Positions 1 through 64,000 of a stretch of 64,000 nucleotides of DNA are shown one piece after another. The stretch comes from Polyangiales bacterium (GTDB lineage: Bacteria > Myxococcota_A > Polyangia > Polyangiales > Ga0077539). The stretch spans positions 50,892 to 114,891 of the forward strand of contig JAXLYJ010000005.1 of NCBI GenBank assembly GCA_046351515.1, given 5' to 3'. The position numbers and the translations under genes were made by a program. The notes beneath the pieces were generated by a model. That model had not been told where the DNA came from and made no database searches. It saw only the letters and a list, made by a program, of their open reading frames with translations. Each line of letters starts with the position of its first letter. Within the stretch, counting starts at the first letter, position 1.

Positions 1-1380
1 CTGGTGTACGCGACGATGGCGCTGTCTCCGTTCGCGAGCCTGCAGCCCTCGACGCGCGGCTCGCTGAGCCAGCTGCTGCTCGCCGTCCCGCGCTCGGCGA
101 ACGGGACGCTCCAGCTCGCGCGCGCCGTCGCGCCGTCGATCGAGAGCGCTCCCGCATAGAGCACTCCGACGCGCGGGCCAGCGTTGCTGGCGGCGTCTGC
201 GCGCGCGCCTGCGTCGTTCGCGGCGCTCGTCACGCTCGCGTCCTGGCTCGCGCCTGCGTCGGTGCTGCTGGCGCTGCTCGGCGCAGGGCGCTCGCCGAGC
301 GCGATCACGACGTCGCCGATCACCCAGCCGCCGCCGCGGCGATTTGAAATCGTGTGCGCAGAAACAAGCTGGCTCTGCCGCGCCTCATCGAGCGCGCCCT
401 CTGCGGTCCTCGCGCGGACCGAGACGGTGAGCTCGGGGCGCGGATCGTTGAAGGACAAGAGCGCGACGCTCTGCTGCGAGACGTGGCCGCCGACGATCGC
501 TTCGCCAATCGAGAGCTGCGGCTCGAGGTAGCCGTGCGTGCTCGGGTCGTTGCCGTTCGCGCGGCCAGAGTAGAGCGCGGGTTGGCCATCGTCGGCGCTG
601 CCGAGCCACGGGGGGCGAACGAAATCCGCGGGGCGCGTGCGGCGGCAGTCGAACTGCGAGAGGCCCTGCGCGCCGCCGTCGTTGGCGAACGTGCACACCC
701 GTCGTTCGCTCAGCCCGAAGAGCACGCGCAGCGTCGAAGACTGAAGCGCGTCCTGCGCGAGCGCCTTGGCGTTGTCGGGCCCCGCGAGCACCGCGTCGAG
801 CAGCGGAGCGCTCGCAGGCTGCGCCTGCGCGGGGGCGCGGCGATGCTGCCCGTCGATCGGCCGGGCGGCAGCTGCGCTTGCGAGACCGCGGCCCACAGCT
901 CGTCGAGGTACTTGCGACGATCTTCGCGCCCGGTGTGAAGCTGGCCCGATTCGAGGTCCGTCGCCGCTTGCGAGACGATCATCGCGAGGATGCGATGCCC
1001 GCGGTCGTCGCTCTTGGAGTCGAACAGCGCGCGGGTCACACGCTCGCGAACGTCGCGCAGCGGTAGGGCCACTGCGAGCGCCGCTCGGCCGCCGGCAATC
1101 GCGCGACGCTCGTGGGCTGTCCGAGCTCGATCCGCCGCGCGGTGCGCGCGATCTGACCGAGCTCGGTCTCGCGCGGAACGAGGCATCGAGACAAATCCGC
1201 CCACGCGTCGGCCGCGCGCTGCAGCTGCTCGGTCTTGCGCTGCGTGGCGTTGCGGTTGTTGAGCGTGTAGGCGCCCGCGACGGCCAGGACGCCGACCGCG
1301 ACGGCCACGAGGGTCTTGGCAGAAGGGCCCGTGCGGACGGGTTCGAGGTCCAGGTCGTTCGACGAGTCGTTGTCGCTCAT
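1..1380 (-). CDS. hypothetical membrane-anchored protein; its 3' end runs off the window start; frame broken several times
   Basis: ATG at 1380 is followed by one TM-like helix (TLVAVAVGVLAVAGAYTL) in ORF 1036..1380. The coding-like (non Arg-rich) translation continues in other minus-strand frames (710..1486, then down to nt 1). No recognisable family. Confidence 0.3.
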
Positions 1381-1558
1381 GGTGGGGCTCGCGGAGGGAC
1401 ACCGGGGTCGTGGGGATGTTCCCGAAGCGCGCGGCAGAGTGCGTCGCGCGCTCGTTGGCGTACCTGTCGAGTCGGCTCAGGGTCAACGACGCGCCGTCGA
1501 ATCAACGCGCGCGAACGCGCGGCGGAGCACGGACGAACGCGTGGCGACTGACCAGCGG

Positions 1559-2956
1559 TCAGCCTTTGTTTTTTCTCGCAGAAATGCGCGCGATGGCCTC
1601 GTGCGCCGCCGCCTCGACCCGCGCCTTCGCCGGCGCCCCCACGAGGTCGCGCCGCTCGACCGCGCGCTCGGGCTCGAGGACCGGAAAGATCCCTTCGTCG
1701 AACGCCGCGTGCTCTTCGCGGTACACGCTCAGCGGGAGGCTCGGCAGGTCCGTCTTCTGCTCGATCGCCCGCGCCACGAGCCGCCCTGCGACCGCGTGCG
1801 CCTCTCGAAACGCGACGCCCTTCTCGACGAGGTAGTCGGCGACCTCCGTCGCGTTGACGAAGCCCGCGTCGAGCGCCCGCCGCATGCGATCCGCGTTGAA
1901 CCGCATGGCGAGCACCACGCGCTCGAGCACCTCGAGGCACATCGAGACCTGCTTGACCGCGTCGAACACCGGAGGCTTGTCCTCTTGGAGATCGCGGTTG
2001 TACCCGAGCGGAAGCCCCTTGAGCGTGACGAGCAACGCCATCAGGTCGCCGACGACGCGGCCCGTCTTTCCGCGGACGACCTCCGCGACGTCGGGGTTCT
2101 TCTTCTGCGGCATCATCGACGAGCCGGTCGTGTGCGCGTCGGCCATCTCGACGAAGGCGAACTCTTGCGTGCTCCAGAGCACGAGCTCCTCTGCGAGCCT
2201 CGACAAGTGCGTCTGCGTGATCGCGAGCGCGGCGAGCAGCTCCGCGAGAAAATCTCGGTCCCCCGTCGCGTCGATCGAGTTGCGCATCGGGCGATCGAAG
2301 CCCAGCGACTTCGCGGTGCGCTCTCGGTCGAGCTTGAACGTCGTGCCCGCCACCGCGCCCGATCCCAACGGCGACTCGTTGAGCCGCTTGCGGCAATCGC
2401 TCAGCCGTCCGTGATCTCGGTCGAGCATCTCGACGTACGCGAGCAAGTGATGCGAGAGGCGCGAGGGCTGCGCGCGCTGCAAGTGCGTGTACGCAGGCAT
2501 GAGCACGTCGAGCTGCTCGGCCGCGCGCTGGGCGAGGGCGAGGGCCAGCGAGTCCACCAGCGCGGCGACGCGGTCGCACGCGTCGCGCGACCAAAGGCGC
2601 AGGTCCGTCGCGACCTGATCGTTGCGCGAGCGGCCGGTGTGCAGGCGAGCGCCCGCGGTTCCGATGCGCTCGGTGAGCGTGGCCTCGACGTTCATGTGGA
2701 CGTCTTCGCGCGCCGGATCGAAGTGAAACGCGCCCTTGCCGAGCTCGTCCTTGATCGCTCCGAGCCCCGCCGTGATCGCGTCGCGCTCTTGCTCGGTGAG
2801 CACGCCGATCGCGCAGAGCATCTCGGCGTGCGCGATCGAACCGCGGACGTCGACCTCGCCGAGGTGCTTGTCGACCTCGACGCTGACGAGAAAATTCGAC
2901 GCGACCTCGTCGAGGTCTTCCGTGAACCTGCCGCCCCAAGCCTTGTGCGTGGACAT
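1559..2956 (-). CDS. argH: argininosuccinate lyase
   Basis: 465-aa ORF with full-length similarity to the ArgH/fumarase-II lyase family. Contains the signature region GSSMMPQKKNPD and the N-terminus MSTHKAWGGRF, typical of ArgH. Confidence 0.95.
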   Translation of the reverse strand: MSTHKAWGGRFTEDLDEVASNFLVSVEVDKHLGEVDVRGSIAHAEMLCAIGVLTEQERDAITAGLGAIKDELGKGAFHFDPAREDVHMNVEATLTERIGTAGARLHTGRSRNDQVATDLRLWSRDACDRVAALVDSLALALAQRAAEQLDVLMPAYTHLQRAQPSRLSHHLLAYVEMLDRDHGRLSDCRKRLNESPLGSGAVAGTTFKLDRERTAKSLGFDRPMRNSIDATGDRDFLAELLAALAITQTHLSRLAEELVLWSTQEFAFVEMADAHTTGSSMMPQKKNPDVAEVVRGKTGRVVGDLMALLVTLKGLPLGYNRDLQEDKPPVFDAVKQVSMCLEVLERVVLAMRFNADRMRRALDAGFVNATEVADYLVEKGVAFREAHAVAGRLVARAIEQKTDLPSLPLSVYREEHAAFDEGIFPVLEPERAVERRDLVGAPAKARVEAAAHEAIARISARKNKG

Positions 2957-2989
2957 GTGATCTTCCGTGCTTGTTGAATGTGTGTGTTG

Positions 2990-5027
2990 TTATTCGAGTC
3001 GCGCTTCGAGGTCGTACGCGCCCGTGTTGTTGCGATCGAAGCCGTCGACGATGATCGAGTACGCGCCCGGCTCGACGTCGAGCTGCGCGCGCGCGCGATG
3101 TCCTGCGCGTTTTCGAGCGCGCACGCCAGCTCGGTGCCTTGCCGCTCGCACACGCGCCGAACGCTCAGCACCGCGTCGAAGCTCCGCCCGCGAAGCTCGA
3201 CCACGAGCCGCCCTCGTCGATTGACGTTCACCGTGTGCACGCGCTCGCCGCTGCGCGCGCCGTGGCCGCACGAGGCCTGCAGTCGATCGATCCGCCCCAC
3301 GGTCGTCCCGCTCGTGCGAACCGCGAGGGGCAACGGCAGCGCCTCGCGGCACGCTGACTCCACGGGCTCGGCGTCGAGCGCCTCGAGGGTGAACGCGAAC
3401 TGCCCAAAATCATTGGGCGTCGCGCCGTCGACCACGAGAAAGTGCGTCCCCGCGGGCAGCAGCGCGTCGACCATCGTCCCGCGCGCGCACGCAAACTCGC
3501 CCACCGGCGCCGAGCCCGTCGCCGCGCAGCCGCGCACGAATCCGAGGCCCACCGTCGCGTCCGAGTTCACGATGCCTTCGGCCGCGAGCGTCGCGCGCAC
3601 GAGCGCCCTGCGCGGGAGCGTGAAGCGAAACATCTGATCGGGGCCGTTGCCCCCGCACGTAAGCGAGATGTCGTCGCGCGCGGCGAAGGTGTCTCCCTCG
3701 GTCTTCTGCGACAGGTTGATGTGCGGCGCGTCCGCGCAGCGATCGCCGCTCACGCCCGAACCCTCCGCCGGAGCGCTCTCGACCGCGAGCGTAAACGCCC
3801 CGTGCGCGTCGGCGCTGTAGCCATCGACGGTGACCGCGTAGCGACCGGCTTGCAGCGTCCGCGCGACGCGCGCGTGAAAGCGATCGTCGGCGTCGTCGTT
3901 GCACACGACCTCGGACTCGGGGTCCGCGCACGCCGAGCGAATGTACACGCCGGTGTCCCACCGCCCCTCGCTCTCGACGGTGACCCGCACGCGCGACGGC
4001 TGCGCGAGCGCGAGCGCGTACGTCACGTCCGGCGCAGGAAACCGGCTCGACGCGCAAGACCCGTGCAGCACGTCCGCGAGGCCCTCGGTCGTCCCGTGCA
4101 TCACCACGCCAGGCTCGATCGATCGCGCGCGCGCGCACACGTCCGCGGCCTCGGGCGACTCGGCCTCGTTGGTGGTGAGCGTGTACGCCCCGCGCGATCC
4201 GTCTCCGACCGCCTCGACGAACACGTAGTAGCGCCCTGGATCGAGCGTCGTGTCGATGCGCGCAGGGCCTCCGTCGCGCGGAACCGAGCACTCGAGCGTC
4301 GGTCCGTCGAAGGTGTTCGCGCCCGCGCCTCCGCCCGCGCACGAGCGGCGAACATAGAGCGCGCGCTGTCCTTCGCCCGTCGCCACGAGCTGCACGCGCT
4401 GCCGACGCTCGACCTCGATCACGTGAACGACGTCGGGGTTGCGCCCCGCGGCGCAGGTCGCTCCCGCGTTGTCCTGCGCGCTCACGAGCGAGCCCGTCAG
4501 CGCGTCCGCCGAGCTCGAGCGGCAGCGGATTGACGCACGTCCCGCGGGTCGAGCTCTCACCCGAGCGCTCGTCGTCGCGGTCCCACAGCGCGTACGCGTA
4601 CGCGCCTTGGCCGTCGCGCGCCGAGACCGCGAAGCGAAACGTCCCCGAGCCCGCCGCGCAATAGCCCACGCTCGCAGCGCGCGCTGGTCAAGCTCTGCAC
4701 CGCGCGCACGCCGTCCGGCGTGTAGAGCGCCGCTTCGAGGTTCACGCCGTCCGAGGCGCCGAGCGCGACGATGCGGTAGCAGTGCCCCGCGCGCAGCCGA
4801 GCGAGGTGCGAGCGCGTCTGGCCTCGACGGATCGTCGCGTCTTCCGTGGCGCCGACCGGCGCGTATCCGAGCGAGTCCATCGTCGCCCGGTGCCCAGGCA
4901 GGACGGTGCTCGTCTTGGGCGCGGAGGGCGCGCACGCCGGATGCGCCCAAGCCAACGCACACACAATCAACAGCGACGTACGTACGGTGCGCGCAGCGGC
5001 CAGCGCGCTCGTCCACGGAGGCGCCAT
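2990..5027 (-). CDS. secreted protein with about five tandem PPC-like (pre-peptidase C-terminal) beta-sandwich domains; frame broken at ~4650 and ~3350
   Basis: Signal peptide MAPPWTSALAAARTVRTSLLIVCALAWAHPACA in ORF 4557..5027. Repeated ~100-aa units ending GRYYVFVEAVG..GAYTL, GRYAVTVDGYS..GAFTL, GTHFLVVDGAT..FAFTL and GAYSIIVDGFD..GAYDLEARLE span three frames (4557..5027, 2692..5016, 2990..3352). The flanks of the 774-aa ORF are Arg-rich junk. Confidence 0.55.
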
Positions 5028-5031
5028 GGGA

Positions 5032-6703
5032 TCAGTAGTACTGCTTGCGCTTGGCGCTCGAGAGGATGCCCATCATCTCGCGGTACTTCGCGATGGTCCT
5101 GCGCGCGATGATGATCTTCGACTGCTCTTCGAGCTTCTTGGCGATCGCCTCGTCCGAGAGCGGGTTCTTTGGGTCTTCTTCCGCGATGATCTTCTTGATC
5201 GCCTGCTTGACCGACTCGCTCGCGATGTCCTCGTCGGCCATGCGTCGGATCGAGCTGTTGAAGAAGTATTTGAGCTCGAAGATCCCGCGCGGCGTGTGGA
5301 CGTACTTGTTCGTCGTGACGCGCGAGATCGTGCTCTCGTGCATCCCGACGGTCTCGGCCACGTCGCGAAGGATCATGGGCTTGAGGTACTCGACGCCCTT
5401 CTCGAAGAACTCGTGCTGCTTCTCGACGATGCACTGCGTGACCTTGACGATCGTGCGCTGCCGCTGGTCGAGCGAGCGGACAAACCACCGCGCCGAGGCG
5501 AGCTTGTTCTGCACGAACTCCTTGGCCTTCGGGTCCTTCATCAACGCCTGCGCCTGCTCGACGTTGATCTTGAGCTTCGGCAGCCCGTCGTCGTTCGTCG
5601 TGACGGCGTACCCGTCCGAGGTCTTCACGACGTACACGTCGGGCGAGACGTACGGAGGATCTTCAGTGCTGAAGTTGCGACCCGGTCGCGGCTCGAGCGT
5701 GCCGATCAGCTTCGAGGCGTCGTACACGTCGTTGAGGTCGCACTTGAGGTCTTTCGCGATCGCCTGAAAATTGCGGCGCTCGATGTGCTGCAGGTGCTTG
5801 TCGATCACCTGCCAGACGATGGTCTCTTCGTCGTAGCCGAACGCCTCGGCTTGCACGAGCAAGCACTCGCGCAGGTCGCGTGAGGCGACGCCGACAGGGT
5901 CGAGCGACTGGATCAACCGCAGGACTTCTTCGGCGTCTTCGGGGTGCAGCCCGCTTCGCGCGCGAGGTCTTCGAGCGTGATCGTCTGCGCGCGCGGGACT
6001 TCTCGTTGGCGGCGATGTCCGCGGCCGAGAGGTTGGTGACCGGCTCTTCGGCCTTCTTCTTCTTCTTTTTGCCGTGCTCTTCGTCGTCGTCCGACTCGCT
6101 CGGCTCGTCCCACTGCGAGTGGCTCTCTTCGCGGTCGGCCTTCTTCTTCTTCTCGCGCTCCTTCTCGGGAGCGTCGCCGCGAAGCCGCAAGTAGCCGTTG
6201 TCGTCGAGGTTGTGCACGACGAGCATCGCGAAGGTCATCTCTTCGTTCGTGAGGTTCGAGAGACGAAGCTGGTCCATCAAGTGATCGGAGAGCGACGAGC
6301 GCGAGCTCAGCGTCGCTTCGAGCGAGGGCAGCTCTTCGCTCGACAAGCGGCCGCCGCCCGAGGGGACCGGCGCTTGATTGGCGTACGACTCGAGAAAGCG
6401 CTCCCAATACTCTTCTTGCTTGCTCTCGCTCGCCGCGCGCTTCTCTTCGTGGTTGTGCACCGCCTGCTCGCGGCGCTCTTCGAGCGCGGCGATGTCGTCG
6501 ATCGTCGGGGTCGAGTCGGCGTCCTTCGCGCGCGCCTCGCCCTCGGCAGCCTCGTCGAGAATCGGGTTCTCCGTGAGCTCTTCACGGATCTGATCGATCA
6601 GCTCGAGCCGAGACAGCTGGAGCAGTTTGATCGCCTGCTGCAGCTGCGGCGTCATCACGAGCTGCTGCGACATGTTCAGGCCGAGGCCGAGCTTCCCTTC
6701 CAT
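5032..6703 (-). CDS. rpoN: RNA polymerase sigma-54 factor
   Basis: N-terminal region I MEGKLGLGLNMSQQLVMTPQLQQAIKLLQLSRLEL, an acidic region II, then LIQSLDPVGVASRDLRECLLVQ and the C-terminal RpoN box ARRTIAKYREMMGI. Two single-base deletions near 5945 and 5990 split the gene between ORFs 5032..5916, 5913..6407 and 5663..7504. Confidence 0.9.
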
Positions 6704-6794
6704 CGCTGCACCCAATGATCGACGTGGCGTTTGACCGCGAAAAACTCCCCTGGCGACAACACATCGTTTGGGGACGACCGAAACATAAACGCTC

Positions 6795-6809
6795 GGCACC
6801 CTCCTTGCA
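6795..6809 (+). promoter_or_regulatory. sigma-54 type -24/-12 promoter motif (GGCAC-N5-TTGCA), reading antisense into the 3' end of the dynamin-like gene
   Basis: cGGCACcctccTTGCAcg has the consensus GG and GC at exactly the canonical 12-nt spacing. It lies in the rpoN upstream intergenic region on the strand opposite both flanking genes. Confidence 0.35.
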
Positions 6810-6840
6810 CGATGATTGTGCACGCCCCCGACGAATGCGT

Positions 6841-9492
6841 TCAGCGCGCGAACGTGACCGGCGGCGCGACGTAATCGCTGAGCGACTCGCGCGCGACGGC
6901 GATCGCCGATCGAACGAGGTCGTCTGCTCCTTCGTCGCGACGCTCGACGCGCAGCACCGCTTGCTCGAGCGCTGCGAACGGGTCGCTGGCGATCACGACG
7001 AACGGCGGGCTCCCGCTCGCCGCGTCGCGCGCACCTTCGACCGCGGCGTGATCGATGGATTGAACGACCAGCGCCGTCACGAGCGCGGCGCTCTCTTCGC
7101 GCACGACGCCGGACTCGACCGCGAGCCGCTCGAGCTCGACGAGCCCGCCGCGCAGCTCGCCGAGCACCCGCTGACGAACACGCCAGGTGACCTCCGCCGC
7201 CGCGTCCGTCGCGAGCACGTTCGCGTCCGCCGCCCGCGCGCGATCGCGGCGCTCGAGCCCGCGCAGCTGCTCGATGAGCGTCCCGGCCACCTCGCGGCGC
7301 ACCGCAGAGAGAACGCCCGGAAGCTGCTCTCGCAACACGGCGATCATCGCGAGCAGCGCGTCGCGGCGCTCGTCGGTGCGTCGCGCGCGCTCGGCGGACT
7401 CGTCGAGCGCGCGCTCGGCCTCGGCGAGCACTTGCGCCGTCCGCCTCGCCACGCGCAGCTGCTTCCACGCGGCGCGCTGCGCGACGAGGTGCTCGTCGAT
7501 CCACGCGAGCAGCGGCGCGAAGCCCGAGGTCACGAGCTTGAGCTTCGCCGCTTGTTTTTCAGCGTCCGATCGCGTCGGATCCTCGATCACGAGCTGCGCG
7601 GCGAGCGCTTCTTTCGCGCTCACCGAGGTCACGAGCGGCGCGAGGTCTTTGAACGCCTCGCGCACGACGTTGGCCAGCGGCGTGAGCTCGTTGGCCTTCA
7701 CGAAGTCGATCTTGTTGAGCACGCCGAGCACGGGAAGCCCGCCGTCGGCAGCCTCTTGAAGAGGGCCGGTCTCGCTCATTTTTCCGGCCTGGCGCGCGTC
7801 GAAGAGCCACAGCGCGATGTCGGCCATCGCGAACGCCGAGCGCACCGCTTTCTCGTGCGCCGCGTCGCCGGCGTTGAAGCCCGGCGTGTCGATCAGCTCG
7901 ACGCGCGCAAGCCTCGGCGCGGGCCAGTTGACCTCGACGTAGTCCACTCCGGCTCCGCTCTCGCGGGCTCGCTCCACGACCGATGGCGCCGCGTCGATCG
8001 TGCACACGACGGACGACCCTCGGCCGTCGACAACTCGCGCCGAGCGCTCTCCGTGCCGCAGCCAGTGAACGTGCGCCGTCGTCGGAAGCACGCCCATCGG
8101 CGAGACCGTCGCGCCCACCAGGGCGTTGAGAAACGTGGATTTTCCCGCGCTGAACTCGCCGAGCAGCGCCACCCGCAGCGGCTCGTCGAGCTCTCGCCTC
8201 CGCACGCGCAGCTCGCGCTCGACCGCCGTGAGCGCCGCGCTGTTGCGCGCGAGCAGCGCGAGGTCATCGAGCAGGTCCGCCAGCTTGTGATCCCATCGCG
8301 CTCGAAGCAGCGCGCGGTATCGCTGCGCGGCGATCGAGGCCGTTCGCTCATCGGAGAACGCTGGCCCGAGCGCGCTCTGCGCGGCGATCGGGTCGAGGTC
8401 GGTCCGCTCGGGCTTCGCTTCAGCGAGCGCCTTCACCGCAGCAGAACCCAGGCGATGGGGCGCTTCATTGGCCCACCGCTCGGCCACCGCGGGCGCCGCC
8501 GCGAGCGTCGTCTCGATCGCCAGCGGCCAGAGCGCGTCGGGGATGCCCGCGCCGTTCACCGCCTCGAGCGCGCTCACGGCCGAGCGGTCTCCAGCGCCGA
8601 GCGCCACGAGCGCGCGGGTGAGCTCGGCGAGCGCTCCTTGCGCCTCGGCCACGAAGCGCTCGAGCGCAGTCGAGTCCTTCGCGCGATACAGCGCGAGCGT
8701 GAGCGCGGCGATCGCGTCGTGCTCTCCGACGAGCCACGCGCGGCGCAAGAGCTTGATCGCGAGCGGGAGGTTGTTGAGCGCGAGGGCGACCTCGCCTGCC
8801 TCGCGGTTGAGCGCGCCGTTGGCCGCGTCGAGCGTCGCGACCGCGCGCTCGATCGCCCGCGTGCACTGCCCCTGATCGCCGCGCGCGAGCGCGTCTCGCG
8901 CGAGCAAGAGCCACGCTGCGCCGAGCTTCGGATCGACCACCGTGGCGCTTCGCGCGAGCTGCAGCGCGCCTGCCGATCCTCCCTTCGCCAGCAGCGATCG
9001 AGCGGCGTTGAGCAGGTGCTTCGCGGTGCTCGGGTCGCGGTCGCTCGTGCGTGCGCGCGCTTGCGTGGCGAGCTCGATCGCGCGTCGCTCGTCGCCGGTC
9101 GCCGCGGCGAACTCGCACATGCGCGCGAGCGAGAGCGGAGGCAGCACGCGCTCGCGCGAGACGTCCGCGAGCGTCGAGAGCGCCGCAGCGGCGTCGCCGC
9201 GCGCGAAGAGGGCGTCGGCCTTGAGCTGCGCAGCGCGGAGAAAGAGCGGAGCTGCCGCGAGGGCGTTCTCTGCGGCGCGCAGCGCCCCGTCGGGGTCTCC
9301 TGCGGCGAGCAGCGCTTCGCCGCGCTTGGCGAGGTTGGTCACCTCGTCCGACGGGGGAATGATCGAATCGAGAAAGCGCTCGACGCGTTCGAAGAGAGCC
9401 ACGGGCTTCGCGGGCGGATCCGGCACGGGCGCAGCGTACCCCTCCGTCGAACAACATTGAACCGTGCTACACACGCCGGCCGCATCGAGCAT
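6841..9492 (-). CDS. TPR-repeat protein fused to a bacterial dynamin-like GTPase domain
   Basis: The N-terminal ~430 aa are Ala/Leu-rich TPR-like helical repeats. The C-terminal half has GTPase motifs G1 GEFSAGKST, G3 DTPG and G4 NKID, with dynamin-family organisation. The true start is uncertain (ORF 6841..9558; murJ starts divergently at 9491). Confidence 0.65.
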   Translation of the reverse strand: MLDAAGVCSTVQCCSTEGYAAPVPDPPAKPVALFERVERFLDSIIPPSDEVTNLAKRGEALLAAGDPDGALRAAENALAAAPLFLRAAQLKADALFARGDAAAALSTLADVSRERVLPPLSLARMCEFAAATGDERRAIELATQARARTSDRDPSTAKHLLNAARSLLAKGGSAGALQLARSATVVDPKLGAAWLLLARDALARGDQGQCTRAIERAVATLDAANGALNREAGEVALALNNLPLAIKLLRRAWLVGEHDAIAALTLALYRAKDSTALERFVAEAQGALAELTRALVALGAGDRSAVSALEAVNGAGIPDALWPLAIETTLAAAPAVAERWANEAPHRLGSAAVKALAEAKPERTDLDPIAAQSALGPAFSDERTASIAAQRYRALLRARWDHKLADLLDDLALLARNSAALTAVERELRVRRRELDEPLRVALLGEFSAGKSTFLNALVGATVSPMGVLPTTAHVHWLRHGERSARVVDGRGSSVVCTIDAAPSVVERARESGAGVDYVEVNWPAPRLARVELIDTPGFNAGDAAHEKAVRSAFAMADIALWLFDARQAGKMSETGPLQEAADGGLPVLGVLNKIDFVKANELTPLANVVREAFKDLAPLVTSVSAKEALAAQLVIEDPTRSDAEKQAAKLKLVTSGFAPLLAWIDEHLVAQRAAWKQLRVARRTAQVLAEAERALDESAERARRTDERRDALLAMIAVLREQLPGVLSAVRREVAGTLIEQLRGLERRDRARAADANVLATDAAAEVTWRVRQRVLGELRGGLVELERLAVESGVVREESAALVTALVVQSIDHAAVEGARDAASGSPPFVVIASDPFAALEQAVLRVERRDEGADDLVRSAIAVARESLSDYVAPPVTFAR

Positions 9493-11120
9493 GGCTGAGC
9501 CCGAAACCCCCGCGACCGAAAAGCCCCAGAGCTCCGTCGCGAAGAACGCCGCGATCACCTTCGCCGACGCTCGCGTCGCGCGTGCTCGGGATGTTGCGCG
9601 AGACGCTCATCGCCGCGACGTTTCCCACGGCGATCACCGACGTGTTCTTCGTCGCGTGGCGCGTGCCGAACGCGCTTCGGGCGTTGCTCGCCGAGGGCGC
9701 CGCGAGCGCCGCGCTGGGGCCAGCGTTTTCACACGCGCTCGAGCCCGAGAAGGGGCAGAGCGAGAAGAACATCCCTCGCTTGCGCGAGGTGCTCTCGCGC
9801 GTCGGCGGCGCGGCGTTCGTGGCGCTCGCGCTCGCGACGGCGCTCGGCGTGATCTTCGCACGGCCGATCTTTCAGCTCGTCTCGCACGGGTTCAACGGCG
9901 ACACGGCGCGCTTCGAGCTCGGCGTGACGTTGCTGCGCGTGCTGTTTCCGTTCTTGTTCTTGATGGGGTGGTTCAGCCTCGGACGCACGGCGCTCGAGCG
10001 ACTGGGAGACTTCACGACGGGGTCGAAGGCGAGCGTGTTGCAGAACGTCGCCTTCGTGCTCGCGCCGTTCTTGCTCGTGCCGATCGCGCCGTACGTGGGC
10101 GTGAGCCCGATCGTGATGATGGCGGTCGCGGCGCTCATCGGCGGGCTCTTGCAGGTGTTGTATTTGCGCCCGGCGCTGCGGCGACGGGGAGTGCTCGTTC
10201 GCCCGACGTTGGCCAACGATCCCGCGCTCTCGGACGTGTCCAAGACCTTCGTCACGATGCTCTACGGGCAGCTCGTCTATCAGGCGACGGTGATGCTCTC
10301 GGCGCGGCTGCTCGCCACGCTCGAGCCCGGCAGCGCCTCGTGGAACAGCTATGCCCAGCGCCTCGCGGACATCCCTCAAGGGCTCTTCACGGTCTCGCTC
10401 GCCGGCGCCGCGGCGGCCGAAATGGAGAAGGCCGCGGTCAAGCTCGACCGCGACGCCGTCGCGCGAACGTACGAGCGAACGCTCTCGCTGAGCGCCTTCG
10501 TCGCGATCCCGGCGTGCGTGCTGCTCGCGGTGTACGCGGACGCGATCGTGCCGCTCGTCTTTGGCTACGGGCGCTTCGCGCGCGGAGAAAACGCGGCGCG
10601 CAACATGTACGAGGTCGCCCGCTCGCTGCACTGGCAGGCGATCGGCGTCGGGCTGTTCGCGTTCGTGCACCCGACCAATCGAGTGTTCTCGGCGTTCAAG
10701 CGCCGCAAGCCGATCCTGACCGCCTCGACGATCGCGCTCGTGTCCTACGCGTTCGCGGGTGTGTGGCTCGCGCGCGTCCGCGGCCACGTGGGCGTCGCGA
10801 TGGCGGGAGCGATCTCGGCCGCCGTGCAGCTCGTGGTGCTGTTGTGGCTCGTTCGCAAAGAGATCCCGTTTCGGCCCGCGAACGTCGGCGAGTCGCTCGC
10901 GAAGGTGCTCGGCGCCACCGGCGTGACCGCGCTCGCCGCGGTCGCGGCCGTTCGCTGGCTGCCGATCGCGACGAACACGATTCTGTCCAAAGCGCTCGCC
11001 GTGATCGTGGGCGGTGCGCTGCTCGTGGTGTATGCCTTGGCCGCCTGGTGGCTGCGATGCGAAGAGGCGACCGAGATCGTGCGAAGGCTCCGACGGCGAA
11101 GACGCCCGCCGGAGCCGTGA
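9491..11120 (+). CDS. murJ: lipid II flippase MurJ (MviN)
   Basis: Full-length similarity to the MurJ/MOP superfamily (RVPNALRALLAEGA..., 12-14 TM helices, ~520 aa). The N-terminus MAEPETP...AKNAAITF is in ORF 9464 and switches to ORF 9582 at ~9575 after a +/-1 indel. Confidence 0.85.
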
Positions 11121-11841
11121 AGAAATCCCCTGAAAAAAAGCCGGTCGATCCGCGAAAGACCGGCGCGAGTCCCGCGGGACCGAGCGCGGGCAAACCGCCG
11201 TCGGCGCCCAAGACCTCGGGCGATCCGTGGCTCGTGACCGCGGCCGAGTTCGTGATCGAAGCGAGGGACGCGGCGCAGCTGCCCGCTCCGACGGTGAGCG
11301 AAGTGGCGTTTGCCGGCCGAAGCAACGTGGGCAAGTCCACGCTGCTCAACGCGCTCGCGCAGCGAAAGGGCTGGCGCGGACCTCCTCGACGCCGGGGTGC
11401 ACGCGCGGGCTCATCGTGTTCGACCTGCGCGCAGCGGAAAGTCCCTTCGGCTCGTCGACCTCCCGGGCTACGGCTTCGCGCGCTCGCGGGCGCGACGAGA
11501 AGCGCGACTGGGGCGCGATGATCGAGGGCTACCTCGGGGGAGGGCGCTCGTCGCTCAAGTGCGTCGCGGTCCTCGTCGACGCTCGGCGAGGGCCCGAGGA
11601 AGAAGAGCGGCAGCTCGTGGCGTTCTTGTCGTCCGTGGGCGTTCCGTTTGTGTTCGTGGCGACCAAGCTCGACAAGCTGGCCAAGAGCGAGCGGTTCGGC
11701 GCGCTCTCCCGAATCGGCGCGGAGTTTGGCGCGCGCGTCGTCGGTGTCTCCGGCGAGAGCGGCGAAGGACGCGACGATTTGCTGCGCGTGCTGCTTCGCA
11801 TGACCGGCGACAGCGATCCTGTCCGTGCCAATCACGATTGA
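11119..11841 (+). CDS. engB: ribosome biogenesis GTP-binding protein EngB/YihA (YsxC)
   Basis: EVAFAGRSNVGKSTLLNAL (G1), LARTSSTPG.TR, LVDLPGYGFA (G3) and ATKLDKL (G4), spread over three frames (9464, 11310, 11227). The GTG at 11119 overlaps the murJ stop. The N-terminal extension is Pro/Lys-rich. Confidence 0.7.
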
Positions 11842-11993
11842 CACATCTTCGGCACGTCTCGGCATGAAGTGACGCAAGAGTTCGCGTGTTCAGGGCTCAG
11901 TCTTGCCTCGCAGTTGCCTAGGAAATTCTCGAACGAAAACGAAGTTGAGTCGTTGACGGCGCGCCGTGTCGTGAACGAGAGTGGCACACAACG

Positions 11994-12880
11994 ATGTCGT
12001 TCGGACTGCTCGCTCCGCTCACCCTCGCAGCGCTCGCTTTTGTGACGACGTTGAGCCGTCCGCCGAGTCCGCCCGTCGTTCACTCGACGATTCGCGTGGT
12101 GGACGTGCGGCGCAGCGGCGCTCGTGGCGCGCGGCGCGAGCGTGCTCGACGCGCGCGACGCGGGAGCGTTTTCGAGCGGGCACCTTCCGGGCGCGCAGCT
12201 GTACGCCTGGTCGCTGTTCACGGGGACCGGTGCGCAGCGCGGCCGATTGCGCGCGGACCTCAGCTCGATCGCCGCCGGGCTCGCGGCGCTGGGCGTCGAT
12301 GAGTCTCGACCGACGCTGGTCTACGGCGCAGCTGGCACGGGCAACGGCGAAGAAGGGCACGCTGCGCGCGGCTGCTCGCGCTGCTGGGACACAACGACGT
12401 CGCGATGCTCGACGGCGGGATCGAAGCGTGGCGCTCTGCTGGGCGCCCTGTGGTCACCAGCGTGACCAGCGCTCGCGCGGGGCGGTTCTCGGCGCGCGTT
12501 CGTCCGGAGCCCGGGCGGACCGCGAGCTGGTCGCGTCGGGGCGCGCGCAGCTCCTCGACGTGCGAACGGCCTCTGAATTTGCAGGAACCGCGTCGGGAGC
12601 GGAGGCGCGGCGAGGCCACATTCCGGGCGCGCTTTCGATGGACTGGCGCACGGTGCTCGACGAGCGCGGCCGCGTTCGGCCGGCGCAGCGCCTGCGCGAG
12701 GCGCTCGAACACGCGGGCGTCGATGCGGGCGATCCGATCGTGCTGGTGTGCTCGAACGGCGTTCGCTCGGGCTTTGTCGCGTCGAGGCTCGCGGCGCGCG
12801 CTGTGGTTTCGGCCCGCGTGTACGACGGCGCGATGATCGAGTGGAGCGCGGACGAGACCGCGCCGCTCGCCGCCGGCTGA
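11994..12880 (+). CDS. tandem-rhodanese sulfurtransferase (SseA/thiosulfate sulfurtransferase-like), with signal-peptide-like N-terminus; four or more frameshifts
   Basis: Two rhodanese modules: VLDARDAGAFSSGHLPGAQ...PTLVYGAAG and LLDVRTASEF..GHIPGA...PIVLVCSNGVRS (catalytic Cys loop). Pieces lie in ORFs 11994, 12124, 12405 and 11981. Confidence 0.6.
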
Positions 12881-13027
12881 GCGCGGGCGCAGGCAAATCG
12901 CGCGCTGTGAAGGCAAAGTTGGTATAGGCTCCGGCCGTGCTGCGTTGCCCTCTGCGGACTCGATCTCGCGCCGGGAACTACCGAGTGCCCGCGCGACGGC
13001 GTCGCCATCGGCGACCCGACCGACTCG

Positions 13028-14583
13028 ATGGTGGGCGTCACGCTCGGCGGTCGCTACAAGATCCTCGCGCGGCTGGCGCGCGGCGGCATGGCGACGGTCT
13101 ATCTGGCACAACACCAGCTCATCGGACGCAAGGCCGCGATCAAAGTCCTTCGCCGCGAGCTGTGTGACGACCCGGTGCAGCGCGACCGATTTGTGCGCGA
13201 GGCGAGGGCGGTCAACCGCATCGATCACGAGAACATCGTGCAGATCGTCGACTACGGCGAGGCGGACGACGGTCGCGTGTTCTTGGTGATGGAGTACCTG
13301 CCTGGCGAGTCGCTGCACCACCGGATCGGCCGCGGGATTCTCCCGCCGCTGCGGGCCTTGGACATTTCGGCACAGATCGCCGCGGGTCTGGCGCGCGCGC
13401 ACCAGATGGGCGTGATCACCGCGACCTGAAGCCGGACAACATCCTGCTGTTGCCTCCGCCCGAGCCGGGCGGGCGCGATCGGGTGAAGATCCTCGATTTC
13501 GGGATCGCGAAGCTGCTCGACCAGCCCGCGCTCACCGCCTCGGACAAGATCTTCGAACGCCCGGATACATCGCCGAGTACGCCTCGGGCGCGCCGATCGA
13601 CGCGCGGGCGGATCTGTATTCGCTCGGCGTGGTGCTGTACGAAATGGTCACGGGCAGGCTTCCCTTCGAGGCCGAGCCCGGCGGATCTGTTGCTCAAGCA
13701 CATGCTCGATCCGCCGATCGCGCCGCGCTCGGTCCGTCCCGAGCTGCCCAAGTCCGTCGAAGACCTGATCCTGCGCCTGCTCGTGAAGAACGCTGATCAG
13801 CGGTTTCGCGATGCGTTTCACTTGATCGAAGAAATCGACCGGGTGCGACTGAGCATCGGCGGGCCGAGCCCCGAGATCACCGCGGTGCGCGCGGCGATTT
13901 CGGTGATCGGAGCCGATCGCGCCGGTGGAGCCGACGAGCGGGACGGGGCTCGTTCCGCCGACGCCCGAGCACGGAAGGAGCATGCTGGGGGCGCGCTCGT
14001 GGAGTCGATACATCGACGCCATGCGCGGCGCGCTCACCGAGCGATTTCGCGCGGCGATCCCCGAGCCGATCGTCCATCGCCTCGGCGTGATGGAGTCGCA
14101 GCTCGCCACGATGCGCGAGCGCCTCGAGCACATCGAGCAGTGCAAGCGCGAGCTGCTCTCGCTCGAGTCTCGCGGCCGTGATTTTCGCCGGACGATGGGC
14201 CGCGCGATCGACACGCTCTCTCGTGATCGCAGCAGCAAAGAGCGCGAGCGCGATCAGATCGCTGAAGAGCGCGAGCAGATCGCGCGGGCGCGCGCCGACG
14301 CCGTCGAGCGTGTAGACGCCGGCGACGCTGCGGCGAGCGGCGAGGCGGACGCGCTGCTCTGGCGCCGGCCGCCTGCGACGAGCTGCTCCGCGACGCGGTG
14401 ATGCAGGTCGAGGACATCGAGTTTCAGCTGCGCGAAATCGAAGCGCAGCTCGAGCGCCTCAACGAAGGGCTCGAGCACGAGCAGGACGCGCTCGTCGCCG
14501 CGATGCAGAGCGCGATGACCGACGTGGCCAAGGACGACGCAGTCTTGCGCTCGCACGCGCAAGCGCTGCAGAGCTCGAGCTGA
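13028..14583 (+). CDS. Ser/Thr protein kinase with C-terminal coiled-coil region
   Basis: Hanks kinase motifs: glycine loop/lysine [43 protein letters not shown]-like. The C-terminal [18 protein letters not shown] / [17 protein letters not shown] looks coiled-coil. Spread over ORFs 13028, 13450, 13925 and 14398. Confidence 0.7.
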
Positions 14584-14603
14584 GCGCTTCGCCAGCGGTT
14601 GAA

Positions 14604-17555
<2,952 letters not shown>

Positions 17556-17566
17556 TTCGTCGGCGA

Positions 17567-18519
17567 TTGAGCGCTTCGGGCAACGAACGAGAGGGGGAAC
17601 GTCGCGCGGTGATCGCGACGCTGCTCGCGGTGCAGGTCGCGTTCGCGAGCTGGTCCATCGTGGGAAAGGTCACGCTCGGCGTCGTCCCTGCTGAGGCGCT
17701 CACGTTCGTGCGGCTGCTCGGCGGCGCGCTGGCGTTCTCGCTCGTGGCGAGGATGCGACGCGCTCCTTGGCTGCCGCCGAAGGGCGAGCGGTGGTCGTTT
17801 GTGCTGCTCGCGCTCTCGGGCCTCGTGATCAATCAGCTGTGTTTTACTTGGGGATTGAAGCGAACGAGCGCGGTCGAGACCACGCTGCTCGTCGCGATGA
17901 TCCCCGTGCTGTCCGCGACGGTGGCGGTGTTCACCGGCGCAGAGCGCCCGCGCGCAGGTTTTGGTTCGGCCTCGCCAGCGCGTTGTCGGGCGCGGTGATG
18001 GTCGCTCGTCCGTGGCGAATCGCCGCGCAGCCTGCGCACTTGTTGGGCGACGCGCTGGTGCTCATCAACTCCGCTTCGTATGCGGTGTATCTCGTGCGCG
18101 GGCGCGCGGCGTTCATGAAGCACGGGGCGATGACGGTGCTCGGGTGGATCTTTCCGATCGCCGCGCTGTGCACGGCGCCGCTCGGGCTGCCCGAGCTTGT
18201 GCGCACGATCGGCGGGTACGCCCCGCGCACGTGGGCGGCGCTCGCGTACGTGGTGCTCGCGCCGACGGTGCTCGCGTACGGTGGCAACGCGTTCGCGCTC
18301 GCGCGCGCGCCGAGCTCGCTCGTGGCCGCGTTCATCTACATTCAGCCCGCGCTCGCGATGCTCTTCGCTGTCACGCTCGGCGATCCGCTCGCGCGGTGGC
18401 TGGGAGTCGCTCCGCCCAACGAGCGCTTGGAGTGGACTTCAGCGTTCGGGATGGCGGCGATCCTCGCGGGGGTGTGGATCGCGACCCGCAAGCCGGCCAG
18501 CGAAGGCGCGAAAGCGTAG
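17567..18519 (+). CDS. EamA/DMT-family (RhaT-like) transporter
   Basis: About ten TM helices in two EamA repeats. One frameshift near 17940 (ORFs 17567 and 17767). Confidence 0.65.
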
Positions 18520-18727
18520 CGTGATTTGCACCGCGGTGTCTGCGAAGATGTTGCGAGCAAATTTCCAGGGATTGCGACGAAAACAACGAAACTTTGCCCT
18601 GACGAACGATCTCGTCGTGCGCTAGGCTATTGGGTGTCGACGATGTGTCGACCTGATGTCTCGCGAACGATGCGAGCCGCCGCTCGCGAAGACGTCGCGC
18701 AACCACTCCGATCCAGGAGGCACGAGC

Positions 18728-19078
18728 ATGGGAGTTTCGATCACGTTCCGTCACATGGACTCGAGCGATGCGATCAAGTCGTACGCGCGCGAGAAGATCG
18801 AACGCACTCAGAAGTATCTTCGCGCGCCCATGGACGCGCAGGTGACGCTCTCGACCGAGCGCCACCAATTCGTCGCCGAAGTTCATCTCTCGTCGGGCGG
18901 CCGTCAGTACCACGCGCGCCACGACAGCGACGACATGTACAAGTCCATCGATCTCGTTACGGACAAGATTCAGCACCAGATCGCGAAGGCTCACGACACC
19001 GCGGCGCGCAACGCCAAGGGCGGGCACGGGGCGGCGGAGGTCGCGCTCGAAGCCGAGGCGGACCGAGAAGAGGCCTGA
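18728..19078 (+). CDS. hpf: ribosome hibernation promoting factor / sigma-54 modulation protein
   Basis: MGVSITFRHMDSSDAIKSYAREKIERTQKYL...VTLSTERHQFVAEVHLSSGG is the HPF/RaiA (YfiA) fold. It lies immediately upstream of ptsN, as in rpoN-hpf-ptsN clusters. Confidence 0.85.
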   Translation: MGVSITFRHMDSSDAIKSYAREKIERTQKYLRAPMDAQVTLSTERHQFVAEVHLSSGGRQYHARHDSDDMYKSIDLVTDKIQHQIAKAHDTAARNAKGGHGAAEVALEAEADREEA

Positions 19079-19138
19079 AGCAGAAACAGCGGAACACCGC
19101 TTTACATCGCGCGTGCATTGGGGGTAATTCGCCGCGCG

Positions 19139-19687
19139 ATGCGTCTGATGGAACTCGTCTCTGCAGAGTGCATCGAGCCCGAGCTCCGCGCGTCGGACAA
19201 GCACTCGGTGCTCGCTGCGCTCGGCGCGTTGCTCGCCCGAGTGACGCCCAACGTCACGAGCGACGCCATCACGCGCGTGCTCGAAGAGCGCGAGGCGCTG
19301 GCGAGCACGGGGGTGGGCGACGAGGTCGCGATTCCGCACGGGCGAATGCCAGGGCTCGATCGCGTCGTTGCGGCGCTCGCGTTCAGCGCGACGGGCATCG
19401 AGTTCGACGCGATCGATCGTCGGCCGGTGCGCATCTTCGTGGCCATCCTCGCGCCCGAAAAAGACACCACTGGCCACCTGAAGGCGCTCGCGCGCTTCTC
19501 GCGACTGTTGCGCGACGCGCGCGTCCGCGATCGGCTCTTGGCCGAGAAGTCCGCCGCTGCCGTGCACGCGATCCTCGAGCACGAGGCCAACATCAACGAG
19601 GTGCTGAGCGCTCGTCGCGTGCGGTCGCCGACTGTTCGACCCGCGCCTTCTGTGCGAGGCTGTGACGCAACACGAGGTTGCGCATGA
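19139..19687 (+). CDS. ptsN: PTS IIA-like nitrogen regulatory protein (EIIA-Ntr)
   Basis: LSAECIEPEL..SDKHSVLAALGALLA...STGVGDEVAIPHGRMPGLDRVVAALAF...RPVRIFVAILAPE matches the PTS EIIA type-2 domain, including the conserved His. Stop TGA overlaps the next ATG (ATGA). Confidence 0.8.
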   Translation: MRLMELVSAECIEPELRASDKHSVLAALGALLARVTPNVTSDAITRVLEEREALASTGVGDEVAIPHGRMPGLDRVVAALAFSATGIEFDAIDRRPVRIFVAILAPEKDTTGHLKALARFSRLLRDARVRDRLLAEKSAAAVHAILEHEANINEVLSARRVRSPTVRPAPSVRGCDATRGCA

Positions 19688-20860
19688 CAAGACTCTCGCT
19701 GGTGCTGCTCTTGGGCAGCGTGGGGTGCGTAGGGACCACGAGGACTGTGCAAATCGCCGCGCCGTCGGCGCCGACCACCGTGCACGTGGCGGTGAACATC
19801 ACCGTCGGTCAGCCGCTGGTCGAACGCGACGTGAGGCTCGCGCTGGCAGAGCACGGGCGATGGCAGAGTTCGTCGCTCGGCGAGCTGTGGATTCCCGCGG
19901 TGGGCGAGCGCGAAGAGTTTGTTCCGTATGTGACGCACGGGCAGTGGGTGCAGAGCGCGCAGGGGCCGCAATGGTCCAGTCAGTTTGCGTGGGGTCCGAT
20001 CGTGTTTCACTACGGTCGGTGGGTGCGCGTCGGATCGTCGTGGGGCTGGCGCTTCGATCGCGCATACTCGCCGTCGACCGTGCTGTGGCGCCGCTCGGGC
20101 TCGTACGTCGGTTGGAGTGTTGCCGGCCACGACGAGTGGTGCTGGCTCTTGTTCGATGAGCTGTACGCTCCGTCTCCGTGGCGTTCGATCGAGCGCGGTC
20201 GCGCAGCGGCGCCGATCGCTGCGACCAGCCGAGACATCGCGCGCCCCGAGATCGAGCTCGGCGTCGGTGGGGACCGCCGGGCGGCCAGCGCACGTCCGGC
20301 GAAACGACGCGCGGCCAGCAGCGGCTCGAGAGCGCGCCGAGCGACCATCGCTGGGCCACGATCGTGATTCGCGACGAGCGCGCCGAGCAAGAGTTCGAGC
20401 AGCTCTCGGAGTACGAGCAATCTGCGCCCGCGACGCACAGCCCTGTCCCTGCCTCGCAGCCGACGAGCCCGGTGGCGAACGCGCGCACGGCGCCGTCCTT
20501 CACGCGCGTGACGCCGAGCGCGTCGGGCACGTTGTGGGGCGATCAAGAGCGTCTTCGCGCTCCCACGGTGGCCAACATCGATCCGCGCTTCACGCCGCAC
20601 GCGATGCTTCGAGCGCCGATCGCGAACGTGCAGCCCGCCGCGCCCGTGCAAGAGCCCTCTGCTCCGCGCGTCACGGGTCCGTCGCCGTCGCCCTCGTCGT
20701 CGCCGTCTTCGGCGGTCGTTGGACAGGGGCTGTGGTGATTCCGAGCAGCGTTTCGACGGGCGTTGCGACGGTGGTCCCGCGCACGCCCGCTGTGGTGGCG
20801 ACGCCCGTCTCGGTCGTGGTCCCCGCCGCGACGACCATCGCGAGCACGCGCGTTCGTTAG
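19683..20860 (+). CDS. Trp-rich lipoprotein, hypothetical; frameshifted
   Basis: Lipoprotein signal MRMTRLSLVLLLGSVGC. A W/G-rich segment follows (WQSSSLGELWIPAVG...WVRVGSSWGWRF...WCWLLF), then P/S/T-rich low complexity. Spread over ORFs 19678, 20178 and 19985. Confidence 0.35.
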
Positions 20861-20890
20861 CGTGCGCGCTCGAGACTGCGCAGATGCGTT

Positions 20891-21698
20891 CTAGTGCCGC
20901 GGCGCGCGGTCTTCGTCGCGTCGCACGACGAACGTCGGCAGGCGCTCGCGCGACTCGAAGGTCGAGCGGTACTGCGAGACATCGCGAAGCGAGTTGAACG
21001 GACCGATGCGCACGCGGTGCCACGTTCCCTGTCCGTTGGTGGCGGGCGCCGAGGCTACGAACGCGCGATGGCCGCGTTCGCGCAGGCGCTGCGCGAAGGT
21101 CTGCGCGCGCTCGCGATGTTGCGAAACGAGCTCACCTGCAGCGTAAACGCGCCGTCGCTGCCTGCGCTGGCGGGGGCGCGTTGCTGTTCGCGACCGCGCT
21201 GGCGACGGGCAAGTGCGCCGGCGTCGGAGCGTTGTTTCGCACCGCGCCAGCGTTGTCGATGAGCGCCGCGGCGGGGACGTTCGCTGCGGCGTTGCGCGCC
21301 ATCGACGGCGTGATGCTCGCGCTCGGCGCCGCGGGGCTCACGGAGGGATTGGCCGCGCTGGTCGCGCCTGCAACGGGCGCAGCGGTGTTGGTCGCGGTCG
21401 AAGGGTTCGCTCCTTCGAGCACGTTGCGTCGCTCGGGCGCGAGCTGCGACGGAAACGTCACCTCGGGCGCCGGAGCGCGCGCGGCTTGCGCGGCGAGCGC
21501 GTCGAGCCTCGCGAGGGGATCTTCGCGGCGCGTCGCGCGGGTCGTGTCGTTGTCGCGTCCGATGAGCACGCCCGCCGCGAACAGAACGCACGCAGCCGCG
21601 AGGCCCGAGACGGCGAGCACGACGGTGCGCGCCGGGTCTCTGCCGTCCTCACGTTCGCGAATCTGATCGAGATCTCGCATCGTTCCCATATCGCTCAT
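20891..21698 (-). CDS. SPOR-domain (septal peptidoglycan-binding) membrane protein
   Basis: N-terminal cytoplasmic segment plus TM (TVVLAVSGLAAACVLFAAGVLIG) and an Ala/Pro-rich linker in ORF 21132..21698. By manual translation of the reverse complement of 20891..21130, the C-terminal domain reads AFTLQVSSFRN..AQTFAQRLRERGHRAFVASAPATNGQGTWHRVRIGPFNSLRDVSQYRS, a SPOR-like fold, with one frameshift. Confidence 0.55.
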
Positions 21699-21785
21699 CG
21701 CTCACCCGACCTCCGTCCAACCATCGAAGGTCGGACGTACACGACGAGGTCGCGCGACAGCGAATTTTCGACGAGCTGCGCGCGC

Positions 21786-22262
21786 TCAACGAGCGACGAT
21801 GAACGTCTCGTTCGAGGCTTCGTAGCGACCTGCTTCGCCTTCGACGAACTGCCGCACCGAGAGTTGATCGCCGCGCTGCGAGATCGTCACCGGGCCGCCG
21901 GGCATCGAGAGCACAGGCCCCAAGCGGATGAAGTAGCGACCCGCGCCGGTGGCTCCGGCGTCGGGCGCGCCCGCGTCAGTGGCGACGCGCGTGGCGAAAG
22001 CCGAGGCAGAGTACGCGGTCCCGTTCGGCAGCGAGCGCGTGATGTTCTGCACGACGACCAGCGCGCCGGGCTGCGCGTACCCGGCGATGTCCACGATCAC
22101 GCCGCCCGCAGGGCAGTCGGTGCCCGCGCAATCCGTGAGCGCCTGCACTTGCGCCATCGGCGGCGGGATCGGGATCGGAACGCCCAGACAGCTCGTCGCC
22201 GTCGCGCTGAGCGCGATCACCAACGAAGCGCGAATCACGAGTCGGCGTGCTGGGCTCGTCAT
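21786..22262 (-). CDS. hypothetical lipoprotein
   Basis: MTSPARRLVIRASLVIALSATATSCLG lipobox. Secreted ~150-aa protein; no family recognised. Confidence 0.4.
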   Translation of the reverse strand: MTSPARRLVIRASLVIALSATATSCLGVPIPIPPPMAQVQALTDCAGTDCPAGGVIVDIAGYAQPGALVVVQNITRSLPNGTAYSASAFATRVATDAGAPDAGATGAGRYFIRLGPVLSMPGGPVTISQRGDQLSVRQFVEGEAGRYEASNETFIVAR

Positions 22263-22541
22263 CGAAGTTGCCGTGGAGTTGCAACAGCATGCCATGTGCC
22301 GCTGAGCGCCGCTCGAATCGCAGCAAAAACGCACGGTCGCTTCGGGCGTGGCTGACAACGTTGTTGGCGGAGCCGCGGCGCTCGAAGCAGTGGACAGAAT
22401 ACGACACTACGCGTGTGCGCGCGCGAGCATTAATAGTGGCCGACGGAAGGGGGCGATGGTACAGAGACGAACTCGCGATTGGCCTGAGATTCCTGTGGGT
22501 TTCTGGCGTTTTGGCCGGCGAGTGTGCGAACCGAGGCGACG

Positions 22542-25195
22542 ATGACAGACGAACGAAGCAACGCAGGGGAGAGCAGTGGCAGCGGCGCAGCGGCGCCCAT
22601 CCCTGTGGTGTTCGAAGAAGAAGTGCAGCGCAGCTACCTCGACTACGCGATGAGCGTGATCGTAGGCCGCGCGATCCCCGACGCGCGCGACGGGCTCAAG
22701 CCCGTGCATCGGCGGATCTTGTACACGATGGAGCAGCTGAACCTCGCGCCCGGCGGCAAGTTCGTGAAGTGCGCGCGCGTGGTCGGAGACGTGCTCGGAA
22801 AGTTTCACCCGCACGGCGACTCGAGCGTGTACGACGCGCTCGTCCGCATGGCGCAGGACTTCTCGATGCGCATGCCGCTCGTCGACGGCCAGGGAAACTT
22901 CGGCTCGGTCGAGGGTGATCCCGCCGCTGCGTATCGTTACACCGAGTGCAAGCTCACGCGGATCGCTGAAGAAGTCCTGCGCGACATCGACAAGGACACC
23001 GTGGACTTCTCGCCGAACTACGACGGGAGCACGGAGGAGCCCGATGTGCTTCCGGCGCGGTTTCCGAACCTGCTCGTGAACGGCACCAACGGCATCGCCG
23101 TGGGCATGGCGACGAACATTCCTCCGCACAACCTCACGGAGGTCATCGACGGGACGCTTCACGTCATCGACCACCCCGAGTGCAACGTCGAGGACCTGCT
23201 CCCGTTCGTGAAGGGCCCGGATTTTCCCACGGCGGCGTCGATCCTCGGCACCGAGGGCGTGCGCAAGGCGTACCTCACGGGGCGCGGGACGATCACGATG
23301 CGCGCGAAGGCCGACATCGAGACGTTCGGCAAGGACCGCGAGCGCATCGTCATCACCGAGATCCCCTATCAAGTGAACAGCGCGAAGCTGCTCGAGCACA
23401 TGGCCGAGCTCGTTCGCGAGAAGAAGATCGAGGGCGTCTCGACCTGCGCAACGAGAGCTCGCGCGAGGGCATGCGCATCGTCGTCGAGCTCAAGCGCGAC
23501 GCGGTCGCTCAAGTGGTCCTCAACGCGCTCTACAAGCAGACGCAGCTGCAAGAGAACTTCGGCTACATCGCGCTCGCGATCGTCAACGGTCAGCCGCGCG
23601 TGCTGGATTTGAAGCAGCTGCTCTCGGTGTTCATCGAGCACCGACGGGACGTCGTCACGCGTCGCACGCGCTACGAGCTTCGCAAGGCCGAAGGCGAGCG
23701 CGAGATCGTCCTCGGCTTGGGGATGGCGACGACCGAGATCGACCTCGTGATCGCCACGATCCGCAAATCGCCTGATCCCGAGGCGGCCAAAGAAGCGCTC
23801 ATGGCGCTGCCGCTCAAGGGGCTCGAAGAGTTCGTTCGTCGCGCGGGCAGGCCCGAGCACGAGATCGCCGAAGCCGCGAAGGTCACGGACTATCGGCTCA
23901 CCGAGCGTCAGGCGAAGGCCATCTTGGACATGCGCCTGGCCAAGCTCACGGGCCTCGAGCAAGAGCAGCTCGCGCAGGACTACGGCAAGCTCTCGGAGAT
24001 CATCGCGTGGCTCAAGAGCATCCTCGGCGACGAGGGCGTGCTGCTCGGCGTGATCAAGAAAGAGCTCACGGACATCCGCGAGAAGTACGGCGAGGCGCGA
24101 CGCACGTCGCTCGAGCTCATGGACGGAGAGATCTCGATGGCCGACCTCGTGCCCGAGCACGAGGTGGTCGTCACGCTCTCGCACAAGGGCTACATCAAGC
24201 GCACGTCGCTCAGCGATTATCGCGCGCAGAATCGCTCGGGTAAGGGCAGCTCGGGCATGGACGTGCGCGACGAAGACTGGGTGCACCAGATCTTCGTCTC
24301 GAGCTCGCACGACTCGATCTTGTTCCTCACGGACACGGGCAAGGCGTTTACGAAGAAGATCTACGAGCTGCCCGAAGCCGCGCGCGCCTCGCGCGGAAAG
24401 GCGATCGTGAACTTCCTCGGCCTCGCGGACAGCGAGCGCGTCGCGGTGGCGCTTCCCGTCAAAGAGTTCAAAGAGGGCTTGGACCTCGTCACGTGCTCGA
24501 AGAAGGGCCTCGTCAAGCGCACGGACCTCACGGCGTACGGCAGCATTCGTCAGACGGGCATCATCGGCGTGGCGATCGACGAGGGCGACGAGCTGCTCAC
24601 CGCCATCGTCGTCTCGCCCGAGCGCGAGGTGATCATCGGGACGCGCAAGGGCATGAGCATTCGCTTCGCCGCGAGCGAGATTCGTCAGGTCGGCCGCGAC
24701 TCGCGCGGCGTCAAGGGCATCGAGCTGCGCGAGGGCGACGCGGTCGTCTCGCTGCGCGTCGTCGAAGATCCCGCGACGCAGCAGGTGCTCGCGGTCTGCG
24801 AAAAGGGCTACGGAAAGCGCACCGAGAGCGCGGAGTTTCGCAGCCAGGGCCGCGGAGGACTCGGCATCATCGCGATCGACGCCTCCGAGCGAAACGGCGA
24901 CGTGGTGGACATCGTGCTCGTCCGCGAGGGCGATCAGCTCATGGTGGTCACGGACAAGGGCCAGATGCTGCGCACGTTCGTCTCGCAGGTGCGGCTCGCG
25001 GGCCGCAACACGCAGGGCGTTCGCATCATCGACGTCAACGAGGGCGAGAAGGTCGTCGCGATCGAGCGCGTCGAGGTCGTCACCGTGGAGGGCGAGCCGC
25101 GACCGAGCTTGAGCCCGACGGACTCCGCGGCTTCTGGTGATGCGGGCGCGCCGACGACGCCGGCAGAGCCGAGCGAACCGGCGACGGACGCTTGA
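22542..25195 (+). CDS. gyrA: DNA gyrase subunit A
   Basis: [26 protein letters not shown], active-site Tyr region, QRLTGLE-like motifs and C-terminal beta-pinwheel repeats. One frameshift near 23450 joins ORFs 22524..23612 and 23180..25195. Acidic C-terminal tail. Confidence 0.95.
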
Positions 25196-25238
25196 GGAAT
25201 TTGCCTCGGCGCCGTCGCAGCAACGACAATAGCGCTAC

Positions 25239-26213
25239 GTGAAGGCTCACGAAGCGATTCTGACGGCTGCGCTGAGCGCCGCGCTGATCAGCCGGGCGGG
25301 GGCGGCGCGCGCGCAAAACGCCGGTGAATCGCAGTCGAGTTCGCAAGTGACCGCGCCCGCGCCGCCGTCGTCCGGCGAGGCGAGCGCTGGCGAGCGCGGG
25401 GCAACGACGAGCGCTGCGCAAACGAGCGCTGCGCAAACTGCGCAAACGACGAGCGCGTTCGGCCCGGTGGTCGGGCCATCGGTCGCGCAGGGCGAGCCCG
25501 AGCGGTACGCACGAACGCCGGATCCAACGGGGTGGCAGTACTTCGCGATGCCGGGCGCGCGCACGCTGGCGCAGGGCGATGGCGCGGTGAGCGTCGGCTC
25601 GCTGCTCGGGTGGGTCGCGCTGCGGTACGGAGCGCATCGGCGCGTGGACGTGGGCGTCGGCGTTCCGTACGCGCTCGTGGGGGTGTCGGCGGACGTGCGG
25701 ATCGCGCTCGTGAGCGAGCGCAGCTGGGCGTTGAGCGCGTGGGTGATGGCGCAGGTTCCCGTGCATCCGGGCACGAGCGTGGCTGGAGATTTCTTTGGGT
25801 TTACGTGGGGTGGCGGCGGCGCGTGGGGCGCGGTCGGACCGCTCGTCTCGATCTTCGGCGACCGTGGCGGGGTGCACTTCGGCGCGCACGTCGCGCAGCG
25901 CGTCTCGATGGGCGGACTGTGGGGGCTCGCGCATTTGAGCGCGGACGTGCGCGTCGCTGACGGCGTGAAGATCCTCGGACAAGCGTTGGTCTTCGGAGAG
26001 ATGGTCAACGAGTCGAGCGCCACCGTGGGGCGTCGCGCGTTGATCGGCAATCAGCAGCCGCGCGTGATGCCGTACGGGACGCTCGGCGTGCGATTGTTCA
26101 ATCGCCGGAGCTCCGTGGACGTCGGCGCGCTGGTGATCGTCGGCGAGCGGTCGCTGCTCGCGTACGGATCGGTGTCGGTCTGGCCGTGGCTCAGCGCTGT
26201 GCACGCGTTTTGA
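25239..26213 (+). CDS. secreted hypothetical protein (possible outer-membrane beta-barrel)
   Basis: Signal peptide MKAHEAILTAALSAALISRAGAARA. An S/T/A-rich linker, then alternating hydrophobic beta-strand-like segments rich in G/V/A/W, ending in ...SAVHAF (aromatic C-terminus). Confidence 0.4.
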   Translation: MKAHEAILTAALSAALISRAGAARAQNAGESQSSSQVTAPAPPSSGEASAGERGATTSAAQTSAAQTAQTTSAFGPVVGPSVAQGEPERYARTPDPTGWQYFAMPGARTLAQGDGAVSVGSLLGWVALRYGAHRRVDVGVGVPYALVGVSADVRIALVSERSWALSAWVMAQVPVHPGTSVAGDFFGFTWGGGGAWGAVGPLVSIFGDRGGVHFGAHVAQRVSMGGLWGLAHLSADVRVADGVKILGQALVFGEMVNESSATVGRRALIGNQQPRVMPYGTLGVRLFNRRSSVDVGALVIVGERSLLAYGSVSVWPWLSAVHAF

Positions 26214-26275
26214 GGCGATCGAGCTCCCATGAGAGGCACACGAATTCAACGATCGATCGAAGACGGAGCGCCGCG

Positions 26276-26869
26276 ATGAACCACGGTTCAGCGAACGGAG
26301 ACCGCTCGGTGCGCGGTGCGCGCGCGCAGGCGCTGCTCGACGGCGTGATGGCGCGGCTCGAGGCTCGCGGCGTCGAGCTCGTGTACAAGAGCGACTCGTG
26401 GTTTCAGCGCGCGATCGATCGAGCGCTGCGCGTGCTCACGTTCGGCGCGATGAGCTCGTACCTCTCGGGCTACGTGACGACCATCGGACGGACGATCTAC
26501 CTGCCCGATGACTGGGAGCTGACCGCGCCGGGGCGTCGGTGGGAGACGCTCGAGCACGAGCTGGTGCACGTCGGGCAGTTCGAGCGCTACGGGTTCGTGG
26601 GGATGGCGGTGCTCTACCTGCTCGTTCCGCTGCCGATGGGGCTGGCGTGGTTTCGCGCGCGGCTCGAATGGGAGGCGTATCGGGTGACGATCCGGTGCGT
26701 GGCGGAGCTCGAAGGGATCGAAGCGGCGAGGGACCGGTCGTTTCGCGAGGAAATCGTCCGGCGATTCACGGGGCCGGACTACGGGTACATGTGGCCGTTT
26801 GCGCGTTCGGTGCATCGATGGATCGAGGGAGAACTCGCGACCATCGAGCGCTCGCACGCGGTACATTGA
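26276..26869 (+). CDS. hypothetical HExxH-motif protein (putative zinc metallo-hydrolase)
   Basis: LEHELVHVGQFERYGF contains HEXXH in a context resembling small predicted metallopeptidase families. Ends 11 nt before the Hsp70 start. Confidence 0.4.
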   Translation: MNHGSANGDRSVRGARAQALLDGVMARLEARGVELVYKSDSWFQRAIDRALRVLTFGAMSSYLSGYVTTIGRTIYLPDDWELTAPGRRWETLEHELVHVGQFERYGFVGMAVLYLLVPLPMGLAWFRARLEWEAYRVTIRCVAELEGIEAARDRSFREEIVRRFTGPDYGYMWPFARSVHRWIEGELATIERSHAVH

Positions 26870-26880
26870 AGGTGAGAGAG

Positions 26881-29800
26881 ATGACTAACCCGATCGCGGT
26901 CGGAATCGATCTGGGAACGACGAACTCCGTCGTCGCCGTCGCGCAAGGCGGACAGCCGCGCGTGCTCACGACTCCCGAAGGGGTCGGCCTGATCCCGAGC
27001 GTGGTGTCCTTCGCTGCGAACGGTCAGACGCTCGTGGGCGCGCCCGCGCGCGCGGCGCGCACAGTGGATCCCGAGAACACCGTGTTCTCTGTGAAGCGCT
27101 TGATGGGCCGGCCGTTCGACTCGGAAGAAGTGCGTCGCGCCGCCGCTCGCTTCGCGTTTCAGCTCGAGCGCGGCCCCGATCAATCGGTCTTGGTTCGCAC
27201 TCGCGCGGGCACGCACACGCTGCCCGAGCTGAGCGCGCTCGTCCTTCGCGAGGTGCGTCGCGTCGCCGAAGCCGCGCTCGGTCAGCCCATCGGGCGCGCG
27301 GTGATCACGGTCCCGGCCAACTTCAACGAGCTGCAGCGCAGCGCCACGAAGCTCGCCGGGCAAATCGCCGAGATCGACGTCGCGCGCATCTTGAACGAGC
27401 CGACCGCCGCCGCGCTCGCCTACGGCTACGGCCGCGGGACGCGCGAGCGCATCGCGGTCTTCGACTTCGGCGGCGGAACGTTCGACGTCACGCTGCTCGA
27501 GCTGTCGGGCAACGTGTTCGAAGTGCTCGCCACCGCAGGGGACACCTTTCTTGGTGGCGACGACATCGACATCGCGCTCGCCGAAGGCCTCGCGGACGGA
27601 GCTTCCAAAGCCCTGCGTTTCGACGCGCGAAAAGACCGCCGCGCGTACGAGCTGCTCCGCGCTGCCGCCGAGCAAGCGAAGATCGACCTCTCGACGCTCG
27701 AGAGCGCGCAGATCAAAGTGCCCAACATCGCGCAGGGGCCTGGCGGTCGAGCGTTGGAGTTTCGCTCGCGCATCGCTCGGTCTGAGTTCGAGAAGGTCGC
27801 GCAGCCGTTTGTGCAGCGAACGATCGACGTGTGCGCCGAGGCGCTCAAGCTCGCGGGCCTGCGCCCCAACGACTTCGCCGCGGTGATCCTGGTCGGTGGT
27901 TCGTCGCAAATCCCGCTCGTTCGCCGGGCGGTTCGCGATTTCTTCCGCAGCGAGCCGCACACTTCTCTTCCGCCCGACACGGTCGTCGGGATGGGCGCCG
28001 CGGTGCTCGCCGAGGCGCTCGGCGGCAAGCGCACGAAGATCACTGGGCAGACGCGCGCGAGCAAATCTCCTTCGGGCGCTCCTCCTTCTGCTTCGCAGAA
28101 CGCGCCCGCGTCGCCGTCGCAAGCGCCGATGTCTGCGGCGGTCGCGGGGCCCATTCCTGCGCCGCCGCTCGCTCCGCACGTGAGCCTCTCGGACGCCGCG
28201 ATGCCCGCGGTTCGACCACCGCAGCAGCCGCTCGCGCCGCCACCTCCGCCACCCCCTCCGATGATGGGAGGCGCCGATCTTCCCGCGGTGTCCGTGAGCA
28301 GCGCTGCGCTGCCGGCGGTCGCTGGCCCTCGTCCAGCGGGGCGCGCGCCGATCAACCGCGGAGCTCCTGCGGCTCCGCCGCCACCGCCGCCGGTCGCGAT
28401 CGCGTCGAGCGAGCCGACCAACGCCTCGGTGACGGGGTTGCCCGCGCTCAAGGCGACGGGTCGAGGCGTGGGCGGCGCGATGGCGCCACCGCCACCACCA
28501 CCGCCACCGCCGTTGCCTCCGATGGCTCCAGACTTCGGCGCGCACTCGGTCTCGGATCTGCCTGCGCTCAAGGGTGCGGGGCTTCCTGCGGTGCCGAAGG
28601 GCGGGCCGATTCCGAGCACGCTGTCGACCGACGGCTTGCCCGCGGTGAAGATCAACGAGAGCGTTGCGGCGTTGCCTGCGGTCGCGCTTCCAAGTGGAGC
28701 TCCTGCGGTGCGTCCGCGCACGTCGACCGAGCCGCACGGCGTGACGAAGCCGAGCTCACCGTCGGACCACGCGATGCCTGCGGTGCGACAAGAGCCCGCG
28801 CCGCCGTCCGCTGGTGCGCCGATGCCCGCGCCGCGGATGCGCACGCGAACGATCACCCATGCGAGCGCGGCGGTTCCGCCGCCCGCGCCGCTTCCGCCGC
28901 CGGGGGCTGCGCTGCCTGGAGCTCCGCCCGCATCGTCGATCGTCCCGCCCAAGCCCGGCGATCTCTCGTGGGCGTCGAGCCAATCGCAGCCGTCGATCTC
29001 CGTGAACCCGTCGTCGATCGTGCCGCTCGATGATGACGATGGCGTGGATCTTCCCAGCATTCCTCGCAGCACAGGAAAGTCCATCCCGGTCGGTCCCGAG
29101 CTCGACGACGCGTTCGGCGACGAGCCAACGGCGATGCACAGCGGCGCGTTGCTCTCGGGCGCGTTGGCCGCGAAGACGGTCCCCAACATCGCGAGCTCGA
29201 CCGACCTTCCGATGCTCTCGCAGAAGGTCGAATCGAAGATCCCGACGCTCACCTCGGTCGACGCTTCGAGCGTCGAGATCCCTGATCGCTTCAAGGCTCC
29301 GCAGGGCTCGCACATCCCGACGCAACCCTCGATTGGGCCGAACGTTCTCGGCTCGATGAAGGGGGCGGCAGACGCGCCGCCCGAGGGCGTCACGACGCTC
29401 AAGCGCATCTCGACGCTCATCGAGGACGCGGACGAGCCCGATCTTCCGGTGCCTTCGGCGCCGAAGGCCGCGCCGATCTTCGGCGGGCAGGCGATTTCGG
29501 TGCCCACGCCGCCGGTGCCTCAGCCTCCGCCCGCGCCCGCGGGGCCATCGGTCAACCCGATGGCCGCAGGGCGTCGCACCGCGGTGATGGCTGCCGCTCC
29601 GCCTCCGCCTCCGCCTCCGATGCCGAGCGCCGCGATGGCGCCGCCGTTTCCGCCGATCGGAGCTGCTCCGCCGCTGCCGCCGGCGCCGCCCCCCATCGCA
29701 TACGCGCCCGATCCCCAGTTCGGCGACCCGTCGTTGCTCACGTCGATGAAGGGCCTGAGCGACACGGACCTGGGATTCGACGCTCCATTGCCGCCTCCGC

Positions 29801-30432
29801 CTCCGCCGGTGCCGCCGGCGATCACGACGGCGCCGATGGGGACCGTCACTGCGCCGAGCGCCGTTCCGAACAGCGCGGGGCACTACGCTCCGCCCGCGTG
29901 GAACCAGCCGCCGATGCCGGCGCCGCCGATGCCGATGCCGCAAGCGCCACAAGTGTCGCAAGCGATGCCGCCGCTCGTGACACCGCAACAGCCGCCGCCT
30001 GCGCCGTCGGTGCGCATGCAGGCGCCGTTGCTGCTCGACGTGACGCCGCAGAGCCTTCGCGTCGAGACCGTGGGCGGGCTGAGCCAGCTCGTGATCGCGC
30101 GCAACTCGACGATCCCGCTCGAGCAGACGCGAGAGTTCGCGACGGCGTACGACAATCAGCAGGACGTTCGCATTCGCATCGCGCAAGGAGAGCAGGCGAA
30201 ATTCGGCGAGAACCAGCCGCTCGGCGAGCTCGAGCTCACGGGCCTGCGTCCTGCGCCGCGCGGCGACGTCAAGATCGCCGTCACCTTCGAGCTCGACGCC
30301 GACGGAACGCTCCGCGTCCGCGCCGAAGACATGCTCACAGGCGCGCAGACCACGGCGCGCATCAACCTTCTCACGATGCCCGGCGGCAACGCGCAAGCGT
30401 CGGCGATGGCCGCGCGTCAGCGAGGGGCGTAG
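26881..30432 (+). CDS. atypical Hsp70/DnaK-family ATPase with a ~690-aa proline-rich low-complexity insertion between NBD and SBD-beta; no helical lid
   Basis: N-terminus VGIDLGTTNSVVAV, phosphate-2 DFGGGTFDVTLLEL, and ILVGGSSQIPLVR form an actin-like NBD (~400 aa). Then PPPPPPP tracts with recurring [DG]LPA[VL] and MPAVR motifs. Then LLLDVTPQSLRVETVGG...VTFELDADGTLRV, a canonical SBD-beta. RBS ggtgagagag before the ATG at 26881. Confidence 0.8.
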   Translation: MTNPIAVGIDLGTTNSVVAVAQGGQPRVLTTPEGVGLIPSVVSFAANGQTLVGAPARAARTVDPENTVFSVKRLMGRPFDSEEVRRAAARFAFQLERGPDQSVLVRTRAGTHTLPELSALVLREVRRVAEAALGQPIGRAVITVPANFNELQRSATKLAGQIAEIDVARILNEPTAAALAYGYGRGTRERIAVFDFGGGTFDVTLLELSGNVFEVLATAGDTFLGGDDIDIALAEGLADGASKALRFDARKDRRAYELLRAAAEQAKIDLSTLESAQIKVPNIAQGPGGRALEFRSRIARSEFEKVAQPFVQRTIDVCAEALKLAGLRPNDFAAVILVGGSSQIPLVRRAVRDFFRSEPHTSLPPDTVVGMGAAVLAEALGGKRTKITGQTRASKSPSGAPPSASQNAPASPSQAPMSAAVAGPIPAPPLAPHVSLSDAAMPAVRPPQQPLAPPPPPPPPMMGGADLPAVSVSSAALPAVAGPRPAGRAPINRGAPAAPPPPPPVAIASSEPTNASVTGLPALKATGRGVGGAMAPPPPPPPPPLPPMAPDFGAHSVSDLPALKGAGLPAVPKGGPIPSTLSTDGLPAVKINESVAALPAVALPSGAPAVRPRTSTEPHGVTKPSSPSDHAMPAVRQEPAPPSAGAPMPAPRMRTRTITHASAAVPPPAPLPPPGAALPGAPPASSIVPPKPGDLSWASSQSQPSISVNPSSIVPLDDDDGVDLPSIPRSTGKSIPVGPELDDAFGDEPTAMHSGALLSGALAAKTVPNIASSTDLPMLSQKVESKIPTLTSVDASSVEIPDRFKAPQGSHIPTQPSIGPNVLGSMKGAADAPPEGVTTLKRISTLIEDADEPDLPVPSAPKAAPIFGGQAISVPTPPVPQPPPAPAGPSVNPMAAGRRTAVMAAAPPPPPPPMPSAAMAPPFPPIGAAPPLPPAPPPIAYAPDPQFGDPSLLTSMKGLSDTDLGFDAPLPPPPPPVPPAITTAPMGTVTAPSAVPNSAGHYAPPAWNQPPMPAPPMPMPQAPQVSQAMPPLVTPQQPPPAPSVRMQAPLLLDVTPQSLRVETVGGLSQLVIARNSTIPLEQTREFATAYDNQQDVRIRIAQGEQAKFGENQPLGELELTGLRPAPRGDVKIAVTFELDADGTLRVRAEDMLTGAQTTARINLLTMPGGNAQASAMAARQRGA

Positions 30433-30434
30433 CC

Positions 30435-30956
30435 GTGCAGAGCGAGTCCGAGCGTCGCGCGCAGTTCGACCTCGTCCGCGAGCAGCTCGACGACCTCGAC
30501 TACTACGCGGTGCTCGGCGTCGCGAAGAGCGCGAGCGCCGAGCAAATCCGCGATGCGTTTCACGAGTTCGCGCTGCTCTTTCATCCCGATCGATACGTCG
30601 ACGACGAGGCGACGCAGCGGCAAGCGCTGCATGTGTTCAAGCGCGGCAGCGAGGCGTATCGGGTGCTGACCAACACGGTCTTGCGGGCGCGCTTCGATCA
30701 GGCGCGCGCGCGCGGCGCGCTGCGGTTGAGCGCGGACGAGATGTTCGCGGGCGTCGATTCAGCGAGCGGCGCCGTCGCAGAGATTCCGCTGCCTCCCGCG
30801 GCGCAAGCGCTGTTCGACAAGGCGACGCAAGCGCTCGAGCGAGGGGACATCAACAACGCCAAGATGCACCTGATGCTGGCGCGCGCGAAGGCGAGCTCGC
30901 CGCGATTCGACGTGCTTCAAGCGCGCATCGACGAAGCGACGTCTCGCAAGCGCTAG
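30435..30956 (+). CDS. J-domain protein (DnaJ-like co-chaperone; J domain only)
   Basis: DYYAVLGVAKSASAEQIRDAFHEFALLFHPDRY has the HPD tripeptide. The GTG start is 3 nt after the Hsp70 stop. ~173 aa. Confidence 0.75.
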   Translation: MQSESERRAQFDLVREQLDDLDYYAVLGVAKSASAEQIRDAFHEFALLFHPDRYVDDEATQRQALHVFKRGSEAYRVLTNTVLRARFDQARARGALRLSADEMFAGVDSASGAVAEIPLPPAAQALFDKATQALERGDINNAKMHLMLARAKASSPRFDVLQARIDEATSRKR

Positions 30957-31162
30957 AGCGCCGCCCGGTTGGAAGGCAGACACGCCACGAGCGATCTGCT
31001 GGGAAAGATCCCGAGCCATCTCGTCGCGTGTCGCCAACCGAAGGCGGAGCCGCTGTCGCGCGCCGCCCGGTTGGAAGGAAGACACGCCACGAGCGATCTG
31101 CTGGGAAAGATCCCGAGCCATCTCGTCGCGTGTCGCCAACCGAAGGCGGAGCCGCTGTCGTG
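30957..31162. repeat. tandem pair of 102-bp palindromic repeat units (family A, locus 1) filling a convergent intergenic gap
   Basis: Unit cgccgcccggttggaagg[c/a]agacacgccacgag...gggaaagatccc...ctcgtcgcgtgtcgccaaccgaaggcggagccgctgtcg, repeated with period 102 (30959 and 31061). Arms ggttggaagg.agacacgcc.cgag / ctcgtcgcgtgtcgccaacc are imperfect reverse complements. Begins 1 nt after the TAG of the J-domain gene. Confidence 0.85.
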
Positions 31163-31185
31163 GCGCGGCGGTCCGTCGGCCGCGC

Positions 31186-33119
31186 TCAGCCTGGCGCTGT
31201 TGCGGGCAGAAGCTTCTTCGCTGCTTCGGCGATCGCTCGCGCGTCGTCGTCGCGACCGAGCGCGCGATAGAGCGACGAGAGGAGCGAGAGCGCCGCGGCT
31301 TCGCCGACGGAGTCGTTGCGCTGGCGAGCGATGGCGAGCGCGAGCAACGTCGATCGAACGGCGCGCGGCGCGTCTCCGCTGGAGGCCTGCGCGAGCGCGG
31401 CGGTGAGCTGCAGCTTCGATGACGACTCGTCGACGGCGGCGCTGGTGGCCGTGAGCTGCACTGCGCGGTGGGAGTTTCCGCGGACGAGCTCGGCGAGCGC
31501 GCGAAGACGGGAGGCTCCGTCGGTGTCGTCGCGGCTCTCGAGCTGCGCGGCCGCGGCTTCGAGCGCGAAGGGATCGAACGTGCGCGCGCGGGACGGCCGA
31601 GCGCGGGCGCCGACCACCTCGAATGTCACCGCGGGGCCGATCGCCGCGAGGGCAGCGCGAATCGTGCTGGCGATCTCGGGTTGATCCGAGTCGCGCGAGG
31701 CGTGCACGAGAAAGCGAAGCGCCGCAGCGGTGGCGCCAGCGTCGAGCGCGGCCCGAGCGGCTTGCGCGAAGGCGAGGGCGGCGTCGCGGGGTCGATCGAC
31801 GGAGAGGTATCGCTCGGCCTGCGCTCCGTGCGCGGCCGCTCCGCACTCGAGCAGTGTGAGCGCGCGTGGATTGGCGCGACCGACCGCGCGGCGCACGGAC
31901 TCGTCGATGCGAATGCGCTCGTCCGATTGGTGCACGAGGGCGAGTCGCGAGAGTCGATCGAGCGCGTCGTCCGGGGCGCCGCTGAACAGCCCGCGCAACA
32001 GGGCGTGGGCGGTCTGCGTCGAGCGCCCGTCGTTGAGCGCGCACACCGCGCGCAGCGCTTCGCGAAGGGACTGCGGCAAATCGTGGATGCGCGCGGCGAC
32101 GGGCTCTTTGGGGCGCGAGGCGGCCTTGAGCGCGCGTCGTGCGCGCAGGGCCCAACCGCCCTCTTCGCGGATGACGGTGCCGAGCTGCACCGCGGCGCGG
32201 ACCGCTTCGACGATGCGGCCTGGCAAGAACTCTCCGCGGCGCGCGAGGACCTTGTCGATCTTGGGGTCGTGCTCGCCTTCGAGCATCGCGCGAACGAGCG
32301 CTCGCGCGTCGTACTCTCGCAGCGGTCCGACGGTGATTCCTTCGGGCGGCGCGCGCAGCGGCAGCGTGAATTCGTCGCTGATGCGGACGATCACCGTGCG
32401 CTTGGAGACGATGCGCTCGATGGCCTTCGCGAAGGTCGCTGCGTGCGCGGCGGGGACGGGGTCCGCGATCACCCACGCTTCAGGGGGGCAGCGCTCGAGC
32501 GCTCGGTCGAGCGCCGAGGGCCCGCCGGCGATGATGTCTCCGGGCAGATAAAACGCTGGCGCTTGCGCGCGGGTCGCCGCCTCTTCGATGAGCCTCGCGG
32601 CGCCTGCGCCCGCGACGGCTTTGACCACCACCGGGCTGCCCCGCTCGATCGCGGTGGTGAGCGCCGAGAGCTCGCGTTGGCGTGCGACGAACACCGGGCG
32701 TTCGGGCAGCGTCGGGACGAGCTCGCGACAGGCGTGCCGATCGGCCGATCGCGGAGCGAGCGCGGCGGACAGGCACGGCAGCGTCCAGTGTTCGCGCGCG
32801 ATGGGGCGCACGAGGACGAGCTCGTGCTCGAGACGAAGCCGCGCGTTGTAGTCGAGCAGCAGCTCGCCGGTCTCTGCAGCGCACGCGAGCGCGGCGGCGC
32901 GCAATCGAGCCTCGGTGGGATCGCTGCCCTCGAGCGCGACCGCGCCCGATAGCCCTTGGTGCATCGTGGGAAGCAAGCGCGCGAGGCGCTCCGCCGCGTC
33001 CGACGGTCGAAGCGTCTCGAACAAGAACGCCTCGAGGCTATCGACCCACCCGCTCGGCGACCCGAGCACGGCGCGCGCCTCGACGAGCGCGTCTTCAGCC
33101 CCCTCAGTGCGACGATCCA
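31186..33119 (-). CDS. large hypothetical protein downstream of pspA; central degenerate P-loop NTPase-like region and C-terminal helical repeats
   Basis: The 772-aa ORF 31186..33504 overlaps pspA out of frame in its first ~125 codons. A plausible TTG/GTG start is ~25 nt after the pspA stop. Contains ...SPVVVKAVAGAGAARL... (glycine-rich loop lacking Lys) and hhhhD AWVIADPV. The C-terminus is Ala/Leu-rich and TPR-like. Confidence 0.45.
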
Positions 33120-33143
33120 ACAATCCATTCTGCGACGAAGAGA

Positions 33144-33826
33144 TTACTTCTTCAGCCGCGCTTTGAGTGCGGCGATCTCGTCGTCCAGCTGATCTTTCTT
33201 CTCGCCCTTCTCGAGCTTGCGAAAGCGGTCCTCGAGGTCGGCCTTCTTCGGGTCGTCGAGCAGGTCGTGGGCCTCGGCCTCGGCCTCGAGATTCTCGATT
33301 TTGTCCTGCATTTCTTTGAGGCGGGCGAGCGCGGGGTGGCGCCGCCACCGGCCTTGTCGTTGAGCGGGTCCGAGCCGGGCGTCGTGCGCGAGCGGGCGAC
33401 GGCGGCGGCGAGCGACGAGCGCTTGGCCTTGAGCTCTTCGACCTTCTTCTCCATGGCCTCGATCGAGGCCTTGATGTCTTCGGCGTACGTGGTCTGTTGG
33501 CCACGCAGGCGATCGGCTTCGACCGCGTCCGCTTCGGACTTCTTCTTGCGGCGCAGCGCTTCGCGAGCGAGCTCTTCGTCGCCGTGCTCGAGGGCCATCA
33601 TGGCCTTGCGCTCCCAGTCCTCCGACTCTTTGACGTGGTCGGCGACCTTGCGCTCGAGCTGCTTGACCGAGGCGAGCGCTTGAACGTGCTCTTGCTTGGC
33701 CTTCTTCAGCTCGTCCTGCATGTCTTCGATCGTCTGGGCGATGACCTTGGCGGGGTCTTCGGCCTTGTCGATCAGGCTGTTTACGTTGGCTTTGAGCGAG
33801 CGAGCGAAGCGGTCGAGGATCCCCAT
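33144..33826 (-). CDS. pspA: phage shock protein A (PspA/IM30/Vipp1 family)
   Basis: MGILDRFARSLKANVNSLIDKAEDPAKVIAQTIEDMQDELKKAKQ...coiled coil, in ORF 33152..33877. After one frameshift near 33380 the C-terminus LARLKEMQDKIENLEAEAEA...ALKARLKK is in ORF 33144..34070. Confidence 0.85.
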
Positions 33827-34084
33827 GTGAGCGACAACCTCCGAAGTCCTTGAGGGAGAGTTGCGAGACTGTAGCACGTTCGTCCGCGGGAACCGTTCGA
33901 TGCTTCTGCCGGCGTTGGCCGCGAGGCCGCGGTGGCTCGCGCGGACGGCGATCCTCGGCGGATTTCGACCGAGCGCGGCGCGTGCTGGCGTTGTGCTGGA
34001 ATTTCAGCGGCGAAATCATCGCCGACCCGCGCACGAGTCGGTATCGCAGGCGCGGCGACTGTGCCATCATCGCGCGCTCTTCAT

Positions 34085-35053
34085 ATGCTCTCAGGACAAA
34101 CCATCTTTCTCACCGGCGGCGCGGGCTTCATTGGCACCAGCCTCGTGCGACGTCTCTGCGAAAACAACACCTGCGTTGTGTACGACCTGCTGCGCCGCAA
34201 CGCGCTCGCGGCGGCGGGGTTGGACAAGCACCCCAACGTCAAGCTCATCCAAGGCGACGTTCGCGACTACAACGCGATGGCCGAGGCGATGAAGGGCGCT
34301 GACTACGTCGTGCACCTCGCCTCGATCGCCGGCGTCGACACGGTGTTGAAGAACCCGGTCCTGACGATGGAGATCGCGCTCGAAGGCACGGTCAACGCCC
34401 TTCGCGCCGCGCAGAAGCAGGGCGGCTGCAAGCGCTTCGTGGACTTCAGCACGTCCGAGGTGTTCGGCACGCACGCGTATCGCGTGAGCGAAGCGGACCC
34501 GACGAAGCTCGGCGCCGTCGGCGAAGCGCGGTGGACGTACGCGGTCGCCAAGCTCGCGACCGAGCACCTCGCGCACAACTATCACAAGCAGTACGGGCTC
34601 CCGACGGTCAGCATTCGCCCGTTCAATATCTACGGGCCGGGGCAGGTCGGCGAGGGTGCGGTGCACGCGTTCGTGACGCGCGCGATCAAGAACGAGACGA
34701 TCAAGATCCACAACGACGGCGATCAGATCCGCGCGTGGTGCTACATCGATGACATCGTCGACTCGATCCTGCTCTGCATGGAGAAGGAAGAGGCCGTCGG
34801 CCAGGCGTTCAACATCGGCAACGCGCGCTCTTCGGTGACGATCTACCAGCTCGCGCGGCTCGTCGTTCGCCTCGCCGAATCGCGCTCGCCCATCGAGTTC
34901 GTCCCGTGGAACTTCGCCGACGTCGAGCTGCGCATCCCCGACACGCGCAAGGCTCACGACCTCCTTGATTTTCGCGCGCAGGTCGACCTCGAGGACGGCC
35001 TGCTTCGCACGATCGCCTGGTATCGCGAGAAGCTCGCGCGCGAAGGGGTCTGA
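34085..35053 (+). CDS. NAD-dependent epimerase/dehydratase (GalE/UDP-sugar epimerase-like SDR)
   Basis: Rossmann motif FLTGGAGFIGTSL and catalytic YAVAKLATE (YxxxK). 322 aa. Divergent from pspA. Confidence 0.85.
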   Translation: MLSGQTIFLTGGAGFIGTSLVRRLCENNTCVVYDLLRRNALAAAGLDKHPNVKLIQGDVRDYNAMAEAMKGADYVVHLASIAGVDTVLKNPVLTMEIALEGTVNALRAAQKQGGCKRFVDFSTSEVFGTHAYRVSEADPTKLGAVGEARWTYAVAKLATEHLAHNYHKQYGLPTVSIRPFNIYGPGQVGEGAVHAFVTRAIKNETIKIHNDGDQIRAWCYIDDIVDSILLCMEKEEAVGQAFNIGNARSSVTIYQLARLVVRLAESRSPIEFVPWNFADVELRIPDTRKAHDLLDFRAQVDLEDGLLRTIAWYREKLAREGV

Positions 35054-35056
35054 GGA

Positions 35057-36429
35057 GTGCTCGATCGCGACGAACGTCGACTCGACCTGTCCGCCGCCCG
35101 CGCTGACGGTTGGTACGAGCGCGTCGTCGCGAGCTTCGCGCCGCTCGAACGGCTCGCCAACTACCTGGGCGACGGCCTCGTCGCGCTCGCGCTCAGCGCG
35201 GGGTTTCGCATCGGCGCAGTACAGTCGGACAAGCTCGCGGGCACCGTCTCCGAGCTGACCTGGAGCCGCCAGCTTCAGCCGATCGACAGCCCCGAGCAAG
35301 CGAAGATCGAGCTCGGCGCGGACGTCACGCGCGGCTCCGTTGCTTCGCTTCGAACCGCGGTGCTCGCCGCGCTCGTCGGCGACTCGGAGCCCACTGCCAC
35401 CTTGCCCGACGACGGCGAGCCCGATCCTGAGGCGCTGCGCGCGTTCATCGGGCATCGGACCGTGCTGCTCGCGCCGCTGTTTGGCCTGAGCTTGAGCGAG
35501 CTTCGGCTCAGCAACGGCGACGCGCGAGTGGCCGTCGCGCACGATGGAATCGAAGAGGTCGTCGCGCTCAAGCAGCTCCGACGCTTTCTTCGTCAGCGCG
35601 TGGTCGAAGTGCTGCAGGGCGACACCGGGCGCGGGCAGGTCGCCATCGAGCTCGCTCAAGCGGACCTCGCGCGCAGCGCGCTCGACGCGGGCAGGCCCGA
35701 AGAGTCTGTCGCGCGGTTGATTTCGTGGCTCGCGCCGCTCTCGGTGTTTCATCGAACCGCCGAGGGACAAGCGCTCGACCGCGCCACGCGCGCGCTCGGC
35801 TCGCGCGCGCGCTCGGCACGCTCGCCGAGGCGTTTACGCGGCTCAATCGCCTCGACGAGCGCAACGAGGTCCTGCGGCTGTCTCTGCAGTACGCGCTCGA
35901 CGGCGAGGCCGCGCCCGAGCTGTACCTCGCGCTCGCGCGCGCCATGCTCGACGAGAAGCGCGAGCCCGAGGCGATCGGCCCGCTTCGTCGCGCGCTCGCC
36001 CTCGGCGCTGATGAGCTGCGCGTGCTCCCGCTGTTGGGCGTGGCGTTCGCTCGCTCGGGGCGCCTCGTCGCCGCTCTCGGTTGCGCGCGTGCGTTGCGCT
36101 CGAAGGGCGCCGCCGACGCTGCGCTCGACAAGCTCGTTCGCGACGCGCTCGGGCCCGCGGCGGACGAGTTCGAGCACTGGGTCGAGCGCGGTCAGCTCGC
36201 AGAGAAGACTGCGACGATGGCCGCGTTGGTCCTGGATGAAGCGATTCAGCGCAGCGATGCGCTCTCGTCGCGCGAGGCGAGCGTCATCGAGCCCGGCGAC
36301 GAAGAGACCACGCAGATCGCGCTCCCGCCTGCGGCGCCGGAGGACACCGCGATCGATCAGCCGATCGCCGCGATCGCCGCGATCGTCGACGCGCAAAACG
36401 GCTCGTCCGACGGATCGTCGGAGGGCTAG
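35057..36429 (+). CDS. hypothetical alpha-helical (TPR-like) protein; GTG start 1 nt after the epimerase stop; one frameshift ~35800
   Basis: ORFs 35057..36667 (N-terminal part) and 35725..36429 (C-terminal part: LALARAMLDEKREPEAIGPLRRALALGADELRVLPLLGVAFARSGRLVAALGCARALRSKG, TPR-like). Acidic tail. Stop TAG at 36427-36429, directly followed by repeat locus 2. Confidence 0.4.
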
Positions 36430-36640
36430 AGCGGAGCCCGGTTGGAAGGAAGACACGCCACGAGTCATCTCCGGGAAAAGATCCCGAGAGACCTCGTCGC
36501 GTGTCGCCAACCGAAGGCGGAGCTGCTGTTGTGCGGAGCCCGGTTGGAAGGAAGACACGCCTCGAGTCATCTCCTGGAAAAGATCCCGAGAGACCTCGTT
36601 GCGTGTCGCCAACCGAAGGCGGAGCGGCTCTACCGCAGCA
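36430..36640. repeat. tandem pair of 102-bp palindromic repeat units (family A, locus 2) filling a convergent intergenic gap
   Basis: gagcccggttggaaggaagacacgcc[a/t]cgagtcatctcc[g/t]ggaaaagatcccgagagacctcgt[c/t]gcgtgtcgccaaccgaaggcggagc, repeated with period 102 (36434 and 36536). Same arms and orientation as locus 1; the loop region differs. Bounded by the TAG at 36429 (+ gene) and the TAG (reverse complement) at 36630 (- gene). Confidence 0.85.
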
Positions 36641-36935
36641 GTCGACACCCCTCGCGCTGCGAGATGAAGCGGGCGCGGGCGCCCCACGCGAGCACCGCTT
36701 GCGCCTCGACCTCGCGGCGCTCACGGTCGACGCGCACCGTGCGCAGGTTGGGGCTCGCCCTGGTAAATCGCAGGCAAAACTGCTCGTCTTTGTGCATCAC
36801 GAACACGCACGAGCACATTTCTTTGGCCGCGTACGACGTGAGCAAGGCGAGGTCGTGATTGTTGTACGGACGCGGATCACCAGGGCACGCCGCGAGCGTC
36901 GCCCCTGCGATCAACGTGAGCAACGCGCGCTTCAT
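36630..36935 (-). CDS. small hypothetical lipoprotein (101 aa)
   Basis: RBS GGAGGTGG then MKRALLTLIAGATLAACPG lipobox. Cys-containing ~80-aa mature part. Its ATG overlaps the stop of the upstream beta-lactamase-family gene. The rest of the 820-aa ORF 36630..39092 is wrong-frame junk. Confidence 0.45.
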   Translation of the reverse strand: MKRALLTLIAGATLAACPGDPRPYNNHDLALLTSYAAKEMCSCVFVMHKDEQFCLRFTRASPNLRTVRVDRERREVEAQAVLAWGARARFISQREGCRLLR

Positions 36936-38086
36936 CGGGCCACCTCCATCGCGAGGTTGACGAACCGCGCGAACTCGAAGACCCGCTCGCGATCGTCCGC
37001 GAGGCGCACGATCACCAGGTCTCGCGACGGAATCACGGTGATCGACTGCCCCCAGTGTCCGCGCGCCGCAAACGCGTCTTCGGGAACGCCTGGCCACGGC
37101 GTGCTGACGCCCTGCTCGGGGATCGGCTTGTTGAGCCAGAACTGTCTCCCTTGGACGTCGTCGGGGTCCGCGTCGAGCCTGCGCAAGCGGATCGCGGGGT
37201 TGACCGCGGTCGAGTCGGACACCCAGCGTTCGGGCAGGATTCGCTCGTTGTTCCAACAGCCGTCGCGCAAGAGAAAGTAGCCGAAGCGCGCGTAGTCGCG
37301 GGGCGTCGCGTACCACCAGGACGAGCCGATCGGCGTGCCGGTCACGTCTCGCTCGATCGTCGCGCTGGTGATTCCGATGCGATCGAACAGCCTGCGCCAC
37401 GGATAGTCCGGGTCTTCTCCCGCCGCAGTAAACGCGCGGTCGACCGCGCGAGAGAGCACGTTGGTGTCGCCCGACGAGTACATGTACGTCGTCCCGGGAG
37501 CGTCCCTGAGCGGGTGGCTCGCGACGAACGTCGCCGCGTCCGCGCTGCCCACGCCGTACAGCATCGCGAGCACCGAGCTCTCTTGGTTCGACGCGTTCTC
37601 GTAGCTCTCGCGCCAGTCGAATCCCGTGGAAAATTCCAAGGTGTTTCGGATTGTCACAGGGCACTGCGTCGTGCGCAGGTACGGCATCCACCGGCAGATC
37701 GAGTCGTCGATCGTGAGGTAGCCGCGGCCGACGGCGATGCCCGTGAGCGTGTTCATCAAGCTCTTGGTCATGCTCCACGCGTAGTGCGGCTGCTCGGCGG
37801 TCCAGCTGCGCGCGTAGCGCTCGTAGATGAGCTGGCCGCGATGGACGATGAGAACGGCGTCCGTGCGAATCCCCAGGCGTTCGTCGTCTTCGCCCGTGAG
37901 CGTGAACGCGTACTGCTCGAGCGCCGCGATCTCGGCCGCGCGCTGCGCAGAGACCTCCGCCGCGCGCGAGGGCCACTCGACGTTCGGGTACGCGACGTTG
38001 GACGGGCACGAGCTCTGCGCGGACGCCGCTGCGGCAAATGAGAGCGTCGCCAGCAGGCTCACCGTCGATGCGATCGTTGATTTCAT
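36932..38086 (-). CDS. secreted serine hydrolase of the beta-lactamase/transpeptidase fold (class C / esterase-like)
   Basis: Signal peptide MKSTIASTVSLLATLSFAAAASA. SxxK motif in AWSMTKSLMNTLTGIAV; later YSSG (YxN-like) and HWGQ elements. 384 aa. Confidence 0.8.
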   Translation of the reverse strand: MKSTIASTVSLLATLSFAAAASAQSSCPSNVAYPNVEWPSRAAEVSAQRAAEIAALEQYAFTLTGEDDERLGIRTDAVLIVHRGQLIYERYARSWTAEQPHYAWSMTKSLMNTLTGIAVGRGYLTIDDSICRWMPYLRTTQCPVTIRNTLEFSTGFDWRESYENASNQESSVLAMLYGVGSADAATFVASHPLRDAPGTTYMYSSGDTNVLSRAVDRAFTAAGEDPDYPWRRLFDRIGITSATIERDVTGTPIGSSWWYATPRDYARFGYFLLRDGCWNNERILPERWVSDSTAVNPAIRLRRLDADPDDVQGRQFWLNKPIPEQGVSTPWPGVPEDAFAARGHWGQSITVIPSRDLVIVRLADDRERVFEFARFVNLAMEVAR

Positions 38087-38089
38087 GGG

Positions 38090-38785
38090 TCAGAAGCTCC
38101 CTGCCCAAACCGGGACGGTGACTGCGTTGGACGCGGTGATGGCGTTGGCGCTCGCGCGCGCGTCGAGCAGCTGCGACGCTCGAAACAGCGGCGCTCGATC
38201 GGCGAGCACCGTTGCCGAAGGCGCCCGCCGCGCGCGGTGTGTCACGTTCGTCCTCGGCGGCCTGCGCGTTGCCCACGCGATCGTGACCGCGAGCGAGGGC
38301 AGCACGATGGACTCTGCGAGTGTGAAGAGCGCGAGGTTGACGATGTTGCCCATCCACACCCCGCTGAGCGCGCCGATGGCGATGGCGCCCCAGTGCACAG
38401 GGACCGTCGCCATGATCGACGGCCAGAGGTTGTAGCGCCCCGGCTCGTGCAAGTTCATCGCGAGCACCGCGAGCCCGTTGGCGGCGAACGGCGGAGCGAA
38501 GCCGAGCCACAACAGCGCAGGAATCGCGCCGCCAATCAAATCGGGAGAGAGCCTCGTCATCGCGTTTGCGAGCGCGATCGACGTGGGCACGGCGATGATC
38601 GTCGCGCCGACGGACGCGGCGACTCCGTCGACGATGGTGATCGGCTCGGTGCCGGTGTGGGCGGGGCTCGTGAGGGTGACGCGAGGATCGCTCGCGGCGC
38701 TCGATGCGCTCGACGATTGAGCGAGCGCAGGCGCGGTCGAGAGCGTCAGCGTTGCGGCGACGATGAAGGGACGCACGCGCGGCAT
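38090..38785 (-). CDS. hypothetical membrane/secreted protein
   Basis: The internal Met at 38785 begins a signal-like segment MPRVRPFIVAATLTLSTAPALAQS, followed by 4-5 hydrophobic helices. Upstream of it the ORF is Arg/Pro-rich junk. Confidence 0.35.
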   Translation of the reverse strand: MPRVRPFIVAATLTLSTAPALAQSSSASSAASDPRVTLTSPAHTGTEPITIVDGVAASVGATIIAVPTSIALANAMTRLSPDLIGGAIPALLWLGFAPPFAANGLAVLAMNLHEPGRYNLWPSIMATVPVHWGAIAIGALSGVWMGNIVNLALFTLAESIVLPSLAVTIAWATRRPPRTNVTHRARRAPSATVLADRAPLFRASQLLDARASANAITASNAVTVPVWAGSF

Positions 38786-38922
38786 TGTGTCGCGCAGCCG
38801 GCGTCGTTGGAAGGCTCGCGTTGCGCGCGAGAGCATCACGCAGCGCCGAGAACCGGCCCGCCCGCGAATCGAGGGCGATGCCGTCGGTGGCGTCACTGGC
38901 GGCGCCCGTGCTTGTGCGCTGC

Positions 38923-39367
38923 AATGGGAGCGATGGCTGCTCGATCGAGGTTGTTGCGTTGGGCGTGGACGTGGGTCGCTCCGCTCGTGCTGCCGTGGGC
39001 GCTTCTGTTCGCCGCGGTGGCATGGCCGCCTGGGGCGCCGATTCCGCGGCGCTCGATCCCGACGGAGGCGCGTCACGCCGACCGCTGCACATGGGCGTGT
39101 CACAACCGCGGGTGCTCGCATCGACCCGCGCTGCCTGCGGTGATCACCGACGATCGGTACGTCTTCGGCGCGACGATCCGCGCGCTGTACGCGCTCGGGA
39201 CGCTGTTCTCGCGCGACCGATTTCGCGGCTACGGGATCGCCAACATCCTCGTCTTCTGCCTCGCGTGGCCTGCGCTCATGTACGCGCTCTGGGTCTCGGC
39301 GTGGCGCCAGCGCTTTCGCGTCAGCGCGCTGCGCGCGGCGCTCGCCGCGAAGGGAGCGCAGCGGTGA
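38923..39367 (+). CDS. hypothetical small membrane protein
   Basis: MGAMAARSRLLRWAWTWVAPLVLPWALLFAAVAW...ILVFCLAWPALMYALWVSAW. Several TM helices. No family recognised. Confidence 0.3.
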
Positions 39368-39564
39368 TCGACGCGATCGGCGTGGGTTTGTATGCGGCGT
39401 GCGTGGACTTCATGATCCGCTTCGCGAACGCGTTGCATATGACGTATCGAGACGCGAACGCGCTCTTGTTCTTCGTGCTGTGGCCGATCGTGACCGTCGC
39501 GTTGGCGCTCATGTGTTGGCGGCAGGCGCGCGAGATCGAGCGCCTCGAGCGCGAGCTGCGCTGA
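39364..39564 (+). CDS. hypothetical small membrane protein (66 aa)
   Basis: The GTG overlaps the previous stop. VIDAIGVGLYAACVDFMIRF...LLFFVLWPIVTVALALMCW: two TM helices. Confidence 0.25.
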   Translation: MIDAIGVGLYAACVDFMIRFANALHMTYRDANALLFFVLWPIVTVALALMCWRQAREIERLERELR

Positions 39565-41845
39565 TCAGAGCGCGTCGATCGCGGCGAGCGTTCGCTCGGT
39601 GACGGCGTCGATCAGGGAGGCTCCGCCCATCCGTCGAAGCTCCGCGGGATGACCCAGCGGCGCGAGCAGGCTCGTCCCCGCGCCGAATCGAGCCCACGGT
39701 TCGACGACGGTCTCGACGGGGAGCCACGCGACGATCTCGGGATCGCACGCCGTCGCGGTGGTCCGCAGCGATCGATAGCCGGCGGTGATCCACGGCGAAG
39801 CCCTGTCCTTGGCCTCGTCGCTGACCAACGGCCACAGTCGCGAGGCGTGCTCGATGGCCTCTCGCGTCGCGAGCGCCGCGCCCCAGCCGAACATCGCATC
39901 GGCCACAGAAAACGCACGTGCTTCGGCGGTGAGCTCCCACCGCATTCGATCGAGGGCGGCTCGCGAACGAGCTCTTCGAGCGATCGGTCTGCGCCCTGTG
40001 CGAGCTCGATCAGCGCCATGGTCAGCGTCCCGCGCGGAACGAACCCGAGCGTTCGTCGCAATCGCGCTGCGCCCGCTCGCAGCGCCTCGACGGCGAGCGC
40101 GCCGCTCGTCTGCAGCTCTTTGCAACGGACGATCAACGCGTGACCGAGCCACCACTCGCCGAGGCGCTCTTGCAGCGCGATCGCGCGATCGAGCGCCTGC
40201 GCGTCGGCGAAGCGCAACAGCTCGGCGAGCGAAGCGCGTTGCTTGTTCACCGCGTCGCGATCCGCCTCGAACATCGCGTCGATCGCCGCCGTGGCGCAGC
40301 GCGCGAGCAGCGAGCGACCCAACGCGAAGCGCCGCGCGTGCGCCACGAGGACCGGGGTAGGCGGGTCGGTCCACCACGACGGCTCGTCGCGATTCGCTGC
40401 GTCGTTCATCGCTTCGACGAGCAGCGAGGGCGGAAGGCACGCGCGAGGGGCGCCGTTGGGGTGTCGCGCCCGAAGCCACCGATCGGCGGCGCGGTCATCG
40501 TCGAGCGCCGTCGCGATGGCGAACTGCGTCGCTTCGTCCGCGGGCGCGTCGGGCGTGCGTTGAATACTGGTGCGCGCGAGCCACGCGCGCTCCTCGCTCG
40601 GATCCATGGCGCGAAGGCTCATCGCGAGCACGCGCAGCTCGCGCACCGCGTCCGCGTGTCGCTCGACGAACGCGCGAAGACGGCCCTTCGGCGCGAGCGC
40701 GAGCAACGACGCTGGCTCGAACAGGCCGCGCTCGACGCCGCGCTCGACCGCGGACCACCAGCGCTCGCGCTGCGCCTCTTGGGCGCTGACGACGAGTGCG
40801 CGCGCCGTCGAGCCGAGCTGCCCGAGCACCGCTGCGCTCGGCGCGCCGCGGGACCGAGCGATCAGCGCGCGCAGCTCGTCTTCGCTCGAAGCGCGGTCGA
40901 AGGCGATCCGCTCTTCGGCGCTTCGGCCATCGAGGGCGCGAGCGTCGAGGTCGATTTCGAGCGAGGCGACGCCGAGGCGCGCCGCGAAGTCCCACGCTGC
41001 TTCGGCGGTGAACCGCTGCAGCGCGCGCCCGTACGCGCGCAGTCGAAGCGGCGTCACCCACCGCGGTCGCTCGGTCGGATCGCTCGCTCGCTCGACGATG
41101 CGATCGAGCATCGCGCTCGCCTGCGCGAGCTCACCGACGTGCGCGAGCACGAGCAGGACCGGCGCTGCGGGGTCGTCGCTCGCTTCGTACCAGTCCTCGA
41201 CGAAGCCTGGATCTGCGCGCTCGAGCTCGCTCAGCGTCTGCTCGAGCGCGATGGCGGAGTCCCGAGCGTCGTCTGGCGGAAGCGCGAGCAGCACGCGCGC
41301 CATCCACGCGATCTCATCGCCCGAGCCTGCTTCGTCGACCATCGCGAGCGCGGCGCGCGCCTTGGCTTCGAAGACCGCGGACGAGCGCTCGCCGAAGAGC
41401 ACGTACAGCGTCCCGATCAACGATGGAAGCTCGACGGTGCTGCTCTCAGCGATCTCGATCGCGAGCGAGCGCGCGCGCGGATCGCCCAGCGTCGCGCAGC
41501 GCGCGTGATCCAATCGAGGTCGTCGATCTCGCGTCGGAGCGTCGCGACCACCGCTGCGAGCTGCGATGCATCGCTGAGCCAGCGCATCGCGCTCACCGCC
41601 GCGCGGCGCTCGCTCGGATCGAGGTCCGAGAGCTCTTGCACGGCGCTCTCGACGGACTGAGCGCCCAAGCGCACGCGGGCGAGGCGGACGTGGGGCGCGA
41701 CGGCGCTCGCGTGCGCCGCGCGGACAAACGCGTCGAGGCTCGCGTCGCACTCGTGAAGGAGCGCGTCTCGTCGCTCGGCTTCGCTCGACGCAGAGCGCAA
41801 TCGTTGACGCGCCCGGGCGATTCGCAGCTCGACGGAGTCGCTCAC
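39565..41845 (-). CDS. large hypothetical alpha-helical protein (~760 aa), frameshifted
   Basis: Coding-like segments on the minus strand: 41417..41845 (N-terminus MSDSVELRIARARQRL...), 39612..41750 (bulk) and 39565..40479 (C-terminus ...LIDAVTERTLAAIDAL). Acidic/Leu-rich helical content. No motif recognised. Confidence 0.35.
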
Positions 41846-41893
41846 CGCGAGGACTATCGCTGAAAGCGTTGGGCGAAGACAGCCCGTTGCGCG

Positions 41894-44010
41894 ATGGGGG
41901 CGGGCGAGGGGACCATCGGCGCGATGATCTCGGCGGCTCCTGTGATGATCGGCGCGCTGTGCGTGCTCGCGATCGCGTACCGGTACTACTCAGCGTTCAT
42001 CGCGGCCAAGGCGCTCGCGCTCGACGCGGAGCGAGTGACGCCGGCCCACGAATTCAACGACGGGCAGAATTTCGTTCCGACGAACAAGTGGGTGCTGTTC
42101 GGGCATCACTTCGCGGCGATCTCGGGCTCGGGGCCGCTCATCGGGCCGACGCTCGCGGCGCAGTTCGGCTTTGCGCCGGGATTTCTCTGGATTCTGTGCG
42201 GCGTGGTGCTCGCTGGCGCGGTGCACGACTTCGTGATCCTCGTCGCCTCGACGCGGCACGGAGGGCGGTCGCTCGCTGAGATCACCCGCGAAGAGCTCGG
42301 ACGAGTCCCTGGGCTCGTGGCGATGGTGGCGATCTTGACCATCGTCGTCATCGCGATCGCGGGCTTGGGAATCGTGGTCGTCGGAGCGCTCGCCGAGTCG
42401 GCGTGGGGCACGTTTACCGTGGGAGCGAGCGTTCCGATCGCGCTCGCGATGGGGCTGTGGTCGTACAAGATCCGCAAGGGAGCGATCACGCAGAGCACGG
42501 TGTTCGGCGTGATCGCGCTGTTCGCCGCGCTGATCATCGGAAAGCACGTGCAAGACGGCCCGATGGGCGCCTCTTTCGCTTCGACAAGACGACGATCACC
42601 CTCGCCATCGCGGCGTACGGGTTCATCGCGAGCGTGCTTCCCGTGTGGCTCTTGCTCTGCCCTCGCGATTACCTCTCGAGCTACCTCAAGATCGGGACGA
42701 TCGCGCTGCTGGTGCTCGGCGTGATCCTCGTGAACCCCACGATTCAAACGCCGCTGTTTACGCAGTGGATCCACGGCGGCGGTCCGATCGTGAAGGGGCC
42801 GCTCTTTCCGTTTGTGTTCGTGACGATCGCGTGCGGCGCCATCTCTGGCTTTCACGGCCTGGTCGCTTCCGGAACGACCCCGAAAATGATCACCCGCGAG
42901 ACCGACGCGCGCACCATCGGCTACGGCGCGATGCTCATGGAGGGCGTCGTCGGCCTCACCGCGCTCATCGCTGCAAGCTCGCTCCCGGTCAACGACTACC
43001 TCGCGATCAACACGGACCCAGCCGTTCGGATCGTCGCGCCAACCGCTGGGCGTCCGGGCCTCGCGCGCGATCGCGCCGAGCTCGATCGCGTGATCGCGTC
43101 GATGTCCCCACAGGACCGTCGCGCCGTCGGTCTCACCGCGACCGATCCCCGTTCGGTCGAGCAGTTCGCCTCGCGCTCGCTCGCGCTGTCGAAGGTGCTC
43201 AGCCTCTCGAACACCGCCCTCGCGACGGCGGGCTACCACGTCGATCCGCGCGAACACGAGCCGACGGGGCTGTCCAACGAGGACTTCGCGAGGCTCGGCG
43301 TCGCGGTCACCGACCTGCCTCAGCTCGCAGCGAGCACGCACGAGCGCATCGCGGCGCGCACGGGCGGAGGCGTCTCGCTCGCCGTCGGAATGGCGAGGAT
43401 TTTTGCAGGACTTCCGTTCATCAAGGGCGCCAAGGACCTGCTCGCGTACTGGTACCACTTCGCCATCATGTTCGAGGCGCTCTTCATCCTCACCACGATC
43501 GACACCGGCACGCGCGTCGGGCGATTTCTGGTGCAAGAGTTTCTAGGACACTTGTGGCGACCGCTCGCCAAGACCGACTCGGTCCCCGCCGGCGTCCTCG
43601 CCACCGCCATCGTCGTCGGAGGGTGGACGACGTTCTTGCTCACCGGAAGCGTGCAAACCATCTGGCCGATGTTCGGCATCGCCAACCAGCTCCTCGCGGT
43701 GGTCGGTCTCACCGTCGGCACCACGGTCATCCTTCGTCGAAGCGGAGCGAAGTACGCGTGGATCACCGGCGCTCCGCTCTTGTTCGTGGGCACCACCACC
43801 ATCACCGCGGGCGTCCGCGGCGTGCGCGACATCTACTGGCCGCTCACCAAGCGCCCCGACGCTGCGCTGCGCTTTCAGGGCTGGGTCGACACGATCTTCA
43901 CGTCGGTGCTCTTGTGCTGCGTCGTCGTGATCCTGGTCTACGCCGTCAGCACCTGGCGCGAGCTGCTGCGCGCCCGCGCGTCGCGCGCCGAACCCGCGGT
44001 CACGCCGTGA
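41894..44010 (+). CDS. cstA: carbon starvation protein A (peptide/pyruvate transporter family)
   Basis: Full-length CstA similarity (..[11 protein letters not shown].., [29 protein letters not shown], ~16 TM). One frameshift near 42560 joins ORFs 41894..42724 and 42403..44010. Confidence 0.9.
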
Positions 44011-44053
44011 GCGCCTTCGACCACGAACCGCACTACACTGCGCGCTCAGTCCG

Positions 44054-44272
44054 TTGAACACCCCGTCCGTCGTCCGCTGGATCGCCTCGAGCTTCTTGCT
44101 CGCGCTGGTCGTCACCGAGCACGCTCGACTCGCGTTTCGCTCGGACAAACGCTGGAGTTTGCTCGTTCCGTTCGCGCCGCTCGCGCTCGCGTGGCGGCGT
44201 GATGAGCGGCGTTCTGTCATCCCTTCGGCCGTCGCGCTCGCGCTCTGGCTGCTGCTGCGCGTCACCGGCTGA
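44054..44272 (+). CDS. hypothetical small membrane protein downstream of cstA
   Basis: 72 aa with two hydrophobic helices (IASSFLLALVVTEHA; AVALALWLLLRV). Unlike the usual soluble DUF466 CstA partner. Confidence 0.3.
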   Translation: MNTPSVVRWIASSFLLALVVTEHARLAFRSDKRWSLLVPFAPLALAWRRDERRSVIPSAVALALWLLLRVTG

Positions 44273-44334
44273 GCCTCACGACGCAGCGGGATCTTTCATT
44301 TTTCACAGCGGACCGTGGTACCTTTCACTCCAGC

Positions 44335-45174
44335 ATGACCAAGGGTCCGTCGCCTCTCCTTGGCTACAACACGAACGTTCGGCACAAGGGCCGCGTGTTT
44401 CACATCCAGACCGAGGACTCTGGCGTGCAGCACCCGCACGTCATCACGCACCTGTTCGCGGACGGCGGTCGCATCCTCAAGAGCAACAAGACCAGCTACG
44501 CTGAGCTCGTCGGCGTCGCGGACATGGCCGCGCAGGTCAAAAAGATCATGCAGGACCAGCACAAGGCGATGTTCATCGCGCTGCGTGACGGTCAGTTCGA
44601 TCACTTGTTCGACGCGGCGGGCGGAGACAGCAAAGAGACCAGCGCTCCTTCGGTCTCGGGCGACCTTCTGTCCTCGGCGCAAATGGCCGCGTCCGAGCCG
44701 GCGAAGAAGCAATCCACGCCGGCGATTCCGCCGCCCAAGCCGTCGTTGCCCGCGATCGGCTCGCCTCCGAGCGGCGCGTCCACGGCGCCTCCTGCCGCCG
44801 CCAACGCCGAGTCTCCCAAGCGCAGCTCGTCCGTCTCGATGCCCGCGGTTCGTCCGCCGATGCCGCCGGGCATGACCGCGCCCGAGAGCGCCACGCGCCC
44901 GCCCACGCCGCTGCCCGCTGCGCGCCCTTCGACAGCGCCTCCCTCTGGCGCGGTGAGCCGCCCGCCGCCTTCGCAGCGGCCGCCCGCTCGCCCGTCCGGT
45001 GCGAGCGGACACTACCAAGCGATCCGCTCGCCCGAGATCCTCGGCTCGTTCAAGAAGCACGACGAAGCTGCGGCGCCGGCCAGCATTTTTGGCGACGGAT
45101 TGATGAGCGAGAAGTCCCTCGACGAGGTGATCCTCGCGTACCTCGCCGAGGACCTCGACGAGCCCAAGCGCTGA
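44335..45174 (+). CDS. hypothetical protein: conserved N-terminal ~100-aa domain plus Pro-rich disordered C-terminal region
   Basis: N-terminus LLGYNTNVRHKGRVFHIQTEDSGVQHPHVITHLFADGGRIL (non Arg-rich, coding-like). Then PAIPPPKPSLP...SMPAVRPPMPPGMTAP...PPPSQRPPARP. Acidic end LAEDLDEPKR. Confidence 0.45.
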   Translation: MTKGPSPLLGYNTNVRHKGRVFHIQTEDSGVQHPHVITHLFADGGRILKSNKTSYAELVGVADMAAQVKKIMQDQHKAMFIALRDGQFDHLFDAAGGDSKETSAPSVSGDLLSSAQMAASEPAKKQSTPAIPPPKPSLPAIGSPPSGASTAPPAAANAESPKRSSSVSMPAVRPPMPPGMTAPESATRPPTPLPAARPSTAPPSGAVSRPPPSQRPPARPSGASGHYQAIRSPEILGSFKKHDEAAAPASIFGDGLMSEKSLDEVILAYLAEDLDEPKR

Positions 45175-45223
45175 TCGCGCTCGTCGCCGCGCAGCACCCA
45201 TCCATCGAGCATCGGGGCGATCA

Positions 45224-46456
45224 GTGAAGGCGGTTCTGCTCGCGATCTTCGCGCTCACCTACGCGGGGATCTCCGCGCGACGCGTGAGGCTTCTGCCCAT
45301 CGGCCGCCCGGCGATGGCGATGGTGGGCGCCTCGGCCATGGTGCTCGCGGGCGCCTTCGCGGGCCCAATCGGGCTCGGGGCGGACGAAGCGCTGCGCGCG
45401 GTCGAGCCGCACACGATCGCGATGCTCTTCGGGATGATGTTGATCTCGTCGGGGCTCGACGAAGCGGGGTTCTTCGCGTGGCTGACCGATCGCGTCGCGC
45501 GCGTGGTTCGCACGCCCGCGGCGCTGCTGTGGGCGGTGACGATCGCGAGCGGGCTTCTGTCGGCGGTGCTGGTGAACGACGCGGTGTGCTTGCTCGCGAC
45601 GCCGGTCGTGTTGGCCTCGGCGCGGAGGCAGCGCGTCTCGGTGCGGCCGTTTGTGTTCGCGCTGTGCATGGGCGCCAACGCAGGCTCAGCGCTCACGCTC
45701 AGCGGAAATCCCCAGAACATGCTCGTCGCTCGCCTCTCGGGCCTCGCGTATCGCGCGTACCTCGCGCGCGCGGCGCTGCCGTCGTTGGCCGCGTTGGTCG
45801 TGACGGCGGCGCTCGTGCACCTGATGCATCGCCGCGAGCTCGCGACGGTCGTCGATCACGCGCACGACGATGATTCGCGCCGTGAAATCACCGGTCCGCA
45901 GCGGGCGTTGCTCGCGGTCTCGCTCGCCGCGCTCGCGGGAGTCGTGGTGGCCAACCTCGCGGGCGCGAGCATCGCGTGGAGCGCGCTCGTGGGCGCGTCG
46001 GTGGTGATCGTCGCCGCGCGGCTGCGCGCAGAGGCCCTCTTGCAAAAGGTCGAGTGGAGCGTGCTGCTCTTCTTCGCGGGGCTGTTCGTGGTGGTGGCGG
46101 GCCTGCGAAAGACCGGGCTTCCGGCGCAGTGGCTGGCGCCGCTCGCGACGATGGCCGCGGGAGGGAGCGGGACCGCGCTGCTCGTGGCGGTGCTGATGGT
46201 GGGGTCGCAGATTGTGTCGAACGTTCCGTTGATCTTGCTGCTCGAGCCGTGGATTCGCGGGTTCGGCGATTCATCGACGGCGTGGACGATCACGGCGATC
46301 GTCTCGACGATCGCGGGCAATTTCACGCTGCTCGGCAGCGTCGCGAACGTGATCGTGATCGAGCAGTCCAAAGAGAGCATCGGCTTCTGGGACTACTTGA
46401 AGATCGGAGTTCCGGTGACGATCGCGTCGACGGCGGCGGCGATGGCGTTGCTGTAG
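45224..46456 (+). CDS. ArsB/NhaD-superfamily ion transporter (anion permease)
   Basis: 410 aa, ~12 TM, internally duplicated, with motifs such as LSGNPQNMLVA typical of the ArsB/NhaD/CitMHS permease fold. Confidence 0.7.
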   Translation: MKAVLLAIFALTYAGISARRVRLLPIGRPAMAMVGASAMVLAGAFAGPIGLGADEALRAVEPHTIAMLFGMMLISSGLDEAGFFAWLTDRVARVVRTPAALLWAVTIASGLLSAVLVNDAVCLLATPVVLASARRQRVSVRPFVFALCMGANAGSALTLSGNPQNMLVARLSGLAYRAYLARAALPSLAALVVTAALVHLMHRRELATVVDHAHDDDSRREITGPQRALLAVSLAALAGVVVANLAGASIAWSALVGASVVIVAARLRAEALLQKVEWSVLLFFAGLFVVVAGLRKTGLPAQWLAPLATMAAGGSGTALLVAVLMVGSQIVSNVPLILLLEPWIRGFGDSSTAWTITAIVSTIAGNFTLLGSVANVIVIEQSKESIGFWDYLKIGVPVTIASTAAAMALL

Positions 46457-46536
46457 ATCCAGCGCCCGAAGCTCGCTTCGACGCACGCCCGTCACGTTGG
46501 TCGCTCGATCACCGTCGCTCGATCACCGTCGTGCGT

Positions 46537-46569
46537 GGCGCTGCGCACGCGTCGTTTGCGCTCAGCGCC
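46537..46569. terminator. GC-rich stem-loop in the convergent gap between the permease and sspB (candidate bidirectional terminator)
   Basis: GGCGCTGCGCA cgcgtcgtt TGCGCTCAGCGCC: 7+4 bp stem with a 2-nt bulge. It is preceded by a 14-bp tandem duplication ctcgatcaccgtcg x2 (46504-46531). Confidence 0.3.
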
Positions 46570-46586
46570 TCCCCCGAGCATGCGCG

Positions 46587-47226
46587 AGCTCGCGACGGTC
46601 GTTGATCACTTCACGACGCGGAGCCACGGCGGAACTTCACGGCCGCTGCGCGTGAAGCGCTTGGGCGCGTCACCACTGGAGCTCTCGGGGTTCGCAGCTT
46701 CGCCGGTGCTGCCTTCGCTCGCGGCGACGGCGACCGCGGGCTGCGCCGTGCTCTCGGCGACGGGCGCGGTGCTCTCGGACGGTGCGCTCTCGACGAGCAG
46801 CGGCGCCGTGCGCGGGGCTTCTTCGTGCTGGTGCTCTTGTCCTTCGGCTTGCGCGAGCGGACCGCCTGCGTGCCCGCAGAGGCCGTCGGCGCCTCGTTCG
46901 GCTGCATGAGCTCGGGGGAAGTTCGCTGGGCCACACCGTCACCTGCCCGTCCTCGCCGACGAGCGCGTACACGCCCGACCACGGAACGATGCAGTAAAAC
47001 GGCTGCCGATTGAACGAGAGCGTGCAGCGCACCCCTCGGCGTCGATCTCGAGATCGCGAATCGGAATGGGAAAATTCAGGCCAATCTGCAGCACCAATTG
47101 GGGATTCGAGCGGAAGTGCAACGGCACGACCACGCCCTCGCGGCGCGGGTCGAGGTGCATGAACACGCTGCCGTGCTCGAGCAATTTCAGCATCAGCTCG
47201 TGCTTGTCAGGGGGCGGGTTCGCCAT
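46587..47226 (-). CDS. sspB: stringent starvation protein B-like ClpXP adaptor
   Basis: N-terminus MANPPPDKHELMLKLLEHGSVFMHLDPRREGVVVPLHFRSNPQLVLQIGLNFPIPIRDLEIDAEG matches the SspB fold. After frameshifts: CTLSFNRQPFYCIVPWSGVYALVGEDGQ, then a low-complexity linker. The C-terminus PPWLRVVK (read from the reverse complement of 46587..46650) matches the ClpX-binding tail of SspB. Confidence 0.65.
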
Positions 47227-47347
47227 AGCAAAGGCTGGTGTAACACCGAGCCCCGCGCTCGTGCCAGTGCGCCTTCGCAATTGACGAAAACCGCAGCGTC
47301 AACTCGCGACTGGCGCTGTGGCTCGACTGCGACTCACGCGCTCTCGC

Positions 47348-48807
47348 TCACCGTCGCGCTCGCGCTCGTCCCCACCGCGCTCGCGCGCGGGCTTCGAGCG
47401 ACGGCGCCGCGAGCGGCGAGGGCGCGGTGAACCCCGGATCCTGGAGATACAGCGCCATCACCTGACGAAGCGGCCCCATCACCAGGTCGGCCACCACGTC
47501 GCCCGCGTCGGTCATCGCGCGCACGCGCAGCTCGCGCGCGAGTCGATCGGGCGTCGGACCCGCGGCGCGAGGCAGCGAGCTCAGCGCCGCGCTGAGCAGC
47601 GCAGAGAGCATCGCCGTGCCGATCTCGGTGTCGAGAAACGCCGCGATTCGCCCGCGCATCGACTCGTCGCCCGGCGCGAGGTGCCGCGAGAGAAGCCCCA
47701 CCAGCGGGTCGCGCATGAGCTTGACGAACTGCGATCCCGCGAGGCGCCACGCGGCGTCCTGCGCGTCGGACTCGAGCGTCGCGAGCACTTGCTGCGTGCG
47801 CGGCGTGCCGTTGTTGTTTGCGTTGCCGTTGCTGGTTGCGTTGCTCATGGCGTTGCTCTCCGTCGTTGCTGTCATCGCGGGGGCCCCGCCCGCCGCGCTC
47901 TTGGTCATCGCGTCGCTCAACGCGCGGCCGATCGCCGCCGTTGATTCACTTGGGTCGTTGGCCGATCGCGCGCGGCCCTCGGTGTCGTTGGTCCGCGCGT
48001 CGTTGGCGCTCTCGCTCGCGCCGAGCAGCCACGGCGCGGACTCTCCCGCAGCGCCGAGCATCCCGAACGCGCATCGAGCCAGCCCCACGCTCACGTCGGG
48101 CGAGCGGCTCCATTCGCGGCCGCTCGCGCGGGCGAGGGTCACCGCGGCTTCGGTCAAGCTCGCGGAGATCACCGCGCGACGAACGCGGGCGTCGGCGCGG
48201 GTCCATGCAGAGAGCGAGTCGCCGTGCTCGGAGCGGTCGGCGCGCGTGACCGCGCCGCGCGCGATCGCGTCGATCGCCACGCCCGTTCGAAGCTGCGAGC
48301 TGCCGTGACGAAGGTGCCCGAACATCGCGGTGGTGATCGCGGGGACGCCCTCGGTCCCGAGCGCGTTCTCGTGAAGCTCAGCCATCGCGCGGCGCGCGGC
48401 GTTGGCCACGCCGTCCTTCGCTCCCGACGGAACGCTGTCTCCCATCCGCGCCCGCGCCGCCCTCGCGATGCGCTCGGCCAGCGCCGCGCCCTCGACGAGC
48501 GCTCGATCATCGTCGCTCTCGAGCGAGGCGCGCAGCACGTCTCGCACGAGCACGGTGAGCGCGCACGCCACCCAGCCTTCGCGCTGCCCGACTGGCGCCG
48601 AGCTCGAGGCGTACGCGCTCGATACTGCGTTGCTGAGCGCGTCTTCGATCGCTGCGTCCGGCGTCAGCTCGTCCTTGAGCTTCGCGAACAGCGCCCGCGC
48701 GAACGCTCGTCCGCCTTCGTGCCAGAGCACGTCGTGCGCGACGCCTTCGCGAGCCAGACGCGCGAGCGCAGAGGCAGCGGGTGGCCTCACCACCCCGTCG
48801 GAGTTCA
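47348..48807 (-). CDS. hypothetical alpha-helical protein
   Basis: ORF 47348..49060. Plausible start MNSDGVVRPPAASALARLAREG at ~48807. Ala/Leu/Arg-rich helical protein with an N/S/T-rich insert (NAMSNATSNGNANNNGT). Divergent from serA. Confidence 0.3.
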
Positions 48808-49034
48808 TGGTTTTGGAAGGGTTCGGGTCTGTCACCGTCGCGGCCTCCGCGCTCTCGTCTGCGTCGGATACTGAGTTGCGATCGCCGCAGTGACAAGGCT
48901 GCGAACGTGACGAGTGGACGTACTCTGTCTCTTCGTTGGAGCGGTCGTCACCGCGGCGATGTGGCGGGCGTTCTCTGTCCGCGCAGGCATCGCGCAGAGC
49001 GACCGACGCGAGTTGTGGTACCAAGCGCGCCGAA

Positions 49035-50282
49035 ATGACGGCGTACACACCGACGCTCACCGAGCTTCACCGTGCCGAGGGACCGCTCAAGGTTCTTCTC
49101 CTCGAGAACATTCACCCGAAGGCGATCGAGCTGTTTCGCAGCGAGGGCTTCGCGGTCGAGACGATGGCGGGCGCGCTCAAAGAAGACGAGCTGTGCGCGA
49201 AGCTCGCGGACGTTCACGTCTTGGGGATCCGCTCGAAGACGCAGGTCACCAAGCGCGCGCTCGAGTCGGCGCCCAGGCTCCTGTCGCTCGGTTGCTTCTG
49301 CATCGGGACGAACCAGGTGGACCTGGTGTCGGCGAACACGCGGGGCGTTCCGGTGTTCAACGCGCCGTTCAGCAACACGCGGTCTGTGGCCGAGCTGATC
49401 ATCTCCGAGATCGTCGCGCTCGCGCGGCAGCTCGGCGATCGCTCGCGCGAAGTGCACCAGGGCACGTGGAAGAAGGTCGCCGCGGGCTGCTACGAAGTCC
49501 GAGGAAAAACCCTGGGAATCATCGGCTACGGCCACATCGGCTCGCAGCTCGGCGTGCTCGCTGAGTCCATGGGCCTCAACGTGCTCTTCTTCGACGTCGC
49601 GACGAAGCTCCCGATGGGCAACAACCGCGCGGTGGCCTCGCTCGACGAGCTGCTCTCGCGCAGCGACTTCGTCTCGCTGCACGTCCCCGCCACGCCGCAG
49701 ACGCACGAGATGATCGGCGAGCGCGAGATCGCCCTCATGCAAAAGGGCTCGTTCTTGCTCAACGCCTCGCGCGGGACCGTCGTCGTCATCCCCGCCCTGG
49801 CCAGCGCGCTCGAGCGCGGTCACCTCGCCGGCGCCGCGATCGACGTCTACCCCGAAGAGCCCGAGAGCAACTCCGACGGCTTCGTCACCGCGCTTCAGGG
49901 CCTCTCGAACGTCATCCTCACGCCGCACATCGGCGGCTCGACCATGGAAGCGCAAGCCGCGATCGGCACCGAGGTCGGCAGCTCGCTGATCAAGTACGTC
50001 GCCACCGGCGCGACGACGGGCTCAGTGAACTTTCCGCAGATCGAAATGCCGCCGAGCAAGGGCACCCACCGCGTGCTCAACGTGCACCGCAACGTCCCCG
50101 GCGTGCTCCGCGACATCAACGCGATCGTCAGCGAAATGGGCGCCAACATCTCGTCGCAGGTCCTCGCGACGGACGCCAACATCGGCTACCTCGTGATGGA
50201 CATCGAGAAGGACGTCGCGCAGGGCGTCGCCGAGCGCATCGCCGCGCTCACGACGGACATCCGCACGCGCGTCTTGTACTGA
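49035..50282 (+). CDS. serA: D-3-phosphoglycerate dehydrogenase (with C-terminal ACT-like domain)
   Basis: NAD-binding GIIGYGHIGSQLG, catalytic region SLHVPATPQTHEMIG...RGTVV...TPHIGGST (His/Arg/Glu triad). C-terminal regulatory domain. 415 aa from MTAYTPTL. Confidence 0.9.
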   Translation: MTAYTPTLTELHRAEGPLKVLLLENIHPKAIELFRSEGFAVETMAGALKEDELCAKLADVHVLGIRSKTQVTKRALESAPRLLSLGCFCIGTNQVDLVSANTRGVPVFNAPFSNTRSVAELIISEIVALARQLGDRSREVHQGTWKKVAAGCYEVRGKTLGIIGYGHIGSQLGVLAESMGLNVLFFDVATKLPMGNNRAVASLDELLSRSDFVSLHVPATPQTHEMIGEREIALMQKGSFLLNASRGTVVVIPALASALERGHLAGAAIDVYPEEPESNSDGFVTALQGLSNVILTPHIGGSTMEAQAAIGTEVGSSLIKYVATGATTGSVNFPQIEMPPSKGTHRVLNVHRNVPGVLRDINAIVSEMGANISSQVLATDANIGYLVMDIEKDVAQGVAERIAALTTDIRTRVLY

Positions 50283-50374
50283 GCCCGCCGCGGCGAGCAG
50301 AGGCACCGGCGTGCGGTGTTTCTCGCGCGTCGCGCGATCGACGGCGCAGATGCGATATACCCATCGCACCTCCG

Positions 50375-51181
50375 ATGCCGACCTTCGATCGCCCGACGTG
50401 CACGCTCTACTACGAAGACACCGGGCCGCGGGACGCGCCCGCCGTGGTGCTCATGCCGAGCCTGCTCTGCGACGTCGAGATGTTCGCGCACCTCGCGAAC
50501 AACCTCGCCGATCGCTATCGCGTCTTGCACTTGGAGCTGCGCGGACACGGGCGCTCGAGCGCTCCGACCAAGCGCTTCACGCAAGAAGATCAAGCGGACG
50601 ACGTGGCCGCGCTGCTCGATCACGCGAAGGTCCCGATGGCCACGCTCGTCGGGCTCTCGCAGGGCGGGTTCACCGCGATGCGCGCGGCGATCTATCACCC
50701 CACGCGCGTGCGGGCGCTCGCGTTGCTCAACACGTCCGCGACGCCCGAGGACGCGATCAACCGCGCGAAATACATGGCCCTCGCCGCGACGGTGCTCGCC
50801 GTCGGAGTGACCGAACCGGTGGCGCAGGCGGTCGTTCCGCTCATGTTCAGCGAGGGCTTCATGCAGCAGAGCCCCGAGCAGGTCGCGCGTTGGAAGGCCA
50901 AGTGGCTCGCGCTCGATCGTCGCGGGACGTTTCTCGCCGTCGACGCCGTCGCCAACCGCGGAGACATCCGCTCGCTGTTGCCCAGGATCTCCGCGCCGAC
51001 GCTCGTGCTCTCGGGTGAGGGCGATCGCGCGCTCGCTCCCGAGAAGGGCGAGCTCATCGCAGAGCGCATCCCCGGCGCTCGCCACGTGCTGCTGCAAGGG
51101 GCAGGGCACCTCTCGTCCGTCGAGCAACCCGAGAGCACCACGCGCCTCGTGCGCGACTGGATCGACTCGCTCGGCGATTGA
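50375..51181 (+). CDS. alpha/beta-fold hydrolase
   Basis: Nucleophile elbow GLSQGG, HGxxxS-like RGHGRS, C-terminal GAGHLSSVEQPE (catalytic His). 268 aa. Confidence 0.8.
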   Translation: MPTFDRPTCTLYYEDTGPRDAPAVVLMPSLLCDVEMFAHLANNLADRYRVLHLELRGHGRSSAPTKRFTQEDQADDVAALLDHAKVPMATLVGLSQGGFTAMRAAIYHPTRVRALALLNTSATPEDAINRAKYMALAATVLAVGVTEPVAQAVVPLMFSEGFMQQSPEQVARWKAKWLALDRRGTFLAVDAVANRGDIRSLLPRISAPTLVLSGEGDRALAPEKGELIAERIPGARHVLLQGAGHLSSVEQPESTTRLVRDWIDSLGD

Positions 51182-51333
51182 GCGCGGACGCCGCGCGGTG
51201 GCCTCCGTGATGCGCCCTGTACCGCGCCCGCGACGGACATCGAAGATGACCGGAGCGGATGAGCGCCGTTGAAATCCAGCTCCAAACCGAGACCGCGGAC
51301 GGAGAAATCGACGATGACCGTCGCGGTATTGGT

Positions 51334-52740
51334 TTAGAGAATCTTGCCCGGGTTCAAGATCCCCTTGGGATCGAGCGCGGATTTGAGCGCGCGCAGCGTC
51401 GCGATCTCCGCGGGCGATCGCGTGTACCCGAGGTACTTCTTCTTCAGCAGCCCGATCCCGTGCTCGGCCGAGACGCTGCCCTTGTGCTTGCGCACGAGCT
51501 CGAACATCGCGTGGTCCGCTTCAGCGGTCTTCGCGAGGAAGCTCGCCTTGTCCATGGCGTCGGGCTTCATCACGTTGACGTGGAGATTTCCATCGCCGAT
51601 GTGACCGAACAGGCAGATCTCCCAGCCCGGATAGCGCTCGGAGAACACGCCGTCGAGCTCGTCGCAAAACGCGCGCAGCGAGGCGATCGGCAGCGCGATG
51701 TCGTTTTTGTGCGGCAGCCCCGTGGCCGAGAGCGACTCGGAGATCCCCTCGCGAAGCTCCCACATCGCGCGCGCCTGCGAGCTGTTTTGCGACATCACTC
51801 CGTCCAAGACGACGCCGCGCTCGAAGAGCGACCCGAGCCACGTCTCGAGCTCTGCGTCGTCCGCGCCGTGCCCTTCAGCCTCGACGAGCGCGTAGTGCGT
51901 GTAGTGCTCGGAGTCGAACGGCGCGCGCACGGTGCGGTGCTTCTGCACGCGCGCGAGGCACTTGTCCGTGAAGAACTCGAACGCGCTCAGCACGAACGGC
52001 CCCTTGCGCGCCTCGGCGAACAAGTCGAGCACGCCCTGCAGCCCCTCCACCGCGAAGAGCAGGACGTCCAATCGCTGCGGGATTCGCGCGAGCTTCAGCG
52101 TCGCTTCGGTGATCACTCCGAGCGTCCCTTCGCTGCCGATGAAGAGCTGGCGAAGGTCGGCGCCGGTGTTGTTCTTCTCGAGCGCTCCGTTGAGCTCGAG
52201 CACTTCGCCGTCGGCGAGCACGACCTGCAGCCCGAGCACCCACTGTCGGGTCAGCCCGTAGCGAATCACCTTCACGCCGCCGGCGTTGGTCGCGATGTTT
52301 CCTCCGACGTGCGAGCTGCCTTTGCTCGCGAAATCGACGGGCCATGTGAGCCCGTGCTCAGCGCAGTGCTGGTGCACCGCCTCGGTGACCGCGCCGGCTT
52401 GCACGCGCACGGTCTGCCCGAGCACATCCACTGGATCCATCCGATGCATGCGCGCGAGCGAGAGGACGACCTCGCCGTTGGCCGCGACCGCGCCGCCCGC
52501 GAGCCCTGTGCGTCCGCCGGAGGTGACCACGGCGATCTCGTTGCTGTGGCAGAACGCCAGGATCTTCGAGACCTCCTCGGTCGTGCGCGGAAACAGCACC
52601 GCGGACGGCTTGGGATCGAACACCTTGGTCCAATCTCGACCGTACGTCGCGAGGTCGCTCGAATCCGTGCTGAACGCGTCTTGCGGGAGCAGCGCTGCGA
52701 GCGCCTCGAGCTGCGCTTGCGATGGAGCTTGTGCGGCCAT
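51334..52740 (-). CDS. FAD-linked oxidase (GlcD / D-lactate dehydrogenase family)
   Basis: FAD-binding PCMH domain (RTTEEVSKILAFCHSNEIAVVTSGGRTGLAGGAV, IGSEGTLGVITEATLKL) and a C-terminal FAD-oxidase domain (HIGDGNLHVNV, SAEHGIG). 468 aa. Confidence 0.85.
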   Translation of the reverse strand: MAAQAPSQAQLEALAALLPQDAFSTDSSDLATYGRDWTKVFDPKPSAVLFPRTTEEVSKILAFCHSNEIAVVTSGGRTGLAGGAVAANGEVVLSLARMHRMDPVDVLGQTVRVQAGAVTEAVHQHCAEHGLTWPVDFASKGSSHVGGNIATNAGGVKVIRYGLTRQWVLGLQVVLADGEVLELNGALEKNNTGADLRQLFIGSEGTLGVITEATLKLARIPQRLDVLLFAVEGLQGVLDLFAEARKGPFVLSAFEFFTDKCLARVQKHRTVRAPFDSEHYTHYALVEAEGHGADDAELETWLGSLFERGVVLDGVMSQNSSQARAMWELREGISESLSATGLPHKNDIALPIASLRAFCDELDGVFSERYPGWEICLFGHIGDGNLHVNVMKPDAMDKASFLAKTAEADHAMFELVRKHKGSVSAEHGIGLLKKKYLGYTRSPAEIATLRALKSALDPKGILNPGKIL

Positions 52741-52823
52741 GACAGTGCAGTGGCACTACCGCACTTCGCCCGGCTCTGTCCGCCCCTTCTCGACGCTTCG
52801 ATCGCGCTCGGCGGGCGCGAGTC

Positions 52824-53586
52824 TCAGCGGCTCTCGTACACCTTGCCGCGCGGTAGCTCGATGGCGCTCAGGTGCCCTCCCTTGCCCGAGCCCGTGTCGA
52901 GCCCGACGAGGTCGTCGCGCAGCCACACGTCACCGGGATCGTCGATCCATCGCGCGATCAGGCCGAGGTGATCGGTCGGAAGCTCGGTCACGGGCGTGTG
53001 CCCGAAGACCACGCGCTTGCCCTTGTACGTGCGGTAGAAGCTCGGCTCGCGCATCCAAATGAGCGGCGCGTCGCGGCCTTCAGAAGGGTGCTTCCAGTCG
53101 CCCTCTTCGCCGTCGAGCCCCGCGTGGACATAGATCGCGTGCTCGTCTTCGTACCAGCACGGCAGCGACTTGAACCACTCGAACACGTCTTTGGGAAACC
53201 AGCTTCGCACGTCGCACATCCGCGCGATCTCGTCGTGCGGCAGCGGCTCGTCGAGCGGCAGCCTCGGGCCGGCGATGTACGAGCGAAACGTGTCGGGACA
53301 GCCGTTGGCGCGGGGGAGCAAGAAGCCGAGGTGCGGCGTGCTGTCGTAGCAGTCGATCCAGAGGTCTTCGTGGTTTCCGCGGAGGGTGACGACCTTGTGC
53401 TTCGCGCTCGAAGCGAGCTCGCGAACGCAGTCGACGACGCGCTTGGAATCGGGGCCCCGATCAACGTAGTCGCCGAGAAACACGAGCGTGTCTTCCGCCT
53501 CGAGCGTCGGAAGCTTGCCCAACAATCGCTGCAGCGACTCGAACTCGCCGTGAATGTCACCGATGACGAAGGTGCGTGCGCTCATG
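52824..53586 (-). CDS. metallophosphoesterase (PPP-family Ser/Thr phosphatase / ApaH-like)
   Basis: GDIHG, GDYVDRG and GNHE motifs in order. 253 aa from MSARTFVIGDIHGEF. The upstream part of ORF 52824..54239 is junk. Confidence 0.8.
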
Positions 53587-53656
53587 CCGTCGCTGCCGTG
53601 CTTCTCCGTTGGAGTTCTTCGATTGTCCGCCGTCGTTGGCGCAATCTCCAACTTCG

Positions 53657-54010
53657 CTACTGTACCACCACCGACCCTCGGTACATGTCCATTCCGCACG
53701 TGAAGCCGAGCTGTCCGTTCGCGGGAACGCGGACTTGAACGGCCACGGCCTGGTTGAGCGGAAGCTCTCGCTGAATGCTCAGCGACGGGATCTTCACCTG
53801 CTGCCCGCAGCACTCGTCGGTGGTTCGAAGAAACGAGAGCGTGATTTCGCTGTTGGCCGCGGCCCGAATGCGCGCGGGATGATAGCCGCTCCCGTCGACG
53901 CGGACCGTCACCGTCCCGCCCGAAGCGACCGTCGCCTCGTCGCTGCTCGCGTTGTGATTCGCGTGCGAAGCAGGCTCTCGCTTGCAGCCTGCGAGGGCGG
54001 CGAGCAGCGC
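53657..54010 (-). CDS. small lipoprotein with a possible cupredoxin-like domain
   Basis: Lipobox LALLAALAGC. Then TVTVRVDGSGYHPARIRAAANSEITLSFLRTTDECCGQQVKIP...GQLGFTCGMDMYRGSVVVQ: beta-sandwich-like, with Cys/His/Met ligand candidates. Start codon unclear. Confidence 0.3.
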   Translation of the reverse strand, partial: ALLAALAGCKREPASHANHNASSDEATVASGGTVTVRVDGSGYHPARIRAAANSEITLSFLRTTDECCGQQVKIPSLSIQRELPLNQAVAVQVRVPANGQLGFTCGMDMYRGSVVVQ

Positions 54011-54220
54011 GAGCGAGAGCGTCCACGCGGCGCAATGGGGGGCGGGGAGTCGTTGCAACACGAGCCAGAGCGTACGCCAACATGGCAGCCGCGCGCATCG
54101 AAACGAGTGACAAGCTGGCACTGCTGCCGCGCGCGTCGCGCCTGCGAACTCCACGGTGATCTGACGTTTTGCAGCGCTCTCGCCGGCGCGCGTCGCTGGC
54201 ATCGCCCTTGATGAGCGAGC

Positions 54221-55003
54221 GTGCCCATGAACACGCCACAACGAACCCTTCGCTGCGCCGCTTGCGGAGCGCACCCGCAATGGGTCGCGCTCGACTCCAA
54301 CGACCCGACCCCGACGCCGCTCTGCAGTCGCTGCGCGGTGGTCAACGACCGCGGTTCGAGGCCGCCTCCCACGGCTCCGACCCACGCGCTTCCGTCGGTG
54401 AAATCACTGGCAGAACACAGGCGCGGCTCGACGATCCCGACGCCGCTCGCGCTCGTCGCGGTCTTCGTCGCTTCGTTTCTTCCGCACGCTGCGGTCGCTC
54501 TGAGCGATTCGAGCGGACGGGTTCGACGCGCCTTCGACGCGGCGTGGCTCGCGCTGACCGAGGACGTTCGCGAGCCCGTGCTCGGCGCAGCGCGATCGCG
54601 GCCGCGGGCGCCGACGCCGCAGCCCATGATCGCGCCGCAAGCAGCGGTGATCCCCATCGCGACGATGGCGCCCACGCAACCGCAGTCGGTCCCGTCGATC
54701 TTGGTGACGAGGGACATCGCGCGGACGCTTCCTGCATCGGTCGGGATTCGGGAGGGAGATCGCATCACTCGGATCGACGATCGAACGATGACGGACTCGG
54801 GCTTCGGTCAGCGGGTCTGCACGGCGATGAAGCGGCGCTTCACGCTCGAATGGTGGCGAGACGAGCAGGTGATCCGTCGCACGCTGCAGTGCGCGACGCT
54901 CGATCATCGCGTCGAGCTCGAGCGTCGATCGAGGCTGCGCGTGGCGAGGATGCTCGCGACGAACGGCGGCGTCGCGCGGCGCGGGCTCGCGCAGCGCCGG
55001 TAG
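54221..55003 (+). CDS. hypothetical protein with N-terminal Cys4 zinc-ribbon, TM segment and PDZ-like domain
   Basis: CAACGAHPQW...CSRCAVV, then LALVAVFVASFL, then ILVTRDIARTLPASVGIREGDRITRIDDRTMTD (PDZ-like). Confidence 0.4.
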   Translation: MPMNTPQRTLRCAACGAHPQWVALDSNDPTPTPLCSRCAVVNDRGSRPPPTAPTHALPSVKSLAEHRRGSTIPTPLALVAVFVASFLPHAAVALSDSSGRVRRAFDAAWLALTEDVREPVLGAARSRPRAPTPQPMIAPQAAVIPIATMAPTQPQSVPSILVTRDIARTLPASVGIREGDRITRIDDRTMTDSGFGQRVCTAMKRRFTLEWWRDEQVIRRTLQCATLDHRVELERRSRLRVARMLATNGGVARRGLAQRR

Positions 55004-55063
55004 CGCTCGCGTTGGGTCGAGTATTTGCGCGGACGCTCGCGGATCTGATAACGGCTTCGGCGA

Positions 55064-56022
55064 TGACGGACCTCGCACGCGCGACCGCGAGCGGCGCAGA
55101 CGACTCGGTCTTCGTTGGGCTCGAGCGCGCGGGCGCCGGGGCGATGGCCTCGGTGTTTCGCGGGACGTACCTGCGCTCGGGGCGGACGGTGGCGGTGAAG
55201 CGAGTGCTTCCGGCGCTGACGCACAACGAGCACATCACGCAGATGTTCGCCGACGAGTGTCGCGTGCACTCGACGCTCGATCACCCGAAGGTGGTGCGCT
55301 ACGTCACGCACGGGCGCGACGCAGACGGAGCCTTTCTCGCGCTCGAATGGGTGGACGGGACGAGCGCTCGATCGTTTGTCGATCCCGAGCGCAAGCTGAC
55401 GACGGGCGCGGCGGTGGCGATGGCGCTCGACGTGCTCGACGCGCTCGACGCCTTGCACCGAGGGCGCGCGGCGAAGGTGGGACGCAGCGCGATTCTTCAC
55501 CGCGACATCTCTCCGGCCAACGTGCTCGTGGGGGCCGATGGCTTCGCGCGCCTCGCGGATTTCGGCCTCGCGAGGGTCTTCTCGTTCGCGCGCACCACGC
55601 CCCCGGAACCACCGCTGGAAAGCTCGGCTACCTCCTCCCGAAGTCCTCGCGGGGCGCATGCACACGACGCGCGGCGATCTGTACGCGCTCGGCGTGGTGC
55701 TCTGGGAGGTCCTCGCGGGCGAGCGCTTGATGGCGCACGTGAGCGACGCTGCAGAGCGCGCGCCAAGGCCTTTGTGATCGAGCCGCGCCGTCCGCTCGTG
55801 AGCGTTCGCCCCACGGTTTCGCCGGCGATCGCCGCGGTCATCGACAGGGCGCTCTCGCTCGATCCGGCGCAGCGCTTCGCGAGCGCCGAGGCGATGGCCA
55901 GCGCGGTTCGCGAGGCGGTCAGCCGCGACGAGTGGTCCAAGGCGCGCGATCAGCTCGCGATGGCCGCGCGCGGCGGGCACGTGCGCCGCTCGCGTCGGCG
56001 CTCGACGCGCTCGGTGAACTGA
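55064..56022 (+). CDS. Ser/Thr protein kinase (frameshifted)
   Basis: RGTYLRSGRTVAVKRV, HRDISPANVLV, DFGLARV in ORF 54169..56022. The activation segment/APE region is in the +1 frame (ORF 55257: GTTAGKLGYLLP; ORF 55538: GDLYALGVVLWEVLAGE). Confidence 0.6.
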
Positions 56023-56063
56023 GTCGATCCCGCGTCGCGCGCAGGGCTCGCTCGGGCAGAGCG

Positions 56064-57961
56064 TCACTCGTCGAGGGCGAACTCGACGCGGCCGAGCGCT
56101 CCATCGGCGCTCACCACTCGAACGCGCACCGCCTGTCCGACGGTGAAGCTTCGGCGAGCGCCCTTCATGTGCGTCTCGCGCGCGTCGAGCGAGAACGGCC
56201 CTCCTTGAATCGTGTCGATCGGGATCGTCCCTTCGACGAACGAGGCGTCGAGCTGCGCGATGATCCCAAACGATCGCAGCCGCGTGATGCGCGCAGAGAA
56301 CTTCTGCCCGACGCGATCGGCCATGTACCGCGCGAGGATCATCTTGCGACGGTCGTTTTCAGCGCGCGTCGCGCCGCGAGCGCGCTCGTTGATGTGCCGC
56401 GCGAGCGCTTCGAGCGAGGGTCTCCGAGCGACCAGTCGCGCCGTCCTCGGAGGTATTGCTTGATCGTGCGGTGCACTTCGAAGTCCGCGTACCTGCGCAA
56501 CGGCGAGGTAAAATGCAGGTAGAGCGGCGCTGCGAGCCCGAAGTGCATCGAGGGCGTGACCTGATAGCGCGCCGGTCCCAGCGAGCGCAACAGCACCGCG
56601 CGGATCGCGGGCTCGTACGGAGAGCCGTCGATCTGCGCGTCGAAGGCCGCGAGCGACAGCGGGCTCAGCTTGGTCCCGAAGCCCGCCGCGTAGCCGAAGT
56701 TCTCGGCGATCTCGGCGAACTCGATCACCGCTTCTTCGCCAGGGATCTCGTGCACGCGCAAGAGCGACGGGACGCCGCGCTCGGTGAGCCATCGCGCGAT
56801 CGCCTCGTTGGCGGCGACCATGAAGCGCTCGATCATCACGTGCGCGCTGTTGGCCTTGTGCGCCTCGACCGCGCTCGCTTGTCCTGTCGCGGGATCGACG
56901 GTGATCTTCGCCTCGTCTTGCGCGATGCGAACGCCGCCGCGGCGCGCGCGAAACGCTCCCAATCGAGCGCTCGCGGCGCGAAACCACGGCATCGACCCGC
57001 GCACCTTGTCGACCGCCGGGCTCATCGCGCCCGAGTCGAGAAACGCCGCGCACTCGTCGTAGTCGAGCCTGGCGAACGAGCGGATCACCGACTCGTACAC
57101 GTCGACCGAGCTGACGTTGCCCTCGGGGTCGATGCGCATCTCGCAGGTGAGCGTGCGGCGATCGACCTCGGGGTGCAGTGAGAGGTGTCCCGATGAGAGC
57201 TCATCGGGCAGCATCGGCAGCGTGCGTCCCGCGAGGTACGTGCTCGTCGCGCGCGCGCGCGCTTCGCGGTCGAGCGCGGTGTCCTTCTCGATGAAGTCCG
57301 ACGGGTCCGCGATCGAGACGAACAGCCGCAGCGCTCCGTCGCGGTCCGCAGGAGCACAGAGATCGCGTCGTCGATGTCGCGCGTCACGGGCGCATCGACG
57401 GTCACCGTCGGGACCGCGCGCAGATCGCGCCGTCCTTCGAGCGAGTGCGGACGGCGGGCGAGGGCCTTGGCTTGCGCGAGCGCTTCGTCGCTCCAGTCGG
57501 TGAGGATGCGGTGCCGCGCGATCACGCGCGCGCGAGCGAGGGATCTTCGCCCGATCCCGTGCGCTTCTTCAGCTCGAGGCTCTGTCCGCGGATCGTGGCG
57601 ATCACGGTCTCGCCGGGCTCGACGTTTTGCCCGCGCGTGTCCAGCGGCCAGTCCGTGTTGCTCACCTCGCGGTCGACCTTCACGAACAGGGCGCCGCGGC
57701 GCGAGACCACTTCGCCGACGAGCTCGCTGCGCGGACGCTCGTAGAGCGTGAGGTCCGTGGCGCTCCAACGGCCGTCCTCTCCGCGCACGACGCACCCGGC
57801 GACGACGTCGTCCGAGAGAAAAGGATTGAGGGCCGGCGGCGCGATGAACGCGCGCAGGATGGACTTGGACTCTCCTCGCCATCCACTTCGAGAAAGCCGA
57901 AGCCCCTTGGATTCACAACGACGCGCCCCACCACGTCGCGTCGGTCTTGCATGTCACTCAT
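56064..57961 (-). CDS. RNase II/R-family 3'-5' exoribonuclease (cold-shock/OB N-terminus, RNB catalytic domain, C-terminal S1 domain); frameshifted
   Basis: N-terminus DVVGRVVVNPRGFGFLEVDGEE (OB fold) in ORF 57680..58063. RNB signature HFGLAAPLYLHFTSPLRRYADFEVHR in ORF 56339..57214. S1-like C-terminus FTVGQAVRVRVVSADGALGRVEFALDE in ORF 56064..57053. Confidence 0.7.
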
Positions 57962-58110
57962 TCGCCGCCGAGGGTGCGCACGAAGCGCGAAGAAGAAAAG
58001 CCCCTTCGCCCGCGGTCGATCGGCGATCGCCCACGGTCGGAGGGAGAAACGCCGAGAGATCACGGCCCCGCTCGAGCTCGATCGGGGCTGTGATTTCAGC
58101 GCTGGGTTGA

Positions 58111-59360
58111 TTACGTGGGCGCCTTCACCACGCCGATCGGGACGAGCTCGGTCACCACTTCGAGCAGGTCGCTTTGCGCCGCGATCACCGCGTCGACGTC
58201 TTTGTATCCGTGGCCGCGCTCGTCGAGCACGCCCGCGGGATCGTGCGTGACCAAGGTGATTCCCTTCTCGGTCATCTCGCGGAGCATCGACGCGGTGGCG
58301 TCGCGCTTGGCCGCTTCGGTCGCGTCCTTGTCGACGCGCGCGTAGCCTCCTTGTCGCGGAAGACCTCGCCGTTCTCGTCCTTCACGTACACCTTGGGCAT
58401 CATCTGCCCGCGGGACTTCTTGCGGCCCGCGCCGTGCGACACCGACGCGTGCGAGAGCGAGCAGCCCGTGCCGCGGCACAGAAAGCTCTTGGTCTCCATC
58501 GAGCCCGGGATCGTCACGTACGCGCCCGCCGGAGCGGACACTGCACCCTTTCGATGCACGTACACGTCGCGGCCATCCCAGCGCTCTTTCGACAAGAAGT
58601 TGTGGTGCGTCTGGACCACCATCGCGACCTCGTACGGACCGAGGACGTCGCCGATCGCGCGCTCGCACGCCGCTCGGATCAGCTCTCGGTTCGCCTCTGC
58701 GTATCGCAGGCAAAACGCTTGTTCTGCGAGGTAGCCGCGGCCCTCATCGCTGTCGACCGGCAAGAACGGAAACCCCTTCGGGTAGCTCGCGCCCAGGCGC
58801 TCGCACAGCTGTTCAGCGAGCGAGTGATAGTGACCGTTGACCGCCTGACCGAGGCCGCGCGATCCCGAGTGGACCATCACCCAGAGGTTTCCTTCGGAGT
58901 CCTTCTGCAGCTCGCAGAAGTGGTTTCCGCCGCCGAGCGTTCCGAGTTGACGCGAAGCGCGCGAGGCGTTCTTCGCGACGACCGGCTCGATCGAGTCGGT
59001 GAAGGACGGCATCGCCGTCGACTCGTTGTCGTTGATGAGCTTGCAGACCGCGTCGTTCACGCGGGCCAGGATCTTCGCGGCGATCGAGGGCGAGACGACC
59101 GCTGCGCGCAGCGACGTCTTCATCAAGATCATCCCGCAGCCGATGTCGCCGGAGATCACGTCGGGCACGATCAGGTTCTCCGTTCCGAACACCGTTCCGA
59201 TCGGAACTCCCTTTCCCGCGTGAGCGTCCGCCATCAACGCGAGCTCACCGACGATCGACGGCAGCTCGGCGATGCGCTCGATCTGCTCGATGGCGTTCGC
59301 GTCGAGCTCCTGCGCGAAGATTCGAACCGTCTTTCCGTTGGGCGTCGTGTGCAGCTTCAT
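58111..59360 (-). CDS. rtcB: RNA-splicing ligase RtcB (3'-phosphate/5'-OH RNA ligase)
   Basis: MADAHAGKGVPIG, GGNHFCEL, and the HGAGR active site with its conserved His in ORF 58272..59360. After a frameshift near 58350 the C-terminus YKDVDAVIAAQSDLLEVVTELVPIGVVKAP is in ORF 58111..58713. RBS GGAGGAAC. Confidence 0.9.
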
Positions 59361-59500
59361 GGTGTTCCTCCGTCACTCGTGGGTGACGCGGAGGACAACT
59401 TCACGATGCGTGCCGAGGCCGCGGGCACAGATTCTACACATCAAAGCGAGATGCCGTATTGTTTTGGATATAGCGAAGTATTCAAATGGATAGATGCGCC

Positions 59501-60111
59501 TCAGCGCACGCGCTCGACCGCGCCGTCGCGCACTCGCAGCACGCCGTCGCACCACGCGATGAGCTCTTCATCGTGCGTGGCGACGAGCGCCCCCGACGGC
59601 CGCTCGCGCAGCTCGTCGAAGAGCGATCTGCGCGCGTCTCGATCGAGCCCGTCGCTCGGCTCATCGAGCAGCCACCACGGGGGCTCTCGACGCGCGCCAT
59701 CAACAAGTGCGCTCGCTTGCGCTGTCCCAGAGAGAGCGTTCGGTACCGCTGCGCGCCGATGAGCTCGATCGTCGCGCGCGACCGTTCGTCCTGCGGAACC
59801 TCGCTTCGACGCAGCCCCGCGCACAGCTCGACGAGCTCGTTGACCGTCAGGTGCTCGGGATACGACGGCTCTTCGGGCACGATCGCGCATCGTCGCTGAA
59901 GCTCGTCACGATCGCGCGCGAGCGAGCGCCCGTCGATCTCGACCTCGCCGCCGCCGTGGTCGATCGCTCCGATGATCGCGCGCAGCAGCGTGGACTTGCC
60001 GCTTCCGTTGGCGCCGACCACCGCGAGCAGACCGCGGGGCCACTCGAGGCTCACCGAGTCGAGCACGAGCCGATGGCCCAACCGCACAGAGAAGTCTCGC
60101 ACTCGAATCAT
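59501..60111 (-). CDS. ABC transporter ATP-binding protein (CcmA-like, ~203 aa)
   Basis: Walker A GANGSGKST, signature LSLGQRKR, Walker B WLLDEPSDGLD, H-loop ATHD; across ORF 59482..61152 (N-terminal part) and 59501..59890. The ATG overlaps the permease stop (ATGA). Confidence 0.7.
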
Positions 60112-61152
60112 CGTCGCACCGAAGCCGCCAGCGCGAGCGCGACGAGCACGCACGCCGTGACGACCGACTGAGAGGGAGTGGCCACGAGCGCGAGGATCAC
60201 CGCCGCGATCGTGCAGAGCACCGCGGCGCCGCCCGCGTCGATCTCGCGCCGCGCGCACTGCTCGACGCACATCGCGACGGCGAGCCACTGCGCAGCGAAC
60301 GCGAGCGCGGCGAGCAGCGAAGCGCGAACGCCGAGAGGGCTCGCAGCGATGCTCGCGCAGCTCGCTCCGACGAGCGACGGCAGCGCCCACGTCGCGATGC
60401 GGCCTGCGCGTCGAGCGGTGGACCGTGCGCCGGGCTGCGTCGCGAGCACGAGCGAGAGCGACTGCTCGGACTCGCGAACGACCGTGACGATCGCGGCCGA
60501 CACCGCGCCAGAGGCCACGAGCAAGAGCACCGTCGCGAGGCTCGATTGCGCGGTCGGCGCGATGCGCGTGTTGAAGACGGCGATCGTGGACAAGAGCGTC
60601 GCTGCGAGGGGAGCGCCGCGGATCGCGCGAGCGGCGACGGGGCGACGCGCGCGGCGAAGCGGAGGTGGGCGACGAGCAGGCCGCTCGGCGAGGGCGCGCT
60701 GCGCGTGGGCGCGCTTCGAGCGCGCGGGCGATCGAGCGAAACGCGAGGGTCGCGAGGGCGGCGACGAGCGCGGCGAGAAGGCCCACGAGCGCTCCTTCGC
60801 CGCGCGCGAAGAAGGCGCCGACGATCGCGTGGGGAGCGAGCGTGGGGGCGGTGAGCGTCGCGAATCGGTCGAGCGACGAGAGCGGCAGCGCGCGAACGAA
60901 CGCGAGCTCGTCGCGCTCGAGCACGCGCGCGGCGCGGACGTGCACGACGGACCACAGGGCGAGGGCGAGGGCGGCGATCGCGGGGGTCGCGCGCAGGCCG
61001 CGAGTGATGTCGCGCGCGTCGAGCCCGTTGGGGCCGAGGAGCACTGCGCCGAACACGAGCAACGCGAGCCACAGCCCAGCGAGCTTTGCGATGACGGAGC
61101 GAGCGACGATCGAGGCGAGCGTGAAGCGCGCGCGGAGCGCGGGCGAGGGCAC
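60108..61152 (-). CDS. ABC transporter permease / polytopic membrane protein (frameshifted)
   Basis: Hydrophobic multi-TM translation from the GTG/ATG at 61152 (MPSPALRARFTLASIVARSVIAKLAGLWLALLVFGAVLL...). It continues in ORF 60108..60593 (MSTIAVF...LVALALAASVRR) and is translationally coupled to the ATPase. Confidence 0.45.
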
Positions 61153-61198
61153 GGCGGAGTAACGGGCGGAGGGCGGGGAGTGTTCCGAAAGGGAAAGA

Positions 61199-61332
61199 GG
61201 TTTTGTAGAGTGAGGGGACGGTGTTCAAAAGTTCATTTGTTGGTCTCAACGCGACTCAACGGCCCCTGCCACTGAGCCAAACTGAGACCAACAAATGAAC
61301 TTTTGAACACCGTCCCCTAGCTCTACAAAACC
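61199..61332. promoter_or_regulatory. 134-bp AT-rich element: two ~50-bp near-perfect inverted repeats (48/50) around a 34-bp spacer, in the rtcR / ABC-rtcB divergent intergenic region
   Basis: Left arm 61199-61248 ggttttgtagagtgaggggacggtgttcaaaagttcatttgttggtctca. Right arm 61283-61332 is its reverse complement except tga/cta. Each arm holds GTTCA-N3-GTTCA. The spacer carries TGGCAG-N5-GTTGA on the minus strand. GC ~42% against ~70% for the window. Confidence 0.6.
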
Positions 61333-61378
61333 CCCTCGGAACGCCGTCGCTCGTTGCGATACGCTGCCGCTCGCCGCG

Positions 61379-62953
61379 ATGGCCGAGCCCCGCGAGAGAG
61401 TGCTGATCAGCGTCGTCGGGCAGCGCTTCGACGCCCCCAAGCAATGGAGGCCCACGCTCGTCTGCACGATGCACCCCGAGGTCGTCGCGTTCGATCGCGT
61501 GGTGCTCATCGAGCAGCCCGGCGCCGAGGTCGTGACCGAGATGCTCATCCGAGACATCGAGCGCGCGAACAAGGGGCGCTCGATCGCGTGCGAGCGCGTC
61601 GCGATCGACCTGAAGAATCCCTGGTCGTTCGAGGAGGTCTACGCGAAGTTCTACGCGTTCGCTCGGGCGCGATCGTGGCGCGAGCGCGACGAGCACTACG
61701 TGCACATGACGACCGGGACGCACGTGATGCAGATCGTCTGGTACCTGCTCGTGAGCGAGCGCTTCGTCCCTGCGAAGCTCGTGCAGAGCGCGCCGCCGAA
61801 GGGACGGGACCGCGCGGATCTCGGCGCCCTCGACGTGGTGGACCTGGATCTGTCCCGCTATCCCTCGATCGCGCGGCAGCGACACGCGCAGCAGCTCGAG
61901 GGCGAGTCGCTGCTGAAAATGGGGATCGAGACGCGGTCGCCTGCGTACAACGCGGTGATCGAGCGGCTGCAGAGGGCGGCGTTGGGACCGGCCGTTCCGC
62001 TCTTGTTGTGGGGCGAGACCGGCGTGGGAAAGAGCGCCCTCGCACGCCGCGTGTACGCCCTGCGAAAACAGTCGCGCTCGATCGCGGGGCCGCTCGTCGA
62101 AGTGAACTGCGCCACGCTGCGCGGGACGCTGCGAGAGAGCGCCCTCTTCGGCCACAAGAAGGGCGCGTTCACCGGCGCAGACCGCGATCGAAAGGGCTAC
62201 CTGCGCGCGGCCCACGGCGGAATGCTCTTTCTCGACGAAGTCGCCGAACTCGGCCTCGAAGAGCAAGCCATCTTGCTCACCGCCATCGAAGAGGGCCGCT
62301 TCTATCCCTTGGGCGCCGACGAGCCCGAGCGCTCGCAGTTCGCCCTCGTCTGCGGAACCAACCGCGATCTGCGCGCCGAAGTCCGCGCTGGACGCTTTCG
62401 CGACGACCTGCTCGCGCGCATCAGCACCTGGTCCTTTCGCTTGCCCGCCCTGCGCGAGCGCCGCGAAGACATCGAGAGCAACGTCCGCTTCGAGCTCGAT
62501 CGCTTCACCGAGACGTACCGCTCGAACGCGCGCTTCTCTCGCCCCGCGCTCGCGAAGTACCTCGCGTTCGCCAAGAGCGACGAGGCGCGTTGGCCCCATA
62601 ATTTCAGGGACCTCTCGCAGAGCGTGCTTCGAATGGCCTCGTCCGCGAGCGAAGGGCTCATCGACGTCGACGACGTGGCGCGCGAGATCGCAACGCTGCT
62701 CGAAGCGTGGGGACCGGTCGCCGAGCTCGCCGTTCCTGCGCGCTCGCCGGAGGACCGCTCGCGCGATCGCGTCGATCAAGTGCTGGTCGAGACCGTGATC
62801 GCGGCGCTGCGACGTTCGAAGTCCCTCGCGGCCGCCGGACGTCTGCTGTTCGACGGTGAAGCGAAGGCTGGCCGATCGGTCAACTACTCGGACCGCGCGC
62901 GAAAGCTCTGCCTGCGGCTCGCGATCGATCCCGCTGCATATTTAGCAAGATGA
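61379..62953 (+). CDS. rtcR: sigma-54-dependent transcriptional activator RtcR (CARF-type N-terminal domain, AAA+ sigma-54 interaction domain, C-terminal HTH)
   Basis: Collinear with E. coli RtcR along its whole length: KQWRPTL, HMTTGTHVMQIVW, LDLSRYPSIA, GETGVGKSALARR (Walker A), VEVNCATLRG, GAFTGA (GAFTGA loop), ARISTWSFRLPALRERREDIE, AKSLAAAGRLLF. Confidence 0.9.
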   Translation: MAEPRERVLISVVGQRFDAPKQWRPTLVCTMHPEVVAFDRVVLIEQPGAEVVTEMLIRDIERANKGRSIACERVAIDLKNPWSFEEVYAKFYAFARARSWRERDEHYVHMTTGTHVMQIVWYLLVSERFVPAKLVQSAPPKGRDRADLGALDVVDLDLSRYPSIARQRHAQQLEGESLLKMGIETRSPAYNAVIERLQRAALGPAVPLLLWGETGVGKSALARRVYALRKQSRSIAGPLVEVNCATLRGTLRESALFGHKKGAFTGADRDRKGYLRAAHGGMLFLDEVAELGLEEQAILLTAIEEGRFYPLGADEPERSQFALVCGTNRDLRAEVRAGRFRDDLLARISTWSFRLPALRERREDIESNVRFELDRFTETYRSNARFSRPALAKYLAFAKSDEARWPHNFRDLSQSVLRMASSASEGLIDVDDVAREIATLLEAWGPVAELAVPARSPEDRSRDRVDQVLVETVIAALRRSKSLAAAGRLLFDGEAKAGRSVNYSDRARKLCLRLAIDPAAYLAR

Positions 62954-62960
62954 CCGCGGG

Positions 62961-64000
62961 TCAGAAAACGTGAAACGGGTCGCGGTCGCGGTCGAAATCG
63001 CGAACTCGACGCCGTGCAGCGCCTCGGCGAGGCGATCCTGAGCACGCGCAGCGTGGCGCGCTCGGAGTTCGAGTGGAGGGTCATGATGATCGTGGTGTTG
63101 GCGTTGGCGGCGCGAAGCGCGTCGTGGTGGCGCATCTCCCCGAGCACGAAGAGGTCGGCCTTCGCCCGCAGGACCGAAGAGAGCATTTCGCCGGTCGCGC
63201 CCGCGCCGACAGCGGCGGTGTGCACGGTCCTCTCGGTCGGTCCTGCGACGAGCAGGTGATCGACGCCGAGCGCGGATTTGAGCCGCGAGACGATGGTGGC
63301 GACCGAGGCGGGCTCAGTGAGCGGGCCGATGCGACCGAAGCCCTTGTGCTCGCTCACCGCGGCGAGCCGCACGAGGTCGAACGCGGGAGTCTCGTACGGG
63401 TGTGACGCTCGGTGGGCGCGAAGGACGGCGTCGAGCTTGTGCACGGGAACCAGCGTTTCGAGCCGGATTTCGGCCGCGCGCTCGAGTTGCCCTGCCTTGC
63501 CCACGACGGGGTTGGTGCTGTCGGGGGCGCCGAAGAACGTTCCCTCGCCGGGGGTTCGAAACGAGCACTGCGAGTACTCGCCGATGCGCCCTGCGCCCGC
63601 TTCGAACAGCGCGTTCGCGACGGCGTCGACGCTCTCTTGCGGGACGAAGGTGACGAGCTTGAAGTGCGTGTCCTTGGGCTGCTGCGGGTCGAGTCCCGCG
63701 CGCTTGTCGCGGTCGATCCCCACCGCGTCCGCCAGAACGTCGTTCGTCCCGCCTTCGGCCGCGTCGAGCGCGGTGTGCGGAGAGTAGATGGCGATGCGGT
63801 CTCGCACGGCGTCGAAGGCGATCGAGCCTCGCGTGACGCGCGAGACGGGCTTGAAGATCGGCGGGTGATAGGCGAGCACGGCGCTCGCCGCCATCGCGCG
63901 CGCTTGTTCGTAGACCGCCGGCGTCAGGTCGATCGCGAGCAACACTCGCGAGAGCATGGCGTCCGGGTCTCCGACGAGCAGGCCGACGTTGTCCCAGTCA
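62961..64000 (-). CDS. Nif3-family (YbgI/YqfO, dinuclear metal centre) protein; 5' end beyond window end; frameshifted near the 3' end
   Basis: WDNVGLLVGDPDAMLSRVLLAIDLT (read across the window end), AYHPPIFKP, IAIYSPHTALDAAEGGTNDVLA, MRHHDALRA...TLHSNSER match the Nif3/NGG1p-interacting-factor-3 fold. Confidence 0.65.

Follow-up and report, generated by a model that had tools for sequence, protein, structure and literature searches.

The spacer directly upstream of rtcR in this Polyangiales MAG is occupied by a long palindrome of low GC content, which raises the question of whether the palindrome is a control site of the Rtc RNA-repair locus or a piece of foreign DNA that has come to lie beside it. 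The first-pass annotation of the window, by which is meant the whole 64,000-nt (64-kb) stretch of DNA analysed, had offered both readings: an unusually long dyad operator or upstream activating sequence (UAS) for RtcR, and the insertion of a transposable element of the miniature inverted-repeat type (MITE). Comparison with related loci and with predicted regulatory sites elsewhere in the window suggests that the hairpin is probably an orphan, MITE-like and compositionally foreign palindromic insertion, present in one lineage and without a role as an RtcR site.

The genes and sequence features on which this reading is built are given in Table 1. A two-gene operon, hereafter the cassette, encoding a membrane protein and an ABC ATPase lies between rtcR and rtcB, and a gene for an RNase II/R-type (RNB) protein follows rtcB on the same minus strand; the single "ABC" open reading frame described earlier is in fact these two cassette genes. 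The membrane protein has just five homologues among 5.8 billion proteins. The cassette is located between rtcR and rtcB in three of its five other contexts, and this gene order suggests that it is linked with the Rtc RNA-repair locus in Polyangiales.

Table 1. Coordinates of genes, promoter motifs and palindrome parts at the rtcR locus, as positions in the window.
Feature	Position	Strand	Description
rtcB	58111-59360	-	416 aa in relatives; 1 frameshift near 58351
Sigma-54 (-24/-12) promoter of rtcB, TCGGCACGCATCGTGAAG	59399-59416	-	Predicted; 19.6 bits, top site in window
AT-rich ATATC/GATA-rich block	59417-59500		Likely RtcR UAS; upstream of rtcB promoter
ABC ATPase gene	59501-60111	-	203 aa in homologues; 1 frameshift, at GGGGG run near 59682
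Membrane-protein gene	60108-61152	-	345-348 aa in the 5 known homologues; no Pfam/NCBIfam family; 2 frameshifts here
ECF-sigma-type promoter motif GGAAC-N17-CGTT	61161-61186	-	8 nt upstream of membrane-protein start codon; directly abutted by hairpin
Outer pairing block GTTCCGA	61182-61188		Partner of 61336-61342; complement GGAAC is -35 box of cassette promoter
Core palindrome, 134 bp	61199-61332		Arms 61199-61263 and 61268-61332, 65 nt, 86% complementary
Degenerate dyad centre	61249-61282	-	6 transition differences, all G.U on minus strand
Weak sigma-54-like motif GTGGCAGGGGCCGTTGAG	61255-61272	-	Hairpin tip; 7.8 bits, rank 9 of 127,966
Outer pairing block TCGGAAC	61336-61342		rtcR side, 36 nt upstream of rtcR ATG
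rtcR	61379-62953	+	CARF-type RtcR domain, sigma-54 AAA+ domain, lid; intact

No other inverted repeat in the 64 kb comes close to the hairpin in length, the runner-up having GC-rich arms of 29 nt. Between its outer arms (61199-61248 and 61283-61332), 48 of 50 positions are reverse-complementary, exactly as first described, with the two mismatches at position pairs 61211/61320 and 61212/61319, and a GTTCA-N3-GTTCA repeat is indeed present in both arms (61223-61235 and its mirror). The 34-nt spacer that had been placed between the arms is not a spacer, as the symmetry runs through it to give 65-nt arms around a 4-nt gap, and with small indels the dyad can be followed outward to the GTTCCGA and TCGGAAC blocks for a total of 161 bp (61182-61342). 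As the GGAAC in these outermost pairs belongs to the native sequence, the ends of the element are uncertain (134, 147 or 161 bp). The GC content of the 134-bp element is 49.3% (arms 44%, centre 65%) rather than the ~42% estimated at first, in a window of 68.8%; nor is it the sole AT-rich island besides 59361-59500, as low-GC stretches at 18539 and 11823 come down to 52%, although the hairpin is still the lowest-GC 134-mer of the window.

The element is non-coding: its only open reading frames are mirrored 25-aa frames arising from the palindrome itself, and it carries no transposase gene. A fold of a transcript through it, which had been proposed as a check, gave a very stable structure (plus strand, -112.8 kcal/mol; minus strand, -117.9 kcal/mol), compared with approximately -43 to -49 kcal/mol for shuffled sequences (z -16 and -17); none of 200 shuffles equalled the real hairpin, and folding as DNA gave a z of -16.9. 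A T-rich tract, TCTTTCCCTTT, lies 3' of the stem on the minus strand only. A simple scan of the hairpin identified neither a sigma-70-type promoter nor an intrinsic terminator, and no Rfam 15 covariance model assigned it to a family, the only matches being sub-threshold likenesses to miRNA hairpins (24.8 and 21.3 bits, where the gathering score is 80).

Several known kinds of structured element were considered and set aside. Rtc loci of Salmonella carry Y RNAs; at the present locus, a Y RNA or tRNA-like RNA was rejected on the basis that there is no Rfam match, no tRNA or tmRNA called in the hairpin by ARAGORN, and no Rsr gene nearby. A retron msr/msd region was rejected as no reverse transcriptase is adjacent, an integron attC site as the RYYYAAC/GTTRRRY ends are absent by eye, and a protelomerase target as the dyad centre is the least symmetric part of the palindrome. 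Candidate outward sigma-70 promoters in the arms (TTGAAC-N15-TACAAA) have poor spacing and a poor -10 element, in addition to the negative scan.

Evidence for an insertion comes from the orthologous spacers of related loci. In the three loci in which the cassette lies between rtcR and rtcB as it does in the window, the spacer from rtcR to the cassette is 64 bp (L008), 64 bp (L009) and 57 bp (L010), and in L011, where the cassette follows a GST-like gene rather than rtcR, it is 65 bp. The fifth cassette, L007, lies away from these genes, in a genome with adjoining rtcB and rtcR (L005 and L007 are both from GCA_016793325.1). The corresponding spacer of the window is 226 bp, and removal of the 161-bp palindrome leaves 65 bp, the length found in relatives, which identifies the hairpin as an insertion. 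The flanks of the hairpin align to the relatives with the hairpin block missing there, base for base on the side of GGAAC-N17-CGTT. L008, L009 and L010 lack the hairpin in the orthologous spacer, as do L011 and L007 in the sequence upstream of the cassette, and overall it is missing from nine of nine related rtcR or cassette loci. These comparisons suggest that the palindrome is confined to the lineage of this Polyangiales MAG, as an insertion in a divergent promoter spacer of ~65 bp, while the distance of the related loci (membrane-protein identity of 49-70%) bounds the time of insertion only poorly.

The comparison also identifies the promoter beside which the hairpin lies. All cassettes, whatever their left neighbour, have a GGAAY-N16/17-(C/A)GTT motif 8-10 nt before the membrane-protein start codon, which resembles in form the GGAAT-N18-GTT promoters of ECF sigma factors of the SigR/SigH group. 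The hairpin abuts the -35 box (GGAAC) of this motif, and it is this native GGAAC that its outermost pairs use. It had been placed between rtcR and the target promoter of RtcR; its position is instead between rtcR and the ECF-type promoter of the cassette. In relatives, the GGAAC box is surrounded by a small native inverted repeat (TTCnCCGC..GCGGnAA), and the hairpin may have landed inside this small palindrome. In L007, the gene directly upstream of the cassette (5240-5839) encodes a 199-aa protein with a GerE-type HTH and sub-threshold matches to Sigma70_r4_2 and ECF sigma factors; this protein may regulate the GGAAY..GTT promoter or serve as its sigma factor.

The involvement of native sequence in the outermost pairs allows for a second explanation of the palindrome, namely that it was formed in place without a transposon, when template switching during replication made an inverted copy of ~70-80 bp of spacer DNA, either acquired or evolving rapidly, beside the native GGAAC. 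The outermost block (TCGGAAC, minus strand) is native promoter sequence present in relatives that lack the element, and the palindromy extends over the entire element and not just its ends, both as expected of such a process. However, the arm sequence has no counterpart in the spacers of relatives, such that a foreign insertion would be needed first in any case, the low GC content favours an outside origin, and the small native inverted repeat around GGAAC could equally be an insertion target. Formation in place is also consistent with the failure of the searches described below to find a target-site duplication, another copy or a parent; all told, it is considered unlikely, and insertion of a foreign palindrome is preferred.

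Other palindromic sequences were observed in related loci. L005 contains an unrelated element of ~290 bp (12030-12400) with 107-nt inverted repeats (86%) and a lower-GC interior, flanked on one side by four tandem copies of a GC-rich 27-28-nt repeat. It lies in a 650-bp gap between two genes that are 5-9 bp apart in L002 and L003, and its presence in a gap that is short in these relatives indicates that palindromic insertions occur in the clade. A single intergenic region of L007 contains two copies (10612-10647 and 10784-10819) of a GC-rich 36-nt palindromic unit (CCCCTCTCCCGCGG..CCGCGGGAGAGGGG) that looks like a REP-type repeat.

Whether the inserted sequence can be called a MITE depends on its copies, its ends and its parent. 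By the published definition, MITEs are under ~200-400 bp, have no transposase, have terminal inverted repeats, form a stem-loop as RNA, generate a target duplication and exist as dispersed copies (PMC3184786). Set against this definition, the hairpin has the small size (134-161 bp), the lack of a transposase, the inverted repeats, the stable RNA stem-loop and the presence/absence at orthologous sites; a target-site duplication and a parent insertion sequence were not found. No second copy was detected in the 64-kb window with blastn-short, and nhmmer recovered no diverged copy from ~130 kb of related loci, so that the search of relatives for dispersed copies suggested by the first-pass annotation came back empty. 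A 21-mer from the arm core, searched as an exact word, had 0 matches in 185,579 species genomes, a single chance match in JGI metagenomes, and none in viral contigs; as not even a self-match was obtained among the species genomes, the source MAG lies outside that collection. The pattern at the arm tips, GGTTTTGTAGAGNNAGGGGAC, likewise searched as exact words, matched the 185,579 species genomes once, by chance, and viral contigs not at all. The JGI match (L006) was dismissed as a word inside a coding region of a low-GC contig, and the genome match (L012) as part of a Lewinellaceae coding region without an inverted repeat.

A search with blastn against plasmids and phages revealed no copy and no parent; a 33-nt match to mobC of a Hymenobacter plasmid (E = 0.1) was dismissed. 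Peptides translated from the hairpin matched nothing among 5.8 billion proteins. Species genomes, viral contigs, plasmids and phages thus yielded no parent insertion sequence with the same inverted-repeat ends, with the qualification that the genome and viral-contig searches used exact words only, which diverged parents could escape. Over all plausible boundaries of the element, the best candidate for a target-site duplication is 4 bp (GGAA), a length reached or exceeded in 211 of 300 shuffled flanks and the mode of the shuffles, and a symmetric 3-bp CCG repeat at the hairpin flanks is also at the level of chance. The earlier MITE reading therefore holds as far as an insertion is concerned, given the absence at orthologous sites, the restored spacer length, the foreign GC content, the long repeats and the non-coding sequence, whereas the target-site duplication and, in searches to which the source MAG was external, the several copies that it implied were not found. 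The hairpin is best described as MITE-like and orphan, with no assignment to any family.

The reading as an operator is answered largely by the location of a better candidate for RtcR control elsewhere in the locus. In E. coli, the RtcR UAS, an IHF site and the -24/-12 element are located directly upstream of rtcBA (PMC9650030). A conserved YGGCAYG-N3-CGTGAA motif is found ~40 nt upstream of rtcB in six related loci (L001, L002, L003, L005, L010 and L013) and in the window, with ATATC/GATA-rich sequence beyond it in those relatives. A weight matrix for sigma-54 promoters was constructed from these six relatives only and applied to 127,966 positions of the window, where 59399-59416 ranks first and the second-best site scores 12.7 bits. 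On the strength of the motif conserved in relatives, the top matrix score and the match with the E. coli layout, the AT-rich "gap" at 59361-59500 is predicted to be the RtcR-dependent control region, within which 59417-59500 is, by position and conservation, the likely RtcR UAS. In four of the relatives (L001, L003, L005 and L013, with 72-81% RtcR identity), rtcB and rtcR are directly divergent and 147-165 bp apart.

Two further features of these control regions and intervals were noted. The rtcB promoter of the clade has a conserved, non-canonical -12 element, with GG-N9-TGA rather than GG-N9-TGC, and this distinctive element reads CGTGAA. The interval between rtcB and rtcR also varies in content among the relatives: it is empty in the four loci with directly divergent genes, holds two unknown genes of 347 and 785 aa in L002 (2507-5934), and holds the cassette together with two unknown genes (157 or 151 aa; 346 aa) in L008 (7835-9393) and L009.

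The idea of a long dyad operator or UAS, whether for RtcR or for another regulator, draws on the position of the hairpin directly upstream of rtcR and on its dyad symmetry with the GTTCA-N3-GTTCA repeats in each arm. Against it, the hairpin is missing from every related locus retrieved, the conserved promoter of rtcB lies elsewhere, together with the AT-rich block upstream of it (59399-59500), and the foreign composition is unlike that of a native operator. A palindrome with 65-bp arms is also several times longer than the known sites of enhancer-binding proteins. An operator function is accordingly given very little credence. The regulation of the Rtc locus, which had been thought to be decided at the palindrome, is instead assigned to the predicted rtcB control region, which is intact 1.8 kb from the hairpin, and RtcR is not predicted to act at the hairpin itself.

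The two strands of the hairpin are not equivalent, and this asymmetry brings in a further possibility. The dyad differs at 11 of 67 positions, seven of which are transitions, and the six central transitions without exception read as G.U in the minus strand and as A.C in the plus strand. Because all six pair as G.U there, the minus strand folds into a stem of 62 bp capped by a 4-nt loop, at -102.7 kcal/mol versus -95.2 kcal/mol for the plus strand. The polarity of the six central transitions has a two-sided p of ~0.03, which becomes ~0.125 when the outer transition of opposite polarity is included (6/7). This G.U polarity hints either that the minus strand has been under selection as RNA or single-stranded DNA, or that deamination was biased towards one strand.

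Were selection responsible, the hairpin would be a functional, strand-specific structured element, with its minus-strand 62-bp stem maintained for processing or stability of a transcript, as a block to transcription, or as the carrier of a tip promoter through which RtcR would control the cassette. Such a function would account for the uniform G.U polarity and the stronger minus-strand fold, and the presence of the T-rich tract past the stem on the minus strand only would agree with it. The tip motif, ranked 9th of 127,966 positions, also has a chance of only ~2% of occurring in a 161-nt element. On the other hand, there is no homologue and hence no covariation to compare, the polarity weakens to a p of ~0.125 with the outer transition counted (6/7) and could be the product of strand-biased deamination, and relatives use the same cassette without the hairpin. 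On the minus strand, the sequence upstream, which is antisense to the start of rtcR, shows no evident promoter, and simple scans found no promoter or terminator. The sigma-54-like TGGCAG-N5-GTTGA sequence reported earlier does exist at the hairpin tip, but as a promoter it is not convincing: it scores far below the 19.6 bits of the rtcB site, the register of its -12 element is off by one base, and the window contains eight other sites with an equal or higher score. The motif is probably a chance occurrence, and selection on a functional hairpin is regarded as very unlikely.

An error of assembly or library preparation was also considered as the source of the palindrome. The sequence is known from one assembly only, and the adjacent 5.9 kb with its eight frameshifts could mean a locally poor consensus. 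The flanks of the hairpin nevertheless continue in the correct synteny and with the expected spacer length, and the arms, unlike those of foldback chimeras, are imperfect, at the 11 differing dyad positions, and are not copies of local sequence. To our knowledge, the hairpin bears no resemblance to any sequencing adapter. An artefact is thus deemed highly improbable, and the palindrome is treated here as an authentic insertion.

The frameshifts themselves are restricted to 56067-61152 of the minus strand, all eight falling within a row of four adjacent genes downstream of the hairpin: at ~60712 and ~60605 in the membrane-protein gene, ~59682 in the ABC ATPase gene, ~58351 in rtcB, and ~57865, ~57524, ~57352 and ~56419 in the RNB gene. 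One of the eight has a homopolymer context. The five flanking genes (cupredoxin, h283, protein kinase, rtcR and NIF3; ~4.6 kb) are without frameshifts, and the chance of such a split is ~0.01. The frameshifted operon reflects either recent decay or a locally poor consensus; if the frameshifts are real, the locus would be one caught in decay.

Taken as a foreign insertion, the hairpin allows a sequence of events to be proposed. A foreign, non-coding palindrome of ~134-161 bp would have been inserted into the ~65-bp divergent spacer between rtcR and the membrane-protein/ABC operon. It most likely originated as a non-autonomous mobile element, or is what remains of such an element, as the long inverted repeats, the absence of an open reading frame and the very stable stem-loop constitute a MITE or foldback architecture, from which its mobility is inferred. 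In relatives, the two divergent promoters have a common spacer of ~60 bp. The insertion would have shifted rtcR by 161 bp from this divergent promoter region, and the native rtcR promoter has probably been displaced, since just 36 bp of native-like sequence remain upstream of the ATG. The -35 and -10 elements of the cassette would have been left intact. A minus-strand transcript, if made, would fold into a duplex of 62 bp, which might be cleaved or might obstruct transcription.

The hairpin offers an example, from an uncultured myxobacterium, of what appears to be a foreign palindromic insertion splitting a compact divergent promoter region, and its study corrects the map of the locus by placing the predicted RtcR control of rtcB at 59399-59500 and not at the hairpin. 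The palindromic insertion is new and so far single-copy, yet of a known general kind. Nothing relevant to MITEs in myxobacteria was found in a search of the literature; if more copies were present in the full genome, they would constitute a new repeat family in a group for which such elements were not found in the literature. It appears quite unlikely that the hairpin is either a single-copy, strand-specific structure recruited to control rtcR and the cassette, for example as a sigma-54-type tip promoter or as an insulator separating the two divergent promoters, or the first member of a new Polyangiales MITE family; in the case of a strand-specific hairpin, a tip promoter would let RtcR also drive the membrane-protein/ABC cassette.

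Among known systems, the hairpin can be compared with several families of short palindromic elements. REP and BIME sequences are likewise intergenic palindromes and can themselves be insertion targets, although REPs are ~20-40 nt, GC-rich and highly repeated, whereas the hairpin is 134-161 bp and AT-rich for its genome. The Correia elements of Neisseria (CREE/NEMIS) exist in many copies and have duplicated target sites, inverted repeats of 26 bp, documented promoters that point outward and a site for IHF (PMC3184786). They resemble the hairpin in being ~104-157 bp, non-coding and bounded by terminal inverted repeats, in forming a long stem-loop, and in often lying 5' of genes, where they can change promoter architecture (PMC3184786). 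Unlike Correia elements, the hairpin was found in one copy, with no duplication above chance, arms of 50-65 nt, no sigma-70 promoter in the scan and no sequence similarity to them. ERIC sequences are closer in form, being imperfect palindromes of ~127 bp with dyad symmetry over nearly their whole length that are intergenic, vary in presence or absence between relatives and form hairpins in transcripts (PMC3184786). They are, however, multi-copy, TA-flanked and confined to Enterobacteriaceae and relatives, while the hairpin has no detectable copies, TA flanks or sequence similarity to ERIC. As for regulatory sites, the hairpin shares with the E. coli RtcR UAS of rtcBA a location in the neighbourhood of rtcR and rtcB; the UAS, IHF site and -24/-12 element of E. 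coli are, however, directly upstream of rtcB (PMC9650030), and their predicted equivalent in this clade is the region at 59399-59500 rather than the hairpin.
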